A stretch of 64,000 bases of DNA from Candidatus Multivoradales bacterium (lineage in GTDB: Bacteria > Acidobacteriota > Thermoanaerobaculia > Multivoradales > JAHEKO01): NCBI GenBank assembly GCA_965248055.1, contig CBDFIJ010000004.1, positions 608,001 through 672,000 of the forward strand. Direction: 5' to 3'. The notes under the pieces were generated by a model. The model did not search any database and was not told the DNA's origin. It worked only from the letters and a program-made list of their open reading frames with translations. Each line of letters begins with the position of its first letter. Positions within the stretch are counted from its first letter, which is position 1. The position numbers were made by a program, and so were the translations under genes. Shown here piece after piece: positions 1 to 64,000 of the stretch.

Positions 1-717
1 TCGTGGCAGATAGCTCTCCGGTTGAGCAAATAGCGCCTGCGACACCCAAGCTGCGCTATAAACCTGTTTCTCAGTGTAGTCATAGATCGGGGCGCCGATG
101 CTGAGTCCGTCAAAATCTTCGGGGTATCTTTGCGCCTCGATCAAGCCCTGCCGACCGCCAGTCGAACAACCTCGAAAATAGGATTTCCTCGGTGCCAGTC
201 CGTAGTGTTTCTCGATCATCTGTTTTGTTGCCTGCGCCGAAACATGCACCGCACGATAGGCAAAGTCGATCTCAGCCTGTCGGTTGTTGAAAGCAAAGGT
301 CGGCGAAGGCCCCCGATGCCCAGTGTCGGTTGAGGCCGTCGCGTAACCACGCTTTAAGCCGTTCGACTGATCGAAAAACGCACCTTGGTACCCTCCGTTC
401 CCGACCATGTAGAACTTGCCATTCCACTGGGTCGGCAAACGTAGCTCGAAACCCACTGTTGACCCCACCCGCCCTTCGATTTGGCAGTGTTGCGGCAGTT
501 CGCCTGTCATAGCGACCAACTCCGCACTCAGAACTGAAACCGTTTCGTGGTCCCATGCCAGCCATTGAACACACTTCTGTTTTGGGTTCGGATCTGCGAT
601 GACAACTTGAGTAGCGGCGAGAACCGCAAGGACACAAATACAAGCGGGCGCCCATCCGATTCGAGCCGGAGGATCTTGTTTCGACTTCGAGTACTGCAGA
701 GTTCGTCTTTGAATCAA
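1..717 (-). CDS. Tannase/feruloyl esterase family alpha/beta hydrolase, secreted (partial, runs off the left edge)
   Basis: Manual translation (absent from ORF track): signal-like ACICVLAVLAATQVVIA, then FELRLPTQWNGKFYMVGNGG, GYATASTDTGH, IDFAYRAVH and YFRGCSTGGRQGLIEAQRYPEDFDG (nucleophile GCSxGG). Probable TTG start overlaps the upstream TGA. Confidence 0.9.
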   Translation of the reverse strand, partial: MIQRRTLQYSKSKQDPPARIGWAPACICVLAVLAATQVVIADPNPKQKCVQWLAWDHETVSVLSAELVAMTGELPQHCQIEGRVGSTVGFELRLPTQWNGKFYMVGNGGYQGAFFDQSNGLKRGYATASTDTGHRGPSPTFAFNNRQAEIDFAYRAVHVSAQATKQMIEKHYGLAPRKSYFRGCSTGGRQGLIEAQRYPEDFDGLSIGAPIYDYTEKQVYSAAWVSQALFAQPESYLPR

Positions 718-2627
718 GACATTCGTGGTTCGCCACGCCCGATAGAAAATGCGGGATGCCATTTCGAGCCAGCTCCCCAAAAACGATCTTGGATGTGAAC
801 ATCGAGTACATATGGGTGGCCGGAATCAACGATCTGTAAGCAACGTTCCATCGCCTGGTTCAATCTTGCCGGATCTTGGACCATCTCGCCGTCGACTCCG
901 TACCCTTGAGCAATCTTGATGTTGTCGATTTCCGGCTCCCCGAGATAACTGCCGATGTACTTCCCGGTCTCGGCGGCTCGCCCACCGTATTTGTGTAACG
1001 CAAGGCGGTTCGCTTGATACCCGTGATTGTTAAAAATGACGACTGCGATCGGCACTTGATAGCGGGCGGCACTCCACAGAGCCTGTACCCCGAACTGAAA
1101 ACTTCCATCGCCAAGCAACAGCGCCACCTGACGGTCGGGATAGCCGATTTTGCTACCGATCGCGGCGCCGATCCCCCAACCCAAAACCCCCCCAGCAGAC
1201 GTCACGTGAAGACGGCCACCGCCCGACTGATCGAAGTCCAAGTAATTCCACAGGTTGAAATCGGAGGTCGCAAGTTCGCTGACAACTACCGCCTCAGGAT
1301 CCAACTTACGATTCAGCTCGACGGTGAGTCGCTCCGGCGCTACAGGAGACTGATCCCAGACCTTGCTCGCGGCATCTGTCAGCCGTTGGCGACGCTGGTG
1401 ATGATGGGCTACGACAGCCTCGCGCCGCGCATCAATTTTGTCGGTCGGCAGTGTCCGGCCGCGCAACTCCTCCAAAACACTCCGCAGAGTGGTACTCGCG
1501 TGCCCAGTAATCCCCAGGTCTACCGGATAATTGCGCGCTACTTGGTTGCCGTCAATACTGCTGTGAATGGTTATCGTTTGTCGATCAACAAGAGGTTGAG
1601 ACGGAGGGTTGAAGAGCGTAAACATAGTGCCACCAACCGACCAATAGAGGTCTGTACGCTGAGGAAACTCCTTCTCAAGGGTAAATAGCCCTCCGTACTG
1701 CGGGTGTGTCGTCGGCAGGCTGACCGGTGCATGAACCGCAGGTACATCCCCCATCAGGGGAGCCCCTAGTAACTCTGCGATCTGCACCAATTCGGGTACT
1801 CCACCGTGCAAACTCAGCTCGCGCCCGGCAACCAGTAACGGAGATTCTGATTTCACCAGCAAATCGACCAAAGCACTAACCGTCGCGGAATCAGGTTTCC
1901 ATTCAACGTCAACTTGTGACCTGGAAACCGGCAAGATCTCCGCTTCCGCTATTTCTTGTTCGACCAGGTCTTTAGAAATACTTAAGAAAGTAGGGCCGCC
2001 TGGCGGAACTTGCGATACCAAGAATGCGCGTCGCAAAGCTTCAGCGATCTTGTCTGCCCGCAATAAATCCCAGCTCCAGCGAGTGTAATCGGCGGGCAGG
2101 TCGTGGAGACGCGGCGCTTCAAGAAACGCATTGCGCCCCCGGATTTGTGTACTCTGCCGACCCACGGTGACCACCAACGGGATGCGATCTTTGAACGCAT
2201 TAACCATTGATCCGAGCGCATAGGCGGTACCAGCCAGCGAGTGGATGTTGACAAAAGCGGGCTTCCCTTGGCTGCGGGCATAGCCGTCCGCCATAGCCAC
2301 AACGGACCCCTCGTGGATGCCGAACACGTACTGTAAATCGGTTCGATCTACCAACGCGTCGAGGAAACCCACCTCTTCCGAGCCACCCAGACCAAAGACG
2401 TAGGAGATCTCCCAATCTCTAAGAAACTCCGCCATCACCTCACCACCCGTGAGATTGCGAACGGTTCTACCCCGAGCAGGTTGACTCTGCAACGCCGGCG
2501 CCTCGACGCTACCCAAAAGAGACAGCGCCGCGGGAGCGGTCAAACCACTAGCGACGGCCTGAGAGATAAAGCTGCGACGCGAGATCTCACCTTCGAGGAG
2601 CGCTCGAACCGATTCCCGGGTGGTCAT
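714..2627 (-). CDS. ThDP-dependent enzyme, benzoylformate decarboxylase-like, with twin-arginine signal
   Basis: GIHEGSVVAMADGYAR, GDGSFQF...NN ThDP motif; N-terminal SRRSF followed by a hydrophobic stretch; start placed at ATG 2627. Confidence 0.85.
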   Translation of the reverse strand: MTTRESVRALLEGEISRRSFISQAVASGLTAPAALSLLGSVEAPALQSQPARGRTVRNLTGGEVMAEFLRDWEISYVFGLGGSEEVGFLDALVDRTDLQYVFGIHEGSVVAMADGYARSQGKPAFVNIHSLAGTAYALGSMVNAFKDRIPLVVTVGRQSTQIRGRNAFLEAPRLHDLPADYTRWSWDLLRADKIAEALRRAFLVSQVPPGGPTFLSISKDLVEQEIAEAEILPVSRSQVDVEWKPDSATVSALVDLLVKSESPLLVAGRELSLHGGVPELVQIAELLGAPLMGDVPAVHAPVSLPTTHPQYGGLFTLEKEFPQRTDLYWSVGGTMFTLFNPPSQPLVDRQTITIHSSIDGNQVARNYPVDLGITGHASTTLRSVLEELRGRTLPTDKIDARREAVVAHHHQRRQRLTDAASKVWDQSPVAPERLTVELNRKLDPEAVVVSELATSDFNLWNYLDFDQSGGGRLHVTSAGGVLGWGIGAAIGSKIGYPDRQVALLLGDGSFQFGVQALWSAARYQVPIAVVIFNNHGYQANRLALHKYGGRAAETGKYIGSYLGEPEIDNIKIAQGYGVDGEMVQDPARLNQAMERCLQIVDSGHPYVLDVHIQDRFWGAGSKWHPAFSIGRGEPRMS

Positions 2628-2754
2628 CACGCGACTCGAATGTATTTCTGCTTCTGCATCAAACTCCCTCAACCTTTCTAGCCTCGGTAGCTTCCGTCGG
2701 ACGCAACTGCTCTACCTACGCAAACCACGTCGGCGCGGCCCAGACTCCGGCCCT

Positions 2755-5229
2755 TTAGAAATTCTTCACCAGCGTAACCCCAAAGGTCCGCGGTGGGAGG
2801 TAGCTTCCAAGCAATAATTCCTGCCTTCCCGGTCCGGGGCGTAGTCCGACTACCTGCGGTGGTGTCAGGAGATTGTTAGGGGTTGTGAACTGCGCACCCA
2901 GAATGTCGTCGTCTTCGAGGTTGTTCACCCACGCCTCGATGCTCCAATTCTTGGCGCTCAAGTAGGTGAGTCGCAAATCGGTTCGGGTGTAGCTGTCCTG
3001 TAAGTTCTGTGGATTGTTGAACGGCAATAAGTAGTAATCATCTTCCCAATGAAAGTTGACTCGTGGAGTCAAACTAGCCCCGTTGTCGAAATACCACGCG
3101 TAGGCATCTAGGCCAACGTTGATCGAAAACTCCGGCGCTTTTGGCAATTTATTACCTGCCAAATCTCGGGGCTGCTGGCCAGGAGATTGGGGATCGTCAA
3201 CATCGGCAAACTGGTCGTACTCTGCGTTCAAGACAGCCAGCGTAAGGTCTAGCCTGGTGCGATTGTTCGGCAACCAATTGGTCACCAATTCCGCACCCTG
3301 GATAGTAGATTTTCCAGCATTTAGCGTAATGATTTGAGCACTGACAACCTGACTCACCTGCTGATCGGTAAAGTCATAAAGAAAGACACTGAAGTCGGTC
3401 TGCAACCTGCGGTTTTCACTGATCCCCTTGGCCCCGAATTCGTAAGACAGCAGCTCTTCTGGATCGTAAGTGTTGGCGTCATTAAAGCCACCTGCTCGAT
3501 ATCCCGTACCGGCTGATCCGTAGACCAGCCAACGGTTATTTGGCCGCCAATCTAATCCAAATTTCCAGGTAGTTTTGTTCCAACTATCCGCTTGGTTGCG
3601 AGCTTGGCAACGATAAATGGTAATCGCGCCGCCGATACATACCGGAGCCACCCCGGGTGCAACACCGGTCGGACCACTATCTACGGCTCTCGGCGCAGTC
3701 AACGGAGCCAACGTAAATCCTACGTAAGAGCCGTTGCCGTCGTCTTTCTCATCATCGGTAAAGCGCACCCCAGCAGTGACACTGAACTGATCCGTTGATC
3801 CAAAGGCCAAAGTGCCCTGCCCGAAGAAAGCTTTGGATTCCTGAGTCTGGTCGTCAAAGCGGTTGACTCGCACCGCCGGCTGACCACCCAAGAGTGGCGG
3901 CGGGGCGCCTAGCAGAGGAGCGATAAAGCCGGTACCGGACAGCCCCTCGACAAAGGCATCGAATTCAGTATCTTGTTCTTCTTTAAAATAGTAGGCGCCG
4001 GCAATCCAGTTGAACAAGCTGGCACCGCTAGACGCCAGCCGGGTTTCAAAAGACACCGACTTGGAATCCACATCGGTCACCGCGAAGTTGCCGACTGTGG
4101 GATTTGCGCGAGCGATACAACCTGCGGTGAACGGTCCGCTGAAGCGGCATAAGTCTTCGGCACGAGGCACCACCGAAGTACCATCCCGATCAACGACTCC
4201 AGCCCTTTGATTACTTCTAAAACCTAGAATCGACGTCCATGTCGTGGTGCCCAAATCCCATTCGACCTCGGCTTTAATGCCGCTGTCATTGTTGTCGGTC
4301 TCGGCATTGGTGTTCAGCGGAAAATTTTGCGGATCTATAGAAAATGGATACCGAAATGGGGTCGGATCGTCGGGTCTGCCAAACGGAATTGCTGCCATTA
4401 CGGTGCCATTGGGAGTCTGCTCAAAATAGTCTGCTACCAGGGAAACGGTCACCTTTTCACTAGCATTCCAAAGCAAAGACCCTCGGGCAGCTAGCTCATC
4501 TCGATCGTCGCCGTCCGCAGCCGGACCGTTGTTTCGCAATCCATCTCTCTGAGCATAGAAAAAGGCAAACCGGCCCGCCAGCCGTTCATCGGCTAGAACG
4601 CCGTTGGTGACGCCTCGAAGTTCGAAAAGGCCCTCGCTGCCTGCACGAACCTCGACGCTATTTTTCTTTTCAAAAAGCGGCAGTTGCGGGACCACGCTAA
4701 TGGCTCCCGAAGTGGTATTACGACCCCACAGTGTCCCTTGCGGACCCCGCAGCACTTCGACACGAGCCAAGTCATACAGCAACGCGTTACCACTGCTGAT
4801 CCGTGGCAGGTAGACACCTCCCTGATAAACCGCAATCGACGGGTCACCATCATTGGTGATGGCGTCATTGGAGATTCCTCGGATGGTGAACTGAGCACCA
4901 CCAAAACCCAAGTTGAGATCGCCGAACTTGAAATTGGGGACCGCAGAAACCAGATCCTCTGCTTTCTGGATGCCGTTTCTGTCCAAAGCATGCTGGTCAA
5001 ATGCGGAAACCGCCAACGGAGTCTCTAACACCGTTGATTCCCGCTTCTCGGCAGTCACCGTAATCTCCTCGATGATCGTGCCTCCCTCCGGTTCGACTTT
5101 CTCGGCGGACTCAGCTGCCTCCCCATCGCCAGCCTCCTGTGCCATGACCCCACCTGGCAAGATCAACCACATCATGGCGCAAGCAGCAAAAAAGAACCGA
5201 AAACAACGACGGCAAAAGCAGATGGTCAT
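2755..5229 (-). CDS. TonB-dependent receptor
   Basis: TonB box EEITVTAEKR, plug RVEVLRGPQGTLWGRN, C-terminal F; GGAGG RBS before ATG 5229. Confidence 0.95.
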   Translation of the reverse strand: MTICFCRRCFRFFFAACAMMWLILPGGVMAQEAGDGEAAESAEKVEPEGGTIIEEITVTAEKRESTVLETPLAVSAFDQHALDRNGIQKAEDLVSAVPNFKFGDLNLGFGGAQFTIRGISNDAITNDGDPSIAVYQGGVYLPRISSGNALLYDLARVEVLRGPQGTLWGRNTTSGAISVVPQLPLFEKKNSVEVRAGSEGLFELRGVTNGVLADERLAGRFAFFYAQRDGLRNNGPAADGDDRDELAARGSLLWNASEKVTVSLVADYFEQTPNGTVMAAIPFGRPDDPTPFRYPFSIDPQNFPLNTNAETDNNDSGIKAEVEWDLGTTTWTSILGFRSNQRAGVVDRDGTSVVPRAEDLCRFSGPFTAGCIARANPTVGNFAVTDVDSKSVSFETRLASSGASLFNWIAGAYYFKEEQDTEFDAFVEGLSGTGFIAPLLGAPPPLLGGQPAVRVNRFDDQTQESKAFFGQGTLAFGSTDQFSVTAGVRFTDDEKDDGNGSYVGFTLAPLTAPRAVDSGPTGVAPGVAPVCIGGAITIYRCQARNQADSWNKTTWKFGLDWRPNNRWLVYGSAGTGYRAGGFNDANTYDPEELLSYEFGAKGISENRRLQTDFSVFLYDFTDQQVSQVVSAQIITLNAGKSTIQGAELVTNWLPNNRTRLDLTLAVLNAEYDQFADVDDPQSPGQQPRDLAGNKLPKAPEFSINVGLDAYAWYFDNGASLTPRVNFHWEDDYYLLPFNNPQNLQDSYTRTDLRLTYLSAKNWSIEAWVNNLEDDDILGAQFTTPNNLLTPPQVVGLRPGPGRQELLLGSYLPPRTFGVTLVKNF

Positions 5230-5364
5230 CGAGACCCTCCTTGGCGTTTGGGGATTTCTTTCAAATACGCCGACACATCGCCGAGCGCATAGCTTCGTTT
5301 GAGTATCAACCAACCATATTTCTTCTTGAGGCTGGGAGCGTTGCAATTGGAATACATCGAGTGA

Positions 5365-6540
5365 CTAGGGCAAATGGATTCGGGTCGGATACGCGTCTCG
5401 CAGCGCTGCGTGCAAGAAACAAGTCTGTTCGCCCATAAAGGCAATCTGTTGCGCGACCTCGTCCGATTCATCCAAGGTTAGGTAGAGAGAGGTGTCAACC
5501 GGATCTGCAGCGGCCTGGCCGCCAGGTTCGGCTCTGGTGAAGTTGTTGTCTTGCACTATTCTGTAGGTATCGAGTGCACGTTTGGTAATTTGGGCGTAGC
5601 GGCCGATCTGGGTCATGAAACAAAAACCGATACCAGCCGACAGGTAACCTAGAGCAGGTGGAGCTTGCTGTTCGCCGCCGTCTTCACACAGCAAGCGAAA
5701 GCTACTGCCGATTGGTTGCAATAAGCGAACTTGAATCTCTTTGAGGGTCGACGTCAGCATCCTGGCCTCACCCCGTACATGCAAGTCCCTTTTCTGCACC
5801 GCCTGCAGACTGGACCCCGCACCACCGGCCACCCCTTCGAGTACTTCGGCCTCAGACAACTTAGCAATGATGCCATCGGCAAATTCACCGTTTGCCGGTT
5901 GAAGACTGTCAAAGCTAGTAGCGGAACCGTCGATTGGCTGTGGTGACGACCGAAGGGTTTGCAATGCCAACGCCTGACCGTTTGCAGCCACCGAAAAGGT
6001 GTTCTCAATACGATCACGCATGTAGGCCTCAGCCGGAGAGGCCGCAAGGCCCAAGTCGAGGATCTGAGCGATCTGCTCCCTGGCTGCATCCGCTTCGATC
6101 GCCACTGTCAGGTCGATCGACTTCGCACCCCCGACCATATTGCCGCGTAGCGCTGAACCTTGCATCGTGTAGTAGTGATCTGAGCTGACAGCGAAATCTC
6201 CAACCTCAGTGCCCTGAGCTGCCGCATGCGCCAACACTTCGGTCATGAACGAAAAAACCACTCCCGCCGTGTAAAACGCAAGCGGAAATGGCGCTAGATC
6301 AGTACCGTTGAGATAGGGACCCTCATCGCTCACCATGCGCCAGGTCGAGCCATCGGGACCGTGGTGCACCAAAGCCTCCTTCTGCATGCCCTCCAAGGCT
6401 CGGACCTCTGAGCGCACATGCAAGCGACCCGGAGACTCCATCTTTGGTAATCCACGGTGATCCCTTAACTTGAAAGAGAGCGGACCACCAATGCTCTCAA
6501 TGGAAGGCACGATTTGGTCACCAGTTCTACTACCTGTCAT
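5365..6540 (-). CDS. Tandem OsmC-like domain protein
   Basis: Two related halves (SDEG...APFPLAFYTAG and CEDG...APPALGYLSAGIGFC); second half has both Cys (FCFM, QTCF). Confidence 0.7.
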   Translation of the reverse strand: MTGSRTGDQIVPSIESIGGPLSFKLRDHRGLPKMESPGRLHVRSEVRALEGMQKEALVHHGPDGSTWRMVSDEGPYLNGTDLAPFPLAFYTAGVVFSFMTEVLAHAAAQGTEVGDFAVSSDHYYTMQGSALRGNMVGGAKSIDLTVAIEADAAREQIAQILDLGLAASPAEAYMRDRIENTFSVAANGQALALQTLRSSPQPIDGSATSFDSLQPANGEFADGIIAKLSEAEVLEGVAGGAGSSLQAVQKRDLHVRGEARMLTSTLKEIQVRLLQPIGSSFRLLCEDGGEQQAPPALGYLSAGIGFCFMTQIGRYAQITKRALDTYRIVQDNNFTRAEPGGQAAADPVDTSLYLTLDESDEVAQQIAFMGEQTCFLHAALRDAYPTRIHLP

Positions 6541-6842
6541 TATCCCTTCTCTTTCAGCTCAATACGTTCGTCCAAAAGGTAAGGATCGCTCTCGTTGTAT
6601 CGACCCCCGGCGATCTCCCGCTGAAGTTCCATGACCGAATTGGGAAATAGCCAAAACAGAAACATAGATCCAGCAGGGATACCGAACCACGCCGACGACG
6701 CTTGTCCGTCAGAACCAAGCTCGACTCTAGGAATGACAAATAGACTGAGGGGGAAACCTAGTGACTTGAGGCATCGAAGACAAACCGCCAATTTCGTGAA
6801 TACAACCACGAAACCACGCCGAACTACTTCAGGAGCCATCAA
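6540..6842 (-). CDS. Hypothetical small protein (doubtful)
   Basis: Stop overlaps the OsmC-like start (TAATG); no recognisable motif. Confidence 0.25.
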   Translation of the reverse strand: MMAPEVVRRGFVVVFTKLAVCLRCLKSLGFPLSLFVIPRVELGSDGQASSAWFGIPAGSMFLFWLFPNSVMELQREIAGGRYNESDPYLLDERIELKEKG

Positions 6843-7018
6843 ATTACCTACTTCCCCATGACTATCTAGGTTGAGGTCGTTTCTTGATTTTGGTGGTCAA
6901 AGACATAATATTTTTGGCAGCATACTCGCTGCTAATCGAAGGTGTCAAAACAGCCTGCCTTGAAAACCGGAGCCGTGACTTGAACCGGGGTCAGCCGCAT
7001 TGAGCCAATAGATGACAA

Positions 7019-7591
7019 TTATTCTGCTCCTTGCCAGCGTTCGAATAGATCCTTGTCGAGCTTGATATCCAATAAGTCCAAGACTCGATTTACCGTTTGA
7101 TCGACGATTGCCTCGATATTCTTCGGGCGATGGTAGAACGCGGGAGTCGGTGGGACAATCGTGGCTCCCAGCTCCGCCGCTTGCGCCATTAGACGCAGGT
7201 GCCCCAAATGAAGCGGCGTTTCACGAACCACTAGAACCAAGTTGCGCTTCTCCTTGAGGGTCACGTCAGCCGCTCGAACCAAGAGGTTCTGCGAGAAACT
7301 GTTGGCGATTCCCGATAGGGTCTTGACTGTGCACGGAATCACCACCATACCTAAGGTCTTAAACGAACCCGATGAAATCGAAGCGGCGATATCGCTAGGA
7401 GCGTGCGAGTAGTCAGCTAGAGCGGCGACTTCCTCCACTTTTCGATCCGTCTCCAACAAAATCGTACGCTTCGCCGAGGGGCTGATCACCAAGTGCGTCT
7501 CTATTTCGCCAACCTTCCCCAACACTTCCAGTAGCCGAATACCATAGATCGCTCCAGTCGCTCCAGAGATGCCGACGACAAGTCTCCTCAA
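7019..7591 (-). CDS. ubiX: Flavin prenyltransferase UbiX
   Basis: VVGISGATGAIYG, ISSGSF, RAADVTLKEKR, RETPL, PAFYHRP. Confidence 0.97.
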   Translation of the reverse strand: MRRLVVGISGATGAIYGIRLLEVLGKVGEIETHLVISPSAKRTILLETDRKVEEVAALADYSHAPSDIAASISSGSFKTLGMVVIPCTVKTLSGIANSFSQNLLVRAADVTLKEKRNLVLVVRETPLHLGHLRLMAQAAELGATIVPPTPAFYHRPKNIEAIVDQTVNRVLDLLDIKLDKDLFERWQGAE

Positions 7592-7653
7592 GGCTGCACC
7601 CCATTTCCTTTCCGAACTTGCCGGCTCGGCATTCTCAAATCTATACTTCGCAA

Positions 7654-8382
7654 TTAACCAATCTCATAGTCCTGACTTGCAACCAATACATGATGGCTGT
7701 ATTCAGCGAACAAGTTGGGCCACCATCTCATCCCCTGCTCCAGGAACCAACGCCGAATCGGTCCCCCAGCCAAGGGATTCTTGAGTGCAGCCCGGGTTTC
7801 GACCAACGTGAGCATTGGCGCCTCGGACTCCACCAAAGAAGAAAAATCCCTTGAATAGTCAAAGAAGCGAATGTGGAGTCCTTCCCCATCGTTAGTATGC
7901 AGCAGGTCTTTGCTTAGTCGCCCGCGTAGAAACGCCCATCGAAATTGCGCTTGAACCGCGTTGGGAAGGGTCACCAGCACTTTGCCGTTCGGCTTCAGCA
8001 CTCGAGCCGCTTCACGCAAGGCATGTCCAGGATCAAAGATGTGCTCAAGGCAACAGAGCATCGTCACCGCCTCTACGCTCGATTCTGCCAACGGAAACCG
8101 GTCTTTTGAAATATCGCAAGGGTGTACTTCTAAACCTTTCTCCGCTGCCCTCTGACGCGCACGATCTGAAACATCCAACCCCACAACCTGGCAACCCAAG
8201 TCGCGCACCAGCATCTCACCAAAAACGCCATCGCCACAGGCAGCGTCAAGAATGTGGCTCTCGGGAGTGATGTGGCCGGAAGCAAACGTCCATCGACTCC
8301 GCCAGCGCGATCGAAGAGTGGCGTACTGGGGCAACAACAGCTTCTGCTCCCAAACGCGATCGTAGTACTGCTCAATCATCAT
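7654..8382 (-). CDS. Class I SAM-dependent methyltransferase
   Basis: ILDAACGDG, VVGLDVS, LEHIFDP, RVLKPNG. Confidence 0.9.
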   Translation of the reverse strand: MMIEQYYDRVWEQKLLLPQYATLRSRWRSRWTFASGHITPESHILDAACGDGVFGEMLVRDLGCQVVGLDVSDRARQRAAEKGLEVHPCDISKDRFPLAESSVEAVTMLCCLEHIFDPGHALREAARVLKPNGKVLVTLPNAVQAQFRWAFLRGRLSKDLLHTNDGEGLHIRFFDYSRDFSSLVESEAPMLTLVETRAALKNPLAGGPIRRWFLEQGMRWWPNLFAEYSHHVLVASQDYEIG

Positions 8383-9820
8383 TTACGTCTTTCGTTAGAT
8401 GGCGTAGCCAGATCGAGCGCGCGCGACCGAGATCATCATCAGAAAACCCTGCAACCTTGGGAAAAGGTTGTCCATAAGGTCGACAAGCATCGATCAAGAG
8501 GCGCGAGTTCAAACCACCGCTGTCCGGTCCAACAGCAGGGTCCAACGGCCCTCCCCACGTGCCACGCACAATGTCGACATCCTTTTGCGGATCGGATCGT
8601 GTGGCCATCGCCCACAACACGGATTCCAGATCGGTAGCGTCGATATCTTCATCCACCGCGACCAGGTAGCGCCCCATATACGCACCTGCTGGCAGTGATG
8701 CGGCAGCCATGAGAACTTGTCGTGCGTGACCAGGATGGGTTTGGCGCACCGACACTACGATAAACAAACGCGTGCCCCCAGCTGGATGGCACCAGACTCC
8801 GTGGATCTCGCCAATCCCAGCGTCCTCGAGTTGTTGCCACAATTGAGCCGAGCGAGAGACAGCCCAAAAGGTGGTCAACTCTGAAGGCGGCCGCGACGTT
8901 GCAATAGCGAGGATGATGGGATTGTCGCGATGATAGATCGCCTGTACTTCGATTAGCGGCTCCTCGCGAGCGGTACGACTGTAATAGCCGCTCCACTCAC
9001 CGAACGGACCCTCCTCGGCCATACGGTTGGTCAGAACTTCCCCTTCGATCACCAATTCAGAGTGCGAGGGAACTGGCAGGCCATGAATCGGAGTCGCGAT
9101 GGTCTCCAACTGCTGGTTCATCATGCCACCCCAAACATCGTACTCGCAGACACCGTAGGGAACGTTGAGCCCGCTGACCATCACCAGCGATGGGTCGTGA
9201 CCAAATGACATCGCAATCGGCAACCTCTGAGTGTCGGCCTCGGCCTCGGCGAAATGACGACGTGAGTCTTTGCCGGCTGAAACCCGATAGAAGACATGTT
9301 TCTCATCATGCACCATGACACGAAAAGTACCCACGTTGACGGATCCATCTTTCGGAGAACGAGTGACACCCAGTGTGGCTGTTCCCAGATAGCGTCCGCC
9401 GTCGCCAGAGCGCCACTGCGGAGCAGGAAACGCCACCACGTTGACATGCTCACCATTAATCCTATTGTCCAAAACCGGCCCCGACTCAACGACTGTGTAT
9501 TCACGAGGTGGAATCTCACCTTGGCGCTGTTTCCACGCTCGCACCGTGTCCAACCCGTCGAGGCCTGGGGGAAGCCCTGCGCTGCGGGCAACACGGGTCG
9601 CTGAAGCAAGGCTGTTCACCAGTACCCGATGTCCCGCCGGGTAACCTGGAATATCGTCAAACAGCAATGCTGGCGGATGCGTTTTCCGACCCGCGATCTC
9701 CGCAACAGCACCCATTTCGACTTGCCACTGGACGCCGCGGAGCGTTTCCAATTCTCCGTCAGCGTCGGTATCTCTCAGCCACCGACGCAAGTCTTGTTTC
9801 ATCGCCGGATCAGGGGTCAA
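8372..9820 (-). CDS. UbiD-family prFMN-dependent decarboxylase (canonical motif)
   Basis: DLRRWL N-terminus, GGRYLGT, NVGTFR, EEGPFGEWSGYY, VDEDID...WAMATR. Confidence 0.93.
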   Translation of the reverse strand: MTPDPAMKQDLRRWLRDTDADGELETLRGVQWQVEMGAVAEIAGRKTHPPALLFDDIPGYPAGHRVLVNSLASATRVARSAGLPPGLDGLDTVRAWKQRQGEIPPREYTVVESGPVLDNRINGEHVNVVAFPAPQWRSGDGGRYLGTATLGVTRSPKDGSVNVGTFRVMVHDEKHVFYRVSAGKDSRRHFAEAEADTQRLPIAMSFGHDPSLVMVSGLNVPYGVCEYDVWGGMMNQQLETIATPIHGLPVPSHSELVIEGEVLTNRMAEEGPFGEWSGYYSRTAREEPLIEVQAIYHRDNPIILAIATSRPPSELTTFWAVSRSAQLWQQLEDAGIGEIHGVWCHPAGGTRLFIVVSVRQTHPGHARQVLMAAASLPAGAYMGRYLVAVDEDIDATDLESVLWAMATRSDPQKDVDIVRGTWGGPLDPAVGPDSGGLNSRLLIDACRPYGQPFPKVAGFSDDDLGRARSIWLRHLTKDVNDD

Positions 9821-11331
9821 CTGGCAAGATTCAAAGACTGCCAGAGGGCGTCGACCCGGGCTTCAACCGCGTCATCTTTGGTCACCCGCCTCATCACCTT
9901 CAGACCCAGTGGAACCGTGCAATCGACACCCATGAAAGGCCGGACATTGATCGGCAACTCCGCAGCCCCGTCGTAGACCCCAAGCTTGCTAGTCGCTCCC
10001 ATCTTCCCTTGAGCCAAAGGATCAATCGTCATACCCAACACGTTGGGAATCACCGTAAGGTCACGATCTCCCATGAAACGATGAGCCAACGCCCAGTCGC
10101 GCTCGTGGGGATTGTGAATATCAATGTCATCGTCGTAGACAAACACATGCTTGCAGAACCCGCCCAGAGCGGTGTAGGCGCGCATCATTGCCAGCTTGGG
10201 CTCACCCACCCGACCCTTCTTCATCGAAACATGAACCGTGAAACCGCAGCCCGCTGCCGGATCTGCAAACACGTCATGAACGTTCGGCAGAACCGCCTTG
10301 AGATCGAGAAAAACTTTCACCGAACGAAAAAACGCCGCGATGGTGTTGCACTCATTGAGCGGATGGCCGATATGCACGTGTTGGTAGATTGGGTTATTGC
10401 GCATAGTAATTGCGGTGACATCGAAAATCGGCCTGCGCCGAGGCTCATCGTAAAAACCGTTAAACGATGCGAAACGTCCCTGCGCCCCCCAATTGAAGGG
10501 TTTGAACACTCCTTCAACAACGATCTCTGAACTCGCCGGAACATCCACGTCTATGGTCTCGCACTTCACCATCTCCACCGGCTCACCGTGAATTCCACCA
10601 ACAAAGGCAAAGTCATCCGAGTCGTGAGGCAAGCCAGGGTTGGCTCCAGCCAACAAGAACGCTGGAGTCACACCCAATACATAGGCCATTGGAAACGCTT
10701 CCCCATTCTCCTTGTCCCATGTCGATGGGTCGTCTTCCGGGGTGGAACCCCAAGAATCCGCGATACTTCGTGCATCTCCTGTCAGTCGGAAAACCCATAC
10801 CGGACCGCTGTTGGGGCTCTGTACTTCAAACCGGTGATAGGAAAGATTGTGCCCATGCTGCGAGGGCTTCGAACACGCCAAACTGCTGATGAACCGACCA
10901 TCTAACGACACTTTGGAGCCGCCGTCTTCTGGGTTGAGGCGCGGAATGGGCAGCTTAGTAAGGTCGACATCGTCACCGCTGAGAATGATTTCTTTACAAG
11001 GTGCTTTGTCTGAATCAACCCGCACCGGCGCAATGCCCTTGGTTTGCATCACTTGCGCCATTTTCGCGGCGACTTCGGGCACTGCGTTGTTTTCCGATAC
11101 GCCGAACGTCTGAGCGATCCGGGAGTGACTCGCACCCAAGGTGTTGGCCAAGACCGGGATATCGAATCCCTTGGGATTCTCAAACAACAAGGCCTTGTGC
11201 AAGCCTTGATAGTCAGCGCGCGCGATCATCGCTCCCATGTCATCAAGTGTGTCTACCTCTTGCTCGATCCTGAGCAATTGGCCACTCGCTTCCAGATGTT
11301 CCAAATAGGACCGCAGGTCGTTCTTGCTCAT
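9817..11331 (-). CDS. UbiD-family protein with non-canonical active-site motif
   Basis: DLRSYLEHLE, LLFEN, NLSYHR, EIVVEG, DDDIDI; QGRFASF replaces EGPFGE. Confidence 0.88.
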   Translation of the reverse strand: MSKNDLRSYLEHLEASGQLLRIEQEVDTLDDMGAMIARADYQGLHKALLFENPKGFDIPVLANTLGASHSRIAQTFGVSENNAVPEVAAKMAQVMQTKGIAPVRVDSDKAPCKEIILSGDDVDLTKLPIPRLNPEDGGSKVSLDGRFISSLACSKPSQHGHNLSYHRFEVQSPNSGPVWVFRLTGDARSIADSWGSTPEDDPSTWDKENGEAFPMAYVLGVTPAFLLAGANPGLPHDSDDFAFVGGIHGEPVEMVKCETIDVDVPASSEIVVEGVFKPFNWGAQGRFASFNGFYDEPRRRPIFDVTAITMRNNPIYQHVHIGHPLNECNTIAAFFRSVKVFLDLKAVLPNVHDVFADPAAGCGFTVHVSMKKGRVGEPKLAMMRAYTALGGFCKHVFVYDDDIDIHNPHERDWALAHRFMGDRDLTVIPNVLGMTIDPLAQGKMGATSKLGVYDGAAELPINVRPFMGVDCTVPLGLKVMRRVTKDDAVEARVDALWQSLNLAS

Positions 11332-11362
11332 AGACCGATATTACTCCTGAGTTATTTTGCCC

Positions 11363-12664
11363 TTAGATCGACGCACTGACTCTCTTAAAACGCTGCGCCT
11401 TGAGTTCGTAACGAGGCAAACTGCCCGGCTCCGCTTGCGCCACCGCTACCCGAATATTGATCTGGCTGCGAAAGGCTTGGTGAAGCGCCGACTCGACCTG
11501 AGAAAATTCGCTGCCCGGGGCAGTCTCCACCTTCACCAACAGTTCATCAAGAGATCGTTGGCTCCGTATCTCAACCTCATACTCCACGATCGCCGGAAGG
11601 CTGCGGATCAAATTGTCGATGGCCGCAGGATATATATTGACGCCCCGAACCGTCAGCATGTCATCGGCGCGACCGAGCACGCCCCCCTCGATGCGAGACA
11701 GGTTCCGCCCACAGCCACACGGATCGTCGCTACGCACAACCAAGTCACCGGTTCGGTAGCGAACCACCGGCATCCCCAGGCGACCGAGAGTGGTGATCAC
11801 CAGCTCTCCCCGAGAGCCGTTTACCACCGGCTCCTCACCCGTGGGGTCTAGCACTTCAAAAAGGAACTCCAGTTCGTTCAGATGAACTGACAAGTTATTC
11901 ATCGTGCAACCGAACCCCCAGGCACCGATCTCCGTCGCCCCCGCGTGGTCATAAGCCTGAGCTCCCCACAACTCTTCGATTCGACGTTTGACGTTGGGCA
12001 CGCTGGCCCCTGGCTCTCCCGCATGGATTGTGGTGCGCACCGAACAGCCCGGCAAGTCGATACCCTCCGCGTCCGCAACCTCCGCAAGATACAACGCATA
12101 AGTGGGAGTCGACACCATCACCGTGACCTGATGGTCCAGAATCCTCTGCAGACGTTGTCCCGAGCTGAGACCACCGCCGGCGATGCCGAGGGCACCGATG
12201 GATCGAGCGCCCGCCAAGGAAGACCAGTGGGCGACGAACGGACCAAACGAGAACGCCAACAAGACAACGTCGTCCGAGGTCACCCCCGCGCCCCGAAATA
12301 CATGCCCCCAGCAGCGAACCCAGGTGGCCCAATCGTCCTCAGTATCCAACCACAACAAGGGGCTGCCGCTGGTACCCGAAGTTTGGTGCAGGCACCGATA
12401 CTGTGACCGGGGGTAGCTCAGCATCTTGCCGTAGGGAGGATCGAGGCGCTGCGATGCGACCAATTCCCCTTTGGTTGTGAAGGGCACATTCGCCAAGTCC
12501 TCTAACTGGCGAACTGACAACGGATCAATGCCAGCCTTGGAAAATTTCTCGCTGTAGAAAGGATTCTCCACTAGCACCCGCATCAGCTCTCGTAGCTTCC
12601 CCAATTGCAGATGCCCAAGATCTGCCCTCGGCAAGGTTTCTAGATGTTCGTTGTAATAACCCAT
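11363..12664 (-). CDS. Phenylacetate-CoA ligase (PaaK)-family aryl-CoA ligase
   Basis: PFTTKGEL, TSGTSG, STPTY, GEPG, DHAGATE, RYRTGD, GRADDMLTVRGVNIYP; start reassigned to ATG 12664. Confidence 0.92.
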   Translation of the reverse strand: MGYYNEHLETLPRADLGHLQLGKLRELMRVLVENPFYSEKFSKAGIDPLSVRQLEDLANVPFTTKGELVASQRLDPPYGKMLSYPRSQYRCLHQTSGTSGSPLLWLDTEDDWATWVRCWGHVFRGAGVTSDDVVLLAFSFGPFVAHWSSLAGARSIGALGIAGGGLSSGQRLQRILDHQVTVMVSTPTYALYLAEVADAEGIDLPGCSVRTTIHAGEPGASVPNVKRRIEELWGAQAYDHAGATEIGAWGFGCTMNNLSVHLNELEFLFEVLDPTGEEPVVNGSRGELVITTLGRLGMPVVRYRTGDLVVRSDDPCGCGRNLSRIEGGVLGRADDMLTVRGVNIYPAAIDNLIRSLPAIVEYEVEIRSQRSLDELLVKVETAPGSEFSQVESALHQAFRSQINIRVAVAQAEPGSLPRYELKAQRFKRVSASI

Positions 12665-12830
12665 GTTCAACGCCAGAGGGTATGCGACAGAGCAACCGAT
12701 TGCCAAATGTAAGATCTCGCACCTTTGATAAACAAAGGACTGCCGCGACAGCATCGCAACTCGGAGCGGCCTGTACAATGCGGACCGCAGCGTCGATTTG
12801 AATGGGGCCGCGTGCCTCTTAGGGACTGTC

Positions 12831-14231
12831 ATGAACGCAACACCACCCGCCCGGAAAGTATGGCTCGGCCTTGTTAGCGCTTTGACTCTTGGGGCGCTCT
12901 TGCTGGCGATGCCTCGTCCAGCGGGCCTTGAGGAAGCTCCGTGGAGACTCTTGGTTTTGTTCTTCGTTGCGATTCTCTTGTGGGCGACGGAAGCATTACC
13001 TGTGGCAATCACCGCGCTGCTCGTGATCTTGCTCCAGCCGATGCTTGGAGTCGCCTCAATGCATCACGCAATCGAAGCATCCGCCAGTCCGGTGTTCTTC
13101 TTTGTACTCGCCATGTTCTGCCTGGCGGCCGCCATTCGTCAGACAGATTTGGACCAGCGGTTGGCTGACGCTGTTCTCGCTCGAGCGGGCACCAATAGCC
13201 GACGAGTGGTTGTCGGTTTAATGATCGGCACTGCGTTGTTATCGGCAATCATCTCCGACGTCCCAGCCTGCGCTTTGTTCATGGCGATCGCATGGGATCT
13301 GTTGCGTCGTCTTGACTTGCGTCCTGGCGAGTCCAACTTTGGCAAGGCGACCATGATCGGCATTCCAATGGCGGCCTTGATCGGCGGCGTCGCGACCCCG
13401 GCCGGCAGTTCAGTCAACATGCTCGGCATTCACTTCATCGAACAAACTGGAGGGGTTCGTATTCCTTTCCTGCATTGGATGATCATCGGTGTGCCCATGA
13501 CCTTAATCTTGATTCCCGCAGCTTGCTGGTTGGTCCTAAAGTCCTTCCCGCCCGAATTCGCGTACCTGCCCGAGGACCTATTCAAGAACCGAGATCAAGC
13601 ACAGCCGCTGAGTCCAGCGGGCAAGAGAACTCTAGCGATCCTTGGAACGCTCCTCGTGCTGTGGATCCTCGGCACCTGGGTACCCATCTTCTCGACACTG
13701 ACCGTCGCCCTCGCTGGCACCGTCGTTCTATTTCTCCCAATTGTTGGCGTCCTCACTTGGCAGCAGGCGCAAAAGGTCATTGGCTGGGACATCATGATGA
13801 TGATCGCCGGGGTTACCTCACTTGGTGCCGCTTCGGTTGATACCGGCTTGGCCCAATGGCTGGTCGACTCGGCACTCGGCGGACTAGCCGGTACTTCCGT
13901 ACCGATGCTGCTCGCCATCCTGGGACTGTTTACCGTTGCCATTCACCTTGCCCTGCCGATGGGGCCGGTTATCAACGTAGTACTCATTCCCCCGGTGGTG
14001 CTGTTGGCGCAGAAGGCCGGAGTCCATCCAGCCCTCTACGGGCTCCCTGTTGCGTTTACAGCCTCCGCTGCCTTTCTCTTGCCGATTGATCCGGTGTGTT
14101 TGCTCACTTACTCAAAAGGCTACTACCGGATGCTCGACATGGCACGGCCGGGAATCTGGCTGTCTCTGCTTTGGGTGGCTGTGCTAACTGGCCTGCTATT
14201 GGTGTTTACTCCGCTGCTGGGATTTCAATAA
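12831..14231 (+). CDS. DASS/SLC13 sodium:dicarboxylate/anion symporter
   Basis: LWATEALP, IGGVATPAGSSVN, ASAAFLLP; many TM helices. Confidence 0.9.
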   Translation: MNATPPARKVWLGLVSALTLGALLLAMPRPAGLEEAPWRLLVLFFVAILLWATEALPVAITALLVILLQPMLGVASMHHAIEASASPVFFFVLAMFCLAAAIRQTDLDQRLADAVLARAGTNSRRVVVGLMIGTALLSAIISDVPACALFMAIAWDLLRRLDLRPGESNFGKATMIGIPMAALIGGVATPAGSSVNMLGIHFIEQTGGVRIPFLHWMIIGVPMTLILIPAACWLVLKSFPPEFAYLPEDLFKNRDQAQPLSPAGKRTLAILGTLLVLWILGTWVPIFSTLTVALAGTVVLFLPIVGVLTWQQAQKVIGWDIMMMIAGVTSLGAASVDTGLAQWLVDSALGGLAGTSVPMLLAILGLFTVAIHLALPMGPVINVVLIPPVVLLAQKAGVHPALYGLPVAFTASAAFLLPIDPVCLLTYSKGYYRMLDMARPGIWLSLLWVAVLTGLLLVFTPLLGFQ

Positions 14232-14436
14232 GTAGGTTCGCCGGGCTAGACGTTGAACTGAAAATGCACGACATCCCCTTCGGCGACCCAAAAGGGGGCG
14301 AGGCCCGATTCGGTTTCGGGCGAACCTCTACCGCAACGGCGGCATCGAACATCTGGCTCTGACTCCATACGCGATTCTTACCGCTATCCCTAGACTCAGG
14401 ATCAGCCGCACCCAACTGTCGATGGGCGTTCTGGAA

Positions 14437-15800
14437 GGATCCGTCCCGATTGTTGTGGAAATTGAGAAAGGCGTAACCTCCGGTAGTCAAAAACCGTCGC
14501 CGAGTAGGCGAAAGGAGGCTACGCCATGGACAAGAGTACCAATCAGAGACCGGAATCATCTCGTTTCCACCAAGATATTCAGTCAAAGCTTCAGCACCGT
14601 ATCCGGGAAGCAATCGAAATAGTTCTAGAAGAAGAGCTTGCTGACGCATTGGGTTGTGTTGCGTACGAGCGCTCAGATGAGCGCTCGGGCTATCGCAACG
14701 GCAAACAAGAGCGGACGATCACGACCCGATACGGATCCCGGCAACTGCGAATTCCTCGTGGTCGGGTAGTAGGCCAAGATGGATCCACTGAGGAGTTTCA
14801 AAGCCAGCTTGTTGAGCGCTACCAGCGGCGCACCCGAGAGGTGGATGAAGCGATTCTCGGCTGCTACCTAGCAGGGGCCAACAGCCGTCGGATCAAGAAG
14901 GCCTTGACTCCACTGCTGGGCAGGGAGCATCTATCCAAGAGCGCTGTGTCTCGGGTGGTATCTCGTTTGAAAGAGCACTTTGCCCGTTGGAGTGAACGAG
15001 GCCTGTCTGAGGAAAGCTACCCGATCTTGTTTCTTGATGGCTTTCACTTGAAAGTGCGGCTTGCTCGGCGAGTGGTGTCAGCTCCGGTGCTGGCTGCTCT
15101 GGGGGTAAGAGAAGATGGCACCAAAGTCCTGGTAGCTCTACGGTTAGCAGCCAGTGAGGCAGGCAGTCACTGGAAGTGGTTGATTGAAGATCTTAAACGC
15201 AGGGGCTTGAAAGCACCGCATCTCTTGGTCTCAGACGGCCACAAGGGTTTGGCGGTGGGAGTCAGGGCTTGGCCAGAGGCCAAAGTCCAGCGTTGTATCC
15301 AGCACAAGTGGGAAAACCTGAAGAAGCACTGCCCTAAGCATGCTCATGGTGAGCTCAAGCGAGACTGGGATCAAGTGGTGCGAGCCCAAGATGCCCTGGA
15401 GGCCCGAGAGAGCTATTCAATCTTTGCTGCCAAGTGGTCCAAGCTGGTGCCCGCAGTAGCCAGGAGTCTTCAAGAGGCTGGGATGGAACTGATCACTTTC
15501 TACGATCTACCGAGATCGTTGTGGCGATCCACAAGGACCACCAACGCGCTGGAGAATCTCAACCGTGAGTTTCGGCGCCGTACCAAGACCCAAGGCTCAT
15601 TCTCGACTGAGGCAGCGGGTGTTACCTTGCTCTGGGGACTCGTCGCTTTCGGTCAGATCAGGATGCACCGCATCAACGGCTACCAAGACTTGCACCGGAT
15701 GCTTGACCGTCAAGCAGCCGCGTAGCACTAGAATCAACTAAACCTGACCGCGGGAGACGCTACGCCAAATACCAATTTCCACAAGATTCGGGACACATCC
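14437..15800 (+). mobile_element. IS256-family element, complete
   Basis: Imperfect 28-bp terminal inverted repeats GGATCCGTCCCGATTGTTGTGGAAATTG (14437-14464) and CAATTTCCACAAGATTCGGGACACATCC (15773-15800); no target duplication seen. Confidence 0.92.
14526..15725 (+). CDS. IS256-family transposase
   Basis: YRNG, LFLDG, VSDGHKGL, QRCIQH, RTTNALENLNREFRRR. Confidence 0.96.
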   Translation: MDKSTNQRPESSRFHQDIQSKLQHRIREAIEIVLEEELADALGCVAYERSDERSGYRNGKQERTITTRYGSRQLRIPRGRVVGQDGSTEEFQSQLVERYQRRTREVDEAILGCYLAGANSRRIKKALTPLLGREHLSKSAVSRVVSRLKEHFARWSERGLSEESYPILFLDGFHLKVRLARRVVSAPVLAALGVREDGTKVLVALRLAASEAGSHWKWLIEDLKRRGLKAPHLLVSDGHKGLAVGVRAWPEAKVQRCIQHKWENLKKHCPKHAHGELKRDWDQVVRAQDALEARESYSIFAAKWSKLVPAVARSLQEAGMELITFYDLPRSLWRSTRTTNALENLNREFRRRTKTQGSFSTEAAGVTLLWGLVAFGQIRMHRINGYQDLHRMLDRQAAA

Positions 15801-15815
15801 CAAAATCCCCAACCC

Positions 15816-16988
15816 ATGTTCACCCTCCTCCACAACGCCCACCTCTACTCCCCCACTGACCACGGCACCGTCGATGTCCTGATCTCCAACGGGCGGATCG
15901 TCAAGATCGATTCGCCCCTAGACGGGCTGCCTCCCTGGCTGGAAGTCGAGGAGATCGACCTGGCCGGACGGACGGTGATCCCCGCCTTGGTGGACGGGCA
16001 TGTACACGTGACCGGAGGTGGCGGCGAGGCCGGGTTTGGCAGTCGGATTGCTCCGCCGCCAGCGTCGGCGTATCGAGCGGGAGGCGTAGGGACGATGGTT
16101 GGGGTGTTGGGCACTGATGACCTGACCCGCACGCCGCAATCGCTGGTCGCCTGGACGCGCGAGTTGGCGGCTCAGGGTCTGAACGCTTGGTGCCACACCG
16201 GGGGCTATCACCTGCCGCCAGCGACGCTAACCGGAAGTGTGCGCGGTGACATTGTCTGGATCGATCGGATGATCGGGATCGGCGAGGTGGCGATCAGCGA
16301 CCATCGCTCGAGCCAGCCGACGCCGCAAGCGTTGCGCGAGCTGGCGGCTGAGGCACATGTAGCGGGATTGATGACCGGCAAAGCGGGGCTGCTACATCTG
16401 CACGTGGGCGATGGCGATGCTGGGTTGGAGCCGATTCGCTCGGCGATGCACGGCAGCGAGCTTCCGGCGCGGGTTTTCAACCCCACCCATTTGAATCGAC
16501 GCAAGCGGTTGATGGACGACACCCTAGATCTGGCCGCCCGTGGATGCACCATCGACTTCACCGCATTTCCGGTCGAAGACAGCGAAGACGCCTACTCTGC
16601 AACACAAGCGTTGCAACTGTTTCTAGAGCGTGGGGGCGAGCCGAGCCGGGTAACCATCAGCTCCGACGGTGGAGGTTGTCTGCCGGTCTTTCGGGAAGAT
16701 GGATCGGTGCAGCACTTCGAGGTGACAAAAGCTGACGCGATGCTCGAAACTCTGCAAGAATTGGTGGGTTCCGGCATGGCGTTAGCCGACGCTCTGCCGG
16801 CTTTCACATCCAACCCGGCCCGTTTGCTACGACTTGGCACCGGCGTTCTCGCCGAGGGGAGTCGTGCCGATCTGCTGGTGCTGGATCAGACCGAATCCGG
16901 CGGGCCGGATCTGCTGGCTGGGATGTTTGCCGGCAAGTGGTTTGATCGACAAGGCAACGAAGCTCATGCCCCACTCCAAGAACAATAG
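15816..16988 (+). CDS. iadA: Isoaspartyl dipeptidase
   Basis: DGHVHVTGGGGEAG, GVLGTDD, AISDHRSSQP, HLHVGDG, SSDGGGCLP. Confidence 0.95.
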   Translation: MFTLLHNAHLYSPTDHGTVDVLISNGRIVKIDSPLDGLPPWLEVEEIDLAGRTVIPALVDGHVHVTGGGGEAGFGSRIAPPPASAYRAGGVGTMVGVLGTDDLTRTPQSLVAWTRELAAQGLNAWCHTGGYHLPPATLTGSVRGDIVWIDRMIGIGEVAISDHRSSQPTPQALRELAAEAHVAGLMTGKAGLLHLHVGDGDAGLEPIRSAMHGSELPARVFNPTHLNRRKRLMDDTLDLAARGCTIDFTAFPVEDSEDAYSATQALQLFLERGGEPSRVTISSDGGGCLPVFREDGSVQHFEVTKADAMLETLQELVGSGMALADALPAFTSNPARLLRLGTGVLAEGSRADLLVLDQTESGGPDLLAGMFAGKWFDRQGNEAHAPLQEQ

Positions 16989-17010
16989 AGCGATCAAAGA
17001 GGAATGAACC

Positions 17011-17904
17011 GTGGCAGCTGATATTAAGACCGTAGATTTCACTCCGGCAAACTCGTCCGAAGCCGGGTACTTGATCCCGATTGGCGGTGCCGAGCGCAAG
17101 CGCCGCAATCCCGAAGTGCTGAAAAAATTCGTTGAACTCTCCGGGGGATCCGACGCCAATATCGTCATCATTCCTACTGCATCCCGGGTGCGCAGTACTG
17201 GAGAGCGCTACGAGCGCGTGTTCTTATCTCTGGGAGCGGATGTCGCCAAGTCGTTGCTGTTTAAGAACCGCAAAGATTGTTCCCGGGAGGATTGGCTCGA
17301 TATTTTGGAAGACGCAACAGGAATCTTCCTGACCGGGGGCTCGCAATTGCGGTTGTCCAGTACTTTGGGTGGCACGCCGGTGGCCGACACCATCCGGCGG
17401 CTGCACGCCGCAGGCACCAACATAGCTGGCACCTCGGCTGGCGCCAGCTATCTCTCGGAACACATGATCGCCTTTGGCGACAGTGGCGCTTCCCCATCGA
17501 CGCACAAGGTTGCACTGGTACCCGGCATCGGCCTGACCCGGGATTTCATCATTGACCAACATTTTCGTGAGCGCGATCGTCTGGGCCGCCTGTTAACCGC
17601 GCTGGCCTACAACCCGCGCGTACTAGGGCTCGGCCTAGATGAAGACACCGCAGCGTTTATCGGCCCTGATAGCTCGCTGGAGGTGGTGGGCTCGGGCACC
17701 TGCACCATCCTCGACGGTTCGGAAGTTGGACATTCCTCGATGGGACATGACCTAGGCGATCCGGTCTCTCTACACGGAGTCCGGCTGCACGTCTTGACCG
17801 CGGGATCACGCTACTTCATCGACTCGCGGCAGCCGCTTGCCCCGGATGAAGCCTTTTTAGACGAGGCCGATCCGACTCCAACTCCGGCCCAAGGTCAGCG
17901 ATGA
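17011..17904 (+). CDS. cphB: Cyanophycinase
   Basis: IGGAE, IIPTAS, TGGSQLRL, AGTSAGA, IDQHFRERDRLGRL, GLDEDTA. Confidence 0.96.
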   Translation: MAADIKTVDFTPANSSEAGYLIPIGGAERKRRNPEVLKKFVELSGGSDANIVIIPTASRVRSTGERYERVFLSLGADVAKSLLFKNRKDCSREDWLDILEDATGIFLTGGSQLRLSSTLGGTPVADTIRRLHAAGTNIAGTSAGASYLSEHMIAFGDSGASPSTHKVALVPGIGLTRDFIIDQHFRERDRLGRLLTALAYNPRVLGLGLDEDTAAFIGPDSSLEVVGSGTCTILDGSEVGHSSMGHDLGDPVSLHGVRLHVLTAGSRYFIDSRQPLAPDEAFLDEADPTPTPAQGQR

Positions 17905-20711
17905 AGATTCTCGATTCCAGGGTCTACATAGGGCCCAATCTGTACGCACACTTTCCGGTCATCTATCTGCTGCTGGATTTGGGAGAGTTGGAAGAGTGGC
18001 CGACCGGTCGCTTAGGTGAGCCGTTTATCGAGGGCCTATTGGAAGCGCTACCTGGACTGCACGAGCACGGTTGCTCCTATCGGGAACCCGGCGGGTTTGT
18101 CCGTCGGTTGCGCGAGGACGACGGTACTTGGCTGGGGCATGTGTTGGAACACGTGGCGTTGGAAATCCAAAACGCTGCCGGCAATCGGGCGACTTTTGGC
18201 AAGACGCGTTCCACCGACACGCCTGGCGTCTACACCGTGGTCTATCAGTACGTACAACGCGACGTCGGTAAAGCAGCAGGAAATCTTGCCCTCGACCTGC
18301 TCCACAGTTTGCTGCCCGAAGAGCTGATACCCGAAGAAGTGGGACCTGAAGGGTCGGTCGCTGAAGACTGGAACTTCACCGAGGAGTACGAAAAATTGGT
18401 GCGCTGGGCGCAACGCAAAGCGCTGGGGCCAAGCACCGCGTCTTTGGTCAGCGCCGCAGAAGAGCGCGACATCCCCTGGCTGCGGCTTAACGACTACAGC
18501 TTGGTGCAGTTCGGTCACGGCTGCCACCAGCGCCGGATTCAGGCCACCATCACTTCCGAGACCCGTCATATTGCGGTCGACATCTCTTCCGACAAGGAGG
18601 AGACCAACGTGCTTTTGAGCTCGCTCGGCTTGCCGGTGCCCCAGCAACGGCTGGTACGCAGTCAATCGGATGCGGTACGTGCTGCGGAGCGCATCGGCTA
18701 CCCGGTGGTGGTTAAGCCCTACAACGCAAACCACGGACGCGGCGTATCGATCAATCTGGGAGACGCCGACCAAGTGCGAGCCGCATTCGAGCGAGCTACA
18801 CAACACAGTCGTAGCGTCTTGGTAGAAAGCTTCATTGAAGGACTCGATCACCGCATGCTGGTGGTCAACGGTGAACTGGTAGCTGTCGCCAAACGCATAC
18901 CTGCCCACGTGGTGGGCGACGGCCAGCACACCATCGCCGAACTGGTGGATACGGTCAACGAAGACCCACGACGCGGGATCGGGCACGAGAAGGTGCTGAC
19001 GCGAATCGAGTTTAATCATCAGTCCGACCGCATTTTGGAGCGCCACGGCTATACCCAAAAATCGATGCCCGCAGACGGTGAGGTCGTCTACCTAGCGGCA
19101 ACCGCCAACCTATCGACCGGTGGCACGGCGGTCGACGTGACCGACCTAGTGCATCCCGACAATCGAGAAATGGCGGTCCGGACTGCCAAGGCAATCGGCC
19201 TTGATGTCGCAGGTGTCGATTTCTTGACCAACGACATCTCTGCTTCTTATCGCGACGCCGGAGGAGCGATCTGTGAGGTCAATGCAGCGCCGGGATTTCG
19301 CATGCACGTCGCGCCATCCGAAGGCCAACCACGCGATGTCGCCGGCAAAGTCCTGGACATGCTGTTTCCGCCGGACGCACCGACGCGGGTCCCAGTTGCT
19401 GTCGTCACTGGGACTAACGGCAAAACCACGACCTCGAGAATGATCGCTCACATCATGAAGCTGGCTGGGCATCGGGTCGGCTTAACCACCACCGACGGCG
19501 TCTACAGTGACGGCCAGCTCACCGTCAAAGGGGACATGACCGGCCCGACCGCGGCGCGCATGGTGCTGCGTGACCCGAGCATCGACGCTGCGGTTTTGGA
19601 AACCGCGCGGGGCGGTCTACTCAGGGCTGGGCTCGGCTTTCGCAAGTGCGACGTCGCCTGCTGCTTGAATGTCGCCGAGGATCACCTTGGGCTGCGCGGT
19701 ATCGACACTTTGGAACAGCTCGCAGAGGTCAAGCGAATTCCGATCGAGATAGCCCAGGACGCGGTGGTGCTCAACGCCGACGACGCGCACTGTTTACGGA
19801 TGGCCGCGCACAGCCAAGCGAAGTCGATCTGCTACGCGACGATGGCCAAGGAGCATCCCCTGGTTCAGGAGCATGTGCGCTCCGGCGGTCGCGCTATCGC
19901 GCTTGAGGAGGGCGTCGCAGGGCACATGATCACCCTCTACGACAACAACTCACATATGCCATTGCTGTGGACCCACTTGATTCCCGCAACTCTGGAAGGA
20001 AAGGCACTGCACAACGTGCAAAATGCCATGTTCGCTGCAGCGATGGCGTACAGCATGGGCATCAGCCTGGACAACATTCGTCAAGGCTTGCGCACCTTCG
20101 ACACCACCTTTTTCCAAGCCCCAGGTCGGATGAACATTTTCGACGAGCACCCGTTCAAAGTGATCGTCGACTACGGACACAACCCAGCTGCGGTGGAAGT
20201 GATGTCATCTCTGATCTCACGCTTGGACTGCCGCGGAAAACGCGTCTGCGTACTCGCGGCACCGGGCGATCGGCGTGACGAGGATATCCGCAAGATGGCT
20301 GAAGCCGCTGCCCCCCACTTCGATCGCTTTATCTGCCGAAGGGACGACCAACTGAGAGGTCGCGAGGCCGACGAAGTGCCCGCAATGCTGGCCGACGAAC
20401 TCAAAAACTGTGGGGTTTCGGAAGACGCAATCGAAACCATTTCCTCAGAGCGCGAGGCGGTGGCGCAAGCCTTGGCAACCGCCCAAGAGGGAGATCTGCT
20501 TCTGGTGTTTGCCGACGACCTGGCTCGCACCTGGGGTCAGGTCACCCAACATGCCCCCGATTCATCCGCCCGAGACGAGGATGTCGAGGTCGACGTTGCG
20601 GCCCCGCCAGCCGACCTCTCCGAACTCCCCTCAGCGTTGTACGGCGAAGATGAAATCGTTCGCGACGAGCGCGGCGTTTTGCTCGCCGCTCCGGTCGAAG
20701 AATCCGACTAG
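17901..20711 (+). CDS. cphA: Cyanophycin synthetase CphA1
   Basis: N-domain C...HVLEH, ATP-grasp VVKPYNANHGRGVS / ANLSTGG / EVNAAPGFRMH, Mur domain TGTNGKTTT, DYGHNP. Confidence 0.97.
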   Translation: MKILDSRVYIGPNLYAHFPVIYLLLDLGELEEWPTGRLGEPFIEGLLEALPGLHEHGCSYREPGGFVRRLREDDGTWLGHVLEHVALEIQNAAGNRATFGKTRSTDTPGVYTVVYQYVQRDVGKAAGNLALDLLHSLLPEELIPEEVGPEGSVAEDWNFTEEYEKLVRWAQRKALGPSTASLVSAAEERDIPWLRLNDYSLVQFGHGCHQRRIQATITSETRHIAVDISSDKEETNVLLSSLGLPVPQQRLVRSQSDAVRAAERIGYPVVVKPYNANHGRGVSINLGDADQVRAAFERATQHSRSVLVESFIEGLDHRMLVVNGELVAVAKRIPAHVVGDGQHTIAELVDTVNEDPRRGIGHEKVLTRIEFNHQSDRILERHGYTQKSMPADGEVVYLAATANLSTGGTAVDVTDLVHPDNREMAVRTAKAIGLDVAGVDFLTNDISASYRDAGGAICEVNAAPGFRMHVAPSEGQPRDVAGKVLDMLFPPDAPTRVPVAVVTGTNGKTTTSRMIAHIMKLAGHRVGLTTTDGVYSDGQLTVKGDMTGPTAARMVLRDPSIDAAVLETARGGLLRAGLGFRKCDVACCLNVAEDHLGLRGIDTLEQLAEVKRIPIEIAQDAVVLNADDAHCLRMAAHSQAKSICYATMAKEHPLVQEHVRSGGRAIALEEGVAGHMITLYDNNSHMPLLWTHLIPATLEGKALHNVQNAMFAAAMAYSMGISLDNIRQGLRTFDTTFFQAPGRMNIFDEHPFKVIVDYGHNPAAVEVMSSLISRLDCRGKRVCVLAAPGDRRDEDIRKMAEAAAPHFDRFICRRDDQLRGREADEVPAMLADELKNCGVSEDAIETISSEREAVAQALATAQEGDLLLVFADDLARTWGQVTQHAPDSSARDEDVEVDVAAPPADLSELPSALYGEDEIVRDERGVLLAAPVEESD

Positions 20712-20726
20712 TGACTCAGGACGACC

Positions 20727-22439
20727 GTGAAACTCACCAACTCGCGGCGACTCACCGGCCCTAGCCTGTTCTTGGATGGCCCTGGGGCGGCTATCGACAT
20801 CCGTAGCTCCCAGGCCGGAGCTACGGAAGATGTCCAAGAGGCAGCCCAACGGTGGCAAGTCTCAGCCCGTAGTCTCCTGGATCAGCTGGGTTGGAACGAC
20901 TCAGAGCTGGTGGCCTGGCCTTATGCTGGCGGTGCAACCTTAGTTTTTTCCGCACCCGAAGACGCCCTCTACACTAGTTGCGAAGTCAACGAAGCTGCCT
21001 GGGAAGCGGCTGAGAGAGATGGCATTGTAGACCCGGAGATCGTCGGGCGTCTGCGGCAGGAGATCGCCCAGGAACAAGCCCCACAGCGAAGAGCCCTGGC
21101 CCGAGCGGCTAAGGAACATGGCGTGCGGTTTCTCGCTGACGATGAGCAACTATCACTCGGCAGTGGCAAAGGGTGCCAGGTGTGGCCGATTGACCGCTTA
21201 CCCGACCTCGGGCAAGTAGCCTGGGAGCAGATCAGCGACATCCCGGTCGCCCTGATCACCGGCACCAACGGCAAGACCACCACCGCCAGGATGCTCTCGG
21301 CGATTGCTATGGCGGCCGGGATGACTCCCGGAAACACCTCTACTGACGGCGTGCAGATCAGCGGCAAGACCGTGCTCGAAGGTGACTACACCGGCGGCGA
21401 GGGTGCCCGCGCAGTGCTCCAGAATCAGAACGTTGACATCGCCTTTCTGGAAAACGCGCGAGGAGGCATGCTGCGACGGGGTCTGCCCATCGACAGTGCC
21501 GAAGCAGCTTATGTGACCAATATCGGCACCGATCATCTCGGCGAGTACGGCATCAATGACTTGCAAGGATTGGCCGAGGTCAAATTGCTGGTGACCAAGG
21601 CAGTGGCAAATCGTGGGACATTCGTTGCCAATCTTGACGACCAGTACCTTGCGACAGCACGAGGCGCAGAGACCGTGTTCGTCTCCCACTCCACAGATCA
21701 GGCTCCAGATGACTCCCTGAAACGAGGCTTCATCCGCCGCTTCGGTCGTCTTGGCGAACTCACTGAATGTGGATTCATCCCATGGCTAGAAACCGCCGAG
21801 ATACCCGCCACCCTGGGTGGCGCCGCGGAGCACAATGTCGCCAACGCCTTGGGTGCGATGGCGATAGCCGATGCGCTAGGAATCAACCGTCGCGCCATCG
21901 TCGAAGGGCTTTCTACCTTCGCCAGCGACTCCAAGAGTAATCCCGGACGCGCAAACCTGTTCGACTTCGGGGGCTTGAAGGCGGTGGTCGACTTCGCTCA
22001 CAACCCCGAAGGTCTAGAAGCCGCACTCAAAATGGCCAAGAAAATGAACCCAAAACGAGTCTTAATGCTGCTCGGCCAGGCGGGAGACCGCGATGACGCT
22101 TCAGTCGTTAAACTCTGCCAAGTGTGCGCCAGCTACAGCCCCGACCGCATCATCGTCAAAGAAATGAGGTGCTACTTGCGGGGGCGCAAGCCCGGCGAAA
22201 TGGTCGAGCTGATCGTTCGATCATTGGAAGACTCTGGACTGCCAGTGGATCGCATTGGTGTCGCAGACGATGAGGTCACCGCAGTACGCCAGGCACTGGA
22301 ATGGGGGCGATCAGGGGATCTGCTGTTGCTATTGATCCTGGCGGAACGGAAGGTGACGATAGGGTTGCTCGATCAACTTAGCGCCGATGGATGGCAACCT
22401 GGAACACCGTTGCCGCAGATTGAAACGATCTCGCCCTAA
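20727..22439 (+). CDS. CphA-like Mur ligase lacking the ATP-grasp domain
   Basis: N-terminus like CphA (SRRLTGPSL), then TGTNGKTTT, ENARGGMLRRGL, DHLGEYG, NPGRAN, DFAHNP, GDRDD. Confidence 0.85.
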   Translation: MKLTNSRRLTGPSLFLDGPGAAIDIRSSQAGATEDVQEAAQRWQVSARSLLDQLGWNDSELVAWPYAGGATLVFSAPEDALYTSCEVNEAAWEAAERDGIVDPEIVGRLRQEIAQEQAPQRRALARAAKEHGVRFLADDEQLSLGSGKGCQVWPIDRLPDLGQVAWEQISDIPVALITGTNGKTTTARMLSAIAMAAGMTPGNTSTDGVQISGKTVLEGDYTGGEGARAVLQNQNVDIAFLENARGGMLRRGLPIDSAEAAYVTNIGTDHLGEYGINDLQGLAEVKLLVTKAVANRGTFVANLDDQYLATARGAETVFVSHSTDQAPDDSLKRGFIRRFGRLGELTECGFIPWLETAEIPATLGGAAEHNVANALGAMAIADALGINRRAIVEGLSTFASDSKSNPGRANLFDFGGLKAVVDFAHNPEGLEAALKMAKKMNPKRVLMLLGQAGDRDDASVVKLCQVCASYSPDRIIVKEMRCYLRGRKPGEMVELIVRSLEDSGLPVDRIGVADDEVTAVRQALEWGRSGDLLLLLILAERKVTIGLLDQLSADGWQPGTPLPQIETISP

Positions 22440-22665
22440 GCTGAGATTCTCCGGGGACGTAATACAAGTATTGTGTCCCCGCTACTGCTCCCTTACCAAA
22501 GACTTCGCTGGAAATACAGTGCTGCGTTTTTCTCGCCTACGACGGCTTTTTGTTTTTGGGGTGCTTTCGATCAACAAATGCGGCAAGCGATATTGTTATG
22601 CGTTCCGATACCTGAATCAATATGGCACAATCTGTGCGTTCGGTAAGTCAAAGGAGGAAACAATT

Positions 22666-23199
22666 ATGGGCGAGCTCCAACGCCCAGAGCACAGCGACCA
22701 GCCATACGAGCCGCAATGGACCGGCGAGGTATACGCCGAACTTCTGGTGATTGCCCGACGAGTCGCACGTCGTTCGCGAGCCAGCCACACCCTCTCGCCA
22801 GAGAACCTACTTTCCGAGGCATGGATTCGAGTCACCGGCAAACAAGCAGTCTTTTGCGATCGTGACCACTTCTTTGCCACCATCGCACGCACCATTTACC
22901 ACATCTTGATCGACTACGAGCGAGGACGAAACGCCGACAAACGCGGCGGGCAATATCGCCGTACAGAGAAAGAAATTGAGTTCCGCGAACATTGGACGAC
23001 ACCGTTGCAAGTAAATGCTGCTATCGCGAAACTGCGCGACTTAGATCCGGCTCTAGCCAAGTTAGTAGACCTGCGATTTTCCTGTGGATACTCGGTCAAG
23101 GAAGTGGCGGCGGTGACAAAGCATTCGGAACGTACGATCGCCCGCCAGTGGGCATTGGCGAAATCACTCTTAGCAAAGGAGCTAGAAGATGCTCGGTAA
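22666..23199 (+). CDS. ECF sigma factor, kinase-associated (ECF43-like)
   Basis: AGGAGG RBS; VYAELLVIA, HTLSPENLLSEAW, DRDHFF, ILIDYER..ADKRGG, SERTIARQW. Confidence 0.88.
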   Translation: MGELQRPEHSDQPYEPQWTGEVYAELLVIARRVARRSRASHTLSPENLLSEAWIRVTGKQAVFCDRDHFFATIARTIYHILIDYERGRNADKRGGQYRRTEKEIEFREHWTTPLQVNAAIAKLRDLDPALAKLVDLRFSCGYSVKEVAAVTKHSERTIARQWALAKSLLAKELEDAR

Positions 23200-25621
23200 C
23201 TGGGAGCAGGCCAAGGACATCGTTCTCTCGGCGCTCGAGCTGTCCGGTCACACAAGAGACGAATTCATCAATGACAACTGTCGGGAAAATGACACTCTTT
23301 TTGCCCAAGTGAAGACGCTCCTGCGCCTCGCGGACGGCACCCCTACGGACAGCTTGTTTGGCACTGGGGGGCGGGCGCAAGCAGAACAACGCCTTGGTGA
23401 GAAAGTCGGTCCGTACACGCTGGTGAGCATTCTGGGTCAGGGTGGTATGGGAAGTGTCTACCTGGCAGAGCAAAAGACCGATCTTTTCGCCCGGACAGTG
23501 GCTCTCAAGATCATCCCGGAGTCTCTTGGCCTCGCGATCAATGTGGAGCCGGAAATTCATTCCCAATTGGAGCACCCATCGATTATTCGAATGTACGACA
23601 GTCGGAGAACCAGTACCGGCGAGGTGTTTATCGCCATGGAATGGGTCGACGGTCTTAGGGTCGACGAGTATTGTGCCCATGCAGATTCGTTGGCAGAGAC
23701 TATTGCGGTGTTCGCCAAAGTGTGTGACGCGGTGGCTTACGCGCATCGCAATTCGATTGCCCACGGCGACCTGAAACCAGAAAATATCTTGGTCACCGCT
23801 GATGGGGTCCCACACTTGTTGGACTTCAGCGCTTCGTCGACCGGCGGCTTCAAGCGGGCGGGTCCGCTAACGCCAGCCTACGCTAGTCCAGAGCAACAGA
23901 AAACCGGGCAGGCTTCAACCCTTTCTGATGTCTTTTCGCTAGGAATCATCCTGAAGAACTTGTTGCAACAAGCTGAAGTACTAAGGCAACAAAGGGCTGA
24001 GTCACCCAGTTACGAGAACGTCCGAGCCAACAAAGAACTCAGAGCTGTTGCTAGTCAAGCAAGCCACATTGACTCAAATCTCAGATATCCGTCTGTCAAT
24101 CAGCTGCGCAAAGATCTAGATCGGTGGGCCCATGGACTCCCCGTTCAATCGATCGCCAGCTCTACCACTCGAACGATCGGTATGTTTCTAGCGCGAAATC
24201 GCAATCGGATTGTAGCAACAGTGGTGATTCTGGTTGCCGTGGTATTGGTGGTCGCCATAGTGGATCGTTCAGGGCGTACCCAGCGTGAGGAAAGCGATGT
24301 AAGAGCTGAAAAATTGGCCAGCTTCATGGCCAATGCGGTACGCGTGGATGGTGCCATGGATGGCGGTGAGCGCATCAAGGAATTGCTTACCGAAGGCCAA
24401 TCGCAAATCCTCGATCTTTTTGAGAGTGATCCGCTGCGACAGGGCGAGCTGCTTACCGCTCTCGGCGAGGGCTATCTGAACCTGGGGCTTCACGACCAAG
24501 GCCTATCCGTCCTTAAGCAGGCTACCCGCGCACTGGCGGCTGGCAACGCCAAACCAGGAGTCCAAGCTGGGGCCCAGGCACTCGTTGCGCGTGCGCAAAG
24601 TAGGCTCGGGCAATACGAGGAGGCGAAAGAAACCATCAGCCAAACCCTTGCGCTGGCAGAGAACCTCTCGAACCCTATCGGCCAAGAGCTTCAACTTGCA
24701 TTGAGAATCGAAGATGCCTCTTTTGACTGGTTAACAACATCACCTGAGAATTCGACAGCCAAACTCAACGAGCTAGACCGTTGGGCGAACCAAATCTGGG
24801 GCCCTAACTCTCTCGCCTCAGCGCGCGTCGCCGTGATCAGGGGATACGCGCTCGCCCAACTCGGGCAGAACGAGGCCAAATACATCCTGGAACGGCCAGT
24901 GACCGATTTTGAGAGCGAACTCATAACAACGCTTTGGGGGCGGCGTGGGGTGTCAACCTACGCTGCGTTTCTCAGACGGCAAGGGGATTTCGAGGAAGCG
25001 GATAGAATTATCCAGAACCTTCTGTCGACTGTTCTAACCGCATACGGACCCAACCACGAAGAGCTGGTGGAGTACTACCGTGACCTAGCGCGTAGCGCGA
25101 TAAACCGAGGATTCGTGGAAGAAGCAGACGCATTGCTTCGCAAAGCGCTCTCTGTGGCGGCCAAGATCGAGCCCTTCACATTGGTCACAACCAAGCAAGA
25201 CTATGCACTGGTGCTGGCTACATTGGGGAAGTCTGAACCAGCAACAACAATCGTGATGGAAACCCTGCACGAATCTGAGCAGCTTCTAGGCAAAAATCAG
25301 TTCGGGTGGTCCTTTGCCCTTCGCTACGTCGGGCTTGTTGAGCTCACGCTGCAAAGGCCCGAGCACGCAGCGCCGTACCTTGAACAAGCGATTGCCATTC
25401 AAGCAGCCGTGTTTCCCCCTGTAAACAAAAACCTAATCTTGGAACGCCTAGCACTGGGGCGCGCCTACATAATGATGGGTAGAGTCGAGGATGCTCAAAA
25501 ACAGATCGATAGTGCATGTGGTGTACCTGAAGAGGCACTAGCGGTCTATGGGCTGTGGGACCAGACTCTCAAGCAAGAGTGCGTTGATGCAGCGTCTATG
25601 TTGCAAGGCTCTGCGAGCTAG
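23189..25621 (+). CDS. Ser/Thr protein kinase with TM segment and TPR repeats
   Basis: GQGGMGSVY, VALK, HGDLKPENIL, DFS, TPAYASPE, DVFSLG; TM helix then TPR-like helices. Confidence 0.9.
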   Translation: MLGNWEQAKDIVLSALELSGHTRDEFINDNCRENDTLFAQVKTLLRLADGTPTDSLFGTGGRAQAEQRLGEKVGPYTLVSILGQGGMGSVYLAEQKTDLFARTVALKIIPESLGLAINVEPEIHSQLEHPSIIRMYDSRRTSTGEVFIAMEWVDGLRVDEYCAHADSLAETIAVFAKVCDAVAYAHRNSIAHGDLKPENILVTADGVPHLLDFSASSTGGFKRAGPLTPAYASPEQQKTGQASTLSDVFSLGIILKNLLQQAEVLRQQRAESPSYENVRANKELRAVASQASHIDSNLRYPSVNQLRKDLDRWAHGLPVQSIASSTTRTIGMFLARNRNRIVATVVILVAVVLVVAIVDRSGRTQREESDVRAEKLASFMANAVRVDGAMDGGERIKELLTEGQSQILDLFESDPLRQGELLTALGEGYLNLGLHDQGLSVLKQATRALAAGNAKPGVQAGAQALVARAQSRLGQYEEAKETISQTLALAENLSNPIGQELQLALRIEDASFDWLTTSPENSTAKLNELDRWANQIWGPNSLASARVAVIRGYALAQLGQNEAKYILERPVTDFESELITTLWGRRGVSTYAAFLRRQGDFEEADRIIQNLLSTVLTAYGPNHEELVEYYRDLARSAINRGFVEEADALLRKALSVAAKIEPFTLVTTKQDYALVLATLGKSEPATTIVMETLHESEQLLGKNQFGWSFALRYVGLVELTLQRPEHAAPYLEQAIAIQAAVFPPVNKNLILERLALGRAYIMMGRVEDAQKQIDSACGVPEEALAVYGLWDQTLKQECVDAASMLQGSAS

Positions 25622-25801
25622 CCGTTTAATAGCTTCACCAAGAGATCACGATTTGGGAGAGTAACCCTCCATCAGGCGGTAAGAAAGTGATTGGACGAAT
25701 CGTCCCAGCAGTTAGTTCAATCCGCGCTGGCAAGGATAAGTAATGGGCTTGGCGGGCGAGTCAAGATAGTCACCTTGTCCCCCGCTTGCTAGCATCGCGC
25801 G

Positions 25802-27637
25802 ATGCGTACCTCGAGCCGATTGATGACCTACTTGCGTCCGTACGCAGGGCGCATTTTTCTGGCGGTGTTTTTGGTGTTTCTGGCGGGAGCGTTGGCGGCG
25901 GTAGCGATTTCTGCGGTCAAGCCTTTGGTCAACGATGTGCTGGGTGTGGGAAGTACCGAGGCTGGGGTCGAGGATGGCTTCAATGTCCTGAATTGGATTA
26001 CCGCTCGAATTCCAGCCGGTTTGGCGGCACAGGCGACCGCTAGGCCGTATCTCGCGGTACCCGCGATCATTGGCCTTTCGTTCCTGATCCGCGCGCTCTT
26101 CCTGTTCTTTGGCAACTACATCTTGGCTGCGACCGGTGCCGCGCTGACTCGCGATCTACGCACCGATTTGTTTGAAAGCATCCTTTACCAATCACAGAGC
26201 TTTTTCGGGCGGTACCACAGTGGTGGATTGTTGACTCGATTGCTGACCGACATCCAGAAAATCCAAAAGGTTGTCGCCAGCGACATTCCCAATGCCATCC
26301 GGGTGTTGGGAACCATCCCGTTCATGTTCATCGTCATCTTGTGGCACGACTGGCGCATGTCGTTGTTGACGGTGCTGGTCTTGGGCTCAATGATCATTCC
26401 CTTCATTGCCTTGAGCAAGCGCCTGCGGCGGGTCTCTCGTTCTAGTCAGAATGCGACTGCCGAGGCTTCCCATTTGGCCAGCGAGGCGATCCACGGCATC
26501 AATGTGGTGCAAGCCTTCGGCATGGAAACCTTTGAGTTGGATCGCTTCCGTGGTGCGCTCAAATCCCTGTTCAAGATCGACCTCAAAGCGGCTCGCGCGG
26601 CAGCACTGGCCCCGTCGATGCTCGAAGTGGTCGGGGCCTTGGCTGGCTCAGCGCTGTTTCTGTTCGCCGGGTGGGGGGTTTCTCGCGGCGAGGTCGACCC
26701 GGGGGATTTTGGAGTGGTGGTTGGCGCTCTGGGGATGTTGTTTGCCTCCTTTCGGGTTCTGACCCGCGCCAACACCGAACTGCAGACCGCTCTGGCCTCG
26801 GGAGATAGGGTGTTTGAGGTCTTGGAAATCAAGCCCGAGGTCAGCGATCGACCAGACGCTGCAACCGTGGACCGCTTCCACAACGCACTGCATTTTCGCG
26901 ATGTTTCTTTCTCCTATCCGGACGAGGACAACAATGCAAAGCCGGTGCTCACAGGCATCGACCTGGAGGTTCGCAAGGGAGAGGTGATCGCCTTGGTGGG
27001 CCGCTCTGGAGCCGGAAAAACCACTTTGATGAGCATGGTTCCACGGTTCTTTGATCCGGTAGACGGTCAAGTGACCTTGGATGGAACCGATCTCCGCGAC
27101 CTCAGCCTCAAGTCACTCCGCTCCTTGATCGCCATCGTTACCCAAGAAACCGTTCTGTTTGACGCCAGCGTCGAACAAAACATCGCCTACGGCAAGGCTC
27201 ACGACCCTGCACGCATCGAAGCTGCATCGATTGCCGCCCATGCGCACGGATTCATCCAAGAGCTCTCGAACGGTTATGCCACAGTGCTCGGTGAGGGCGG
27301 TTCGCGGCTTTCCGCGGGCCAACGACAGCGGATCGCGATCGCCCGCGCAATTCTCAAGGATCCTGAGATCTTGCTGCTCGACGAACCGACCTCAGCCCTC
27401 GATGCGGAATCAGAAGCCAAGGTCCAGGAGGCATTGGATCGGCTGATGGAGGGTCGCACCTGTCTAGTGATCGCCCATCGATTGTCGACAGTCAAGCGTG
27501 CGGACCGGATCTTGGTCCTGGAACAAGGGCAAGTGGTCGAACAAGGAACTCACGATCAACTCTTGGCGCAATCTGGTGCCTATGCGCGGCTGCACAAACT
27601 CCAGTTTGCCCTCAAAGACGAAGCATGGAGCCCCTGA
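25802..27637 (+). CDS. MsbA-like ABC exporter (TMD+NBD)
   Basis: GRSGAGKTT, LSAGQRQR, LLLDEPTSALD, IAHRLST; N-terminal membrane domain. Confidence 0.9.
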   Translation: MRTSSRLMTYLRPYAGRIFLAVFLVFLAGALAAVAISAVKPLVNDVLGVGSTEAGVEDGFNVLNWITARIPAGLAAQATARPYLAVPAIIGLSFLIRALFLFFGNYILAATGAALTRDLRTDLFESILYQSQSFFGRYHSGGLLTRLLTDIQKIQKVVASDIPNAIRVLGTIPFMFIVILWHDWRMSLLTVLVLGSMIIPFIALSKRLRRVSRSSQNATAEASHLASEAIHGINVVQAFGMETFELDRFRGALKSLFKIDLKAARAAALAPSMLEVVGALAGSALFLFAGWGVSRGEVDPGDFGVVVGALGMLFASFRVLTRANTELQTALASGDRVFEVLEIKPEVSDRPDAATVDRFHNALHFRDVSFSYPDEDNNAKPVLTGIDLEVRKGEVIALVGRSGAGKTTLMSMVPRFFDPVDGQVTLDGTDLRDLSLKSLRSLIAIVTQETVLFDASVEQNIAYGKAHDPARIEAASIAAHAHGFIQELSNGYATVLGEGGSRLSAGQRQRIAIARAILKDPEILLLDEPTSALDAESEAKVQEALDRLMEGRTCLVIAHRLSTVKRADRILVLEQGQVVEQGTHDQLLAQSGAYARLHKLQFALKDEAWSP

Positions 27638-27739
27638 GATCCGCCCCAAAGCAGACTTGCACCACCAACAGCTAGACAGCCGGTTCAAACCAGCAGAGAA
27701 AACCACCGGCGAGGCGGCCTCCAGGGTAGACTTCGCGGC

Positions 27740-28363
27740 GTGATGACCGTCGACACCACTTCTCCAAGTTCAGCCACTCCCACGCCTTCTTCCAAGGAGC
27801 GAGGACGTCGCTGGGCGCACCTGCGAGACAGCTTGCGTCAGACCCTCGGATTGGTGATGGTTGGGGTGTGGACCGCGCTGGGCACTCCGAAGCCTGTTTG
27901 GTGGCACGTCGGTGCGGTGTTGGCGGTGATCGGCATCCTGATTCGTCTCTGGGCCTCCGGGCACATTAGGAAGAACAAAGCACTAGCCACCGATGGCCCC
28001 TATGGCCACGTGCGTCATCCGCTTTACCTCGGCAACTTTCTGATTGCCGTCGGTTTCGCCTCGGCCAGCGGCCTATGGTGGGCGTGGTTGATGCTGGTGA
28101 TCTTCTGGCTGATTTTCTATCCCAACGCCATCTCGGACGAAGACAGCAAGCTGGAGCGCCTGTTTGCCGGCCCCTGGCGCAGCTGGGCCGCGCAAACCAA
28201 GGCCTTGATTCCCCGACTGTCTGCCTATCGTGCGGACGGCCAAGGTGAAGCGGCAGTAGGATCTTCTTGGTCCCTCGCGCAAAGCCTACGCAGCAATGGC
28301 GAACCGGTGATCGTGGTTCTGTTGTTTGGTTGCCTATACCTACTGCACCGGTGGTTAGCCTAG
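27740..28363 (+). CDS. ICMT/PEMT-family membrane methyltransferase
   Basis: IRLWASGHI, LATDGPYGHVRHPLYLGNFL, EDSKLERLF, LIPR. Confidence 0.85.
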   Translation: MMTVDTTSPSSATPTPSSKERGRRWAHLRDSLRQTLGLVMVGVWTALGTPKPVWWHVGAVLAVIGILIRLWASGHIRKNKALATDGPYGHVRHPLYLGNFLIAVGFASASGLWWAWLMLVIFWLIFYPNAISDEDSKLERLFAGPWRSWAAQTKALIPRLSAYRADGQGEAAVGSSWSLAQSLRSNGEPVIVVLLFGCLYLLHRWLA

Positions 28364-29178
28364 ATTCTGCGGGGCCTGAATTGCCGCCTGAATTGGGCCC
28401 TGAGCCGTGCCTCGACCCACTGTCCTCCTTCCCCACTGACGAGAAATTGCGGACTTGGATTGGTGCTCGCTTGGCCGATGGTAGGTCGCGCGTCACCGGG
28501 GCGCGTGCTTACAGCAGCGCGGTCTTTCGCTATGACTATGACGAGGGTGCTTTGGCGATCAAGACCCCGGTTGGAGGTTTCTGGCAGCGCCAGTTACTGC
28601 GCCGCGAACTGCGCGCCTACCAAGCCTTGCAGGGGATCGATGGATTGGTTCGCTGTCACCAACTCCTCGACGGGCAGTGGCTGATCCTGGACTGGCAAGA
28701 AGCCACGCCATTTCGCTTTGCAGAAATTGGTGATCACGAGCTTTTCTTCCAACGTCTACGCACCATCCTCGATGAAATGCACCGACGTGGGGTCGCCCAC
28801 GGCGATCTCAAGAAGAAAGAGAATTTGTTGGTCGCCCCTGGAGATCAACCGATCGTCTTGGACCTGGGCACTGCCGTTCTTCGTGGACGCGGCTTGGGTC
28901 TTCTGGTGTTCGGATGGCTCAAACGGGTCGATAACAACGCCTGGCTGAAACTTAAGTATCAGGGAGACTTCAGTAGCCTCAGTAAACAGGATCGGCGCTA
29001 CTTTCGGCCCACGCTTCTAGAACGGCTGGGCCGTCGCCTGAGAACTCCCGATCAATTGCCCGAAGGCCGCGATCGAGAGCACCCCCAGGTGTCTCAAGGA
29101 GCTGGGCCGACCGGTACCGAGACTTCCAGCCGATTTCGCCGCACCAATGGGTCAGAGAGTTTGCCGGGAGATGATTAA
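28351..29178 (+). CDS. Atypical kinase (RIO/Kdo-WaaP-like)
   Basis: LAIK, RRELRAY, HRRGVAHGDLKKKENLL, VLDLG; start placed at GTG 28351. Confidence 0.75.
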   Translation: MVSLDSAGPELPPELGPEPCLDPLSSFPTDEKLRTWIGARLADGRSRVTGARAYSSAVFRYDYDEGALAIKTPVGGFWQRQLLRRELRAYQALQGIDGLVRCHQLLDGQWLILDWQEATPFRFAEIGDHELFFQRLRTILDEMHRRGVAHGDLKKKENLLVAPGDQPIVLDLGTAVLRGRGLGLLVFGWLKRVDNNAWLKLKYQGDFSSLSKQDRRYFRPTLLERLGRRLRTPDQLPEGRDREHPQVSQGAGPTGTETSSRFRRTNGSESLPGDD

Positions 29179-29698
29179 TTTGTCTGACTACCAAAAACAG
29201 GAACGGACTCTGCGTGAGCTACGCGACAGCATTTCTGCCGACATGGCGAGGGTGGACGACGACCGATTCAACCGCATCCCAGAGGATGGCGGGTGGTCTG
29301 CTGCACAAACTCTGTCGCACGTGATCGGCGCCGAACGCAAGAGCTTGGCCTACCTGCAGAAGAAGATTCAAAAACCGGAAGCGATTCAAGAGGCAGGACT
29401 AATCGCCGCGATCAAGAGTGGTCTATTAACGCTTGCCATGGCCTGTCCCGTCAAGATCAAGGCACCGCCGGGGAGCCCTGAGATCGTCCAGCAGGCTTCG
29501 TCCGCTGAGCTGGATGCTGAGTGGACCGCAGTACGCGATAACTGGCACCAATTCCTCATCGCCTATCCACGAGAGTACGCCGACAAAGCGATCTATCGCC
29601 ATCCGATCATGGGTCGTTTGACGCTCGATCAAATGCTGACCTTTCTCGCCAATCATCTACGGCGCCACAGTGGTCAGATTCGACGGGCGCTGGAGTAA
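29171..29698 (+). CDS. DinB family protein
   Basis: GWSAAQTLSHV, HPIMGRLT, HLRRHSGQI. Confidence 0.85.
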   Translation: MINLSDYQKQERTLRELRDSISADMARVDDDRFNRIPEDGGWSAAQTLSHVIGAERKSLAYLQKKIQKPEAIQEAGLIAAIKSGLLTLAMACPVKIKAPPGSPEIVQQASSAELDAEWTAVRDNWHQFLIAYPREYADKAIYRHPIMGRLTLDQMLTFLANHLRRHSGQIRRALE

Positions 29699-29737
29699 GA
29701 CCGATTGGCCGTTGGGGTAGCGTTGGATTGAGCCGTG

Positions 29738-29925
29738 CAGATCCCGGCCCCCCACCCTCACACCCGCCGGGATGACGTATGTCTGTACCGCGCGGATGAC
29801 GTAGGTGGTCTAGCGGGGATGACGGCGGATGGCGGAGGCGGTATTCCAAGTACTAAGGCGGACCACCGCGATGATGCAACTATCGTCATCCCCGAAGGTC
29901 GGGGGTCCTGGGGGTCGGGGATCTT
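29738..29925. repeat. Cluster of CGTC-type REP-like palindromes
   Basis: CAGATCCCGGC...CGCCGGGATGACG (29738-29777) plus degenerate copies; same unit at 61451, 62028 and 62310. Confidence 0.8.
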
Positions 29926-30048
29926 TCAAACGTAGCGATCACCCTGGATAATGGAACGGACAGCTCCCTGGGCCTCCGAGCTCATCACCGCCTCGCAGGA
30001 TTCTCTACTGGGGCCGGGCTAGATCTCCCGGAGCAAACATTCTGTAGG

Positions 30049-30435
30049 CTACAAAGCAGCCAGGACCCGATCCAATCGCTCGGTGGCTTCTTGGGCCACC
30101 GCTGCCATCTCGTCGCTGCCGGTCAACTCGACCATGATCGCCGGATCGATGATCGAGACCACCGCTCCCTCTCCTTCTTCATAGACGATCACGTTACAGG
30201 GCAGCAACAAGCCGATATTCAACTCGCTGTTCAACGCTCGGTTGGCGAGATGCGGGTTACAGGCGCCCAGAATGATGTAGCGGCGAAAGTCGGCGTCGAT
30301 CTTTTTCTTCAAGGTTGCCTTGACGTCAATTTCGGTGAGAACACCAAAGCCCTCATCCGCGAGCGCGGCGGTCACTTTCTCCACCGCGTCGTCATAGGAC
30401 TCAATGAGCGGCTTACTGCTGCCATACGGTTTCAT
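30049..30435 (-). CDS. DUF302 domain protein
   Basis: GFGVLTEIDV, ILGACNP, IGLLLPCNV. Confidence 0.92.
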   Translation of the reverse strand: MKPYGSSKPLIESYDDAVEKVTAALADEGFGVLTEIDVKATLKKKIDADFRRYIILGACNPHLANRALNSELNIGLLLPCNVIVYEEGEGAVVSIIDPAIMVELTGSDEMAAVAQEATERLDRVLAAL

Positions 30436-30579
30436 CCTGGGACTCCATCTCGGTTAATTGGTTGTTGCCATAGCACTCGTTATCCCTGGCGAGAGTAATC
30501 AAGCGACCGGCCCAAGATGCGCGTCGCCTCCCGCGGTGGGTGGCCGGAGGAGATTTCCACATTGTGGCTCTCCACCCGC

Positions 30580-32553
30580 TTAAACCAAGTCAGCGTCGGT
30601 GATCACTTCCACCAAAGCGGGGCCAGGATGGGCCAGCGCGTCCTGCAACGCATCATCCAGCTGGTCCCGTTCAGTAACCCGAACCCCCTTGGCTCCGCAC
30701 AGCTCGGCGTAGTCCGCGAAGTTGGGATTGTGCAATTCGGTCTGCCAGACGTCCCAATTCCCCGACCGCTGCTCTTTGGAAATTTTGCCCAATTCACCGT
30801 TGTTGAGCAGCAGGTGGGTGATGTTCATCCGGTATTTGACCGCCGTGGTCAACTCCGCCAAATACTGACCAAACCCGCCGTCCCCAGAGATCGAGACCAC
30901 CGGGCGACCGGTGAACGGCGTGTCTGGCTCCTGGGTCGCAGCCCAAGCGCCCATCGCCGCAGGAAACCCGAAGCCGATCGAGCCCAAGTATCCCGACATC
31001 AGCACCGCTTGCTGGTGGCATTCAAAGTAGCGACCAAAGGAATAAGTGTTATTGCCAACGTCGACGGCAATGATCGCATCGGCTGGCGCTACCCTATTCA
31101 TCGCGTCAAAAACCGCTGACGAGGAAATCCCTTTCCCGCGCTCCTCCCCCAGGCGCCGCTCTTTCTCGCGGCGCCAAATCGCCCAGCGCTCGGTAACTTC
31201 AGGGGTTTGATCAACGGTTGCAACCGGGTTGGCCTGGACGCGGTCGGTCAAGGCTCTGGCAGTCACGCCGATCTCTCCCCATAGCGGCACCGCGACCGGA
31301 TGGAATTTGCCCAAGATCATAGGATCGCGATCGACTTGCACGATCGGTCGTTTGGCGGTGATACCCGTGTGATTGGAGAAGCTGGCACCAAATACCAACA
31401 ACGCATCCGACTCGTTCATGAACCAACTAGCGATCGGCGTGCCGCTGCGCCCCAACACACCACAACCCAATGGATGATGATCCGAGATCAGTCCCTTGCC
31501 CTTGAAGGTGGTTAAGACCGGGCATCTAAGTTCGGTTGCCAACGCAATCACCGAATCCATCTCGAAACGAGCGCCATGGCCCACCACGATCACCGGACGC
31601 TTGGCGCTGCGGATCAACTCCATTGCCTGTTCGAGGGCGGCCTCAGGCGGCGCGATGGTTTGATTCGGCAGTCGGCCTTCCGGGCCCCCTGGCTCCTTCT
31701 TGTCCCCAACCACCACGTTCTGCACTTCATCCGGAAACACCAAGTGCGAAACACCGCGGTTGAGAATCGCACTCTTGGTGGCCAAGTTGACCAACTCCGC
31801 GTGCCTTGACGTCGACAACACGGTCTGGCCCCACTGAGCGACCTTGCCGAATGCCGCCATCAGATCTACCTCTTGGAAGGCGCCTGGCCCCAGCACTTGG
31901 GTGTCCACTTGGCCAGTCAGCGCCAAGACCGGCGAACGGTCGACGTTGGCGTCCCACAGCCCGGTCAACAGGTTGGTCGCCCCCGGTCCGGCAATCGAAA
32001 AACAGGCTGCGGGTCGTCCCGTCAACTTGCCGTAGGCGGATGCCGCAAACGCCGCCGCCCCCTCATGCCGAATCCCATAGAAAGCCAGATCTCCCGCTTG
32101 CTCCTGACGGCGTAGCGCGTCGGATAGACCCAAATTTGAATGCCCAACCATTCCCCAGACATGGCGAATACCCCAGGCGACCATGGTTTCCACCATCAGA
32201 TCACTCACCGTGCGCGCGTGCTGTGCTTCCGCGGGCAACCCGACGTAGACCCCATCCTCGCGTTCTTCCACCGCAAAGGTCTCAACGCCATCGTCAAATC
32301 CAGGCGCCTTGCCGGTAATCGGGTGGTAATCCCAGCCGTGCCAGGGACAACGCAACAAACCGTTTTCGATCGACCCCTCACCCAAAGGACCCCCTTGGTG
32401 AGGACAGCGGTTGTCCAATGCGCCATATGCATCCCCAACTCGCGTCATGCATAGGGTTCGATGACCGCAAGTCACCGCCTTGACGCGACCTTCGGCCAAC
32501 TCGCTGGAGTCGAGAACGCGGTGCCATTGAGTGCTCGATTGATTATTGCTCAT
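30580..32553 (-). CDS. Rieske [2Fe-2S]-ThDP enzyme fusion (pyruvate oxidase-like)
   Basis: CPHQGG...CPWHG; IRHEGAAAFAA, GPGATN, GDGG...NN. Confidence 0.9.
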   Translation of the reverse strand: MSNNQSSTQWHRVLDSSELAEGRVKAVTCGHRTLCMTRVGDAYGALDNRCPHQGGPLGEGSIENGLLRCPWHGWDYHPITGKAPGFDDGVETFAVEEREDGVYVGLPAEAQHARTVSDLMVETMVAWGIRHVWGMVGHSNLGLSDALRRQEQAGDLAFYGIRHEGAAAFAASAYGKLTGRPAACFSIAGPGATNLLTGLWDANVDRSPVLALTGQVDTQVLGPGAFQEVDLMAAFGKVAQWGQTVLSTSRHAELVNLATKSAILNRGVSHLVFPDEVQNVVVGDKKEPGGPEGRLPNQTIAPPEAALEQAMELIRSAKRPVIVVGHGARFEMDSVIALATELRCPVLTTFKGKGLISDHHPLGCGVLGRSGTPIASWFMNESDALLVFGASFSNHTGITAKRPIVQVDRDPMILGKFHPVAVPLWGEIGVTARALTDRVQANPVATVDQTPEVTERWAIWRREKERRLGEERGKGISSSAVFDAMNRVAPADAIIAVDVGNNTYSFGRYFECHQQAVLMSGYLGSIGFGFPAAMGAWAATQEPDTPFTGRPVVSISGDGGFGQYLAELTTAVKYRMNITHLLLNNGELGKISKEQRSGNWDVWQTELHNPNFADYAELCGAKGVRVTERDQLDDALQDALAHPGPALVEVITDADLV

Positions 32554-32564
32554 GGAATCTCCGT

Positions 32565-33482
32565 TTAATTGCCGTTCTCTACTGTCTGTCGATAGTCGCT
32601 CGGAGAAGCCCCGTAGCGCGCGCTGAATGCCTTGGAAAAATGGCTGCGACTGGAAAATCCCAACCGTGTCGCCAACTGCTGCACCCCCAGATCGCCGTGT
32701 TGCAAGATCCGCTGCGCTTGATGCATCCGGACGCTATTGACGAAGCGCTTGGGCGACTCACCGAAGCTCTCTACGAATGCCTTGGCAAATGCCGATCGGC
32801 TCATCGCCGCAACTTCAGCCAGCGATTCCACCGTGTGCGGTCTACCGGGATCATCGAGAATGTGATCGAGGACTCGTGCAAGCCGAGTGTCCTCAAGCGC
32901 TGCTAACCACGGAAAAGGACACTCTTCACCCTCGCACAGACGGCGAAAAAAGAGTACCAGACCTTGAAACATCAGCGCATCGACCAAAGCGTGATGCCCC
33001 GGACCGCGATCCGCTTGCTGGCGCAAGATCTCTTCAAAAATCGTCGCCGCCTGGGCTGAATCGGACAGATCAACCATTAACGGAGTACGCAGCCCGCGAA
33101 ACAGATCCAAAGAGTCGCCGTAACCAGCTAGCATCTGACCACATGCCACCACCACCACGGTATCCTTTTCGTCGCCAGCAACCAAGCTGACCACTTCCGA
33201 AGTCGTCGCTCCGGCGCCAATCCGCAGCTCTTGGTTTGGTGCGTTGTCGGCCTGCAAAGCGTGAGAGACCCCAGTGGGCACCACCACCATGGTGCGTCGA
33301 ACAAACGACTCGACCGTCGATTCGCCCAGTGTCACCATTTGCCCGTCACCCTCGAGCACGAAATGAACCAGGGCGCCATCTTCCGGACCCGGCAAACTCA
33401 GACGCCATCCAGGGCTTAGTTTGCACAGCGCGAAGTTCTTGATTCGCACATCTAAGCCGTTGAGCAGTTTCTCCAAGAGCAT
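32565..33482 (-). CDS. AraC-family regulator with cupin domain (RclR-like)
   Basis: VHFVLEG cupin; MSRSAFAKAF, LGFSSRSHFSKAF. Confidence 0.92.
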   Translation of the reverse strand: MLLEKLLNGLDVRIKNFALCKLSPGWRLSLPGPEDGALVHFVLEGDGQMVTLGESTVESFVRRTMVVVPTGVSHALQADNAPNQELRIGAGATTSEVVSLVAGDEKDTVVVVACGQMLAGYGDSLDLFRGLRTPLMVDLSDSAQAATIFEEILRQQADRGPGHHALVDALMFQGLVLFFRRLCEGEECPFPWLAALEDTRLARVLDHILDDPGRPHTVESLAEVAAMSRSAFAKAFVESFGESPKRFVNSVRMHQAQRILQHGDLGVQQLATRLGFSSRSHFSKAFSARYGASPSDYRQTVENGN

Positions 33483-33624
33483 GTCGGTTGACTATATCCT
33501 GCGGGCTGGACGAAATCGCACCGATGCCGGACCAACCCAACTTCCAAAGTGGCAACAATCAACCTGTTAACTAGGAAGTCACTCGGGAAACCCTCGAGTG
33601 GCTCCACAACAAGGAGTCTTGATC

Positions 33625-34413
33625 ATGAAACTCTCTCGCCTTGCATTGTTCACCTTGGCTTTAGTCGCCCTGGCTGGGGTCGCCTTTCCTGGCGTAGTCT
33701 TGGCCCAACTGCCCAATCCCGGCCTAATCATTGAACCAGGGCGCACCGCCCTAGTGATCACCGATCCCCAGAACGACTTTCTAAGTCCCGAGGGAGTCAC
33801 TTGGGGCGTGGTCGGCGCAAGCGTCGAGGCCAACAATACCGTCGCCAATATCCAGGCTCTGCTGGATACCGCCCAAGCGACCGACACACCGATCTTCGTC
33901 TCACCGCACTACTACTACCCCACCGATCACGGGTGGAAATTTGGCGGCGCGGTCGAAACCATGATGCACGCGATCAACATGTTTGATCGAGAAGGAGCTC
34001 TAACCACGGCCGGATTTGAAGGCTCCGGCGCCGATTGGCTGCAACAATACAAGCCAATCCTTAACCACCCCTCCACCGTGATCGCCAGCCCGCACAAGGT
34101 TTACGGACCGGAGACCAACGACTTAGTGCTGCAACTGCGCAAACGCGGCATCGAGAAGATTGTCCTGGCTGGTATGTCGGCCAACCTCTGTACTGAGTCA
34201 CACATGCGTGAACTGATGGAACAAGGATTTCAAGTGGCAGTCGTGACTGACGCCACAGCCGCGGCACAAGTCCCAGGCCTCGATGGCTACGCTGCCGCCC
34301 TGGCCAACTTTCGCTTCATCGCCAACACCGTCTGGACCACCGAAGAAGCGGTCGCCAAGTTGAAGGGAGAGGAACTTCCTGCCGTAGAGGTCGTGGAGAG
34401 CACCGAATCCTAA
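33625..34413 (+). CDS. Secreted cysteine hydrolase (isochorismatase family)
   Basis: Signal peptide; ITDPQNDF, PHKVY, AGMSANLC triad; AAGGAG RBS. Confidence 0.9.
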   Translation: MKLSRLALFTLALVALAGVAFPGVVLAQLPNPGLIIEPGRTALVITDPQNDFLSPEGVTWGVVGASVEANNTVANIQALLDTAQATDTPIFVSPHYYYPTDHGWKFGGAVETMMHAINMFDREGALTTAGFEGSGADWLQQYKPILNHPSTVIASPHKVYGPETNDLVLQLRKRGIEKIVLAGMSANLCTESHMRELMEQGFQVAVVTDATAAAQVPGLDGYAAALANFRFIANTVWTTEEAVAKLKGEELPAVEVVESTES

Positions 34414-34438
34414 GAATCCACTGTTTCAGCCGAACGCG

Positions 34439-34470
34439 ATGAAGGTCCACCAACGGCGGTGGGCCTTCAT
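34439..34470. terminator. Hairpin between convergent genes
   Basis: ATGAAGGTCCACC-aacggc-GGTGGGCCTTCAT. Confidence 0.6.
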
Positions 34471-34688
34471 TCGCTTGAACCTGTACTGAAGCCGAGCCCG
34501 CATACGGGTCACTTCCTGACACGCCCGCACCAATCCGAGGTCGCACGCATTCTGCATGACCTCACCAATGCTGTCCTGATACCGCCCGAGCAGCCATTCG
34601 GCGCCTGCTCGCTCAACGGGCGAGAGGCCGCTCAATGAACCCATCCCATATCTACAACCTCCGCGAACCGGTGCTCCGCATCTAGTTA

Positions 34689-35744
34689 TCATTCCGACCC
34701 CATCGGTGCATCAGAGTCTCGGTCATCGGGCGTGAGTTGTAGAGCAACCTTGAAAAACTCCCCGGCACGTTCATGCTCTCCCGATTTGCTCGCTTCCTGT
34801 CCTTGATACCGAAGCATGTCCGTGGTCCACTTGACCCGCTGGGCAATCCACGGGTCGATCGGATCGAGCTGGCGTGCCAGCTCGATATCCCTTCCGGCAT
34901 TGATGTAGTCCTCGGTCTGGGTCAGTGACCAGTGCCGCTCCTTAAGGCAATCTAGACCCTGCGGAGCCAGACTGAGAGCGCTATCGAGGAATAGGATTGC
35001 TTCATCGAAGCGCTCCTCGCGATTCAGTAGATTGGCCTTCTCGCAAAGGAAATAGGGGTGATTTCCGAGCTGCAAAGCCGAATCGTAGAGCTGGTGAGCT
35101 CGGTGATACTCCTCATCCTCTCGGTAGTACCAGCCAGCGTCCATGAACCCATAGCCTTCCAAAAGCGCTAGCTTAGGGTTTCGCAGGGACAACTCGTCTA
35201 GTCCCGCTGCATAAGACTCCATTTGTCCGAATGATCCGCCCCAGCGTGGTCGCAGTGACCGCATGTATGTCGTACGGATCCCGAAGCACAGCTCACAGTG
35301 TTGGAGTGCGCGTTCCAGCCGCTCTCGGGCGGAAGGGTCTCCGGCACCGTTGGTTACCATAAGGTGCAACATATTGGCGTGAACTGCGACTGCAGAGGAA
35401 CGGAGCGACAGAGCTCTTTCAAAATCTGCCGCTGCCTGGCGATGGTAGGCAACCATTCTGTCGATTCGGTTCTGCGAGGTATCTTTGCCGTACTGATTGC
35501 CTCGGTAGTACCAACCAAGTTCGTAGAAATATGAGCCACGTGCCGCAACAGCTGCAAACGAGTCCGGATATCTCTCCACCCATTCTTCCAATAGCGGACT
35601 CAGCGAAGGGTCAGCTACCGCGAAGGCGGCGAACGCGGTCGAGGGCCAGAATTCCTTGCGAAAGTCGGTATCCATCTCATCCTGGTAGTAGGTGACGAAG
35701 CTTTCCAGGCGGTCGAAGTGCTCCAGACGTAAGAGATCCAAGAT
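34689..35744 (-). pseudogene. DUF4034/TPR protein, 5' end removed at IS481
   Basis: LEEWVERYPDS, GWYYRG, LRPRWGGS, TPRs; frame begins at the IS end and no N-terminal half is found on the other flank. Confidence 0.75.
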
Positions 35745-35746
35745 TG

Positions 35747-36998
35747 TGTCCTAGATCAGTACCTTTGAGACAGTCGGCGGGAGCACGACCCCTGGGTCGA
35801 GCTTTAGAAGGTACCTTGCCGGGGGTTTTCTTTTCAAGCTCTTGTGCGGCCTGTAGGTGTTGTAGAGGTCCTGGAATCTCTGGATGTAAGGTCTCAAAGC
35901 CGAGACAGTATCGGGTAGCTCATACATTTCATAAAACTCTCCTCTCCAGGTTTCCTGCATTCGTTCGACGGTGCCGTTGAGCTTCGGACTCTTTGGCGGC
36001 AGCACATAGAGGGTGATGCCTCTATCTCGGCAGGCTTTCTCAAATTCATCCATAAATTCACTACCACCGTCCACTTGGATCGAGGTGATGTCAAACGGAC
36101 ACTCGGCAATGACTTTGTCTAGAAAGCGTGCTGCACAGCGAGAAGTGGCACGTTGATAGATCTCTCCCACTGTCCACCGGCTGACCGGACAGGAGGCTGA
36201 AAAGTGTTTGAGCCACTTGCCTGGAGCAGGGACCAGATGCAGCGTGTCGATCTGCAGTCGCTCGCCAGGGCGCGTTGGTCGGGGACACCATTTCGGCAGT
36301 CGCTGAGCGTGGAGCCGGCGCATACGCCGGGAGTTTTTGTACTTCTGGCGCCGGTAGCGTACCCGGTGGATTACCCCTCGATCCATCAATTTGCGCAAGA
36401 TACGCCCGACAGTGGCTTCTGATACCTCAAAGCCCTCGCCCTGGATCAGCGGCGCTAGGGTTTCCTTGCCCCAGGCAGGAAAGTCTCGACGGAGACTTTC
36501 GACTCTCTGTACCAATTCAGGTGACCAGTCAGCCTTACGCACCCGCTTGGGTCGGCTTGATATCGGTTCTAGATGTCGGGGGCCACGCTCAAGGCGTTTG
36601 CGCCAGCGGTAAAGGGTAGCTCGACTCTTGCCCAAGATCTGAGCTGCTTCTTCACCCGAGATCCCCTTGTCGCGTAGTTGCTCGAAGCTCGCAACCAAGC
36701 GCAGCCGATCACGAGCCTGAGAGCTTAAGACAACGATGTCTTCACGGTAGTACTTGTAGAAACTTGGATCGAGTGCGACGATTTGCATCTGGGGGCCTCC
36801 CTTCGTTTTGGGTTATTCGATAGACCCGAAGGATCTTGGCCCCCTTTTTACTTGTCAAGGCTGTGGATGATGATGGGCTGGTGCAAAGCCAGCTACGCTT
36901 GCCTTCCCACAGCCCTTGGAAATCTCTCACGAGATTCCCACATCCCCCACAGCCTCGGCGACTAACGGCGCTGTCTCACAGGTGTTTGATCTAGGTCA
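35747..36998 (-). mobile_element. IS481-family element
   Basis: Imperfect inverted ends TGTCCTAGATCAGTACCTTTGAGACAG and CTGTCTCACAGGTGTTTGATCTAGGTCA; no target duplication seen. Confidence 0.82.
35751..36788 (-). CDS. IS481-type DDE transposase
   Basis: HTH SRATLYRWRKR; QID, QVDGGSEF, NGTVER, YNTYRPH. Confidence 0.93.
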   Translation of the reverse strand: MQIVALDPSFYKYYREDIVVLSSQARDRLRLVASFEQLRDKGISGEEAAQILGKSRATLYRWRKRLERGPRHLEPISSRPKRVRKADWSPELVQRVESLRRDFPAWGKETLAPLIQGEGFEVSEATVGRILRKLMDRGVIHRVRYRRQKYKNSRRMRRLHAQRLPKWCPRPTRPGERLQIDTLHLVPAPGKWLKHFSASCPVSRWTVGEIYQRATSRCAARFLDKVIAECPFDITSIQVDGGSEFMDEFEKACRDRGITLYVLPPKSPKLNGTVERMQETWRGEFYEMYELPDTVSALRPYIQRFQDLYNTYRPHKSLKRKPPARYLLKLDPGVVLPPTVSKVLI

Positions 36999-37183
36999 GG
37001 TCGTGGCGCTGTAACTAATCCTCTTCTAGGTAGCCGACATTCCTCCAGCATTGGTTGGCGCGCCAGCCCCAACACTGGATTGATTGGGACAGCGATTGAA
37101 CCCGAGCAATAGAGTCGAGATCGTTGAAGTCCGACTGACAGTTGCTAGCGGCTAGCCAGCGAATCTGCTTTGGATTGGAAGAC

Positions 37184-37267
37184 TGGTGCCGGAGGCGGGA
37201 CTCGAACCCGCAAGCCTTGCGGCGGAGGATTTTAAGTCCTCTGCGTATGCCATTCCGCCACTCCGGC
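37184..37267 (-). tRNA. tRNA-Leu(TAA)
   Basis: GCCGGAG...GAGGA-CT-TAA-AA-TCCTC, long variable arm, GGTTCGAGTCC, CCA end. Confidence 0.97.
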
Positions 37268-37363
37268 AGCAGCACAATCTTAACCCTGGCGATGGTATTG
37301 ACAAGACCGGATCAGCGAGTGTTTTTGTTAAAGTCTTGGTATGCGCGTTCGACTTTTTGGGCG

Positions 37364-37618
37364 ATGGCCTTGATTGCCATCGCGACGAGTAGTGTTTTCG
37401 TTCCTTTGGCCGCCCAAGACGTGACCTTCGAACGGGTCCTAACCGACATCCACCAGCCGCTGGGGATCACCCGCGCCGGCGACGAATCACAGCGCTTGTT
37501 CATCATCGAGCATCGGAGGACAATACGCGTGGTGCAAAACCAGCAGCTCGTGGCCGGGCTCTTCTTGGATATCCGCGATCGAGTACTGTCGGCCGGCGGG
37601 GCAGGGCCTGTTGGGTGC
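37364..37618 (+). pseudogene. N-terminal remnant of a PQQ-dependent glucose/sorbosone dehydrogenase
   Basis: QPLGITRAGDESQRLFIIE...FLDIRDRV; QGLLG continues in a shifted frame, then homology ends. Confidence 0.65.
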
Positions 37619-37681
37619 AGACCTGAAACCGTCATCAAAAACGTCGAGACGGACCCGAGTCTCCAGCGCTGGTTCCCAGTG

Positions 37682-38396
37682 ATGGCGACTCGTCGCGACT
37701 CGGACCACGAAGTGGTCGGCGCCGATGGGACCCAAGGTAGCTGGGTTGCGGTTTGCGCAAAGAATGGCCATTTTTCGAGCCTCTCCGAATACCCCGACAT
37801 TGCGACCCTGGCCGCTGCATTTCCGGCAGCATCGGTGATCGCCATCGATATTCCTCTGTCGTTTGCGGTAGGGGGTCAGCCTCGCGAGGCTGACATCGCT
37901 GCGCGACGTAGGCTCAAGAAGAGGTCCTCTTCCGTCTTTCCAATCCCGGCACGCGAGGTCATGGAAGCCCCCGAATATGCACAAGCCAACCTTCTTGTCG
38001 CGAGAAATCACCGGCAAAGGGATTTCCAAACAGTCCTACTCCCTCAGGAAGAAGATGATGGAAGTCACCGCGTTCATGAAACAGACTCAAGACGCGCGTA
38101 TTCGCGAGGTCCATCCCGAGCTTTCTTTTCAGGAGCTGGCCAGGCAACAGAATCGAACGATCACTGCGTCAAAGAAGACCTGGAACGGTATTGTCGAACG
38201 CTGGAGGCTTCTTCAAACTGTTGGCCTAGCCGCCACTCTCAAGCCCTCGACCGCGCTTCGCACGGCTGCGTTCGATGACGTGTTGGACGCCGCCGTGGGA
38301 TCTTGGACTGCTCACCGCATTGCCTCCGGGCAGGCACTCTCGATTCCAGAGAGCGGGGTAGCAGATCGGCCACCTGCAGAAGTGCTTTGGATCTAG
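37682..38396 (+). pseudogene. DUF429 (RNase H-like) protein, frameshifted near 37995
   Basis: VVGADG, IAIDIP, SSVFPIP in one frame; GISKQS, EVHPELSF, DDVLDA in the next. Confidence 0.75.
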
Positions 38397-38474
38397 ACGC
38401 CGCGGAGCTCCTCATTTCCGGCCTGCTGCTTTATTTTCCCACTGACTCGACTGGCTCAGTGAAATCGCTACGCT

Positions 38475-38559
38475 GCCGGAGTGGCGGAATTGGTATACGC
38501 AGAGGACTTAAAATCCTCCGCCTTCGGGATTGCGGGTTCGAGTCCCGCCTCCGGCACCA
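38475..38559 (+). tRNA. tRNA-Leu(TAA), second copy
   Basis: GCCGGAGTGGCGGAATTGGTATACGCAGAGGACTTAAAATCCTC...GGTTCGAGTCCCGCCTCCGGCACCA. Confidence 0.97.
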
Positions 38560-38719
38560 CAAATGGCTACCAGGGATTTTGACTTCTAGCCAAGTTCAAG
38601 CACTCGGTCAGAATTCGCGATCTTTCTTTTTTCTTTCCCTTTTTGGTTAGCGCGTGCGCCAAGCCCTGCTGCCATATTATCGGCACCTTTCTTAAGCTCG
38701 ACAACATACAATCCAGAAT

Positions 38720-39409
38720 ATGGATTTGATTTCTCAGGAGATACTTCGGTCCGCGACGCCGTTCAGCGCTTTGCCTGATGCTGATCGTCAACATCTTGCG
38801 GCGGTTGCCGAGGTTAAGACATTCCGGGCAGGCGACCTCGTTCTTCGCGAAGGCGAACCGTCGCACTATTTCTACACCATCGTCTCAGGGCGGGTGAAGG
38901 TGTTCAAAACAACTCCATCGGGAAAGGACATCATCTGGGGGATCTTCGGCTCGGGAGATCCCGTGGGCAGCGTGGCGGCGTTTAAGGAAACTCCCTATCC
39001 AGCAACCGCGGCAGCGCTCGAAGAGACTGTTTGCATCCAAATCTCCCGATCCGATCTCTACTCTTTGATGGATGATCACCCTTCGATTGCCAGGGGGCTT
39101 CTCCTTGGTCTGACCCAGCGCCTAGTTGAACTGGTCAACCGCGTGGGAGAACTGACTGGTGCCCGCGTTGAGCCTCGATTGGCGAGGCTCTTTCTTCGGC
39201 TCGCCCACGAAATGGGGCACCACGACCGTGCCGGTATCTTCATCCCGATGGCGCTCAGTCGGCAGGAACTCTCCGACATGACCGGCACTACGATCGAGAC
39301 CTGTATTCGTGTGATGAGTAAATGGCAGAAGGACGACACCGTGCATACCGAAAAAGATGGCTTTGTCGTTTTGGACCGGGCGGTCCTGACAGCCCTCGCC
39401 AACCACTGA
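38720..39409 (+). CDS. Crp/Fnr-family regulator (Dnr/NnrR-like; no FNR Cys cluster)
   Basis: cNMP fold IVSGRVKV, YPATAAALEE; HTH LSRQELSDMTGTTIETCIR. Confidence 0.93.
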   Translation: MDLISQEILRSATPFSALPDADRQHLAAVAEVKTFRAGDLVLREGEPSHYFYTIVSGRVKVFKTTPSGKDIIWGIFGSGDPVGSVAAFKETPYPATAAALEETVCIQISRSDLYSLMDDHPSIARGLLLGLTQRLVELVNRVGELTGARVEPRLARLFLRLAHEMGHHDRAGIFIPMALSRQELSDMTGTTIETCIRVMSKWQKDDTVHTEKDGFVVLDRAVLTALANH

Positions 39410-39436
39410 TCAACGTCTGGCATGGGCAGACCGCAG

Positions 39437-39450
39437 ATGATGTCCGTCAT
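39437..39450. promoter_or_regulatory. Putative Crp/Fnr-type operator
   Basis: ATGAT-GTCC-GTCAT, a dyad resembling TTGAT-N4-ATCAA, upstream of the nos operon. Confidence 0.5.
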
Positions 39451-39481
39451 ACACATTCAGGTTTGACTTTGTAAGCATAGG

Positions 39482-39886
39482 TTGGTGGAGTCCTCCAGTC
39501 TGAACGTTAGGATTGCCGAATTGGCCAACGCCAATCGGTTGCTGATTTCCCAAGCGCAACAGACCGACTGCCAATGCCCTTCTGCGGTATTGAATCTGGG
39601 CGCCTCGATTACCTCCCTCTCAACTCTGGCTTCTTGTCTTTACGAACACAATCGCTTTCTCGACGAAGCGGTCCTCGATGAGCTATTACTTGAGCGTCGG
39701 AGTTTGGCCGATGCCCTCGACCTGCTGAAAACGTTGAGTGAGGCCAACTCAGAATCGCACGACATTGAGCCTCTCGCCAGCGCGCTGGTGGGGCGCATCG
39801 AAGAGTTCCTCGAGCGCGAAGATCGCGCTTTCTACCAACCGCTACTCCGTTCCGCGAGTAGCGATAGCAGGAAGGCGCATAGGTAG
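39482..39886 (+). CDS. Small helical protein, degenerate hemerythrin-like
   Basis: C-terminal FLEREDRAFY resembles hemerythrin HxxxED.xF; start uncertain. Confidence 0.45.
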   Translation: MVESSSLNVRIAELANANRLLISQAQQTDCQCPSAVLNLGASITSLSTLASCLYEHNRFLDEAVLDELLLERRSLADALDLLKTLSEANSESHDIEPLASALVGRIEEFLEREDRAFYQPLLRSASSDSRKAHR

Positions 39887-39947
39887 TGCCTTTTCCCGTC
39901 AATTCAGCAAGGCCGTGTCCCCAAATTTCTGCCATAGGAGGTCCCCA

Positions 39948-41174
39948 ATGAATCTGAAACGGCGAAGCCAACCAGCCCGCAAATTGATCTGGTTCCTCAG
40001 CATCAGCCCTGTTGCTGCCTTGCTCTTTCTTGGGTCGTGCTCCGACGGGGGGGGCAACAGCAGCTCGAACCTGGCAGCAGCGAAAGCGGATAAGCCAGTT
40101 CTTTCGTGGACCCACCTAAACGTTCCTGAACCACCCAACTTTACGCCAGAGCTAGCAAGTAGGGGGGAGCAGGTGTTCAAAGACAACTGTGCGAGCTGTC
40201 ATGGAGAGAGCGGCGCAGCTGACGGCACCTGTGCTGCCTTTTTATCCCCCCAACCAAGGAATTTCACCACCGGTATCTACCGCTTTAAGACCACACCTGG
40301 GGCGGAAATGCCAACCGACCAAGATCTCTTCCGTACCGTCTCGCTGGGAGTCCACAGTACCGGTATGCCCCCTTGGCAGTACTTGCTTTCTGAGGAGGAC
40401 CGCTGGGCGGTGGTGGCTCACTTGAAGACTTTCTCGGACAAGTTCGAGAGCCGAGGGGCAGGGACCCCAGTGGATCTAGGAGACGAGCCGGCAACCATAA
40501 GCGAAGAGATGGTTACCCGTGGCCGAGAGGCGTACGTTAAGGGCCAATGCGGGAAATGCCACGGCGAAGGAGGCTATGGAGACGGTCCGTCTTCGCTCAC
40601 CCTTGAAGATGCCTTCGGCAACGCAATTCCACCGAGGAATTATCATAAAGCGGCAGATTTCAAGCGTGGGCACACCCTGCGCGACATCGCGCTGACGATT
40701 AACACCGGAAATAACGGCACACCAATGCCAGCCTTCAACGAGGCCTTCAGCGAACAAGAGGTCTGGGATCTGGCTGCGTACATTCACAGCCTTGCAGAGT
40801 TACGCTTTGCCGGCGGCGGCACTCCCGCCGCTGCGGTTATGGGAACGGAGCTTGGTGAGCCCGACGTAGTCATTGAGCTGACCGAGCGGCATTGGCAGTT
40901 CATCCCCAACGAAATTCGTGTCCGTCAGGGACAGGTTGTGCGAGTCGACTTTCAGCCTACCGACAACGGCTTGGGCGTCGGCCACGGTTTTGCCATCGAC
41001 GGCTACGATAAAGCCGTTTTCATGAATGGTGTGTTGGTTCAGCGACCGAAGTCGGTTTCTTTCCTGGCGGCGAAAGCGGGAACCTTCACCTTCTACTGCG
41101 CCACCCAGTGCAGCACCGGTCCGCTTCACCCAAAGATGAATGGCAAACTCATCGTCGAGCCGGCCGAGAGCTAA
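39948..41174 (+). CDS. Lipoprotein dihaem cytochrome c fused to a CuA-like cupredoxin
   Basis: AGGAGG RBS; lipobox-like LGSC; CASCH and CGKCH with PRNF/MP motifs; GHGF...YCATQCSTGPLHPKM. Confidence 0.88.
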   Translation: MNLKRRSQPARKLIWFLSISPVAALLFLGSCSDGGGNSSSNLAAAKADKPVLSWTHLNVPEPPNFTPELASRGEQVFKDNCASCHGESGAADGTCAAFLSPQPRNFTTGIYRFKTTPGAEMPTDQDLFRTVSLGVHSTGMPPWQYLLSEEDRWAVVAHLKTFSDKFESRGAGTPVDLGDEPATISEEMVTRGREAYVKGQCGKCHGEGGYGDGPSSLTLEDAFGNAIPPRNYHKAADFKRGHTLRDIALTINTGNNGTPMPAFNEAFSEQEVWDLAAYIHSLAELRFAGGGTPAAAVMGTELGEPDVVIELTERHWQFIPNEIRVRQGQVVRVDFQPTDNGLGVGHGFAIDGYDKAVFMNGVLVQRPKSVSFLAAKAGTFTFYCATQCSTGPLHPKMNGKLIVEPAES

Positions 41175-41184
41175 GGAGATCTAC

Positions 41185-42975
41185 ATGAGCAAGCGAAGAA
41201 ACCAGTTTTGGATCCCGACCATAGTCCTTGTCGCGAGTCTGGTGTTGGTTGCCACCTGCCGTGCACCCAGCAGGACAGCACAAGGAGAAAGCAGCACAGC
41301 CAATCTCAGCAGCCGGACCTATGTTCCGGTCGGTCAATGGGATAAATACTACGCTTTCCTGTCTGGAGGCCAAAGTGGAGCCGTCTACGTCTACGGTTTG
41401 CCTTCGGGCAGGTACATTCGCAGTATTCCGGTCTACGAGCCTCGCGCTGGCTACGGTTACGCCAACGTCCCGGGAACGGAAAGTTACGAGAGACTGGCTG
41501 CGTCAGGGCCAATGTGGGGCGATACCCACCATCCAATCCTCTCCGAAAAGGGCGGGGACTACGACGGAAAGTCTCTGTGGATCAATGACAAAGCCAATAG
41601 CCGCATCGCCAGAGTCGATCTGTCGACCTTCGAGACCAAGGCGATAGCCAAAATCCCAAACCTGCAGGCGACCCACGGAATTGCGGTCATCTCCCCCGAC
41701 ACCAGCTATATCGTTGCCAACGGCGAGTTCCGTGCAGAGGTCCCGCCTGGACGCATTGACGTCGATAACTACGGCTCCATCATGGCCTTTCTTGACCCGA
41801 CGACTCTGGAGCCCCAGTTTGAGGTTCTTATGCCCGGCAATTGCGATATCAACGACTCGAGCAAGGATGGGCGCTGGGCCTTCACGACAATCTACAATCT
41901 TGAGGGGGCCGTGACCGTTGAGGGGATGATTCAGCGCGAAGAGGATGCCATCGGTGCGGTCGACATCCACGCCGCTGAGGCTGCGATTGAACGAGGTGAG
42001 TTCAAAGTTGTCAACGGCGTCAAGGTGATTGACCCCGAGGCAACCACCGAGAAGGTTGTCTATGTGATCCCGGTGCCAAAGAACCCTCACGGGTGCGACG
42101 TAACGCCGGATGGCAAGTACGTCATGGGTACCGGGAAGCTGTCACCGACGGTCACAGTAATCGATATCAGCAAGATCGACCAGGTCGAGAATCCCCGCGA
42201 TGCGATTGCTGGTCAACCCGACGTCGGCCTCGGGCCGCTGCACACGACTTTTGATGGTCGCGGCAACGCCTACACTTCGCTCTTTGTCGACTCACAGATC
42301 GTCAAATGGAACATCGAAAAGGCTATCGCCGGAGACCCTACCTACATTGTCGATCGGGTGGACGTACACTATAACGTTGGCCATACCCAGGCCACGCTTG
42401 CCGAGACAATGCACCCTACCGGGGAATACCTGGTGTCGCTCAACAAACTCTCAAAGGATCAGTACCTGCCTGTTGGCCCAACGATGCCGGAGGCGCAGGA
42501 ACTGATCGATATTTCGGGCGAGAAGATGACACTGCTGTCGTCATTCCCAGCCGAGCCCGAGCCGCACGACGCAGTATTCATGTTGGCTGAAGACCTGATC
42601 CCCAACGTTATCCAGACAGAAGAGCTCACCGCAGATGCAGTGCCAGAAGGGGGCAGTCGTGTAGAAAGGGTTGGACCCAACGAAGTCCACGTTTACATGA
42701 CTGCGATCCGCTCCAAGTACGGTCTTAACGATTTCACCGTTAAGCAAGGAGACAAGGTTACGATCACTCTCACCAACATCGAGACGATTCGCGACATGAG
42801 CCACGGTTTCGCAATCGAAGACTATGGCGTCAATCTGGCTTTGGACCCGGGACAGACGCGTGAAGTGACCTTCGTCGCCGAACATCCGGGTACCCACTGG
42901 TACTACTGCACCTGGTTCTGTTCGGCGCTTCATCTTGAAATGAGAGGGAGGATGCTGGTCGAAGAGAATGGGTAG
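41185..42975 (+). CDS. nosZ: Nitrous oxide reductase
   Basis: CuZ His motifs DTHH, THG, PHG, GPLH, VGH, EPH; CuA HGF...CTWFCSALHLEM; AAGGAG RBS. Confidence 0.96.
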   Translation: MSKRRNQFWIPTIVLVASLVLVATCRAPSRTAQGESSTANLSSRTYVPVGQWDKYYAFLSGGQSGAVYVYGLPSGRYIRSIPVYEPRAGYGYANVPGTESYERLAASGPMWGDTHHPILSEKGGDYDGKSLWINDKANSRIARVDLSTFETKAIAKIPNLQATHGIAVISPDTSYIVANGEFRAEVPPGRIDVDNYGSIMAFLDPTTLEPQFEVLMPGNCDINDSSKDGRWAFTTIYNLEGAVTVEGMIQREEDAIGAVDIHAAEAAIERGEFKVVNGVKVIDPEATTEKVVYVIPVPKNPHGCDVTPDGKYVMGTGKLSPTVTVIDISKIDQVENPRDAIAGQPDVGLGPLHTTFDGRGNAYTSLFVDSQIVKWNIEKAIAGDPTYIVDRVDVHYNVGHTQATLAETMHPTGEYLVSLNKLSKDQYLPVGPTMPEAQELIDISGEKMTLLSSFPAEPEPHDAVFMLAEDLIPNVIQTEELTADAVPEGGSRVERVGPNEVHVYMTAIRSKYGLNDFTVKQGDKVTITLTNIETIRDMSHGFAIEDYGVNLALDPGQTREVTFVAEHPGTHWYYCTWFCSALHLEMRGRMLVEENG

Positions 42976-43624
42976 ACCTGTGTTCGTCACGGTGGCGATG
43001 CTACTCGTCGCCACCTTGGCGCTGCCCCTGTGGTCGACTCGGATGGAGGCGCCACAGTACAAAGGTGACGAAGCGCTAGAGGTCGAGGTTTACGCTGGCC
43101 GCGTTCAGGGAGACATCGACGAGATCGAACTGCTAAACCAATACGTCGGAGTCCACCTGCCTCTTGGCACTCCAGAACTTGTCGCTGCGCCCTGGGTCTT
43201 GGGCTCCTTCTTGTTGATCGCCCTGATTGCTGTGGCGCTCCCCCTCACGCAACGCCGACGTGTTGCGGTTGTTCTTAGCATCGTGATGCTCGGAGTGATA
43301 CTGGGCGGCGCTACTGTATTGCAGTACCGTCTATATCAAATGGGGCACCAACGCAGTCCAACAATCATGAATGGTGTTGATGACTTTACTCCTCCCATTT
43401 TGGGCTCGAAAAAGATCGCCAACTTCACCGTCTACATGAATCTCGGAATCGGTGCCTGGGCCTATCTAGCTGCGCTACTCCTGCTCGCTTGGTCTCTATG
43501 GCGGTGGTCGCCCAAAGGCGACCCCGAACTCTGGCGGAGAAATCGGTCAGCGAACAGCAATCGAATTCAAAGGTGTCTCAACCGATTTCCTCGAAACTTC
43601 CCGTCACCCGATAATCAGGCATGA
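42968..43624 (+). CDS. NosB-like membrane protein (clade II nos clusters)
   Basis: LPLWSTRMEAPQY, LNQYVG, FTPPILGSKKIANF. Confidence 0.82.
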   Translation: MGRPVFVTVAMLLVATLALPLWSTRMEAPQYKGDEALEVEVYAGRVQGDIDEIELLNQYVGVHLPLGTPELVAAPWVLGSFLLIALIAVALPLTQRRRVAVVLSIVMLGVILGGATVLQYRLYQMGHQRSPTIMNGVDDFTPPILGSKKIANFTVYMNLGIGAWAYLAALLLLAWSLWRWSPKGDPELWRRNRSANSNRIQRCLNRFPRNFPSPDNQA

Positions 43625-45072
43625 TCACCAAAACGAGTCCAGGTCAGATCCATCCACCGGCTGGCCACCCGGGATGGGGCATTGCGGCAGCTCTAGCGAG
43701 TGCGGTAATGCTCCTGGCCCTGCTGGTCGGTGGAATGGTGCTGATTCCCCGTTACCGCGCAGCTAACCCAGCGAGTGACCTTCAACTGAGCGATGCTGAT
43801 CGGGTGTCAATCGACGATCTCTACCTAGACCTGACGATCGTCACTCCAAAGTTCCTCGCCAGCCGGAACCTTGAACGCTTCTTGGGTGGACACGAGGCGG
43901 ATACCGTTCTGCCTTTGATTGTTGGGGTAAACGCTCACAAAGGCTCCATCGAACACATGCATCACCTAGACGGCGATGTGCATCTCCTTGACACCGATGG
44001 AGCGCGCTACCCGGCCCTCACCGAACCGATCGTGCTGACCGAACATCACAACGCCTACATGCTGCTATTCCCGCCACGGGATAACCACGGGAGTCCCTTC
44101 TTGCACGCCGAGGAGGGGAGTATCGTCGTTGAAGTTACTGGGATGGGGGCGGTTCCTGTTCGTAGATTCGAGTGGCAACTACCGCTCGACGAAAGTACCG
44201 AATCTGGGGTGCTAGGCGTTCTGATGCTGTTGGTAGCGCTCACCGGAGCTCTGCTGGTTGTGCTTTCGCCGTGTGCTCTCGAGCTAACTCTTTACTACAC
44301 AGCGATTATCTCGGCGACGATTGATGAAAGTGAAAAAGAAGTCGTGGCGAAGGGAGGCCTCGCTGCCGCTGACGGAGTTCGCCGACGAGTCCTGATCAAC
44401 CTTGGGAGTTTCGTCGCTGGCTTTACCCTCCTCTACTCCGCTGCCGGAGCGACAGTAGGCCTGATTGGGCAGGGAGTGCGCCAACCGCTTGGCGAGTACG
44501 GCGTTCTGATCCAAATTGCGGGAGGTGGCCTGATTCTCTTCTTTGCTCTTAAAGTCCTTGGACTCAATCAGTGGATTGGTCGCCGATTGGGATCCTCAGA
44601 TCTCCGAATCCCCGTACTCGGTCGGTGGTACCCCGCTCTAACGGGCGGGCTAAGACGCGCTTTGACTCGGCTCCGCTTTCGCGGTGAGAGCCGCGCAACA
44701 GAGCACGGGACGATGCGAGCCACTGACTCGTTTCTGGTTGGCATGGGGCTGTCATCAGCTTGCCTTGGCTGTATGGGGGGCGCGGTCCTCTACCCTCTTC
44801 TGGTTTACGCTGGAATCACCTCATGGTACTCAGGGCTCATTACCTTGGCCCTTTTCTCGCTGGCTATTGCTTTGCCAATGGTCACAATTGCCCTCGGGTT
44901 CTCGCGAATTCGACTCACGCTTGGCACTAGACCTGGAGTTACTCACACGCTGAAGTACGCCAGCGGTGTTCTGCTTGCCGGAATAGGCCTTCTGATCATT
45001 ACCGGCCGCGAACGGCTGATCACCGACGTGGCGTTCAAGTTCCTCGCCAATGTCACCCAGTGGTTCGCCTGA
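43621..45072 (+). CDS. His-rich soluble domain fused to a CcdA/DsbD-like membrane domain
   Basis: AHKGSIEHMHH and EHHNAY; LSPC, FVAGF, CLGCMGG in TM region. Confidence 0.75.
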   Translation: MITKTSPGQIHPPAGHPGWGIAAALASAVMLLALLVGGMVLIPRYRAANPASDLQLSDADRVSIDDLYLDLTIVTPKFLASRNLERFLGGHEADTVLPLIVGVNAHKGSIEHMHHLDGDVHLLDTDGARYPALTEPIVLTEHHNAYMLLFPPRDNHGSPFLHAEEGSIVVEVTGMGAVPVRRFEWQLPLDESTESGVLGVLMLLVALTGALLVVLSPCALELTLYYTAIISATIDESEKEVVAKGGLAAADGVRRRVLINLGSFVAGFTLLYSAAGATVGLIGQGVRQPLGEYGVLIQIAGGGLILFFALKVLGLNQWIGRRLGSSDLRIPVLGRWYPALTGGLRRALTRLRFRGESRATEHGTMRATDSFLVGMGLSSACLGCMGGAVLYPLLVYAGITSWYSGLITLALFSLAIALPMVTIALGFSRIRLTLGTRPGVTHTLKYASGVLLAGIGLLIITGRERLITDVAFKFLANVTQWFA

Positions 45073-46298
45073 TCCCTGTTCTCAGCTGTCTTGCGACCTT
45101 CGCTATTCCTGCGCAGGCCGCTCAGATTGTTGTCGATCCCGGTGAACTGAAAGCCGCCCTTCTAGATGCGGCTCCAGGCGACACCCTCAGGCTGCTGCCG
45201 GGGGTTCATTCCGGCCCAATCACCATCGACCTTCCGCTCCGACTGGAAGGCGCACCAGGGGCGGTTCTCGAAGGACCAGGAGTCGGTACCGTACTGACTC
45301 TGACAGCCGATGGGATCACTATCACGGGCCTCACGGTGCGCGGCTCCGGTAGCGATCTCTCACGGGACGAAGCGGTGATTCTGATAAAGCAAGCACAGGG
45401 CATAACGATTGAAAACTGCCTTGTGGAGGCGAAAGCTTTCGGTATCTATCTGGAGTCCGGAAGGGGGCACCGCATTCGGCGCAATCAGGTACTAGGGGAC
45501 ACGTCATTGCAGGTGGCTCGAAGAGGCAACGGCATTCACCTGTGGCAGACCGAAGACAACGAGATTCTAGATAATCGCCTAGTCGACGTGCGAGACGGAA
45601 TCTACTTGTCGTTCGCCCACGACAATGTGATCCGCGGAAACCGGGGACAAGGACTGCGCTACGGTATTCACTACATGTATTCGGAACGAAATACCCTGTC
45701 TGAGAACCATTTCAGCAACGGTATCGGTGGAATCGCTCTGATGTTTTCGATGCGCAATCGAATTGAGAACAACGACACTTTCAACAACCGTGACTTCGGC
45801 ATCTTGTGCCAGCAGATAGAGAACTCGCAGATTGAGGGTAACCGCGCGTTCGGAAACGGCCGTGGTTTCTACCTTGAGAACTCCGCCATCAATCGGTTCG
45901 TGGGCAACCGGTTGAAAGCCAATGGCGTAGGTGTCTATCTCACCGCCGGCTCAGAGCAGAACGTGTTTACCCACAATCACTTTGTCGGTAACTTGGTTCA
46001 GGTGTTCGAAGACCATCCAGGTATCAACACCTTTTTCGATCAACAGCAGGGTAACTTCTGGGGCGACTACGCTGGTTTTGACTGGAACGGCGACGGAATC
46101 GGTGAAACCCCATACCGCTTGAACACCGCGGCTTCCGCGTTGATGGCGCGAAAGCCGATAGCTCGTTGGTTTTGGATGAGCCCGGCACTGGCCCTTCTGG
46201 AATGGTGGGATACCCGCATAGCAAAAGCCAAAGTCCAGAGCTTTGATCCATTCCCGCTGATTGGCTCTAACGTCGAAGCACAGCAGGTGTTGCAGTGA
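45060..46298 (+). CDS. nosD: NosD maturation protein
   Basis: RRGNGIHLW, RDGIY, LRYGIHYMYS, GNFWGDYAGFDWNGDGIGETPY. Confidence 0.95.
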   Translation: MVRLIPVLSCLATFAIPAQAAQIVVDPGELKAALLDAAPGDTLRLLPGVHSGPITIDLPLRLEGAPGAVLEGPGVGTVLTLTADGITITGLTVRGSGSDLSRDEAVILIKQAQGITIENCLVEAKAFGIYLESGRGHRIRRNQVLGDTSLQVARRGNGIHLWQTEDNEILDNRLVDVRDGIYLSFAHDNVIRGNRGQGLRYGIHYMYSERNTLSENHFSNGIGGIALMFSMRNRIENNDTFNNRDFGILCQQIENSQIEGNRAFGNGRGFYLENSAINRFVGNRLKANGVGVYLTAGSEQNVFTHNHFVGNLVQVFEDHPGINTFFDQQQGNFWGDYAGFDWNGDGIGETPYRLNTAASALMARKPIARWFWMSPALALLEWWDTRIAKAKVQSFDPFPLIGSNVEAQQVLQ

Positions 46299-47029
46299 TG
46301 ACAGGTGTCCAATTCGTCAAAGCCGGACGTCGCTTTGGTCGCCACCTGGCACTTCACAACCTGGATCTCGACTGCCCACGAGGGGTCTTGACTTGCCTTG
46401 TGGGTCCCAATGGCGCTGGCAAATCAACCGCGTTAGCACTGGCAGCAGGCCTTCTGGCACCAACGACGGGGGCAGTTGTCAACGGTGGCCGCCCGGTGCG
46501 CCTATCCGGGCCACTAGAGGACACAGGCTATCTCCCTCAGCGAAGTGCTTTTCACCCTTCGTTCACCGTCAGCGAAGTCCTAGATTTCACAGTCGCAGCT
46601 CGCGGCAACAGCAACCTTGTGAGGTGCCAAGCACTGACCGTCACCGGACTGGATTCAGTACTTGATCGTTCTGTCGGCGAGCTCTCGGGCGGTTGGATCC
46701 GACGCCTCGGCCTGCTTTCGGCATTGCTGGGGTCACCCGCCGTGCTACTCCTCGACGAACCCTTCGTCGGGCTCGACCCTGAAACCCACGATCGCTTGCT
46801 GGCACACCTCGCGTCGCGTCTACAGTCCGGTGCAACCATCCTCATGGCCAGCCACGAATTCGAAGCTGCAGACCCATTGCATCCTAAAGTGGCAGTCCTC
46901 GAAGAGGGTCGTCTGCTCCTCACCGCTCAAGTGTCGGGCGACACGCCGAATGGCAACTCCTCCAGCCGCTCTTTCTACCGTCGAGCTCTACAGAAGGGTT
47001 CGATTCCCACCCAACAAGAGAAGGAATGA
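46295..47029 (+). CDS. nosF: NosF ABC ATPase
   Basis: GPNGAGKS, GYLPQ, LSGG, LLDEP; follows nosD. Confidence 0.88.
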   Translation: MMTGVQFVKAGRRFGRHLALHNLDLDCPRGVLTCLVGPNGAGKSTALALAAGLLAPTTGAVVNGGRPVRLSGPLEDTGYLPQRSAFHPSFTVSEVLDFTVAARGNSNLVRCQALTVTGLDSVLDRSVGELSGGWIRRLGLLSALLGSPAVLLLDEPFVGLDPETHDRLLAHLASRLQSGATILMASHEFEAADPLHPKVAVLEEGRLLLTAQVSGDTPNGNSSSRSFYRRALQKGSIPTQQEKE

Positions 47030-47964
47030 TGATCCCTCTGCGCGCGCTGATGCTGGTAGCCCTGAGAGAGGTGCGGCTATTGCGCCGCAGCCGGGCAACA
47101 CTCGGCGCCGTCGCCTTGCTCGCTTCCGTGGCTTGGATGGCGGCAGTCCTGCAACCACTGCGCCGCGGTTCTTTGGGAGTCGCTTCGTTTACTGAGATGC
47201 AGCCTCTCCAGATTGCCCTGGGTGCAGTGATCTTGCCATTGCTTGCTCTGTTGGCAGGAGCTGAACTGTTTGCTGGCGAACTGGCGGAAGGGTCCCTGGT
47301 ACCGCTCTTGACTCTGCCGATTTCACGCCGAGCTTGCTTTGTCGGCAAGTGCCTCGGCCGTGGCATGACTCTTGGCATTCTCTATATCGTCGCGTTTGCG
47401 AGCGTCGGCGTCACCGTAGCAGTGGCACGGGGTGGGGCTGGTTGGAGGGACTGGATCGTGGTCACCGGCGCCGGCCTGCTGCTAGCGTTTTCGACCGGCT
47501 GCGTCGGTACGGCTCTCGGCGCCACAGGCAAAGGTCGTGTGCGGGCGTTTGGCGCGGCACTATTTACCTGGGTCATTCTTGTCTTCGCTCTCGACGCCTT
47601 ACTACTCACCTTAGTGATTGCGCTCGCTCCGCCTCCGCCAGATGGCATTGGTACGCATGGACATGGAGAAATCGCCGCTCCCCAAGGAACAATGCCAAGC
47701 CACGACCCACACGCCCGCGAGTCAGAGCCAGAGTCACCGAGAGCTGGAGGGCTATCCAAGCGACTTATGGCCCTGAGCCCTGTCAGTCTCTTTCGTTTGA
47801 CCTGCCTGGCGGCAAGCAAGAGCTTGAAGCCTCGGCTCACCTTGGCACTGCCAGGCGACAGCCCGGCCGAACTCTGGACAACGCTATCCATCGGGTGGTT
47901 GATTTGGATAATGGCTCCGCTTGCTTTCGGGTTACGTCGATTCCTTCGCGCCAGCCTGAGTTAA
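47026..47964 (+). CDS. nosY: NosY ABC permease
   Basis: LPLLALL...GELAEGSL, PISR...GK, ALSPVSLFR; follows nosF. Confidence 0.85.
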   Translation: MMIPLRALMLVALREVRLLRRSRATLGAVALLASVAWMAAVLQPLRRGSLGVASFTEMQPLQIALGAVILPLLALLAGAELFAGELAEGSLVPLLTLPISRRACFVGKCLGRGMTLGILYIVAFASVGVTVAVARGGAGWRDWIVVTGAGLLLAFSTGCVGTALGATGKGRVRAFGAALFTWVILVFALDALLLTLVIALAPPPPDGIGTHGHGEIAAPQGTMPSHDPHARESEPESPRAGGLSKRLMALSPVSLFRLTCLAASKSLKPRLTLALPGDSPAELWTTLSIGWLIWIMAPLAFGLRRFLRASLS

Positions 47965-48420
47965 GCCTAAGAATTTTCTCTCGCGACTGGACGCAACAGC
48001 GTCCCCTGTTGCTCGCCGAACAACGAAATCATAGGTGGCAAAATTGTTGGGATGCCGAGCTTGAAAACATATTCCAGCTTCGTCGGTCAACCTGTCGTTG
48101 TAATTGTGGAATCCGCAGTTAGCATCTGGGGTGACGTCACCCTTGACTGGAAAGACCTCTGCTGAGCAGCGATTGTTGTCAACCCGCAGCACCATCTTGA
48201 ACCCCGATGCGTTCAGTGCGGCTGAAATCAACTCGTGGCTCAAGCTATGTTGTTTCCCAATACGCTGCATCGGAAATCGCATAGCGGCAACGTTGCCGCA
48301 GCGATCAACCGACGACAAGCTAAACAAAGAGCTGTTCAGAGGCATCTCTAACCCAATGAGAACCACCGCATCTCGGCGACGTCGCTTTGAGCACTGGGTC
48401 GAGAGGCGATAAAAGGAGAA

Positions 48421-48939
48421 ATGACTATGTGGGTTGGAGCGATTCGCCTGACCGTGGAAACTGCCGATCAACCCTACGCTGGAACCGATAGCCTGATCCG
48501 AGCATCGTTTCGACGTAACGGCTCTGAAATGCGGCTACTCAACTTGGACTACCCCACTCTGGACGACCACGAGCGCGGAGCTATTCGCAACTACGATTAC
48601 ATCGGGGCTACCAAGTTGCCGCGCAGAAACGACAAAACCCCAGAGTTGCCTCCAGGCATCGGCCAGATTCCCATGCCCTACCCTGGATACGGCATCGAGT
48701 TCTCAGATGGCATGAACGGCCACCTCTCCATCCGGCTAAAGATCCATGGTGATGACATGTGGATCAAAGACAAGGTGGATTTATACGTTCAGCAGATCCG
48801 CCAAGTTGCCACGAGCTTCGACACCCTTGCCTGGATTCGCGATAGCCACTGGACCTACGTCGCGAGTTGGACCCAGGACGTTGCGCTAAGCACTGACTCT
48901 GGTGAAGGGGTTACTGTCTGGACTCTGGTGTTGAATTAG
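48421..48939 (+). CDS. Hypothetical protein, PLAT/LH2-like
   Basis: AAGGAG RBS; TADQPYAGTDS, DDHERG, DDMW. Confidence 0.55.
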   Translation: MTMWVGAIRLTVETADQPYAGTDSLIRASFRRNGSEMRLLNLDYPTLDDHERGAIRNYDYIGATKLPRRNDKTPELPPGIGQIPMPYPGYGIEFSDGMNGHLSIRLKIHGDDMWIKDKVDLYVQQIRQVATSFDTLAWIRDSHWTYVASWTQDVALSTDSGEGVTVWTLVLN

Positions 48940-49034
48940 CGCCTTCGCCCCGCGTTCTCATAGCTGACCGGGTCCTACCGTGAGCCCGTCTGAACGACTT
49001 CGCCAGGGAGCAGGCCACTCGCTAGAATCAAGCA

Positions 49035-49223
49035 GTGGATCCATTTTCCAATAATTCTGGTCACAAACAGCGGTCTCTGAAGAAGAAAATCCTCGAAAAG
49101 TTTGATTCGTTGTTTGGCTCGGCAGTCGACATCACTTTGATCGCAATCGCAGTGATCGTTCTCGCTTTCTGGATTTGGTTGATCTTTCGATTGGACCTTC
49201 TCGCTCTAGGTCGCCCGTCGTAG
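49035..49223 (+). CDS. Small membrane hypothetical protein
   Basis: 62 aa with one hydrophobic helix. Confidence 0.3.
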   Translation: MDPFSNNSGHKQRSLKKKILEKFDSLFGSAVDITLIAIAVIVLAFWIWLIFRLDLLALGRPS

Positions 49224-49432
49224 TACTGCGGTGTCCCGCGACCGGGCAGGCGTAGAGGTCAGCCAAAGCGTCCTTTCGGTCGGTCATCCCGGCGTCGCCC
49301 ACACCACAGCCTAGCCCCAAATAGAGCAAGAGCGCCGATCGGGATGGAACCGACCGACTCTCTGCAAGCCCCCGGTACGACCCTGACTAGAAGCCAGAGT
49401 CGTTGACGATTGGTTTGCGTTAGCTGTACCAG

Positions 49433-52400
49433 CTATCCGGCATTCACGATACCGATCCACTCCCGCATCTCGCCGAGGCTGCAACCGAACTTAGTGTGCC
49501 CGGCCCCCAGCTCTTGGGCTTCGATGATCTGCTCGCAAGAACAGCCACCGGTATCCTCGATGGTGAAACTAGCGTTAGGACCCTTGGGTGAGTGGCCACC
49601 GTTGTCGAACTGGTTGCCACCCGGAGAGACCGTGTCGAAGATTCCATCCCCGTCCACTAGAGCAAAGCGATTGGTGCCCAGATGGTCGGTCGGAACGCCT
49701 TCTGGAATGACGGTATCGGGACACAAATCAAATGCGTCCAACACCCCATCACCGTCGGAGTCGACCGACTCAATCACCGTTAGCGTAGCGCTTGCCGGAT
49801 CGGCCGCTACCGCCGGCCCCTGGCGCAGCGCACTGGTGGTGTTGGGGTAATCGCCCGACGTAGCCCCAGCGGGAACTTGTACCTCCACGCTGAAGGTACA
49901 CGAACCGCCAGGCAGCAGGTTACCGTCGGCAAGACTGATCAACGACGTCCCGGAGAGCGCCGAGCCCAGTCCGCAAACATCCGCAGTCGGCAGGCCGAGA
50001 GCAGACGCCCCAGACAGCATCGCGTCAAGGTCGTCGGTGAAAGCGAGACCGGTCGAACTGGTGGTGGTGCTCAGGTTCTCGATGGTAAACGTCAGAACCA
50101 CTATGTCGCCCGGTTCGGCGGTGCCGTCGAACGACTTACTGAACGAAACCAGGGAAATCTGCAACTCATCAGAAGCTGGGTCACCACTGACAGAACCACT
50201 GTCGGTTGAACCACTCACGCCGCTGGTTGTATTGATGAAGCCAGTCCCCACGCCGACCTCGTTCGGCACCTGCAAGCTGACATCGAAAACGCACGAACTA
50301 CTGGGTGCCAAGTTGCCACCGATGAAGCTCAAGACGCCAGCACCGGAGATTTGCGAGCCGAGACCACAGATGTCGTTTAGCGTGCCGCTAGTCGAAACCA
50401 AACCACTCAGTACGGCATCGAGGTCATCAGTAAACGCAATGCTATTGACGGTGTCGGTGGTGCTGGAGTTGTTGATGCTAAACCGCAGTGTAGCCGTACC
50501 ACCCGGAGGTACCGGATCGTCGATGAACTCCTTGCTAAGAGTCAAGAAGTTAGAAGATACAACCAGTTGGTCGATCGCGCCGTCGAACACCACGTTGGGC
50601 GTGCCGTCCATGGTGGCGGTAACTACATTGACCGAATTGACGTAAATGTCAGAAGCGGCCCCTGCTGGAACCTGCAAAGTGACGTCAAAAGTACAACTAG
50701 CACCAGACACTAGGTTGCCAGCTTGAAACGTCAAGTTATTGGTACCACTGATCTGCGACCCGGTGCCACAGATGTCGTTGGCGGGTAGCCCAACCGCAAC
50801 CAGACCACTTATGACTGCGTTCAGATTGTCGCTGAACACGATGGCGGTAGCATCTTCACCGACACTGTCGTTGGTCAGAGTGAACCGCAGGTTCACGGTG
50901 TCACCGGCAACCACTGGGTCGTCGGTGAACTCCTTAGTAAGCATCAAACCAGCAACCCGAAGGTCGTCACTGGCGCTGTTACCACTGGTGGCAACACCTC
51001 CGACGGTGGCAACCACGTTCGAAGTAGTGTTCGGGTAGTTGCCAGACGGTGTACCCGCGGGAACAACCAAGTCGACCGAGAATTGACAGCTAAAGATGGG
51101 GTTGCCCGCACCTGGATCCAGGAACCCATCCATTAACGTCAAGACACCGGAACTAAAGTCGAGCGAAGAACCGGCGCCACAAGGATCGGTTGGCAATACG
51201 CCAGCCGGTGCTAGCCCAGCCGCTACTGCCTCGAGATTGTCGGTGAAGGTGATCCCGTCAGCCGCATGGCTGACATCGAGATCGATCACGCCGTCGCCAT
51301 CAAGGTCATAGGTGACCGTGAACTGCAACGTTACCGTTCCGCCCGCTGCGACCGGGTCGTCGATGAACTCTTTGATCACCACCGGAGGAGCGACTACGTC
51401 TAACTCATCTGAGGCTGGATCGCCCGCCACCGCTTCGCCATTGATCACTCCGGAAATGTCGCTAGTGGTATTTAGGTAGGTCCCTGCGGGAGCCAACCCG
51501 TCGAGATCGAGGGTCAGGCTGAAGGTACAGCTAGCTCCCGCGGCCAACTCAGCTCCAGTTACCACCAGCTTCGCTGGGGTGGTGCTGGTGGACACGATCA
51601 AAGGCGTGTAGCTAGCGACCGAACCGGCACCGCAAAATCCGTTGGCCGGAACCACCGAAGCGGTGGGCAGCACATCGTCAAAGACATCCTCAAAGGTGAT
51701 GTCGGTCGCGGTCTCCGTGGAATGTGGGTTGGTAATCGTGAATTCGAGCTCAACGGTTTCACCACTGCCCACAGGGTTGTCGAGGAAAGTCTTGGTCAAA
51801 GTCAGAGTTGGCGCGATAAACAACAAGTCGGTTGCGGCCGCACCCACAGTTGGGTTGCCGTCCACGGTCGCTGAGATTGCGCTGGTGGTATTGGTGTAAG
51901 TTCCTGGAGCTGCACCTGCTGGAACCGCAAGCGTGGCGCTGAATACACAGGTGCCGCCGGCGGGCAATTCTCCAGCAGTGAGACTCACAACCCCAGTGCC
52001 ACTGAATTGAGAGCCAGCACCGCAAATACCGTTGACGGGCAAGCCGGTGGCTTCAAGGCCAAATAATGCGGCCCCGAGGTCGTCGGTAAAAGCAATGTCG
52101 GTAGCAGTCGAGCCACGACTCAGGTTACGCACTTCGAACTCGAGCGTCACCGTTCCACCAGGAGCAGTGGGATCGTCGGTAAAGGTTTTGGTCAAAGCAA
52201 TCAGGTTTGAGGCCACTTGGACCTGATCCGTAGCGAATCCGCTATTTAGGATGGGTTGGGATCCTGGGGCAAGCAGTGAAGTTAGATCACCGCTGACGTT
52301 GTTGAGAACGCCAGATGCGTTGGCGGTCACGTCGACGACGACGGTACAGCTCGCCCCGGCAGCCACAGTAGCGTCCCCTTGAAATGCGGGACTGTAAGTG

Positions 52401-53062
52401 ATGACCGAAGTCCCGGCGGCCGCCGTGAGCACCCCACCACCACAAGTCGACGACGCGTTAGCCGGGTTGGCAACCGTCATGTTGGGTGGCAAGTTGTCGG
52501 TGAAACTTAAGCTGACCGCACCGCCCGCATTGGCAGCGTTATCGATCAGAAAGGTGAGGGTACTGCGGGCACCAAAAGCAACAACATTGGGCGAAAAAGA
52601 TTTACTAAAACCCGGCAGGTCTGAGGCGACAGTCAGATCAGCACTCGCTGTCCCGCTGTTACCTGCATCCGAGGTCAAATCCCCGGAAACGTTGCTGTGG
52701 GTTCCTGGCGTCGCAGAGGTTACGTTGAGCGAAACGCTACACGATCCGCCAGCGCCAACCTCGCCTCCGGTTAAAGAAATCGTCCCGCCCCCCGCTGGGG
52801 TAGAAACCGTTCCGCCACAAGAAGACAAAACGCTAGACGGATCGGCAATCGTCATCCCGGCTGGGAAAGTGTCGGAAAAAGCCAAAGACCTCACCCCAAC
52901 TCCTGAACCGTTGGCAATCGAGAACTCCAACGAAGAAGTGCTTCCAATCCCGATGGTTGACGGAGTAAACGCCTTGGAAAACGTGGGTGGTTGAGCGAAA
53001 GCAATCGACGCAGTCGCGACGATCAGTAACGCAGTGATTAGGAAAAACTTTTTGTTCGCCAT
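49433..53062 (-). CDS. Large secreted protein with 8 DUF11-like Ig-type repeats and a C-terminal TSP3-like Ca-binding motif
   Basis: Signal peptide; eight KxF...F(T/S/E)D...CG...C...N repeats; DSDGDGVLDAFDLCPDT. Confidence 0.88.
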   Translation of the reverse strand: MANKKFFLITALLIVATASIAFAQPPTFSKAFTPSTIGIGSTSSLEFSIANGSGVGVRSLAFSDTFPAGMTIADPSSVLSSCGGTVSTPAGGGTISLTGGEVGAGGSCSVSLNVTSATPGTHSNVSGDLTSDAGNSGTASADLTVASDLPGFSKSFSPNVVAFGARSTLTFLIDNAANAGGAVSLSFTDNLPPNMTVANPANASSTCGGGVLTAAAGTSVITYSPAFQGDATVAAGASCTVVVDVTANASGVLNNVSGDLTSLLAPGSQPILNSGFATDQVQVASNLIALTKTFTDDPTAPGGTVTLEFEVRNLSRGSTATDIAFTDDLGAALFGLEATGLPVNGICGAGSQFSGTGVVSLTAGELPAGGTCVFSATLAVPAGAAPGTYTNTTSAISATVDGNPTVGAAATDLLFIAPTLTLTKTFLDNPVGSGETVELEFTITNPHSTETATDITFEDVFDDVLPTASVVPANGFCGAGSVASYTPLIVSTSTTPAKLVVTGAELAAGASCTFSLTLDLDGLAPAGTYLNTTSDISGVINGEAVAGDPASDELDVVAPPVVIKEFIDDPVAAGGTVTLQFTVTYDLDGDGVIDLDVSHAADGITFTDNLEAVAAGLAPAGVLPTDPCGAGSSLDFSSGVLTLMDGFLDPGAGNPIFSCQFSVDLVVPAGTPSGNYPNTTSNVVATVGGVATSGNSASDDLRVAGLMLTKEFTDDPVVAGDTVNLRFTLTNDSVGEDATAIVFSDNLNAVISGLVAVGLPANDICGTGSQISGTNNLTFQAGNLVSGASCTFDVTLQVPAGAASDIYVNSVNVVTATMDGTPNVVFDGAIDQLVVSSNFLTLSKEFIDDPVPPGGTATLRFSINNSSTTDTVNSIAFTDDLDAVLSGLVSTSGTLNDICGLGSQISGAGVLSFIGGNLAPSSSCVFDVSLQVPNEVGVGTGFINTTSGVSGSTDSGSVSGDPASDELQISLVSFSKSFDGTAEPGDIVVLTFTIENLSTTTSSTGLAFTDDLDAMLSGASALGLPTADVCGLGSALSGTSLISLADGNLLPGGSCTFSVEVQVPAGATSGDYPNTTSALRQGPAVAADPASATLTVIESVDSDGDGVLDAFDLCPDTVIPEGVPTDHLGTNRFALVDGDGIFDTVSPGGNQFDNGGHSPKGPNASFTIEDTGGCSCEQIIEAQELGAGHTKFGCSLGEMREWIGIVNAG

Positions 53063-53593
53063 GAATTAGTTACTCCTGTTGCGGGTCCAATAGACCCGTG
53101 TTGGAACCGCCTTCACCAACAAACCCCCATAAAAAAAACACCGACGATTTTCTGTACCTTACATCACACCCTCGCGCCTCGTAAAGTTGTCGCGGTACTT
53201 GAAACCTGAGACTCCATTTAAGCCTGCAAATAAGAGAATCTGAACGATCTCTCTTGGTAATATTTGTCGCAACTTAGTAGCTCATGCATCAGCATTTCTG
53301 AAGGCAGACTGGATGGTTCCCGTGAATCGTATATCCAAATTTCCAATGGGATTTAAGTCTTGGCCACGCTCAATAGAGGCGACTTTCCGAGATCCACTAC
53401 GGAGCACGTAGCAATATGCCAGTCCGAATAGTGGTGAATTCTGAGCACTGGGACCACCTATTTGGCAGGGCTCGAGCCGCAGAGCGGCCCCAACCGATGC
53501 ATACTCAGGGTCGAGTTCCAAGGCTGTTGTCTTTGTCGGGGTCAAATCTGCTGATGAAAGAAAATCATTTCACTACCCAGGGCGAATATTCGA

Positions 53594-54163
53594 GTGAGTG
53601 GCACCTTTCTCGAATTCTTACCCGATCAAACTAATCCTATCCACTGCGGTAACCTCTCCGCTGTGCAACGTTCGAGGTTGACCCTGGCAACTGCGGCCGT
53701 CCTCCTTGGATTGGCCGCTGGCGTTGTGTGGCTAGTAAGGCCAAGGCACGGCCCGATCCAAGACCTGACCTCGTGGACTTGGAAAGGCGCCCCCACAACG
53801 ACGGAGCCACTCCAGGGTGGATCAAGTGAAGATTGCTCCTTGGCACAGAGCTTCGTCCTTCGAAAGCTAGGCCGAGTATCCGTCCATCAGGCCGCGGGAA
53901 TCCCAGGGAGTTGCATGTACCTGTTGCAGCTCAACGGTTGGCCGGAGGGAGAAGATGAGTGCATCTTGGAGTTTCCTGTTGAGATGATCCGTGGACTTGA
54001 GATCACAACAGCGACTGCTTGGCTCGCAACACGCTATTACCAACACAGGCAAGGCGGAATTATGGTTTTTTCAGGCCCTGAGCCTGGCCGAAGATACATT
54101 TCACTGGACTCTCGTTGGTGCAAGTTCGAGGGCGTTGTAAACGGAATTCGCGCTATTTCGTAG
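53594..54163 (+). CDS. Hypothetical membrane-anchored protein
   Basis: TM helix then Cys-containing domain; no recognised family. Confidence 0.4.
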   Translation: MSGTFLEFLPDQTNPIHCGNLSAVQRSRLTLATAAVLLGLAAGVVWLVRPRHGPIQDLTSWTWKGAPTTTEPLQGGSSEDCSLAQSFVLRKLGRVSVHQAAGIPGSCMYLLQLNGWPEGEDECILEFPVEMIRGLEITTATAWLATRYYQHRQGGIMVFSGPEPGRRYISLDSRWCKFEGVVNGIRAIS

Positions 54164-54223
54164 CCCCAGGGCTGTCTGGTTGGATCAAATATTTCGAATA
54201 GTCGGCTGGCATCTACTAACTCA

Positions 54224-55242
54224 GATCCACTGAGGAGTTTCAAAGCCATCTTGTTGAGCGCTACCAGCGGCGCACCCGAGAGGTGGATGAAGCGATTCTC
54301 GGCTGCTACCTAGCAGGGGCCAACAGCCGTCGGATCAAGAAGGCCTTGACTCCACTGCTGGGCAGGGAGCATCTATCCAAGAGCGCTGTGTCTCGGGTGG
54401 TATCTCGTTTGAAAGAGCACTTTGCCCGTTGGAGTGAACGAGGCCTGTCTGAGGAAAGCTACCCGATCTTGTTTCTTGATGGCTTTCACTTGAAAGTGCG
54501 GCTTGCTCGGCGCGTAGTGTCAGCTCCGGTGCTGGCTGCTCTGGGGGTAAGAGAAGATGGCACCAAAGTCCTGGTAGCTCTACGGTTAGCAGCCAGTGAG
54601 GCAGGCAGTCACTGGAAGTGGTTGATTGAAGATCTTAAACGCAGGGGCTTGAAAGCACCGCATCTCCTGGTCTCAGACGGCCACAAGGGCTTGGCGGTGG
54701 GAGTCAGAGCTTGGCCAGAGGCCAAAGTCCAGCGTTGTATCCAGCACAAGTGGGAAAACCTGAAGAAGCACTGCCCTAAGCATGCTCATGGTGAGCTCAA
54801 GCGAGACTGGGATCAAGTGGTGCGAGCCCAAGATGCCCTGGCGGCCCGAGAGAGTTATTCAATCTTTGTTACCAAGTGGTCCAAGCTGGTGCCCGCAGTA
54901 GCCAGGAGCTTCCAAGAGGCTGGGATGGAACTGATCACTTTCGACGATTTACCGAGATCATTGTGGCGATCCACAAGGACCACCAACGCGCTGGAGAATC
55001 TCAACCGTGAGTTTCGGCGCCGTACCAAGACCCAAGGCTCATTCTCGACTGAGGCAGCGGGTGTCACTTTGCTCTGGGGGCTCGTTGCTTTTGGACAGAT
55101 CAGGATGCACCGCATCAACGGCTACCAAGATTTGCACCGGATGCTTGACCGTCAAGCAGCCGCGTAGCACTAGAATCAACCAAACCTGACCGCGGGAGAC
55201 GTTACGCCAAATACCAATTTCCACAAGATTCGGGACACATCC
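54224..55242 (+). mobile_element. 5'-truncated second copy of the IS256 element
   Basis: Near-identical to about 14782-15800; right inverted repeat intact, left repeat and transposase N-terminus missing. Confidence 0.93.
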
Positions 55243-55351
55243 AAAGGATTCCGCCGGATATTCTCTCGCTTCGACAAATTGGACGTCATCTTCACTTTCT
55301 TCATATACTTCGCGCTCATCGTAGATGCCATTCGTTAGTGTTAACACGCCC
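55243..55351 (+). mobile_element. IS5-family 3' remnant
   Basis: Encodes KGFRRIFSRFDKLDVIFTFFIYFALIVDAIR*, then TGTTAACACGCCC-TA terminal repeat. Confidence 0.75.
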
Positions 55352-55591
55352 TAATTCAGTTCGCGGACAAGAGGTTCTTTTGTGTGAGTTCAGAAGTGCT
55401 GGACAGGTTCAAAGAGCCAATTGACACGAACGCTTTCCAAGCCTATGCCGAGATCTTCTCTCGAACGATCAACGAGCATCGCAGCTTACGAGGACGGCCC
55501 GAGTATGGTGAGGCCCCCAACGGGCCGAAATATTCGGCTGGCACTTTTCTCGGCTTCATCTCATCCTGACTTTGTCTAACCACACCGACAA

Positions 55592-56611
55592 CTAGTCAAC
55601 ACGATAGATTTCGTCGCCTGAAATCTTAAGGACATAGGCATAGGTTTCTGGAAGGTTGTTCATTTGACGTGTGCCAATCGAGTAATCGGCGCTGTATGCT
55701 TTTGGCTGCGTATAGTAAACGCTACCACCGGTCAGACGAGCGTAAAGCAACATACTGAGAGAGATTGGCTTGGGACCATACGGGGCGTAGATGGAGCCAT
55801 TCTTTGACCCAGAGGCAAACGCGTGTATATGTGAGAATATCTCTGAAACATCCTTCCAATCCACCCACTGCATGTTAGGCGTTCGCTCCCCAAGGTCTCT
55901 GTCGAAAGCTTGGAGAAACTCCCACACGCGGTGATGTTCTGGCGTAAGTCCCGGAACGGGAACGAGCAAATGAAACTCCGCATGTTCGTATTGCTGATCT
56001 CCAAGAGGTGGAAGATTCAACGCTTGGAAACCAACGGAAATGACTACATTTTCGATCCGTTCCGGTGGGTAGTTTGGGCCAAACATAGGAAGATGAGCCC
56101 ATGGCTCAGGATCTTCGGCTAGTGCTCCGCTCCCATACCTCTCTGCTAGCGTATAGGTGACAATTAGGTTCTTGACGTTATCTGCGTCGAGAAGCATTTT
56201 GACCGTTGGAAAAAAGAAGCGCTTCGGCATAGTCGAAATGTCCACGATCACGTCTCCTTGCGGTGCACAATCGGTAACAAATCGATTCACCCGATCAGCG
56301 ATCTCTTGGGTACTCGCGAACAGTTGAATGTCCTCAACTGCGCTGGCTAGACCCCCTAGGGCACACAGCCGTTGTACCGTTTCGCTTGTCCTCTGCTGCA
56401 CCTCATCAGTGAACCGTGACGGCGGATCCTTGATAGAGAAGAATAAGCAAGGAGTGCATGATTCTGTCTTAGTCAGCACTTCCCAACAAGCGAGACACCT
56501 AGACTCTGGTCCCACGCTCCCAACAAAGCCCCACCGGCTCACATCCATTCGCTCAGCAATCCAAGAGAGTGGGCCCCACGGGCGCCATTTACCCTTCTCA
56601 AGTTCTTTCAT
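55592..56611 (-). CDS. Hypothetical protein, putative tandem CARF-like Rossmann fold
   Basis: VIVDISTMPKR and YAPYGPKP strand-loop-helix motifs; start abuts the ATPase stop (TAAATG). Confidence 0.6.
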   Translation of the reverse strand: MKELEKGKWRPWGPLSWIAERMDVSRWGFVGSVGPESRCLACWEVLTKTESCTPCLFFSIKDPPSRFTDEVQQRTSETVQRLCALGGLASAVEDIQLFASTQEIADRVNRFVTDCAPQGDVIVDISTMPKRFFFPTVKMLLDADNVKNLIVTYTLAERYGSGALAEDPEPWAHLPMFGPNYPPERIENVVISVGFQALNLPPLGDQQYEHAEFHLLVPVPGLTPEHHRVWEFLQAFDRDLGERTPNMQWVDWKDVSEIFSHIHAFASGSKNGSIYAPYGPKPISLSMLLYARLTGGSVYYTQPKAYSADYSIGTRQMNNLPETYAYVLKISGDEIYRVD

Positions 56612-58639
56612 TTAGAAGAGTTCGAGCTGGTCGGAGCGGCCGTCTTGCGGCTTCGTCCTCCGCACCTCCTGAGCCTCGCGATTCCCCTTGGCAGCCTCCA
56701 TCCACGAGAGCGCCTCCGAAACCTTGACGTAGAGAGGTTCCTTGGCATGCTTTGCTGGTATTTGAAACCGCGGGGAAAGGATGGGTGCCAAATACCACTT
56801 ATTTCGGGGGCGTTTGTCCTCCCTATTGGTGGTGTGACGTGCATCGAACAAATGCCCGTAGTCGACTGCTTGTTTTAAGAACTTGTCGAGCTCCACGTAT
56901 TCTCCTAGTTCGTCTTCATCCAGTGAGAATCCGTTGTGTCCCGGGTATGCCATCCCTTTGTCTGCAAGCAACCTCTTGCGAAATGACCTGCCAAGGAACG
57001 AAACAAAACGTCGATACGTATGACCATTTGGCTGCTCCATAATTTTTTGATACCAGTACTCGCTTGCCTGAAATATACCAACCGTCTGTTCCTTGGTATC
57101 AATCGGGAACCGTACGCGTTTGTTGTTCACAATTGGATGTTTGCTCTCATATCGTGACCAGGTGGAAAAGATTTCTCTAGCTAGACTGATAAACACCAGT
57201 ATGTTTCCACCACTTAAGACACGTAGGTCGTCCTCACCAGACCACCTTAATCGCTGCTGACGCCTTGCAGCCATCTGCAGCAGTGCTTGGTGGACTCGCT
57301 CCTTTCTCCACCAACTCTTTGATTTCCATGAGAGTCCGTTCGCGGGTGGCTCTTGCTCAAGCATACGTGAACCCTTCTGCTGGCGGAGCATAGCTGCCCC
57401 CAAATTGGCGGATAGTGGGCTAGTCTCGCTCAGTTCGCGCAAATATACCTTCCAACCTTCGGGCCATTGCTCTACCAAGTCCAGGGAACGCTCAGCGTCG
57501 CTCCCCGCATAGACCTTGGCCTCATTCTCTGGCGAAGGTGTTTTGCCAAATACCTGTCGGGACAACGTTTCGCCACCTCCCTCAAGCTCGTAACCAGCGA
57601 ATTCCAGGCGTCGTTTCAGTACATCATCAGAGAAATCTGGGAAGATCCAAGTGCGGCGGTTTTCCTTCCTCCGCAATAGGTCATCCAGGTCAATCACGCG
57701 GTAGTTTCTCTCGTGTTCGAGGTTCGCTTCTGAACCGAAAATCCTCAAGTCCTCTCGCCAGGCGTATCGGCGAGCGCCAATTCGATAGGACACCTTAGGA
57801 TCCCGCGTCGCGAGGGCCTTGTTAATTAGTCGACGAAACTTGGGCTCTACCCGGTGAGCGTGAACATCACTAGCGAACCTCCCAACTTCCTCGTATTGGT
57901 CAACTCGAACAAACACTGGCATTTCCTTCGGAATTATTCCTATCTCTCTAAGCCCCTTGGCCGTTTGAGAAATCGGTTCACCGACCGGCGTCTTGGTGGT
58001 TGCGATCTCCGTAGGAAGGCGTTCCATATTGAAGTTCAGGAACGAGCGATACAGAGTCAGTCTTTTTCTCAGCCGTTTCCGTAGCTCTTCACAGTTCCGT
58101 ATTCCATCCAAGAATCCTAACCAACAGTCTTGCGCTGCTAACCATTGAGCGAATTCATCAAGACGACCACCGTGGGTATTGATGTTCCAAGATCTTGCCA
58201 ACTTACCTTCGCATGCGTCGTCGAGCTTCGAAACTGACTCAAGAATATCTTCAACTACCCAGTAGTTAAGGAAATCACCAAAATAGACAGCCGAAACGGC
58301 GCCCAGGTCCGGCCCATTTTCCTCCTGGAGTCGGCGTTGGCCGAAATCTGTGGCCGCACTCCTCGCGAGGTTAATCCCCGCTCCAATGAATCTGGCGTCA
58401 TCTTGGGGGAGCGGAAACTGCACACCAGCCGTGAAATAAGCAATCTGAATCTCTGGCTTAAGTAGGCTGAGAAGCATACTCTTACCGCTACCCTGAACTC
58501 CCTTCACTACGACATTGCCCACTTGGAACAATTCCTGAGCATGCTCTACAAGAAAAGGGCTAAACAGGGTCACAAAATCCTCTGGGGCAATGGTTTCGGA
58601 AACATAGAGCTCGTGAAATGGATTGCTGATCCGCGGCAT
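56612..58639 (-). CDS. P-loop ATPase (ORC/CDC6-like)
   Basis: Walker A GVQGSGKS, Walker B FVRVDQYE, LSGGN; start ATG 58639 with GAGGT RBS. Confidence 0.8.
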   Translation of the reverse strand: MPRISNPFHELYVSETIAPEDFVTLFSPFLVEHAQELFQVGNVVVKGVQGSGKSMLLSLLKPEIQIAYFTAGVQFPLPQDDARFIGAGINLARSAATDFGQRRLQEENGPDLGAVSAVYFGDFLNYWVVEDILESVSKLDDACEGKLARSWNINTHGGRLDEFAQWLAAQDCWLGFLDGIRNCEELRKRLRKRLTLYRSFLNFNMERLPTEIATTKTPVGEPISQTAKGLREIGIIPKEMPVFVRVDQYEEVGRFASDVHAHRVEPKFRRLINKALATRDPKVSYRIGARRYAWREDLRIFGSEANLEHERNYRVIDLDDLLRRKENRRTWIFPDFSDDVLKRRLEFAGYELEGGGETLSRQVFGKTPSPENEAKVYAGSDAERSLDLVEQWPEGWKVYLRELSETSPLSANLGAAMLRQQKGSRMLEQEPPANGLSWKSKSWWRKERVHQALLQMAARRQQRLRWSGEDDLRVLSGGNILVFISLAREIFSTWSRYESKHPIVNNKRVRFPIDTKEQTVGIFQASEYWYQKIMEQPNGHTYRRFVSFLGRSFRKRLLADKGMAYPGHNGFSLDEDELGEYVELDKFLKQAVDYGHLFDARHTTNREDKRPRNKWYLAPILSPRFQIPAKHAKEPLYVKVSEALSWMEAAKGNREAQEVRRTKPQDGRSDQLELF

Positions 58640-58641
58640 GA

Positions 58642-59679
58642 CTACCACCTCGCCGATCGTGGAAACAGTGGACTCCAATCGCTTGACGAGTGGTGCACAA
58701 TTGGGACGGTGTTATCTGGAGTATTCGTGAATAAAACTACTGTTCCGCCGGTCCTACGATATCCAAATGGTGTGTAGGGTTTGTCTTTCTCCGACAAGGG
58801 CGGATTGGCACCGCAGACTTGAGCAAAGCTGACCTCCAAGAGAGCACGCAACTCGCCGAAGACTGCAGGCTCCGATTCCGAGGGCTGCGGTGATACAAAC
58901 ATATGTTTTTCCAGAGCTAGAACCGGTTCGAACTCTAGATTGGCATGTCTATTCGCAAGAGCCCTGCCTTTTGCAATGCCCGCCGGGCAAATAATAAGAG
59001 GGGTCAGCAGGACTCGTACGTTCTCCGAAAGTGAAGCAACAAAATCAACAGGATCTGCCATCTGACTCCCGCTGCCCACGAAATCCTCAAGCAGTACTAT
59101 GTGCTGTATGTCTCTCTTTTTAAGATACTCAAGGATCTTAGTTTTTGACCCGAGCTTGTGCAGGGTCATCCAAACAGGCCTGTACCACCGGCCTTCAATT
59201 TGGTTTACATGATAAAAATTCGCAATATCCATACTGTCAGTGATCGAGCAGAACCAAGTCTTGTCTATGACATTTGCCAGTGTTTGGTCTACGGCTTCGC
59301 GGTCAAAACTCGCACCTCGGTCAAGATCACGCAGTGCATGACGCGCGAACGGACCGTTAAATGCAGCGCGACACAAACCGTTGAGGTGTTCTTTAGTTAT
59401 GTAAAGCAGGAACGGAACGAGCTTAAACAACACCCTTTGCTGCTCCTCAGATTCAACGTTACTCAACCAGTCGCGGAGTCTCACCGGAAACTCCGGGAAC
59501 GGCCCAGCAGTCGGAACGTAGTCTCCAAATGCATGTTTCGAGACATATTCGATCACGTCGAACATCGTCAGGTAGTTTGCTCCCGAAGCAACGTTTCCAA
59601 CATCCAGGGAATCAAAACTCTCCTCTAGAGTCCACTTCTCCAATTGCTCTACGAAACTACGTGTGTTCGGCCAACTCAC
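58642..59679 (-). CDS. Phosphoribosyltransferase-like protein
   Basis: PRPP-loop-like IVLLEDFVGSGSQ; C-terminal PFGY...NTPDNT...WSPLFPR. Confidence 0.75.
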   Translation of the reverse strand: MSWPNTRSFVEQLEKWTLEESFDSLDVGNVASGANYLTMFDVIEYVSKHAFGDYVPTAGPFPEFPVRLRDWLSNVESEEQQRVLFKLVPFLLYITKEHLNGLCRAAFNGPFARHALRDLDRGASFDREAVDQTLANVIDKTWFCSITDSMDIANFYHVNQIEGRWYRPVWMTLHKLGSKTKILEYLKKRDIQHIVLLEDFVGSGSQMADPVDFVASLSENVRVLLTPLIICPAGIAKGRALANRHANLEFEPVLALEKHMFVSPQPSESEPAVFGELRALLEVSFAQVCGANPPLSEKDKPYTPFGYRRTGGTVVLFTNTPDNTVPIVHHSSSDWSPLFPRSARW

Positions 59680-60878
59680 TGGAGAAGGCTCCGACGCACA
59701 CTTCGGGCTATCCAGGCAGCGGCCGGTGGAGGTACCGCGTTTCCGATCTGCCGATACTGATCCTGCCGCCTTCCGGAGAACTCATAGTCATCTGGAAACC
59801 CCTGCAGACGAGCGGCCTCACGAACGGAAAAACCGCGTGTTTCAGCCGGGTGGAGAAAATAGCGAGGATCTCCAAATCTGGTGTGCACGGTAGGAGCAGG
59901 CTCGTTCCACTGCAGTCGTTTGTATTTTCCGTTAAACGTCCGCGTCAGATCCCAATTGTCACCTACTTTCCGGATATACCCTTTTCCTAGGAGAGAGCGT
60001 GCTATATCAAGATACGCACTCCCCCATTTGCTCTGCAGCCGGTCAGGCGGTACTGGATCAGCATCGCCCCAGTTACGCCTTCGATTACGTCTCCTCTCTC
60101 GAAGTAAGAACGTAAGCAAAGCTCTTTCCTCGGCCGTTGTCCTTCCAAAGACCGAAGGGATTTCCCAGGTGTGAACAGCGTTCGGGCCAGCTCTTACATT
60201 GGAGAGTTTCTGGCCCGGACCTATGTGAGCTGCGATGGCCGTAACAACGCTATCAGCAGGTGGCCGGACTGGATAGTGGTCTGGTAGCGATTCAACATCT
60301 TTGAGCGCGTCGGCCAAAGACGACGCCTTTTCACCAAGGTGCTCCATGTAGAACTCCGCGTCCGTCCGCCATGCAATCAGCAACAGCCGCTTGCGGACTT
60401 GCGGAAGTCCAGATCTATCTGCATGACATACAAACTCTCGCGTACGAAATCCGCCTGATGAAAGACATTCATGAGCAGCCTGCCAGTACTTTCCATGTCC
60501 CCCGGTACGTGCTGCGGGGACGTTCTCAAGGACAAACACTTTTGGTCTGAGAAGGGTGGCCAGTTCTGCGGCGAGAGGCACGAAGTGATTTCGTGGATCA
60601 TCCACTCTTCTTTTTCCAGCCGTGGAAAACCCTTGACAAGGTGGCCCGGCGAGTAACACATCCACGTTGTAAGCTCTCGACGGAAACTCTGCAGGAGTCG
60701 AAAGGTCGCGGACCTCGCTTACTTTAGCGATGTTGTGTTCGTAGCTCGACAACGCGGCGGCATCAACGTCGAAAGCAGCAACCGGGCGAAAGCCGCTGTG
60801 AAGAAACCCTAAGTCAAACCCGCCGCAACCCGAAAAGAGACTTGCGAACCGAGGGGTGTCTTGAATCGCCGATAGCAC
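59676..60878 (-). CDS. DNA (cytosine-5) methyltransferase
   Basis: FSGCGG, GPPCQGFS, ENV, QVRKR, VREAARLQGF, YRQIGNAVPP; start GTG 60878 (the longer ORF overlaps tRNA-Cys). Confidence 0.95.
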   Translation of the reverse strand: MLSAIQDTPRFASLFSGCGGFDLGFLHSGFRPVAAFDVDAAALSSYEHNIAKVSEVRDLSTPAEFPSRAYNVDVLLAGPPCQGFSTAGKRRVDDPRNHFVPLAAELATLLRPKVFVLENVPAARTGGHGKYWQAAHECLSSGGFRTREFVCHADRSGLPQVRKRLLLIAWRTDAEFYMEHLGEKASSLADALKDVESLPDHYPVRPPADSVVTAIAAHIGPGQKLSNVRAGPNAVHTWEIPSVFGRTTAEERALLTFLLRERRRNRRRNWGDADPVPPDRLQSKWGSAYLDIARSLLGKGYIRKVGDNWDLTRTFNGKYKRLQWNEPAPTVHTRFGDPRYFLHPAETRGFSVREAARLQGFPDDYEFSGRRQDQYRQIGNAVPPPAAAWIARSVRRSLLQ

Positions 60879-60928
60879 TTGCCCATTATAGAAGCACGTG
60901 AGGAACGCCAAACTAATTGCGTGATTGA

Positions 60929-61003
60929 TGGAGGCGACGGTCGGAATCGAACCGACGAATGAGGGTTTTGCAGACCCTTGCCTTACCACTTGGCTACGTC
61001 GCC
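60929..61003 (-). tRNA. tRNA-Cys(GCA)
   Basis: GGCGACG...AGGGT-CT-GCA-AA-ACCCT...GGTTCGATTCC...CCA. Confidence 0.97.
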
Positions 61004-61059
61004 TTGAGAGAACGGGGCGCCGGAGAATCGGAACCTCGAAAAGGCACAAGGATAAGAAA

Positions 61060-61134
61060 TGGAGCGGGAAACGGGATTTGAACCCGCGACCCCAACCTTG
61101 GCAAGGTTGTGCTCTACCACTGAGCTATTCCCGC
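61060..61134 (-). tRNA. tRNA-Gly(GCC)
   Basis: GCGGGAATAGCTCAG...CAACC-TT-GCC-AA-GGTTG...TTCAAATCC...CCA. Confidence 0.97.
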
Positions 61135-61145
61135 CCGGGCATCGA

Positions 61146-61174
61146 AGGATAGAAAGCGGGGGGCGGGGTGTCAA
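61146..61174 (-). promoter_or_regulatory. Sigma70 promoter of the tRNA-Gly/tRNA-Cys operon
   Basis: TTGACA-17 nt-TATCCT just upstream of tRNA-Gly. Confidence 0.8.
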
Positions 61175-61235
61175 GGAAAAGGGAGATTTTGGTGGCTTTT
61201 GCGCCGATAAGTTGGGTTGAGGAGGTTGTGGCGTC

Positions 61236-61580
61236 GAGATCCTTCGACTCCGGCCTACGGCCTGCGCTCAGGATGACAAGAAGTGGAAAAAGGGGGGCAA
61301 CTCGTCGAAGAAAAGGGGAGGGGATAAACCCTTTCCTCAGGATGACAAGAAGTGTGGCGTGGGGTGCAACTCATAGAAGACAAACGCGAGGGGGGTTATC
61401 CCTCTCCTATACAGAGTTCATCAGCTGAGGGTGCGCAGGCAGGCAATCGACAGATCCCGGCCCCGCGCCCACTCCCCCGCCGGGATGACGGGGTGACGGG
61501 GTGACGGGATGATGGTGTGAGTGAGCCGTTTGACCTGGCAGTGGATTGTAGGGTCGCAATAGCCAAAGGGACGCCTACCT
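61236..61580. repeat. REP-like palindrome array
   Basis: GAGATCCTTCG...CTCAGGATGACA, duplicated AGGATGACAAGAAGTG, GGGATAAACCC hairpins, CAGATCCCGG...CCGGGATGACG. Confidence 0.75.
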
Positions 61581-61596
61581 AGTCGAGCTTGTGCTA

Positions 61597-61968
61597 TTAG
61601 CGATTCTCGAAAGCGTCGGTGATGTGTTGGATCTTCCACTTGCCGCCAACGCGATCCATGGCCAGGACATCGAAGCGGCAAGGGCCGGTGTGTGGATTGG
61701 TGATCAGGTAGATGTGGGCGGCGCGGAGGATGCGCTGAATCTGTGCCGGGCTGACCGATTCAAGGGAGCCGAAATAGGCGTTGCCTGCGCGGGCTTTGAC
61801 TTCGATGAAACATAGGGTGTTGCCCGTGCGAGCGATGAGGTCGATTTCCCCACCACGAATGCGGTAGTTGCGTTGCAGGATGCGGTAGCCGCGTAGCCGG
61901 AGCCACCAGGTGGCGCGTTGTTCGGCGTTGCGTCCACGCAGAACAGGGAGAAGGCCCCCGGTGGTCAT
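61597..61968 (-). CDS. yraN: YraN/UPF0102 PD-(D/E)xK nuclease
   Basis: GRNAE, RNYR, GEIDLI, FIEVKAR, RFDV. Confidence 0.92.
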   Translation of the reverse strand: MTTGGLLPVLRGRNAEQRATWWLRLRGYRILQRNYRIRGGEIDLIARTGNTLCFIEVKARAGNAYFGSLESVSPAQIQRILRAAHIYLITNPHTGPCRFDVLAMDRVGGKWKIQHITDAFENR

Positions 61969-61974
61969 GACGGA

Positions 61975-62349
61975 GACGGGAGGGGGTAAACCCCTCCCCT
62001 ACGAAGAAGAGAACGCGGATGGATGGACAGATCCCGGCCCCACGCCTGCTCCCCCGCCGGGATGACGGGTCCAGGTGATGGTGTTACGGCGCCGAGTAGC
62101 GGGAGGTGAGGCCATCGCCTACCAAAGGTTATGGCGAGGCGACGAGAGGTGAGGCAGGAAATCTCTTGGTAGGGGAGCCGTTTCCGGGCTCCCGCGATTC
62201 GACGCAAGCGAAACGTTCTTCCTAGTCCTGGTAACGCAGGTGAGATGGGACCAAAGAACGGGAGCGGATAAACCCCTTCCCTACGAAGATGGAAACGCGC
62301 ATAGGCGGACAGATCCCGGCCCCCCTGCCTCCCGCCCGCCGGGATGACG
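61975..62349. repeat. Composite GTAG+CGTC REP-like repeats
   Basis: Two ~90-bp units at 61978-62067 and 62260-62349, plus GTAGGGGAGCC...GGCTCCC near 62170. Confidence 0.8.
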
Positions 62350-62370
62350 GCAGGCAGAACGGAGCTTGCC

Positions 62371-63792
62371 CTATGAAGTCCTTTTCCAGCGAGGGCCAGT
62401 GGGGGTGTCTTCGATGACGATCCCGGCTTCGGCGAGTTGGTCGCGGATACGGTCTGATTCAGCGAAGTCTTTGGCGGCGCGGGCTTGTTGACGAGATTGG
62501 AGTAAGGCGTCGATCGCAGCGTCGTCGAGGGCTCCCTGGTCGGCGACGTTGTCATTCCAAGCGGAGGGATCGAGGGTGCCAAAGACCGCATCTATCTCGG
62601 CCAGCCAGTCGAGCACAGCGGCTCGCTCTCCGGGAGCCAAGGGGCCGACTTCGATGCGCGAGTTGATCGCTTTGACCAAGCCGAATACCGCTGCCAGGGC
62701 GCCGGAGGCGTTGAGGTCTGAGGCCAATGCTTGATCGAACGCGGTGCGCGCTTTTTCGACCTCTGACGGGAGGCTAGAGTCAGCGCAATCCTCCTCTTCA
62801 GCATGGTTCAAGCGAAAACGCATTTCGTCGATGCGCTGCAGGGCGGCTTCGGCCTGGGTTACCGCGGCGTCGGTGAAGTTGAGTTTTTGCCGATAGTTCA
62901 CCGAGAGCAAAAGATGTCGCAGAATCCGGGGCTGGTTGCCACGCTCGATGAGGTCGCTCAAGGTGAACTGGTTGCCCAGCGACTTGGACATCTTGGTCTC
63001 GTCGAGAACCAGATGTTCGCTGTGCAGCCAAGTGTGGACGAAGGGCTTGCCGGTGGCTGACTCGGACTGGGCGATCTCGTTTTCGTGATGCGGAAAGATG
63101 TTGTCGACACCGCCACAATGGATGTCGAAGCTCTCCCCCAGATACTGCATGCTCATTACCGAACATTCCAAATGCCACCCTGGCCGACCGGAGCCCCAGG
63201 GAGAATCCCAAGAGGGTTCGCCGGCCTTGGCCTCTTTCCATAAGACGAAATCGCGCGCGTCTTCCTTGCTGTAATCGTCAGAAGCGACCCTTTCGCCTTG
63301 ACGTTGGGCGTCACTGGGGATGCGCGAGAGCTTGCCGTAATCTTCATCCGCCTCGATGCGAAAGAACACTGAGCCCTGCCTTTGGTAGGCAAAGCCCTTC
63401 TCCACCAGGGTCTCGACCAGTTCGATCATTCCGGCGATGTGATCTGTAGCCTTGGGATAGGCCTCTGCTGGTTCGACCTGCAACAGGCTCAGGTCGCGAT
63501 GAAAGGCGTCGATATAAGGCTGGGTATATTCCGCCAGTCCAACCCCCGCCTCGACCGCACCGCGAATCGTCTTGTCATCAATGTCGGTCAGGTTCATCAC
63601 CTGGACCACGTCGAAGCCAAAGTGCTTGAGGCTACGGCGCAACAAGTCCTCAAACAAAAAGGTCCGCAGATTGCCGATATGAGCGTGGTTGTAGACCGTC
63701 GGGCCACAGGTGTACATGCGCACCTTGTTGCCGTCCAAAGGAGCAAAGGGTTCAACCCCGCGCGTCAGAGTGTTGTAGAAGGCAAGAGCCAC
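62371..63792 (-). CDS. cysS: Cysteine-tRNA ligase
   Basis: CGPTVY, HIGN, GRPGWHLECS, FPHHENE, KMSKS. Confidence 0.98.
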   Translation of the reverse strand: MALAFYNTLTRGVEPFAPLDGNKVRMYTCGPTVYNHAHIGNLRTFLFEDLLRRSLKHFGFDVVQVMNLTDIDDKTIRGAVEAGVGLAEYTQPYIDAFHRDLSLLQVEPAEAYPKATDHIAGMIELVETLVEKGFAYQRQGSVFFRIEADEDYGKLSRIPSDAQRQGERVASDDYSKEDARDFVLWKEAKAGEPSWDSPWGSGRPGWHLECSVMSMQYLGESFDIHCGGVDNIFPHHENEIAQSESATGKPFVHTWLHSEHLVLDETKMSKSLGNQFTLSDLIERGNQPRILRHLLLSVNYRQKLNFTDAAVTQAEAALQRIDEMRFRLNHAEEEDCADSSLPSEVEKARTAFDQALASDLNASGALAAVFGLVKAINSRIEVGPLAPGERAAVLDWLAEIDAVFGTLDPSAWNDNVADQGALDDAAIDALLQSRQQARAAKDFAESDRIRDQLAEAGIVIEDTPTGPRWKRTS

Positions 63793-63813
63793 GGTTCTCG
63801 ATTCGATTCCGGG

Positions 63814-64000
63814 CTAGAGAGTGACTGTGACACTGCCGCCCAACCAGGTGACAGCGGTGGGCGTATTGAATTCGCGAAAGGCCTCTTCATTGTCGAACTC
63901 GATTTCCCCGGAACCCGCCGCCACCGAAGTAAAGCGGAAGGTAATCACCAATCCCGAACCGGAAACGATGGCCCGATTACTGCCCAGCTTATTGACCCCG
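63814..64000 (-). CDS. C-terminus of a cohesin-like beta-sandwich protein (partial)
   Basis: Manual translation GVNKLG...VSGSGLVITFRFTSVAAGSGEIEF...LGGSVTVTL*. Confidence 0.55.
   Translation of the reverse strand, partial: GVNKLGSNRAIVSGSGLVITFRFTSVAAGSGEIEFDNEEAFREFNTPTAVTWLGGSVTVTL

Follow-up and report, generated by a model that had tools for sequence, protein, structure and literature searches.

A lipoprotein joining two haem c domains to a NosZ-like cupredoxin as a candidate electron donor to a nitrous oxide reductase subclade of uncultured soil and sediment bacteria

The gene directly upstream of nosZ in the window (the whole stretch of 64,000 nucleotides of DNA that was analysed) encodes a lipoprotein in which two haem c domains are followed by a cupredoxin with the ligands of the CuA site of nitrous oxide reductase (NosZ). 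This architecture had been put forward in a preliminary description of the DNA and is borne out by profile matches, alignments and Foldseek. The domain architecture, the conservation of the ligands, the strict linkage to one NosZ subclade and the lack of genes of the NosR, NosH and NosL types were all observed directly. On balance, the fusion protein probably acts as a NosC-like, membrane-anchored haem-haem-CuA donor to NosZ that is fed by a cytochrome bc complex or by alternative complex III. The positions of the features are given in Table 1.

Table 1. Features of the fusion gene and of the surrounding nos cluster (positions are those of the window).
Feature	Position	Strand	Basis
Crp/Fnr-family regulator, upstream of cluster	38720..39409	+	Pfam cNMP_binding and HTH_Crp_2
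Small conserved ORF, 134 aa, between regulator and fusion gene	39482..39886	+	Same-place tblastn homologues in L003, L004, L005 and L009
Fusion: lipoprotein signal peptide, lipobox L-G-S-C31	39948..40040	+	Sequence; C31 conservation; low pLDDT tether
Fusion: cytochrome c domain 1, about residues 60-165; C81-A-S-C-H85, distal Met140 in G-M-P-P-W, unpaired C95	40125..40442	+	PF13442 over 70-159
Fusion: cytochrome c domain 2, about residues 178-285; C201-G-K-C-H205, distal Met260	40479..40802	+	PF00034 over 190-282
Fusion: NosZ-like cupredoxin, residues 298-408; putative CuA ligands H346, C384, C388, H394, M397	40839..41171	+	NCBIfam, BLASTP, Foldseek
Fusion: ligand loop C-A-T-Q-C-S-T-G-P-L-H-P-K-M (C-x3-C-x5-H-x2-M)	41097..41138	+	Sequence; family conservation
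nosZ, 596 aa, divergent Sec-lipoprotein subclade	41185..42975	+	Seven CuZ histidines and CuA ligands present
NosB-like membrane protein, 218 aa	42968..43624	+	Named by position after nosZ; conserved in related loci
CcdA/DsbD-like membrane protein, 483 aa, with additional His-rich N-terminal periplasmic part	43621..45072	+	Atlas, CcdA match
nosD	45060..46298	+	TIGR04247, 384 bits, above cut-off
nosF (ABC ATPase)	46295..47029	+	PF00005 and position
nosY (ABC-2 permease)	47026..47964	+	PF12679 and position

The ORF at 39948-41174 (+) gives a stop-free translation of 408 aa. An AGGAGG at 39936-39941 lies 6 nt ahead of its ATG, and a longer ORF beginning with GTG at 39738 is not needed, because homologues begin at the same Met as the ATG at 39948. 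The stop codon (TAA) occupies 41172-41174 and the ATG of nosZ, with AAGGAG ahead of it, stands at 41185, leaving a gap of exactly 10 nt. At the N-terminus a basic stretch passes into a hydrophobic stretch and then into L-G-S-C31, in which the Cys is invariant in all 28 aligned fusion homologues, as expected of a bacterial lipoprotein. A loose lipobox-like pattern is present in 101 of the 120 best database matches to the fusion, the remainder being mostly truncated, and residues 32-48 have pLDDT values below 50 in the AF2 model, as a tether would give. The lipobox, the two CxxCH sites, the C-terminal cupredoxin and the 10-nt gap had all been listed in the preliminary description and can all be seen in the sequence. 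The "two extra Cys-containing stretches" also listed there come down to one extra Cys, C95 in G-T-C, since the protein has eight Cys in total (31, 81, 84, 95, 201, 204, 384 and 388); C95 is kept in at least 90% of the 28 aligned homologues.

Both haem domains combine a CxxCH site, a profile match and a distal Met, and appear on these grounds to be class I c-type cytochromes. The Pfam matches are well above their cut-offs (PF13442, 86.9 bits against 27; PF00034, 78.6 bits against 21.3), and C81, C84, H85, M140, C201, C204, H205 and M260 are invariant among the 28 aligned homologues. M140 and M260 stand in G-x-x-M-P contexts and would bind the haem iron. Residues 67-284 match 6h5l_B, from the Kustc0457/Kustc0458 complex, at E 2.7e-54 with 42% identity, and the dihaem module superposes on the same chain with a Foldseek TM of 0.93 on the target. 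This chain is the redox partner of an octahaem enzyme in Kuenenia.

The fusion family is large but unnamed, its members being annotated as "c-type cytochrome". Among 38 related loci, nosZ follows the fusion gene directly in all 35 with downstream DNA; the remaining three stop at a contig edge and are hence outside this count. The carriers of these loci are all metagenome-assembled genomes (MAGs) of uncultured soil or sediment bacteria, belonging to Acidobacteriota, Verrucomicrobiota and others, and the gene order fusion-nosZ-nosB-CcdA-like-nosD-nosF recurs. Across a sample of 301 genomes from the phylum of the window, NosZ was found in 35. Three of these hold a NosZ of the window's subclade (at least 70% identity), and the fusion gene adjoins nosZ in each of them, whilst no fusion orthologue was found in any of the 32 genomes with other NosZ types (37-47% identity). 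Co-occurrence with nosZ, proposed as a check in the preliminary description, is thus seen both in the 35 loci and between subclades (3/3 against 0/32 genomes); a fusion common and unlinked to nosZ would have spoken against the proposal, and this one is common, yet nosZ-linked. Proteins of 715-2040 aa in which the cupredoxin part would belong to a longer fusion were looked for without success, a result of little weight.

The cupredoxin is related in sequence and fold to the CuA domain of NosZ. It matches the NCBIfam models TIGR04246 (E 3.3e-11), TIGR04244 (6.6e-9) and L-NosZ (2e-8), and in the PDB the NosZ chains (1.7e-5) rank ahead of COX2 (about 0.01). In a BLASTP alignment with the window's own NosZ (E 9e-12), the five CuA side-chain ligands of the two proteins all coincide, and Foldseek aligns the domain with NosZ chains at E of about 1e-7, with 30-32% identity over roughly 100 residues. 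The match to Pfam Cupredoxin_1 (21.9 bits) is below the gathering score of 27. A CuA-related fold and the full ligand set of His, two Cys, His and Met are thus present. The canonical spacing, C-x3-C-x3-H-x2-M, is found in the CuA loop of the window's NosZ (C575-TWF-C579-SAL-H583-LE-M586) and not in the fusion, which has two more residues between Cys2 and His (x5 against x3), as the preliminary description had stated. The ligand columns are nevertheless invariant in all eight aligned cupredoxins, members with canonical spacing included, and of the 120 best database matches 117 have C-x3-C-x5-H-x2-M, the three exceptions being two truncated fragments and one degenerate sequence; chance does not account for the motif. 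This spacing is not known from any natural CuA site. Judged by its ligands and relatives, the cupredoxin most probably contains a binuclear copper centre of the CuA type.

The same loop bears on an alternative in which the donor role is unchanged and the cupredoxin holds mononuclear or other non-CuA copper (for example a type-1-like site of Cys388, His, His and Met, with Cys384 spare), or is a metal-free docking domain. The spacing between Cys2 and His exceeds that of all four canonical CuA domains aligned by two residues and widens further in a distant relative, P0130 (C-x3-C-x15-H-x2-M), and relatives without copper ligands retain the fold. Confidence in the AF2 model is moderate over residues 301-400 (10-residue block means of 59-90), and five of the seven blocks from residue 341 on, which include the ligand residues, have means of 59-68. 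We nonetheless consider a non-CuA site unlikely, as the two Cys, the two His and the Met all persist in 117 of the 120 best matches although one Cys suffices for a type-1 site, and the nearest relatives in sequence and fold are CuA domains rather than blue copper proteins. The relatives without ligands, moreover, lie outside the nosZ context: the gene that follows P0103 is ThuA, not nosZ, and P0127 is fused to ThuA. The copper ligands thus track the nosZ link, as far as two ligand-less relatives, both ThuA-linked, can indicate.

The NosZ encoded next to the fusion scores 604 bits with TIGR04244 and 538 bits with TIGR04246, both below the NCBIfam equivalog cut-off of 625. Its H115, H116, H164, H302, H353, H400, H461, H540, C575, C579, H583 and M586 are the same in all 31 sequences compared, W577 is kept in at least 90% of the 31, and a lipobox is present in 30 of 33 N-termini. 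Among the genes downstream, the NosB-like protein matched no Pfam family and shares 28% identity (E 1e-11) with its counterpart in locus L041. The CcdA/DsbD-like protein has an Atlas top match of 0.96 to a cluster of which 86% of members carry PF02683 DsbD_TM, together with a match to CcdA 5vkv_A at E 0.032, and in all but one of the 28 loci that reach nosD (27) its gene is flanked by nosB and nosD. The small ORF ahead of the fusion gene gave no match to Pfam or NCBIfam profiles.

Clustering of the ORFs upstream of the 38 loci revealed Crp in six, an Rrf2-family protein in six and ScdA/hemerythrin in four, that is, regulators only, and no conserved quinol-oxidising module next to the cluster. 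No FNR/Crp box (consensus TTGAT-N4-ATCAA) was found with two or fewer mismatches between 38720 and 39947. Promoter-like sites showed no excess over shuffled sequences and none was seen before the fusion gene. Terminator-like sites numbered 16 against 9.5 expected (sd 3.4), and none lay in the intergenic gaps between cluster genes. A search for RNA runs covering 39948-42975 returned none, and the DNA occurred in four runs of a single study, probably those of the source sample.

NosR, NosGH and NosL are all absent from the nos cluster of the window. No NosR-like or NapH/NosH-like gene was found in the cluster or in the genome, which is 97.7% complete; the only PF12801 match in the genome is a pyridine-nucleotide-disulphide oxidoreductase with 4Fe-4S domains, which is not of the NosR/NapH type, and the only FMN_bind match is a 271-aa ORF located elsewhere than the cluster. 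The genome does have matches to cytochrome b (two) and NrfD (one), both elsewhere than the cluster, and to COX1 (five). The earlier proposal that the fusion replaces NosR or NosGH agrees with these absences, but it overstates the novelty of the role, because a nosC before clade II nosZ has already been described as encoding a presumed donor (PMC3475470).

Under the preferred reading, in which the fusion is a donor, the protein would be a lipid-anchored periplasmic electron carrier with two His/Met haems c and a NosZ-derived cupredoxin, co-transcribed with the lipoprotein NosZ and serving as its dedicated donor. Electrons from the quinol pool would reach it by way of a cytochrome bc complex, or of alternative complex III, whose genes lie in another part of the genome, and would then pass from the haems to the copper centre of the fusion, on to the CuA of NosZ and finally to CuZ. 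The independent cluster L041, in which a lipoprotein cupredoxin of canonical CuA spacing precedes nosZ, also speaks for this reading. In this scheme we infer that the cofactor sites are occupied, that the copper site is binuclear and not mononuclear, and that the protein touches NosZ physically, as well as the order of the centres and the reductase upstream.

A different role was considered, in which the fusion is a maturation factor and not a respiratory donor: as a redox-active carrier of copper, or as a scaffold, it would load or repair the CuA or CuZ of NosZ and so take the place of NosL. NosL (PF05573) was not found in the 97.7%-complete genome, which leaves room for a copper-handling role of the fusion. 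The ligand set C-x3-C plus His is also of the type found in copper(I) chaperones (Sco-like); a CcdA/DsbD-like thiol-reductant transporter is present in the 27 loci already mentioned. Sco and thioredoxin-like proteins are CuA assembly factors, and both are encoded in the related but independent cluster L041, where SCO1/SenC is followed by a 168-aa lipoprotein cupredoxin with canonical C-x3-C-x3-H-x2-M, by nosZ, and by a thioredoxin-like gene and a NosB-like gene. Another locus, L043 (G010), gave a weak cupredoxin match only. A maturation role nevertheless seems quite unlikely: copper delivery has no evident need for two conserved His/Met haem c domains, dihaem modules of this type accompany redox enzymes (6h5l_B, and an EB_dh fusion beside a molybdoenzyme), and the cupredoxin has its homologue in a site of electron transfer. 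The CcdA-like protein, with its His-rich N-terminal part, offers in addition an alternative candidate for a chaperone.

A complex was predicted from one chain of NosZ (residues 40-596) and the fusion (residues 50-408), and scored 0.63, whilst the best of three controls scored 0.00. Of 157 solved complexes, 116 had attained this mark, as had 2 of 215 mismatched pairs; these counts hold only roughly here because our own alignments went into the prediction. The runs share at least 74% of contacts, with partner pLDDT of at least 86 and 91-97 contacts. On NosZ, the contacts are all in the propeller (residues 240-430), some of them 3-6 positions from the CuZ histidines 302, 353 and 400, and there are none in its own CuA domain. 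On the fusion, the CuA loops (344-361, 381-386 and 398) face the propeller, and the linker (285-298) and haem domain 2 are also placed on propeller residues near the three CuZ histidines. In solved NosZ homodimers, the CuA domain of the second monomer sits at this propeller position. The predicted pose therefore probably mimics the homodimer, and the passing score may stem from a resemblance to solved N2OR dimers and not from a docking site of the donor. Thus the multimer prediction suggested in the preliminary description was passed, but with a suspect, homodimer-like pose.

If the pose were taken at face value, the fusion would be a stable subunit with its copper domain on the CuZ face of the propeller, feeding CuZ directly in a heteromeric N2O reductase. 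The prediction itself, with CuA loops near three CuZ histidines, the lipoprotein nature of both partners and the one-to-one association with the NosZ subclade are consistent with such an arrangement, yet we regard it as highly unlikely. NosZ retains its own CuA ligands throughout (31/31), which would be pointless unless the canonical head-to-tail dimer still forms, and that dimer occupies the CuZ face of the propeller. The pose is furthermore an expected artefact, because a single NosZ chain was modelled with a partner domain that is a homologue of the NosZ CuA domain. A related reading, which we hold to be a long shot, is that enzymes of this subclade are permanent membrane-tethered hetero-complexes, with the CuA-type centre of the donor parked on the propeller and transfer from copper to copper, either CuA to CuA or straight to CuZ. 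If true, it would be the first natural CuA centre acting as a carrier outside a terminal enzyme, and the resulting haem-haem-Cu-Cu wire, complete in itself, would free abundant soil phyla from the need for NosR, NosGH and soluble carriers.

Acidobacteriota and Verrucomicrobiota are major soil groups that are counted as potential N2O sinks. The fusion family supplies one NosZ subclade with an explicit donor candidate. For one branch of the orphan CuA cupredoxins it also points to a partner and to a role open to testing, as it joins a dihaem cytochrome to the cupredoxin and adjoins a complete nosZ. For bioinorganic chemistry, a small soluble construct of it would make available a natural site of the CuA type whose ligand loop is lengthened. 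Automatic counts of nosZ can miscount the donor and miss the enzyme, because at least one family member, P0104, carries the public annotation "Nitrous-oxide reductase" whilst the NosZ of the window falls below both NCBIfam cut-offs.

The open-access literature, to which the search was confined, yielded no description of a protein in nos clusters that joins a dihaem cytochrome c to a cupredoxin. Several known systems share parts of the fusion. The closest relative of residues 298-408 in sequence and fold is the C-terminal CuA domain of NosZ (3sbp, 1fwx, 6rl0), from which the cupredoxin of the fusion differs in being detached from the propeller and joined to cytochromes, and in the two-residue insertion between Cys2 and His. 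It also has Thr in place of Trp at the position after Cys1+1; in NosZ, the backbone carbonyl of this Trp binds copper. A mis-split NosZ was rejected as an explanation of the gene, the neighbouring NosZ being complete with its own CuA domain. The dihaem chain 6h5l_B of Kuenenia, on the other hand, has no cupredoxin and no lipobox, belongs with another enzyme and has Leu at the position of C95.

Subunit II of caa3-type oxidases (Thermus thermophilus 2yev_B) likewise carries haem c and a CuA cupredoxin in one polypeptide as a haem-to-CuA wire, and is a weak PDB match to the fusion (E 0.0032). In the fusion, however, the domain order is reversed, there are two haems and the neighbour is nosZ rather than coxA. 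Identity as a COX subunit II was rejected, since the protein has no transmembrane helices apart from its signal peptide, lacks a coxA neighbour and has a cupredoxin nearer to NosZ than to COX2; TIGR02866 CoxB gave no match at E of 0.01 or below.

Stand-alone "nosZ-like" CuA cupredoxins have been described from DPANN archaea and CPR bacteria (bioRxiv 10.1101/2023.10.30.564641). They resemble the fusion in carrying a CuA domain of the NosZ type but no CuZ propeller, and in being exported or tethered. They have no known partner, whereas the cupredoxin of the fusion shares its polypeptide with a dihaem cytochrome and is linked to a complete nosZ. The cNosZ of Wolinella and other Epsilonproteobacteria has a C-terminal monohaem domain (bioRxiv 10.1101/2025.06.28.662143, citing Simon et al., 2004). 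On the account given there, this places haem c permanently beside the CuA of NosZ; the haem, however, belongs to NosZ itself, whilst the fusion is a separate lipoprotein with its own copper domain.

The system most like the fusion in genetic context is NosC. A nosC gene for a lipoprotein cytochrome c, a presumed donor, precedes nosZ in Gram-positives (PMC3475470), and NosC has been proposed as the donor in Methylacidiphilum, with the order nosCZB (bioRxiv 10.1101/2024.01.15.574570). Compared by these published descriptions, NosC of Bacillus azotoformans, Geobacillus and Methylacidiphilum shares with the fusion a position directly before nosZ on the same strand, a lipoprotein nature, haem c, a presumed role as donor and a cluster without NosR. 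NosC is monohaem, in contrast to the two haem domains and CuA-ligand cupredoxin found here. With the upstream position of NosC (10 nt in the window; 35/35 loci) and an architecture that is not monohaem, the fusion is best seen as an elaborated NosC.

The fusion is encoded by a single open frame of 408 codons, with AGGAGG 6 nt upstream of an ATG whose Met is shared with homologues. As claimed in the preliminary description, it ends 10 nt before nosZ, and the lipobox-like LGSC and two CxxCH sites described there were also borne out. Residues 32–48, following the lipobox, form a Gly/Ser/Ala tether with pLDDT <50. Apart from the number of cysteines the observation holds: instead of two extra Cys-containing stretches there is one extra residue, as the protein holds eight cysteines in total and only C95 falls outside the lipobox, haem motifs and copper loop. 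This cysteine is unpaired, lies ten residues past the first haem motif and corresponds to Leu in the Kuenenia dihaem relative.

Coordinates of the features in the window (nucleotides, or residues of the fusion where stated) and in other loci
Feature	Location	Strand	Details
Transposase-like ORF	35751-36788	-	just upstream of the tRNA pair
tRNA-Leu(TAA), first	37184-37267	-	
tRNA-Leu(TAA), second	38475-38559	+	
Fusion gene	39948-41174	+	stop TAA at 41172-41174
Fusion N-terminus			basic stretch, then hydrophobic stretch, then L-G-S-C31
Cytochrome c domains	CxxCH at residues 81-85 and 201-205		PF13442 and PF00034 above cut-offs
C95 codon	40230-40232		
Cupredoxin	residues 298-408, C-terminal		H346, C384-ATQ-C388-STGPL-H394-PK-M397
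nosZ	41185-42975	+	ATG at 41185, preceded by AAGGAG
CcdA/DsbD-like membrane protein gene	43621-45072	+	483 aa; between NosB-like gene and nosD; extra His-/Met-rich N-terminal periplasmic part
EB_dh-dihaem fusion (same genome)	L040 4039-5706 (G000:C4, ~2.398 Mb)	-	
P0103 followed by ThuA-family gene	L045 1718-3768		
Stand-alone cupredoxin with nosZ	L041 (G257:C34:42000-49770)		more cupredoxin-like matches at ~1685-1990 and 7524-7658
Cupredoxins of G278	L042 5032-6172 (G278:C15)		
Rrf2-family regulator or ScdA/hemerythrin, examples	L016 5375-6001; L017 1619-2431		
NosZ match in a long frame, example	G059:C49:9849-11669		

The dihaem module closely resembles chain B of 6h5l, the Kuenenia Kustc0457/Kustc0458 complex (E 2.7e-54, Foldseek TM 0.93), and is widespread, being found joined to many other domains. 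In the same genome, a paralogue (L040) joined to an EB_dh (haem b) domain adjoins a 1163-aa molybdopterin oxidoreductase and appears to be the subunit that carries electrons in a periplasmic molybdoenzyme. The nearest relative of the cupredoxin is the CuA domain of NosZ. The NCBIfam NosZ models match only the C-terminal part of the fusion (TIGR04246 at 3.3e-11, TIGR04244 at 6.6e-9, clade III L-NosZ at 2e-8), while the PDB returned NosZ chains at 1.7e-5 and COX2 fragments at ~0.01, and Foldseek aligned ~100 residues with NosZ at 30–32% identity. BLASTP against the window NosZ (E 9e-12) pairs H346, C384, C388, H394 and M397 with H540, C575, C579, H583 and M586, the stretch from Cys2 to His being two residues shorter in NosZ, in agreement with the longer loop noted previously. 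When four fusion-type cupredoxins, two NosZ CuA domains and two stand-alone cupredoxins were aligned, the five ligand columns were invariant in 8/8 and the insertion occurred only in the fusion type.

Of 8000 candidates scored in a word-indexed search, 1036 proteins had E ≤0.001; named matches are few and include 'c-type cytochrome' and 'mono/diheme cytochrome c family protein'. One match, P0104, is labelled 'Nitrous-oxide reductase' in the public record, presumably from its CuA domain, and such naming is a possible source of false positives for nosZ surveys. The C-x3-C-x5-H-x2-M loop is present in 117 of the 120 best matches; two of the exceptions end before the cupredoxin and the third, P0103, is degenerate. 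The lipobox Cys, the CxxCH motif of each haem domain, both distal Met, H346 and C388 do not vary across 28 diverse members, and C95, C384, H394 and M397 are each conserved in at least 90%. In an exhaustive search of 50%-identity representatives, full-length relatives formed few clusters, whereas relatives of the dihaem module by itself number in the thousands.

Co-occurrence with nosZ was examined in both directions. Scanning a single genome of each species with cupredoxin peptide patterns, which samples this family rather than all nosZ, gave 38 related loci, all from MAGs (14 labelled Acidobacteriota, 15 Verrucomicrobiota and 9 otherwise). The fusion is directly followed by nosZ in 35 of these, and in the other three (L002, L003 and L014) the contig edge lies within or just past the fusion gene. 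The distance from the last matched fusion codon to NosZ residue 1 is 11–88 nt in the seven loci where the NosZ match begins at residue 1. The recurrent order is fusion, nosZ, NosB-like, CcdA-like, nosD and nosF, with the CcdA-like gene found in 27 of the 28 loci extending to nosD (absent in L028). In the reverse test, NosZ was found at E ≤1e-30 in 35 of 301 genomes from the same phylum. Only G000, G175 and G215 encode a NosZ with identity of 70% or more to the window enzyme, and only these carry a cupredoxin orthologue (E <1e-50), adjoining nosZ, with the whole cluster present in G175; none was found in the 32 genomes with other NosZ (37–47% identity). The link between the fusion and this NosZ subclade is an association rather than a statistic, as there are three positives and the genomes are related.

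Immediately upstream in some related loci, an Rrf2-family regulator (6 loci) or ScdA/hemerythrin (4 loci) stands in place of the Crp/Fnr regulator of the window, which is consistent with control by nitrogen oxides. In the window, the nos cluster starts ~160 nt past the second of two inverted tRNA-Leu(TAA) genes separated by ~1.2 kb; together with the transposase-like ORF, this pair points to a possible island border or hot spot for insertion.

Loss of copper ligands accompanies loss of the nosZ link in both cases for which gene context is available. P0103, which lacks Cys1, His2 and Met, is followed by a ThuA-family gene, with no nosZ on its 6.2-kb contig, and P0127, which lacks Cys1 and His2, is fused to ThuA; these two look like a separate subfamily. 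A further protein, P0143, has lost both Cys. Locus L041, in another genome of the phylum (G257), represents a different type of nos cluster in which a CuA-ligand cupredoxin independently precedes nosZ. It encodes SCO1/SenC, a 168-aa lipoprotein cupredoxin bearing canonical C-x3-C-x3-H-x2-M, NosZ (637 aa), and thioredoxin-like and NosB-like proteins. Sco and thioredoxin-like proteins serve as CuA assembly factors. At L042, a sensor kinase and an ORF resembling a sigma-54-type activator precede a 225-aa cupredoxin with C-x3-C-x3-H-x2-M and a second small cupredoxin-like ORF; genome G278, to which they belong, gave no NosZ match.

The window NosZ, of 596 aa, scores below both NCBIfam equivalogs (604 and 538, against a cut-off of 625), so automatic annotation may overlook this subclade. 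The seven CuZ histidines and NosZ's own CuA side-chain ligands are kept in 31/31 aligned sequences. A short signal peptide with a lipobox Cys is present in 30 of 33 readable N-termini and an Arg-Arg pair, judged by eye, lies within a real n-region in just two, so NosZ of this subclade is predicted to be a Sec-exported lipoprotein; enzyme and putative donor would therefore be anchored at one membrane surface. Elsewhere in the phylum, several NosZ matches lie in much longer frames (1124, 852, 798, 783 and 778 aa), suggesting NosZ fusions, for example with cytochrome c extensions.

A complex of NosZ 40–596, as a single chain, and fusion 50–408, each with its own alignment, scored 0.63, with 0.00 for the best of three controls. 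Among solved complexes 116 of 157 attain that mark, against 2 of 215 mismatched pairs; these counts are rough here given the custom alignments. Contact agreement between runs was at least 74% and partner pLDDT at least 86. On NosZ the predicted interface lies entirely in the propeller (240–430), with several positions a few residues from CuZ H302, H353 and H400; on the fusion it comprises the copper loops (344–361, 381–386 and 398), the linker (285–298), haem domain 2 (208–237) and 97–100 beside C95. In solved N2OR homodimers this propeller face is covered by the CuA domain of the second monomer. Because one NosZ chain was folded with a homologue of its own CuA domain, and the face is that used in homodimers, the passing score is read as support for the two proteins being compatible and not for the docking geometry that it shows. 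That NosZ keeps its own CuA ligands without exception is an argument for continued formation of the canonical dimer.

Within the 97.7%-complete genome, NosL (PF05573) was not found, nor was a NosR or NapH/NosH type, the sole Fer4_5 match being a flavoprotein-type oxidoreductase; the sole FMN_bind match is a 271-aa ORF 1 Mb distant. Genes for cytochrome b (two), an NrfD-type protein (one) and haem-copper oxidase subunit I homologues (five) are present, and quinol:cytochrome c oxidoreductases able to reduce a lipoprotein cytochrome are thus plausibly encoded as well. In the proposed route, either alternative complex III or a bc complex would oxidize quinol, with electrons passing to the membrane-tethered dihaem module, the copper centre, NosZ CuA and finally CuZ, the order of centres within the fusion being proposed by analogy with caa3 oxidase subunit II. 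The CcdA-like protein (Atlas 0.96 to a DsbD_TM cluster; CcdA 5vkv at E 0.032) could keep the haem-motif and copper-site Cys reduced during assembly. As NosL was not found, it may combine a thiol-reductant exporter and a copper chaperone in one protein for nos clusters of this kind, its His-rich N-terminal part being a candidate for the absent chaperone.

The interpretation of the fusion as an electron donor to NosZ is supported in part; the role itself is not new, since published accounts already describe clade II or 'atypical' clusters in which nosZ follows a gene for a lipoprotein cytochrome c (nosC) and precedes NosB, NosR being absent (PMC3475470; PMC11409646; bioRxiv 10.1101/2024.01.15.574570). 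Open-access papers and bioRxiv yielded no NosC-type protein combining two haems with a CuA-ligand cupredoxin, and no natural CuA site with a C-x3-C-x5-H-x2-M loop. Stand-alone NosZ-like CuA proteins, without a partner, are described for DPANN archaea in another preprint (bioRxiv 10.1101/2023.10.30.564641). Strictly, the fusion cupredoxin differs from canonical CuA in ligand spacing, and the fusion from NosC in its architecture of two haems and a cupredoxin, but it most likely works like both.

Follow-up and report, generated by a model that had tools for sequence, protein, structure and literature searches.

The window analysed here, that is, the whole stretch of 64,000 nucleotides, contains a nos cluster of eight genes, all of them read from the forward strand:

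38720..39409, forward strand: transcription regulator of the Crp/Fnr family that probably controls the cluster (Pfam cNMP_binding 2.8e-24, HTH_Crp_2 5e-15)
39949..41174, forward strand: dihaem cytochrome c with a C-terminal CuA-like cupredoxin domain and its own lipobox leader, FLGSC (Pfam, motifs)
41185..42975, forward strand: nosZ, predicted nitrous oxide reductase of lineage X, its leader of the Sec/lipoprotein type (motifs, HMMs, tree, leader)
42968..43624, forward strand: nosB-like membrane protein of 218 aa (tblastn homology, position after nosZ)
43621..45072, forward strand: CcdA/DsbD-like membrane protein specific to the lineage, modelled with a periplasmic beta-sandwich at the N-terminus that carries conserved His (protein atlas, homologues)
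45060..46298, forward strand: nosD (TIGR04247 384 bits, cut-off 300; Pfam NosD 9e-51)
46295..47029, forward strand: nosF, ABC ATPase (Pfam ABC_tran 1.2e-22; position; homologous to nosF in other loci)
47026..47964, forward strand: nosY, ABC-2 permease (Pfam ABC2_membrane_2 1e-25; 49% identical to its counterpart in locus L010)

The nosZ frame (41185-42975, +) is translated without a stop into 596 aa, and its ATG at 41185 is preceded, 6 nt away, by an AAGGAG ribosome-binding site; a longer frame starting at 41140 runs into the end of the upstream gene and is improbable as the true start. The motifs quoted in the first-pass annotation are all present in the translation, both those called clade I-like (LQATHG, PKNPHGC, GPLHTTFDGRGNAY, EPHD, FTVKQGD, WYYCTWFC) and those called clade II-like (YAFLSGGQSGAVYVYGLPSGR, VHVYMTAIRS, FCSALH), as are KRRNQF and VATC in the leader, and the two labels fit the sequences of P. 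stutzeri and of one clade I and four clade II representatives. Alignment to the NosZ of Pseudomonas stutzeri (3sbp/6rkz; E 1e-151) places H115, H116 and H164 of the query on chain residues H129, H130 and H178, and H302, H353, H400 and H461 on the histidines of PKNPHGC, GPLHTT, YxxGH and EPHD; these seven P. stutzeri histidines we take, following the P. stutzeri structure papers, to be the ligands of CuZ. The CuA ligands are H540, C575, C579, H583 and M586, in the pattern H...CxxxCxxxHxxM. Both sets of ligand columns are invariant among 19 diverse NosZ, which bears out the earlier statement that all seven CuZ histidines and CuA are present. The propeller repeats score above their own cut-offs (PF18764, 113.5 bits; PF18793, 37.3 bits), and Pfam Cupredoxin_1 and COX2 match at residues 507-591, the C-terminal cupredoxin domain.

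What kind of leader does this protein carry? The motif and hydropathy profile displays the features of the Sec type: a short n-region, a strongly hydrophobic h-region of 16 residues and no conserved RR. The KRRNQFW of the query does not fit RRxFL, the type to which all 22 clade I leaders examined belong, and its nearest relative reads KRTSKF at this site; an RRx-hydrophobic, Tat-like motif occurs in only 2 of 96 relatives, and RR is not conserved and is absent in the closest ones. Hydropathy of the h-region amounts to 2.59 +/- 0.28 in lineage X as against 1.77 +/- 0.23 in the 22 Tat leaders (maximum 2.19), every one of which is exceeded by the query with 2.90. A cysteine directly follows the strongly hydrophobic h-region in all 96 relatives, and in 64 of them the h-region ends in a strict lipobox, [LVI][ASTVI][GAS]C; the query, whose motif is VATC, carries Thr at -1 and falls outside the classical [GAS] rule. 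As judged from its sequence, the leader is of the Sec type with a conserved lipobox cysteine, in keeping with the earlier remarks that a clear Tat motif was missing and that the protein might be a lipoprotein.

The order of genes in the cluster, comprising the dihaem cytochrome c-cupredoxin gene, nosZ, nosB, the CcdA-like gene and nosDFY, with neither nosL nor nosR, is conserved in lineage X. The nosB-like protein matches no Pfam or NCBIfam model, and its assignment comes from tblastn, by which a nosB homologue is found just 3' of nosZ in three of four X loci (the contig of the fourth ends), 3/3 haloarchaeal loci, 30/32 clade II loci and 0/14 proteobacterial-type clade I loci. No NosL, ApbE or FMN_bind domain was detected in the 12 large ORFs between 33.6 and 48.9 kb, all eight cluster genes included. 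NosL (PF05573) is absent from the whole genome, which is 97.7% complete; no protein combines FMN_bind with Fer4_5, the nosR-type pairing, and the ApbE genes are located elsewhere than in the nos cluster. The description of a cluster with nosB and a cytochrome c but without nosR, nosX and nosL is thereby upheld. The Crp/Fnr-family protein, which has homologues upstream and in the same orientation in the X loci L009 (69%) and L010 (50%), probably regulates the cluster; no FNR box (TTGATN4ATCAA, up to one mismatch) was found within the whole window. Downstream of nosY, a 172-aa ORF (48421-48939) matches no significant Pfam or NCBIfam family.

The gene directly preceding nosZ has an AGGAGG 5' of its ATG at 39949, and its product matches Pfam Cytochrome_CBB3 (1.8e-24, two stretches) and Cytochrom_C (1.4e-21). 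Two CxxCH motifs in its translation are accompanied by an H...CxxxC...H..M pattern, and its C-terminal part is a match to the final ~95 positions of the NosZ models (TIGR04246, 4.3e-11), with 29% identity to residues 494-593 of NosZ itself. Homologues occupy the position directly upstream of nosZ in all four X loci. On the grounds of gene order and conserved residues, we propose that this protein is the electron donor to NosZ.

The CcdA-like protein (483 aa) has no Pfam match even at E <= 5 and no significant NCBIfam family. Its assignment rests on a feature-based match in a protein atlas (score 0.96) to a cluster with DsbD_TM in 86% of its members, and on the names of its 104 homologues, which some sources call CcdA and two of which have a precomputed PF02683. 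The gene is restricted to X loci among the 80 loci compared, and a full-text literature search returned no report of a CcdA-like nos gene. The Cys of SPCALE, a CxxC, H106 and H142-H143 are invariant in the family; six homologues are 664-730 aa long, and the one examined among them (P0370) is a fusion with NosB. These conserved Cys and His residues, together with the occasional fusion, tie the CcdA-like protein to NosB. The AlphaFold model is poor overall (pLDDT 59.5), with values of about 70-86 in the beta-sandwich at residues 52-191, for which the structural matches are middling (DUF4426, Z 8.5; CrdA, Z 7.1; P19/Tp34/HftA, Z 6.1-6.3). That the modelled domain may be a metal-binding sandwich is a weak lead and not an assignment.

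Where does this NosZ belong? The NCBIfam models TIGR04244 (Tat/clade I) and TIGR04246 (Sec/clade II) have a curated cut-off of 625 bits each, and the query stays below both, with 604.3 and 537.8 bits. The same is true of all 13 lineage members scored, the query and 12 relatives, which reach 571-621 and 501-561 bits, respectively; clade I and clade II representatives attain 723-1107 and 787-944 bits on their own models. The lineage is represented by over 100 sequence clusters with at least 57% identity, and its members are Acidobacteriota, Myxococcota, Verrucomicrobiota and Binataceae MAGs. Lineage-X NosZ are named inconsistently by those annotation pipelines that know the two clades alone; the four names in use are 'TAT-dependent NosZ', 'cupredoxin domain-containing protein', 'hypothetical protein' and 'Nitrous-oxide reductase precursor'.

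In the main maximum-likelihood tree (62 rows, 611 columns, LG+C20+F+G4), lineage X is recovered at 98/90, and X with P0124 at 100/96. Clade I, which unites haloarchaea and Tat-type bacteria (16 rows), and crown clade II (26 rows) are supported at 100/99 each and both exclude X, and the split {I+X}|{II} has 100/99. The NosD tree is congruent ({X+I} 98, X 91, I 98), with clade II NosD spread over several other branches. Rooting with clade III (P0177, P0151) gives (I+X) an SH-aLRT of 82 with 64 rows and a polytomy with 33 rows. AU tests in IQ-TREE (33 rows, clade III outgroup) rank (I,X) best at p 0.70-0.75, and neither (II,X), at p 0.39-0.43, nor (I,II), at p 0.14-0.26, is rejected. The sister clade of X depends on the root, and a 'basal clade II' position is tenable. 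Five columns separate clade I, haloarchaea included, from clade II; X shows the clade I state at four of them and the clade II state at none. The first-pass suggestion of a deep-branching or intermediate lineage agrees with the scores below both cut-offs, with the position outside clades I and II and with the NosD tree, and the NosZ tree, which includes clade I, clade II and haloarchaeal sequences, does not nest the query within any clade I or clade II subclade. A full-text literature search did not single out the lineage; papers defining clade II subclades were outside its reach, and a name may exist.

We consider it probable, as a joint judgement, that the product of the gene is a functional Z-type nitrous oxide reductase built from a seven-bladed CuZ propeller and a CuA cupredoxin domain, that X is a large uncultured lineage apart from both crown clade I and crown clade II, and that the enzyme is exported and matured by the mechanism proposed below. 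On sequence grounds the gene is an intact NosZ, a variant of a known enzyme, and its lineage lies between the two textbook clades.

One competing explanation would dispense with a separate lineage: X might be an early-branching subclade of plain clade II (atypical, Sec-dependent) NosZ with a more conservative sequence, for which the existing scheme suffices. With clade II (Bacillota, Opitutaceae, Gemmatimonadota; TIGR04246) the query shares Sec-type export (in that clade frequently with a lipobox), a nosB gene immediately 3' of nosZ, motifs near the N-terminus of the F.SGG.SG.V.V.G.PSGR type, IRS and FCSALH, and the (II,X) topology survives the AU test. The match extends to primers: Jones-type clade II primers show 0 and 2 mismatches to nosZ, none within the 3' five bases, and clade I sets at least 6. 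The earlier warning that standard clade primers could miss the gene holds for the clade I sets and fails for the clade II ones, and since the latter match, surveys based on clade II amplicons would probably pick up the gene and assign it to clade II. A Sec-type leader and nosB directly downstream, the combination seen here, serve as working criteria of clade II in PMC11409646, and Flieder et al. 2021 (PMC8528874) term marine Thermoanaerobaculia NosZ 'type-II'. Membership in clade II nevertheless appears unlikely to us. The score on the clade II model is 87 bits below the cut-off and lower than the clade I score in 13/13 members, crown clade II excludes X, NosD joins X to clade I at 98, and the separating columns never show the clade II state. 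The query also differs from clade II in having EPHD for EPHY and WYYCTWFC for F.FYCT.FC, and its cluster adds the lineage-specific CcdA-like gene and the cytochrome c-CuA-like gene.

Still less credible is the opposite explanation, by which X would be clade I NosZ that secondarily lost the twin-arginine leader and nosR and gained nosB by cluster shuffling. The resemblance to clade I (P. stutzeri 3sbp, Paracoccus denitrificans; TIGR04244) is considerable: the two-domain fold is the same, the CuZ and CuA ligand sets are identical, and PKNPHGC, GPLHTTFDGRGNAY, EPHD, FTVKQGD and WYYCxWFC are nearly so. The Tat model is the best-scoring HMM, NCBI names some relatives 'TAT-dependent nitrous-oxide reductase', the query happens to carry KRRNQF, and clade I is the sister of X in the best NosZ and NosD trees. 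The query differs, however, in its Sec-like h-region with a lipobox Cys in place of a twin-arginine leader, in a score of 604 bits against 625, in having nosB and no nosR, nosX or nosL, in a DxHH without the third His and in FCSALH for FCHALH; clade I excludes X at 100/99, and the near absence of Tat-like motifs among relatives (2/96, with RR missing in the closest) argues against this explanation. Haloarchaeal clade I (3/3 loci) and clade II both have nosB, and ancestral retention explains the nosB of X more simply than gain does.

Haloarchaeal NosZ (Haloferax, Halorubrum), which are basal in clade I, have the highest identity to X (mean 46%; query 46-48%) and share with it nosB after nosZ, a lipobox Cys after the leader, FCSALH and DxHH-type motifs. 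They differ in their clear RRxFM Tat motifs, in passing the TIGR04244 cut-off (P0122, 723 bits) and in having neither the CcdA-like gene nor a cytochrome c-cupredoxin gene upstream. Clade III, the lactonase-type L-NosZ, can be aligned over the C-terminal half, cupredoxin domain included, but the query scores 221.8 bits on its model (NF052460) against a cut-off of 700 and has a full Z-type propeller and adjoining nosDFY; clade III serves as an outgroup only.

That clade I-like motifs occur together with clade II-like ones probably reflects an intermediate, slowly evolving position rather than recombination. In sliding windows, identity to haloarchaeal NosZ is highest or tied in 11 of 14 and trails that to another group by 0.01-0.03 in the other three. 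That the mosaic arose from recombination between clades I and II, or marks a decaying, non-functional copy, is hardly believable: the N-terminal third is slightly closer to clade II and the middle to proteobacterial clade I, but no window puts either far ahead of the haloarchaea, over 100 sequence clusters, with identities as low as 57%, have the same pattern, NosD, a separate gene, places in the same way, none of the metal ligands is lost and the maturation operon is complete. A recombinant origin of nosZ was rejected for want of any sharp breakpoint in the sliding windows.

How would an enzyme of lineage X be exported and assembled? The observed leader features suggest that the unfolded pre-protein would leave via Sec and would then be cleaved and probably lipidated at the conserved C25 of VATC, which would tether NosZ to a membrane facing the periplasm. 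The copper centres would be built outside the cytoplasm by NosDFY, the genes of which are present and the role of which in copper-centre assembly is established. Without NosL, copper supply and thiol chemistry may involve NosB and the CcdA-like protein, roles suggested by gene order and conserved residues. The co-transcribed dihaem cytochrome c-CuA-like lipoprotein, rather than NosR or NosGH, would pass electrons to CuA.

Lineage X unites clade I-like motifs of the catalytic domain with Sec/lipoprotein export and NosB, and, taken with the haloarchaeal clusters, it points to NosB and membrane tethering as ancestral traits and to Tat and NosR as derived ones. Going beyond the placement itself, we tentatively hypothesize that X ranks as a fourth major clade of NosZ (the third to have the canonical fold), that its sister group is the whole of Tat-dependent NosZ, and that it might have kept the ancestral combination of Sec lipoprotein export and NosB. 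If so, both the change from Sec to Tat and the acquisition of NosR would fall on the clade I stem, the copper and thiol role of NosL would have been replaced by the NosB-coupled CcdA-like membrane protein with a metal-binding periplasmic domain, and the electron supply of NosR by a dedicated dihaem c-CuA lipoprotein donor. The absence of NosL and the conserved, sometimes NosB-fused CcdA-like gene offer a handle on the function of NosB, and the same gene set offers one on copper acquisition by Sec-exported NosZ.

To our knowledge, no biological sink for the greenhouse gas N2O is known other than NosZ. Surveys assign the clades of NosZ by HMM cut-offs, leader type, the presence of nosB or nosR, and primers. 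With scores below both clade cut-offs and inconsistent names, the lineage will be miscounted or missed in genome-based inventories, and its genes blur the ecological contrasts drawn between the clades. Around the cluster, GC content is even (0.54-0.60 over 28-53 kb) and thus lends no compositional support to a recent transfer; the patchy distribution of the lineage and the flanking tRNA and IS genes are suggestive of transfer.

The NosZ encoded at 41185-42975 (+) belongs to a group, here called lineage X, that is distinct, abundant and uncultured, intermediate between the textbook clades and equipped with accessory genes of its own. On translation, nosZ is an unbroken frame of 596 codons, with an AAGGAG site 6 nt upstream of its ATG that overlaps the stop codon of the preceding gene, and Pfam assigns two NosZ propeller repeats and a C-terminal cupredoxin to the product. 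Among solved structures, Pseudomonas stutzeri NosZ is the best match (E about 1e-151). H115, H116, H164, H302, H353, H400 and H461 align to the CuZ ligands of that enzyme (H129, H130 and H178 of the latter were counted directly off the alignment), H540, C575, C579, H583 and M586 align to the CuA ligands, and all these columns are invariant among 19 diverse aligned NosZ. Every motif quoted in the first-pass annotation, with its CuZ histidine set and CuA, is found in the translation, which confirms that observation. The predicted product is a real, intact NosZ, and its chemistry would be expected to be ordinary.

All genes of the nos cluster lie on the + strand, their ends overlapping or closely spaced.

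Genes of the nos cluster and reading frames between or beside them (window coordinates)
38720-39409, +, Crp/Fnr regulator
39482-39886, +, 134-aa ORF between the Crp/Fnr and cytochrome genes, no family hit
39949-41174, +, fusion of a dihaem cytochrome c and a CuA-like cupredoxin, carrying a separate lipobox leader
41185-42975, +, nosZ
42968-43624, +, 218-aa membrane protein (NosB, by position and homology)
43621-45072, +, 483-aa membrane protein (CcdA-like)
3' of the 483-aa gene, +, nosD, nosF and nosY
48421-48939, +, 172-aa ORF just after nosY, no family hit

Trees were built from named NosZ references obtained in a scan of species-representative genomes (including Paracoccus denitrificans, three haloarchaea, Oxalobacteraceae, Bacillaceae, Opitutaceae, Gemmatimonadota and Chloroflexota) and from 50%-identity representatives of an exhaustive HMMER search. 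Before tree building 27 of the 80 nosZ loci compared were left out as fragments, frameshifted or redundant; another 9 long-branch representatives and 13 redundant loci were removed for the careful tree (62 rows, 611 columns, LG+C20+F+G4), which is concordant with the quick tree of 84 rows. In the 62-row tree the query falls within lineage X (17 rows, 98/90; 100/96 with the long-branch public representative P0124). As the suggestion of a deep-branching or intermediate lineage implied, X stands apart from clade I, made up of four haloarchaeal and 12 Tat-type bacterial sequences (100/99), and from crown clade II (26 rows, 100/99), and the split of clade I plus X from clade II also receives 100/99.

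Since the three groups are monophyletic and joined at one node, the choice of root decides which of the other two is sister to X. When two sequences of the lactonase-type clade III serve as outgroup (P0177 scores 914 bits on NF052460), a 64-row tree places the root between clade II and clade I plus X (SH-aLRT 82), and a 33-row rooted tree gives a polytomy. The AU test rejects none of the three arrangements, with p of 0.70-0.75 for X with clade I, 0.39-0.43 for X with clade II and 0.14-0.26 for clades I and II together. In a quick tree of the separately encoded NosD (42 rows, LG+G4), X receives 91 and X with haloarchaeal and proteobacterial-type sequences 98, the NosD of clade II being split among several branches on the opposite side, in agreement with the NosZ trees on the placement of X. 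Taken together, the NosZ and NosD trees set X apart as a lineage of its own, and its most probable position is that of nearest outgroup to the Tat-type enzymes.

The query stays under the cut-off of both clade models of NCBIfam (604.3 bits on the Tat-type TIGR04244 and 537.8 on the Sec-type TIGR04246, each against 625) and that of the clade III model (221.8 against 700). This is not a quirk of one sequence: the 13 members tested, query included, score 571-621 and 501-561, respectively, the Tat model leading in every one. On their own models a proteobacterial-type clade I representative reaches 1107 bits, a haloarchaeal-type one 723 and four clade II representatives 787-944. More than 100 clusters of the public protein collection are 57-92% identical to the query, and their organism-named members are all metagenome-assembled genomes of Acidobacteriota, Ca. 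Acidoferrales, Binataceae, Myxococcota/Polyangia and Verrucomicrobiota. As expected of sequences straddling the 625-bit cut-offs, these members are labelled inconsistently at NCBI, as ‘TAT-dependent nitrous-oxide reductase’, ‘cupredoxin domain-containing protein’, ‘hypothetical protein’ or ‘Nitrous-oxide reductase precursor’. Other long-branch NosZ-like representatives are also under both clade cut-offs, for example P0124 (430/402), P0128 (374/362) and P0127 (497/601), and also P0138; P0124, P0127/P0138 and P0128 branch off close to where X, clade I or clade II begins. More unnamed deep NosZ lineages may exist.

What could be the source of the mixed clade I and clade II motifs? On average X is 46% identical to the NosZ of haloarchaea, against 41.5% for proteobacterial-type clade I and 40.7% for clade II, the latter two being 35% identical to each other. 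Five columns (at least 80% consensus) tell clade I, with the haloarchaea counted in, from clade II, and X agrees with clade I in 4 of them and with neither clade in 1; at 21 columns splitting only proteobacterial-type clade I from clade II it has the clade II state in 11, that of clade I in 5 and another in 5, much like the haloarchaea (9, 3 and 9). Recombination was rejected as the source: haloarchaeal identity is top or tied in 11 of 14 sliding windows and only 0.01-0.03 behind in the other three, with no breakpoint along the query. The mosaic is, by these comparisons, the look of a short, centrally placed branch.

The gene context described earlier, with nosB and a cytochrome c and without nosR, nosX or nosL, is borne out. 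In a tblastn survey of the 80 loci, counting the 53 present in the 84-row tree, a homologue of the 218-aa protein lies just 3' of nosZ in 3/4 X loci (in the fourth the contig ends), 3/3 haloarchaeal and 30/32 clade II loci, and in none of 14 proteobacterial-type clade I loci; position and homology thus identify the protein as NosB. All four X loci have the cytochrome c-cupredoxin gene before nosZ, as does, more distantly, one clade I locus of Nitrospirota. NosL was not found in the query genome (97.7% complete), the sole FMN_bind and Fer4_5 hits there, which a NosR-type protein would combine, are in separate proteins far from the cluster, and two ApbE genes lie elsewhere.

Among the 80 loci the 483-aa protein is confined to X (L010, L011 and L009, the last with a truncated copy at its end). 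It has 104 homologues (36-100% identity), several labelled CcdA by source; by an uncounted, by-eye comparison of two tables, many of them have a longest contig equal in length to that given for a lineage X NosZ. Six are 664-730 aa long (P0364, P0370, P0372, P0381, P0386 and P0408); the one examined, P0370, opens with a NosB domain 48% identical to window 42968-43624 (E 1e-57), which makes it a natural NosB-CcdA-like fusion. Pfam gives no hit on the 483-aa protein; the link of the family to DsbD_TM comes from a protein-atlas search (score 0.96). Invariant positions include an SPC motif, a CxxC and, within the periplasmic domain, three histidines. This domain is a predicted beta-sandwich whose fold matches are all weak, periplasmic proteins that bind copper or iron being among them.

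The leader, as noted at first pass, has no clear Tat motif. The RR of KRRNQF is not conserved, an 89%-identical relative reading KRTSKF, and RRx-hydrophobic-hydrophobic occurs in 2 of the 96 usable N-termini among public representatives P0001-P0121 (n=121), against an RRxFL-type motif in 22/22 clade I Tat leaders. Taking the most hydrophobic stretch of 12 residues in each leader, mean hydropathy is 2.59 +/- 0.28 in X (query 2.90) and 1.77 +/- 0.23 (maximum 2.19) in those 22. TatC is encoded in the genome, so the Tat machinery exists, yet the query leader is Sec-like. The proposed lipoprotein fares well by conservation, a Cys following the hydrophobic core directly in 96/96 leaders (strict lipobox 64, relaxed 83); in the VATC of the query, position -1 is a Thr, which is unusual, and lipidation of this protein is likely, not certain. 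A lipobox-like L(A/T)(G/A)C also directly follows the twin-arginine leader in many Tat-type clade I NosZ of haloarchaea, Betaproteobacteria and Myxococcota (loci L012-L014, L017, L018, L021-L024, L026, L030-L032, L039, L044, L047 and L068). Membrane tethering by an N-terminal Cys therefore looks common across NosZ clades and not a clade II trait.

The expectation that standard primers could miss such genes holds only in part and is the exception to a first reading that was otherwise largely right. Each of the usual clade I primer sets differs from the gene at 6-7 positions, but nosZ-II-F matches perfectly at 42229 and nosZ-II-R with two internal mismatches at 42908, predicting a product of about 698 bp. 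Clade II amplicon surveys probably include lineage X; pipelines based on HMM cut-offs are the ones at risk of missing it.

A NosZ match at E <= 1e-50 turns up in 41 of 400 further Acidobacteriota species genomes, and just 2 of these belong to X (77% and 75% identity); at this threshold there is none in the same-genus genome, three same-family genomes (the former included) or the same-order genomes listed. An rve-type transposase gene (35751-36788, -) adjoins the cluster, and next to that gene, just upstream of the cluster, two inverted tRNA-Leu(taa) genes (37184-37267, -; 38475-38559, +), near-identical outside the variable arm, enclose about 1.2 kb with no convincing gene. The tRNA pair, the transposase and the failure to find NosZ in the same-genus genome hint at an inserted or rearranged segment, though the region is uniform in GC, and gain of the cluster by transfer is plausible. 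Elsewhere in the genome a 662-aa frame carries a NirS-like cytochrome cd1 domain (PF02239, 376 bits; G000:C4:2569439-2570584, locus L095) about 4 kb from a cupredoxin-domain hit (L005), and no NirK exceeds its cut-off; judging from these genes, the host may reduce nitrite as well as N2O.

Mise et al. (2026, PMC13122619) report nosZII in 481 of the 491 Acidobacteriota genomes with a nosZ, and Flieder et al. (2021, PMC8528874) term the NosZ of marine Thermoanaerobaculia ‘type-II’. Archaea and Chloroflexota are noted to break, in places, the pairing of Tat with nosR and of Sec with nosB (PMC11409646), and one classification follows the two TIGR models (PMC11828985). The full texts searched give just a two- or three-clade scheme and single out neither lineage X nor a CcdA-like nos gene; lineage X is provisionally undescribed. 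What makes it of interest is its bearing on classification and on how export and maturation evolved, together with the NosB-CcdA-like module.

Beyond the cluster, a large surface protein built of repeats seems to be encoded by a 1209-aa ORF (49433-53062, -), which has a signal peptide, about eight tandem repeats of roughly 120 aa in which FTDDL...GLP...CG.GS...G.L..G.SC.F motifs recur, and a C-terminus rich in Cys.

Follow-up and report, generated by a model that had tools for sequence, protein, structure and literature searches.

A candidate immune or exclusion cassette joining a C5 methylase and a PRTase-CE protein to an ORC/CDC6-like ATPase and a tandem-CARF protein at a tRNA-Cys gene

Four minus-strand genes, in the same orientation and translationally coupled, occupy positions 55592-60878 of the window (the whole stretch of 64,000 nucleotides that was analysed). 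The first encodes a C5 cytosine DNA methyltransferase (59676-60878; 400 aa counted from a GTG at 60878). Its reading frame is open over 59676-61049, and the in-frame GTG at 60878 is the likely start because starting upstream of 60929 would run the frame into the tRNA-Cys (GCA) gene that ARAGORN places on the same strand at 60929-61003. The second gene (58642-59679) encodes a PRTase-CE phosphoribosyltransferase-like protein of 345 aa, the predicted effector, and its GTG start codon shares a GTGA at 59676-59679 with the stop codon of the methylase gene. The third encodes an ORC-CDC6-like AAA+ ATPase (56612-58639; 675 aa from the ATG at 58639); the ORF (56612-58678) is open from 58678, and if the internal ATG is used, a 2-nt gap at 58640-58641 separates it from the PRTase gene. 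A TAAATG junction at 56609-56614 leads into the last gene (55592-56611), which encodes a stand-alone tandem-CARF protein of 339 aa from the CARF6 clade. The initial annotation had described this four-gene set, its three junctions and a base composition richer in AT than that of cysS. ORF and domain searches recovered the same set, all three junctions were found at the positions given for them, and GC content is 0.49-0.55 across the cassette versus 0.58-0.62 across cysS.

DNA carrying the cassette was recently inserted at tRNA-Cys, and the cassette's GC content, below that of its flanks, accords with recent acquisition. When the window was mapped by blastn and tblastx against the corresponding locus of a same-genus genome (L112, from genome G364), positions 49478-52969 aligned to 6217-9684 of L112 and positions 60927-61176 to 10091-10328, with synteny resuming at 60927, and roughly 320-400 bp in L112 correspond to about 7.9 kb of the window. 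The inserted segment extends over 53060-60927 (about 7.5-7.9 kb; the left boundary is approximate), has the tRNA-Cys 3' end as its right-hand boundary, and contains unassigned DNA, a truncated IS copy and the four-gene cassette. The IS debris reported beside the cassette is a 5'-truncated copy of an IS256/Mutator-family element on the plus strand (54224-55245). Its transposase ORF (54283-55167) matches PF00872 with an E value of 8.8e-64, in an alignment confined to profile positions 104-366 of 379. Elsewhere in the genome the element has at least eight further matches with 97-98% identity, and four of these extend along the whole length of about 1.02 kb. PF24389, the Pfam family of the ATPase, had no match in G364, and within the phylum it is patchily distributed, having been found in 11 of the 401 genomes sampled (a count that includes the window's genome and G099).

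In a Pfam profile search the methylase matched PF00145 (DNA_methylase; E 2.1e-56); it also matches TIGR00675 (E 1e-41) and the PADLOC models MTase_II, DruM and DrmMII, and its catalytic domain resembles M.HaeIII, M.HhaI and DNMT1. The FxGxGG, GPPCQGFS, ENV, QxRxR and GNAVPP motifs are present and near-invariant in an alignment of 58 methylase sequences, in line with the earlier description of the C5 motifs as intact. In the same alignment, blocks of the variable, target-recognition region are conserved across phyla to an unusual degree. Judged from these sequences, the region is unlike that of classical restriction-modification systems, whose specificities diversify. The 345-aa protein matches PF24390 (PRTase-CE; Pfam, E 1.6e-31), as its initial domain call had anticipated, and over residues 66-342 it matches the PADLOC retron type III-A PRTase model PDLC02935 (best E 6.1e-20). 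The PRPP loop, ED..GxGxQ, is kept, with E198, D199, G202, G204 and Q206 invariant among 25 PRTase sequences. A sequence search found no solved relative of this protein, and the PRTase fold is predicted from the HMM matches and the motif.

The proposed ORC/CDC6-type ATPase was borne out by a match to PF24389 (ORC-CDC6-like; Pfam, E 5.1e-41). Across 26 ATPase sequences, G47, G50, G52 and K53 of the Walker A motif and D247, Q248 and E250 of the Walker B region are invariant. The structural model (pLDDT 87.1) resembles Cdc6 in ORC (Z 12.3, rmsd 3.7, 246 aligned), the archaeal AAA+ protein SSO1545 (Z 11.9, rmsd 4.7, 321 aligned), MuB (Z 11.7, rmsd 4.0, 233 aligned) and BrxC (Z 10.4, rmsd 4.4, 297 aligned), and BrxC is also its top Foldseek match (E 2.5e-3). 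The C-terminal strand-helix region may be a winged helix, and the ATPase is predicted to serve as the switch and hub of the cassette.

The 339-aa protein has no Pfam match, and matches the PADLOC profile PDLC01923 ('CARF6--CARF_CARF_CARF') with an E value of 1.2e-70. Its model (pLDDT 90.1, pTM 0.92) consists of two Rossmann-like CARF halves, at approximately residues 26-160 and 185-306, and contains no effector domain. The best structural match by VIA-align is Can1 (6sce_A; Z 14.2, rmsd 3.3, 227 aligned, residues 26-306), in an alignment that spans both halves, as expected of the single-chain tandem CARF that had been proposed. Can2 comes next (VIA-align; Z 12.1, rmsd 3.1, 117 aligned), followed by Csm6, Card1, Csa3, Csx1 and the ring nuclease Sso2081. 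The two loops singled out at the outset, DISTMPKR (residues 124-131) and APYGPKP (residues 276-282), each follow the fourth strand of their own half and hold invariant columns in a 25-sequence alignment (D124, P129, K130 and R131; A276, P277, G279, P280 and K281), so that basic loops are conserved in both halves. Active sites are thus retained across the cassette (Walker A/B, PRPP loop, methylase motifs and CARF basic loops), and we counted these toward an immune reading.

A model of the ATPase in complex with the CARF protein scored 0.79 (runs 0.81, 0.76 and 0.79) versus 0.00 for the best control, with contact agreement of at least 71% and partner pLDDT of at least 81 in these runs. The score is the model's own confidence, obtained from input alignments built for this analysis, and of 80 solved complexes, 58 attained the mark applied to it, as did 2 of 110 mismatched pairs. 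The complex model supports binding between the two proteins. In relatives, single kinase-ATPase-CARF polypeptides match PDLC01925 end to end.

Conservation of the gene order across genomes had been suggested as a check. Of 80 related loci, 70 carry the genes on one strand in the order methylase, PRTase, ATPase, CARF, overlapping or abutting one another, and 8 of the 10 remaining loci are cut by contig ends. By their record titles, these loci span many bacterial phyla and one archaeon; the four-gene arrangement is far beyond chance. One locus lacks the methylase (L076) and another consists of the ATPase and CARF genes alone (L074). At least one gene is shortened or split in 13 of the 70 complete-order loci, and therefore many copies may be decaying. 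Among 57 loci plus the window, pairwise-identity matrices correlated at 0.71 for PRTase and ATPase, 0.68 for ATPase and CARF and 0.51 for PRTase and CARF, and weakly for the methylase against the other three genes (0.26-0.46); for no gene pair did any of 300 permutations give a correlation as high as the observed one. As related sequences share history, these correlations point to co-inheritance, not interaction. Thus, the three non-methylase genes co-vary, and the four genes travel as one operon.

The cassette is also self-contained. Among 1827 flanking ORFs of the 80 loci, the families recurring at six or more loci were Vsr (11 loci), tyrosine integrase (10), sigma-54 response regulator (7) and ThyX (6); no nuclease or cyclase recurred there, and Pfam and PADLOC profiles found no nuclease inside the cassette. 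The earlier remark that no restriction endonuclease is recognisable therefore holds both for the cassette and for what is conserved beside it.

Within the phylum, nine further PF24389 loci were examined as a wider class. A CARF6 protein is adjacent or fused to the ATPase in eight of the nine, and the methylase is of N6/N4, D12 N6A or C5 type. The effector slot holds a PRTase (L095), a Metallophos domain (L096), HD-CE (L097), an N-terminally fused TIR domain (L098) or a kinase-like domain (L099, L100, L101 and L103). Comparison of these loci indicates that the ATPase and the tandem-CARF protein are the constant core of the class, around which the type of methylase and the enzyme occupying the PRTase slot are exchanged. 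Because relatives keep the ATPase and CARF6 while swapping the other two, the PRTase is most likely the effector. The initial annotation had it making or consuming a nucleotide; an exchangeable effector is more likely than a signal maker, given that HD-CE, Metallophos, TIR and kinase-like domains replace it in relatives.

The class is already catalogued computationally, since dedicated Pfam models with consecutive accessions (PF24389, PF24390 and PF24391) and PADLOC CARF6 models exist for it. All four proteins match its components (methylase, '-CE' effector PF24390/PF24391, PF24389 and CARF6 PDLC01910-01925), three of them above the Pfam curated cut-offs, and the cassette is a C5-methylase, PRTase member with no difference in kind. 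Among the papers that could be searched, none gave an experimental report, name, phenotype or mechanism for the class. The four-gene set is thus recognised by existing models, while the initial annotation, too, knew of no experimental characterisation of it. Every domain call in that annotation stood; the set is not an unrecognised one, and the PRTase is less likely a signal maker than an effector.

Several known systems share parts of this design. BREX type 1 (PglX, BrxC, PglZ, BrxL) likewise combines a DNA methylase with a large ORC/Cdc6-clade AAA+ ATPase and no nuclease. However, the cassette lacks PglZ, BrxA, BrxB and BrxL and matched no PADLOC BREX model, its methylase is a small C5 enzyme rather than PglX, and BREX has neither a CARF nor a PRTase component. 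Retron type III-A (reverse transcriptase, ncRNA and PRTase effector) is similar in that the cassette PRTase matches PRTase_III-A models, an effector precedent for an immune reading; in a 2026 survey, type III-A retrons are given the Pfam PRTase-CE families as partners (PMC13712802). The cassette differs in having no reverse transcriptase and in coupling its PRTase with the ATPase, CARF protein and methylase. Can1, which acts in type III CRISPR-Cas and has two CARF domains per chain, shares the fold and the tandem pseudo-dimeric arrangement, whereas the cassette protein carries no nuclease or other effector domain and no Cas10 was found in the window's genome (97.7% complete), apart from a weak partial Csm1 match. 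Finally, the methylase matches DrmMII of DISARM class 2 (E 6.6e-45) and DruM of Druantia type II (E 2.2e-65), and all three systems are methylation-linked without a classical restriction enzyme, but the other three cassette proteins match no Drm or Dru model in PADLOC.

The cassette is built like restriction-modification or BREX, minus the nuclease. We lean, with modest confidence, toward a mobile, self-contained immune or exclusion cassette that would be methylation-gated and CARF-regulated and would act on nucleotides through an inferred mechanism. The same architecture, with a methylase gene heading the operon, would be equally expected of an addiction (post-segregational killing) module of mobile DNA that has no defence role and uses the methylase as its antidote. 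Upon loss of the element, methylation would be diluted and the complex of ATPase, CARF protein and PRTase would kill or arrest the cell, thereby stabilising the island. The variable flanks, the integrases in 10 of 80 loci, the tRNA site and adjoining IS copy found here, and the patchy distribution in the phylum all fit such a module. Nonetheless, we judge it unlikely: it leaves the need for a nucleotide-sensing CARF protein unexplained, L074 and L076 persist without a methylase, and the shortened genes in 13 of 70 copies disfavour strong addiction. Nor would addiction exclude defence, because type II restriction-modification systems do both.

The structures closest to the tandem-CARF protein (Can1, Can2, Csm6, Card1 and Sso2081) all bind cyclic oligoadenylates, and the PADLOC CARF6 profile presumably originates from a CARF classification centred on CRISPR ancillary proteins. 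The protein might therefore sense cyclic oligoadenylates made by type III CRISPR-Cas or CBASS elsewhere in the genome, as an extra effector arm, a ring nuclease or a sponge. We consider this improbable. The window's genome has no Cmr2 or SMODS match, and its Csm1 match is weak and partial (E 1.6e-7, model positions 7-100). Over curated cut-offs, Csm1 was found in 1, Cmr2 in 3 and SMODS in 6 of 51 carrier genomes (10 in union), and all three were absent from the other 41, the window's genome included, although this absence is less certain in many carriers because they are incomplete MAGs. In addition, the flanks hold no recurrent cas or cyclase gene, and the conserved loops differ between the two CARF halves, a difference more in keeping with an asymmetric ligand than with a symmetric ring.

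It is very doubtful that the methylase-like enzyme, PRTase and ATPase instead build a complex base in a DNA hypermodification pathway with no immune effector. PRTases do transfer phosphoribosyl groups to bases, ThyX is an immediate neighbour of the cassette at 6 of 80 loci and is also found at 2 of the 9 loci in the wider class, and a pyrimidine-nucleoside-phosphorylase-like gene adjoins two fused forms. But chemically unrelated HD, Metallophos, TIR and kinase-like domains fill the PRTase position in relatives, the methylase here retains all canonical C5 motifs, and methylases of the class vary among C5, N6A and N6/N4 types, where a modification pathway would keep its chemistry. Least credible is a replication or maintenance role with the ORC/Cdc6-like protein as initiator and no conflict function: despite the best structural matches of the ATPase (Cdc6, Orc1, MuB and TnsC) and its place within an inserted island, the surroundings of the 80 loci share no conserved replicon, transposon or prophage backbone, tblastn of the ATPase against 72,556 plasmid and 50,697 phage records gave no match, and relatives fuse it to TIR or kinase-like domains or pair it with SIR2, which are typical immune effectors.

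Several points weigh against the immune or exclusion reading that we favour: the methylase correlates weakly with the other three genes and is missing from L074 and L076, many copies may be decaying, and a simple self/non-self model does not predict the conservation seen in the methylase target-recognition region. Under this reading, the C5 methylase would label host DNA as self at a fixed motif, and the ATPase, probably through its C-terminal region, would bind DNA and change state when incoming DNA is unmodified. The tandem-CARF protein would sit on the ATPase and gate it by binding a nucleotide ligand, presumably other than a Cas10 or CD-NTase product. Once activated, the complex would release the PRTase-CE effector to consume PRPP or nucleotides, which may halt phage or plasmid replication or arrest the cell.

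Four co-oriented open reading frames, all on the minus strand, occupy 55592-61049 in the ORF listing of the window. The frame of the C5 methylase would otherwise run into the gene for tRNA-Cys (60929-61003, minus strand), so its start must be downstream of that gene; initiation at the in-frame GTG, position 60878, yields a protein of 400 residues (59676-60878, minus strand) that starts ten residues ahead of FxGxGG. The gene junctions reported in the initial annotation are those found in the ORF coordinates: the methylase stop and the GTG of the PRTase gene share the GTGA at 59676-59679, the ATPase gene begins with the ATG at 58639 just behind the PRTase stop at 58642, and the TAA of the ATPase gene abuts the ATG of the CARF gene at 56609-56614. 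The cassette had also been judged AT-richer than cysS, and its GC content is indeed 0.49-0.55 vs 0.58-0.62 in the neighbouring cysS region. A promoter and terminator scan gave site counts not above those of shuffled sequence, the sole strong promoter-like site lying upstream of tRNA-Gly (61146-61174, minus strand). The methylase start lies just 50 nt (60879-60928) from tRNA-Cys, and the scan placed no terminator-like site between them; thus, the cassette may be transcribed by read-through from the tRNA operon.

The cassette locus is an insertion relative to G364, a genome of the same genus that has no PF24389 match. Synteny with G364 spans window positions 49478-52969, within a large repetitive surface-protein gene, and picks up again at 60927, two bases past the tRNA-Cys 3' end (60929), so that about 320-400 bp in G364 stand for about 7.9 kb in the window. 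The left flank of the insertion encodes a protein of 1209 residues (49433-53062) with a signal peptide-like N-terminus and many repeats of about 100 residues rich in T, S, G and A, and is kept in G364 at 65% DNA identity. Besides the cassette, the island holds about 1.1 kb in which no family was recognisable and a 5'-truncated IS256/Mutator-family copy (54224-55245), which matches at least eight other genomic sites with 97-98% identity, four of them over its full length of about 1.02 kb. Adjoining this copy, at 55243-55365, is a segment of about 110 bp with at least eight occurrences in the genome at 80-88% identity, which may be a small repeat element. No integrase was found in the island, nor did the tRNA-Cys 3' end recur as an att-like direct repeat. 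The small UPF0102/YraN-like protein with a nuclease fold encoded just past the tRNAs (61597-61968, minus strand; PF02021, E 4.9e-27) was ruled out as an island member, as G364 has the same gene.

When one genome per species was scanned, 81 encoding stretches came up, of which 80 loci were kept. The initial annotation had proposed gene order across genomes as a check, and the order holds, methylase included: in 70 of the 80 loci the methylase, PRTase, ATPase and CARF genes follow one another on one strand, with stops and starts that mostly overlap. Eight of the other ten loci end at a contig edge (L003, L021, L022, L029, L034, L043, L068 and L080), leaving two true exceptions, one with the ATPase and CARF genes alone among unrelated genes (L074) and one without the methylase (L076). 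At least one gene is shortened or split in 13 of the 70, and 57 passed the length filter. According to record titles, the carriers belong to Planctomycetota, Bacteroidota, Acidobacteriota, Verrucomicrobiota, Pseudomonadota, Chloroflexota, Nitrospirota, Nitrospinota, Desulfobacterota, Actinomycetota and candidate-phyla-radiation bacteria, and include one Nitrosocosmicus archaeon; for short contigs these phylum labels may reflect binning errors. Pairwise-identity matrices of the proteins are correlated (PRTase-ATPase 0.71, ATPase-CARF 0.68, PRTase-CARF 0.51, methylase with the others 0.26-0.46), each observed value being reached in 0 of 300 permutations, which shows co-inheritance, not interaction. 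The cassette is a real, conserved and mobile four-gene unit.

Clustering of 1827 flanking ORFs gave four families present in at least 6 of the 80 loci: Vsr (11), tyrosine integrase (10), a generic sigma-54 response regulator (7) and ThyX (6). The repair enzyme Vsr apart, no nuclease or cyclase recurs in these flanks. The Vsr mismatch endonuclease (PF03852), a usual partner of C5 methylases, lies downstream of the cassette in its 11 loci and less than 200 bp away in five, for example at L002:9006-9455, L004:8989-9498 and L042:7626-8087; the window's island has none.

The methylase matches PF00145 in Pfam (E 2.1e-56) and is the only cassette protein to which NCBIfam gives a name; that collection lacks models for both the ATPase and the CARF protein. 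Long blocks of the methylase's target-recognition region (residues ~215-345) are conserved across 58 sequences drawn from many phyla, and a sequence search returned no counterpart of this region among solved methylases. This conservation suggests a single DNA specificity, one fixed motif that the whole subfamily would recognise. Ordinary restriction-modification systems, in contrast, have no such common specificity.

The PRTase, of 345 residues, matches PF24390 (PRTase-CE) with E 1.6e-31 and 110.6 bits (cut-off 27), over profile positions 2-253 of 253, and in PADLOC also the PRTase profiles of type III-A retrons, at a best E of 6.1e-20. In type I PRTases, the PRPP loop consists of a hydrophobic strand, two acidic residues and a glycine-rich turn. 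This pattern is present as IVLLEDFVGSGSQ, in which E198, D199, G202, G204 and Q206 are invariant in 25 sequences. The earlier description of the protein as PRTase-like is thus borne out at the level of sequence; a profile search with its alignment against solved structures returned nothing at E up to 1.

For the ATPase, the match to PF24389 (ORC-CDC6-like) has E 5.1e-41 and 141.5 bits against a cut-off of 27, and the Walker A (G47, G50, G52, K53) and Walker B (D247, Q248, E250) residues are invariant in 26 sequences. Its predicted structure (pLDDT 87.1) is nearest to Cdc6 (Z 12.3, rmsd 3.7, 246 residues aligned), followed by the archaeal AAA+ proteins SSO1545 (Z 11.9, rmsd 4.7, 321 aligned) and PAB2304 (Z 11.4), both with more than 320 residues aligned and reaching residue 626, by Orc1 (Z 11.4, rmsd 4.5, 264 aligned) and by BrxC (Z 10.4, rmsd 4.4, 297 aligned), which is also the weak best Foldseek match; MuB and Avs3 are further structural likenesses. 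These Z values are middling for a model of 675 residues. Together with the intact Walker motifs, the predicted structure assigns the protein to the AAA+ fold of the ORC/Cdc6 clade, as the initial annotation had it. PADLOC gave no system-level match for the ATPase, and tblastn of the protein against plasmid and phage collections matched nothing at E <=1e-5.

The fourth protein, of 339 residues, has no Pfam match, but aligns over residues 8-314 with positions 2-295 of 299 of the PADLOC profile PDLC01923 (CARF6--CARF_CARF_CARF; E 1.2e-70). Folded with a 25-sequence alignment, it yielded a model of pLDDT 90.1 and pTM 0.92. In VIA-align, which is independent of Foldseek, the best match is Can1 (Z 14.2, rmsd 3.3, 227 aligned, model residues 26-306), a nuclease of type III CRISPR that carries both of its CARF domains in a single chain. 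It is followed by Can2 (Z 12.1, rmsd 3.1, 117 aligned, residues 179-306), Csm6, Card1, Csa3, Csx1, Cam1 and the ring nuclease Sso2081, and each of the 20 best-ranked rows is a CARF-type protein or the related VC1899. A tandem USP-like fold, ranked first by Foldseek at a TM of about 0.25, was superseded by these matches, while a profile search of the CARF alignment against solved structures gave chance-level rows only (best E 0.36). Judged by its predicted fold, the protein is a stand-alone tandem CARF of the CARF6 clade without an effector domain. The model repeats a Rossmann-like fold, and the Can1 match extends across both halves, in agreement with the single chain of two CARF-like halves first proposed. 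The two loops first described as CARF-motif-like, DISTMPKR and APYGPKP, both follow the fourth strand of their half and hold invariant columns, but only the first (D124, K130 and R131 invariant) agrees with the CARF loop motif after strand 4, [DN]x[ST]xxx[RK]; the second (K281 invariant) departs from it. Among 1727 candidates, 229 homologues were found at E <=0.001, and all of the 120 listed are named "hypothetical protein" or "uncharacterized protein", with no precomputed Pfam domain.

A model of the complex between ATPase residues 1-655 and the CARF protein scored 0.79 (runs of 0.81, 0.76 and 0.79) against 0.00 for the best control, with contact agreement of at least 71% and partner pLDDT of at least 81; solved complexes attain this score mark in 58 of 80 cases and mismatched pairs in 2 of 110, a guide that is rough here because own alignments were used. 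The model supports binding between the two proteins. Its predicted interface pairs CARF residues 98-105, 135-142 and 167-183 with ATPase residues 92-103, 191-203 and 535-541, and is formed by the CARF inter-domain linker (167-183) and helices, away from loops 124-131 and 276-284. Because the interface avoids these conserved loops, they would stay open to ligand.

The ATPase also occurs in other settings. Of the 401 genomes sampled from the phylum, 11 have a PF24389 match, a count that takes in the window's own genome and G099, and nine other loci of this wider class (L095-L103) were annotated. L095 encodes an N6/N4 methylase, PRTase, ATPase, CARF6 and ThyX; L096 a D12 N6A methylase, Metallophos, ATPase and CARF6; L097 HD-CE (PF24391), ATPase, CARF6 and a C5 methylase; and L100 a methylase, a kinase-like domain fused to the ATPase, CARF6 and ThyX. 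In L098, with a TIR-ATPase fusion, CARF6 and an N6/N4 methylase, an ISL3-family transposase lies within the TIR-ATPase gene (L098:5409-8722), making this an inactivated copy of the class. L101 comprises ParA-like, SIR2 and kinase-ATPase fusion genes and CARF6; its ParA-like ATPase (PF13614) and SIR2_2 genes, directly upstream of the kinase-ATPase/CARF6 pair (L101:2954-4844), may be a further effector combination. L099 and L103 encode single kinase-ATPase-CARF polypeptides of 1230 residues that match PDLC01925 (CARF6--CARF_STK_AAA) end to end, with a C5 methylase no more than 2.3 kb and 1.3 kb away, respectively, and L102 has the ATPase alone. The ATPase and CARF6 are therefore kept together in 8 of the 9 loci, while the methylase type and the enzyme at the PRTase position vary. 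This pattern speaks for the PRTase as the effector, for the ATPase and CARF protein as the sensing core, and for a generic role of methylation. In the fusions the effector lies at the ATPase N-terminus and CARF at its C-terminus, parallel to the gene order, which implies that effector, ATPase and CARF act in one complex. With hhalign, no docking module common to the PRTase and the HD-CE or Metallophos proteins of its relatives was found (probability 0.14).

ThyX (PF02511) adjoins the cassette, on either side, in six of the 80 C5-type loci (less than 300 bp away in L030, L045, L048, L067, L071 and L073) and in two of the nine wider-class loci (L095:4033-4950 and L100:8948-9925), and a pyrimidine-nucleoside-phosphorylase-like gene adjoins the fused form in L099. 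These neighbours hint at a link to dUMP/dTMP metabolism.

What, then, could the CARF protein bind? The cassette itself encodes no cyclase. In 51 carrier genomes (those of 50 of the 70 complete loci and the window's own), curated cut-offs were exceeded by Csm1 in one, Cmr2 in three and SMODS in six, ten genomes in union, besides one strong partial Cas10-palm match; many of these genomes are incomplete MAGs, for which absence of Cas10 or SMODS is less sure. None of the three exceeded its cut-off in the window's genome (97.7% complete), where Csm1 gave a sub-threshold partial match. This rarity makes it unlikely that the cassette generally depends on type III CRISPR or CBASS signals. Since the conserved loops differ between the two halves, an asymmetric ligand would suit the protein better than a symmetric ring.

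Several known systems share parts with the cassette, the likest in working being BREX and restriction-modification, which it resembles in having a methylase and an ORC-clade ATPase, without a nuclease. As type II restriction-modification it fails on its partners: none of the three matches a nuclease family in Pfam, PADLOC or NCBIfam. The absence of a recognisable restriction endonuclease, reported initially, extends to the flanks of the 80 loci, in which none but Vsr recurs. BREX would bring PglZ and a PglX-type methylase; the cassette has neither, its methylase being of the PF00145 family, and PADLOC BREX profiles gave 0 matches. The PRTase effector is of retron type, but a type III-A retron has an RT domain, which is absent from the four genes and from the conserved flanks. 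The sensor fold is of CRISPR type, but an ancillary module of type III CRISPR-Cas is not expected in a genome without Cas10 over the cut-off.

The cassette most likely serves immunity or exclusion, as a system linked to methylation, regulated by the CARF protein and equipped with the PRTase as effector, a mechanism that we infer from its anatomy. A bolder proposal, which we consider rather doubtful, is that the class represents a new branch of epigenetic immunity. In this proposal, the ATPase-bound, stand-alone tandem CARF protein would sense a nucleotide made by neither Cas10 nor a CD-NTase. An infection-derived or effector-derived metabolite would be a candidate, possibly linked to dUMP/dTMP metabolism in view of the recurring ThyX neighbours. 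The complex would combine this signal with DNA methylation status and would then trigger interchangeable nucleotide-targeting effectors, with no DNA cleavage.

The initial annotation did not recognise the four-gene set as an experimentally characterised system. Dedicated models that cover the class already exist in Pfam and PADLOC. The consecutive accessions PF24389, PF24390 and PF24391 suggest one source. A literature search of the accessible full texts found no paper naming or testing the cassette class. There, "PRTase-CE" appeared in a single retron survey, where it labels a Pfam family; "CARF6" in no relevant paper; and "ORC-CDC6-like" in two preprints, on BREX and on ParA, whose retrieved passages do not include the cassette. 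The text of Kaur et al. (2020, eLife) mentions neither PRTase nor ORC.

That the methylase seems to keep one specificity across phyla is an unusual trait that is open to test, and the cassette is small enough for cloning. The mechanism of BREX-like nuclease-free immunity is still debated, and an ORC-like ATPase that couples methylation to an exchangeable effector would offer a simple four-gene model for it. To our knowledge, CARF domains are understood almost entirely as cyclic oligoadenylate receivers of type III CRISPR-Cas. The one in this cassette is fixed in a compact, widely transferred operon without a signal synthase, and the identity of its ligand would tell what CARF domains sense beyond CRISPR.
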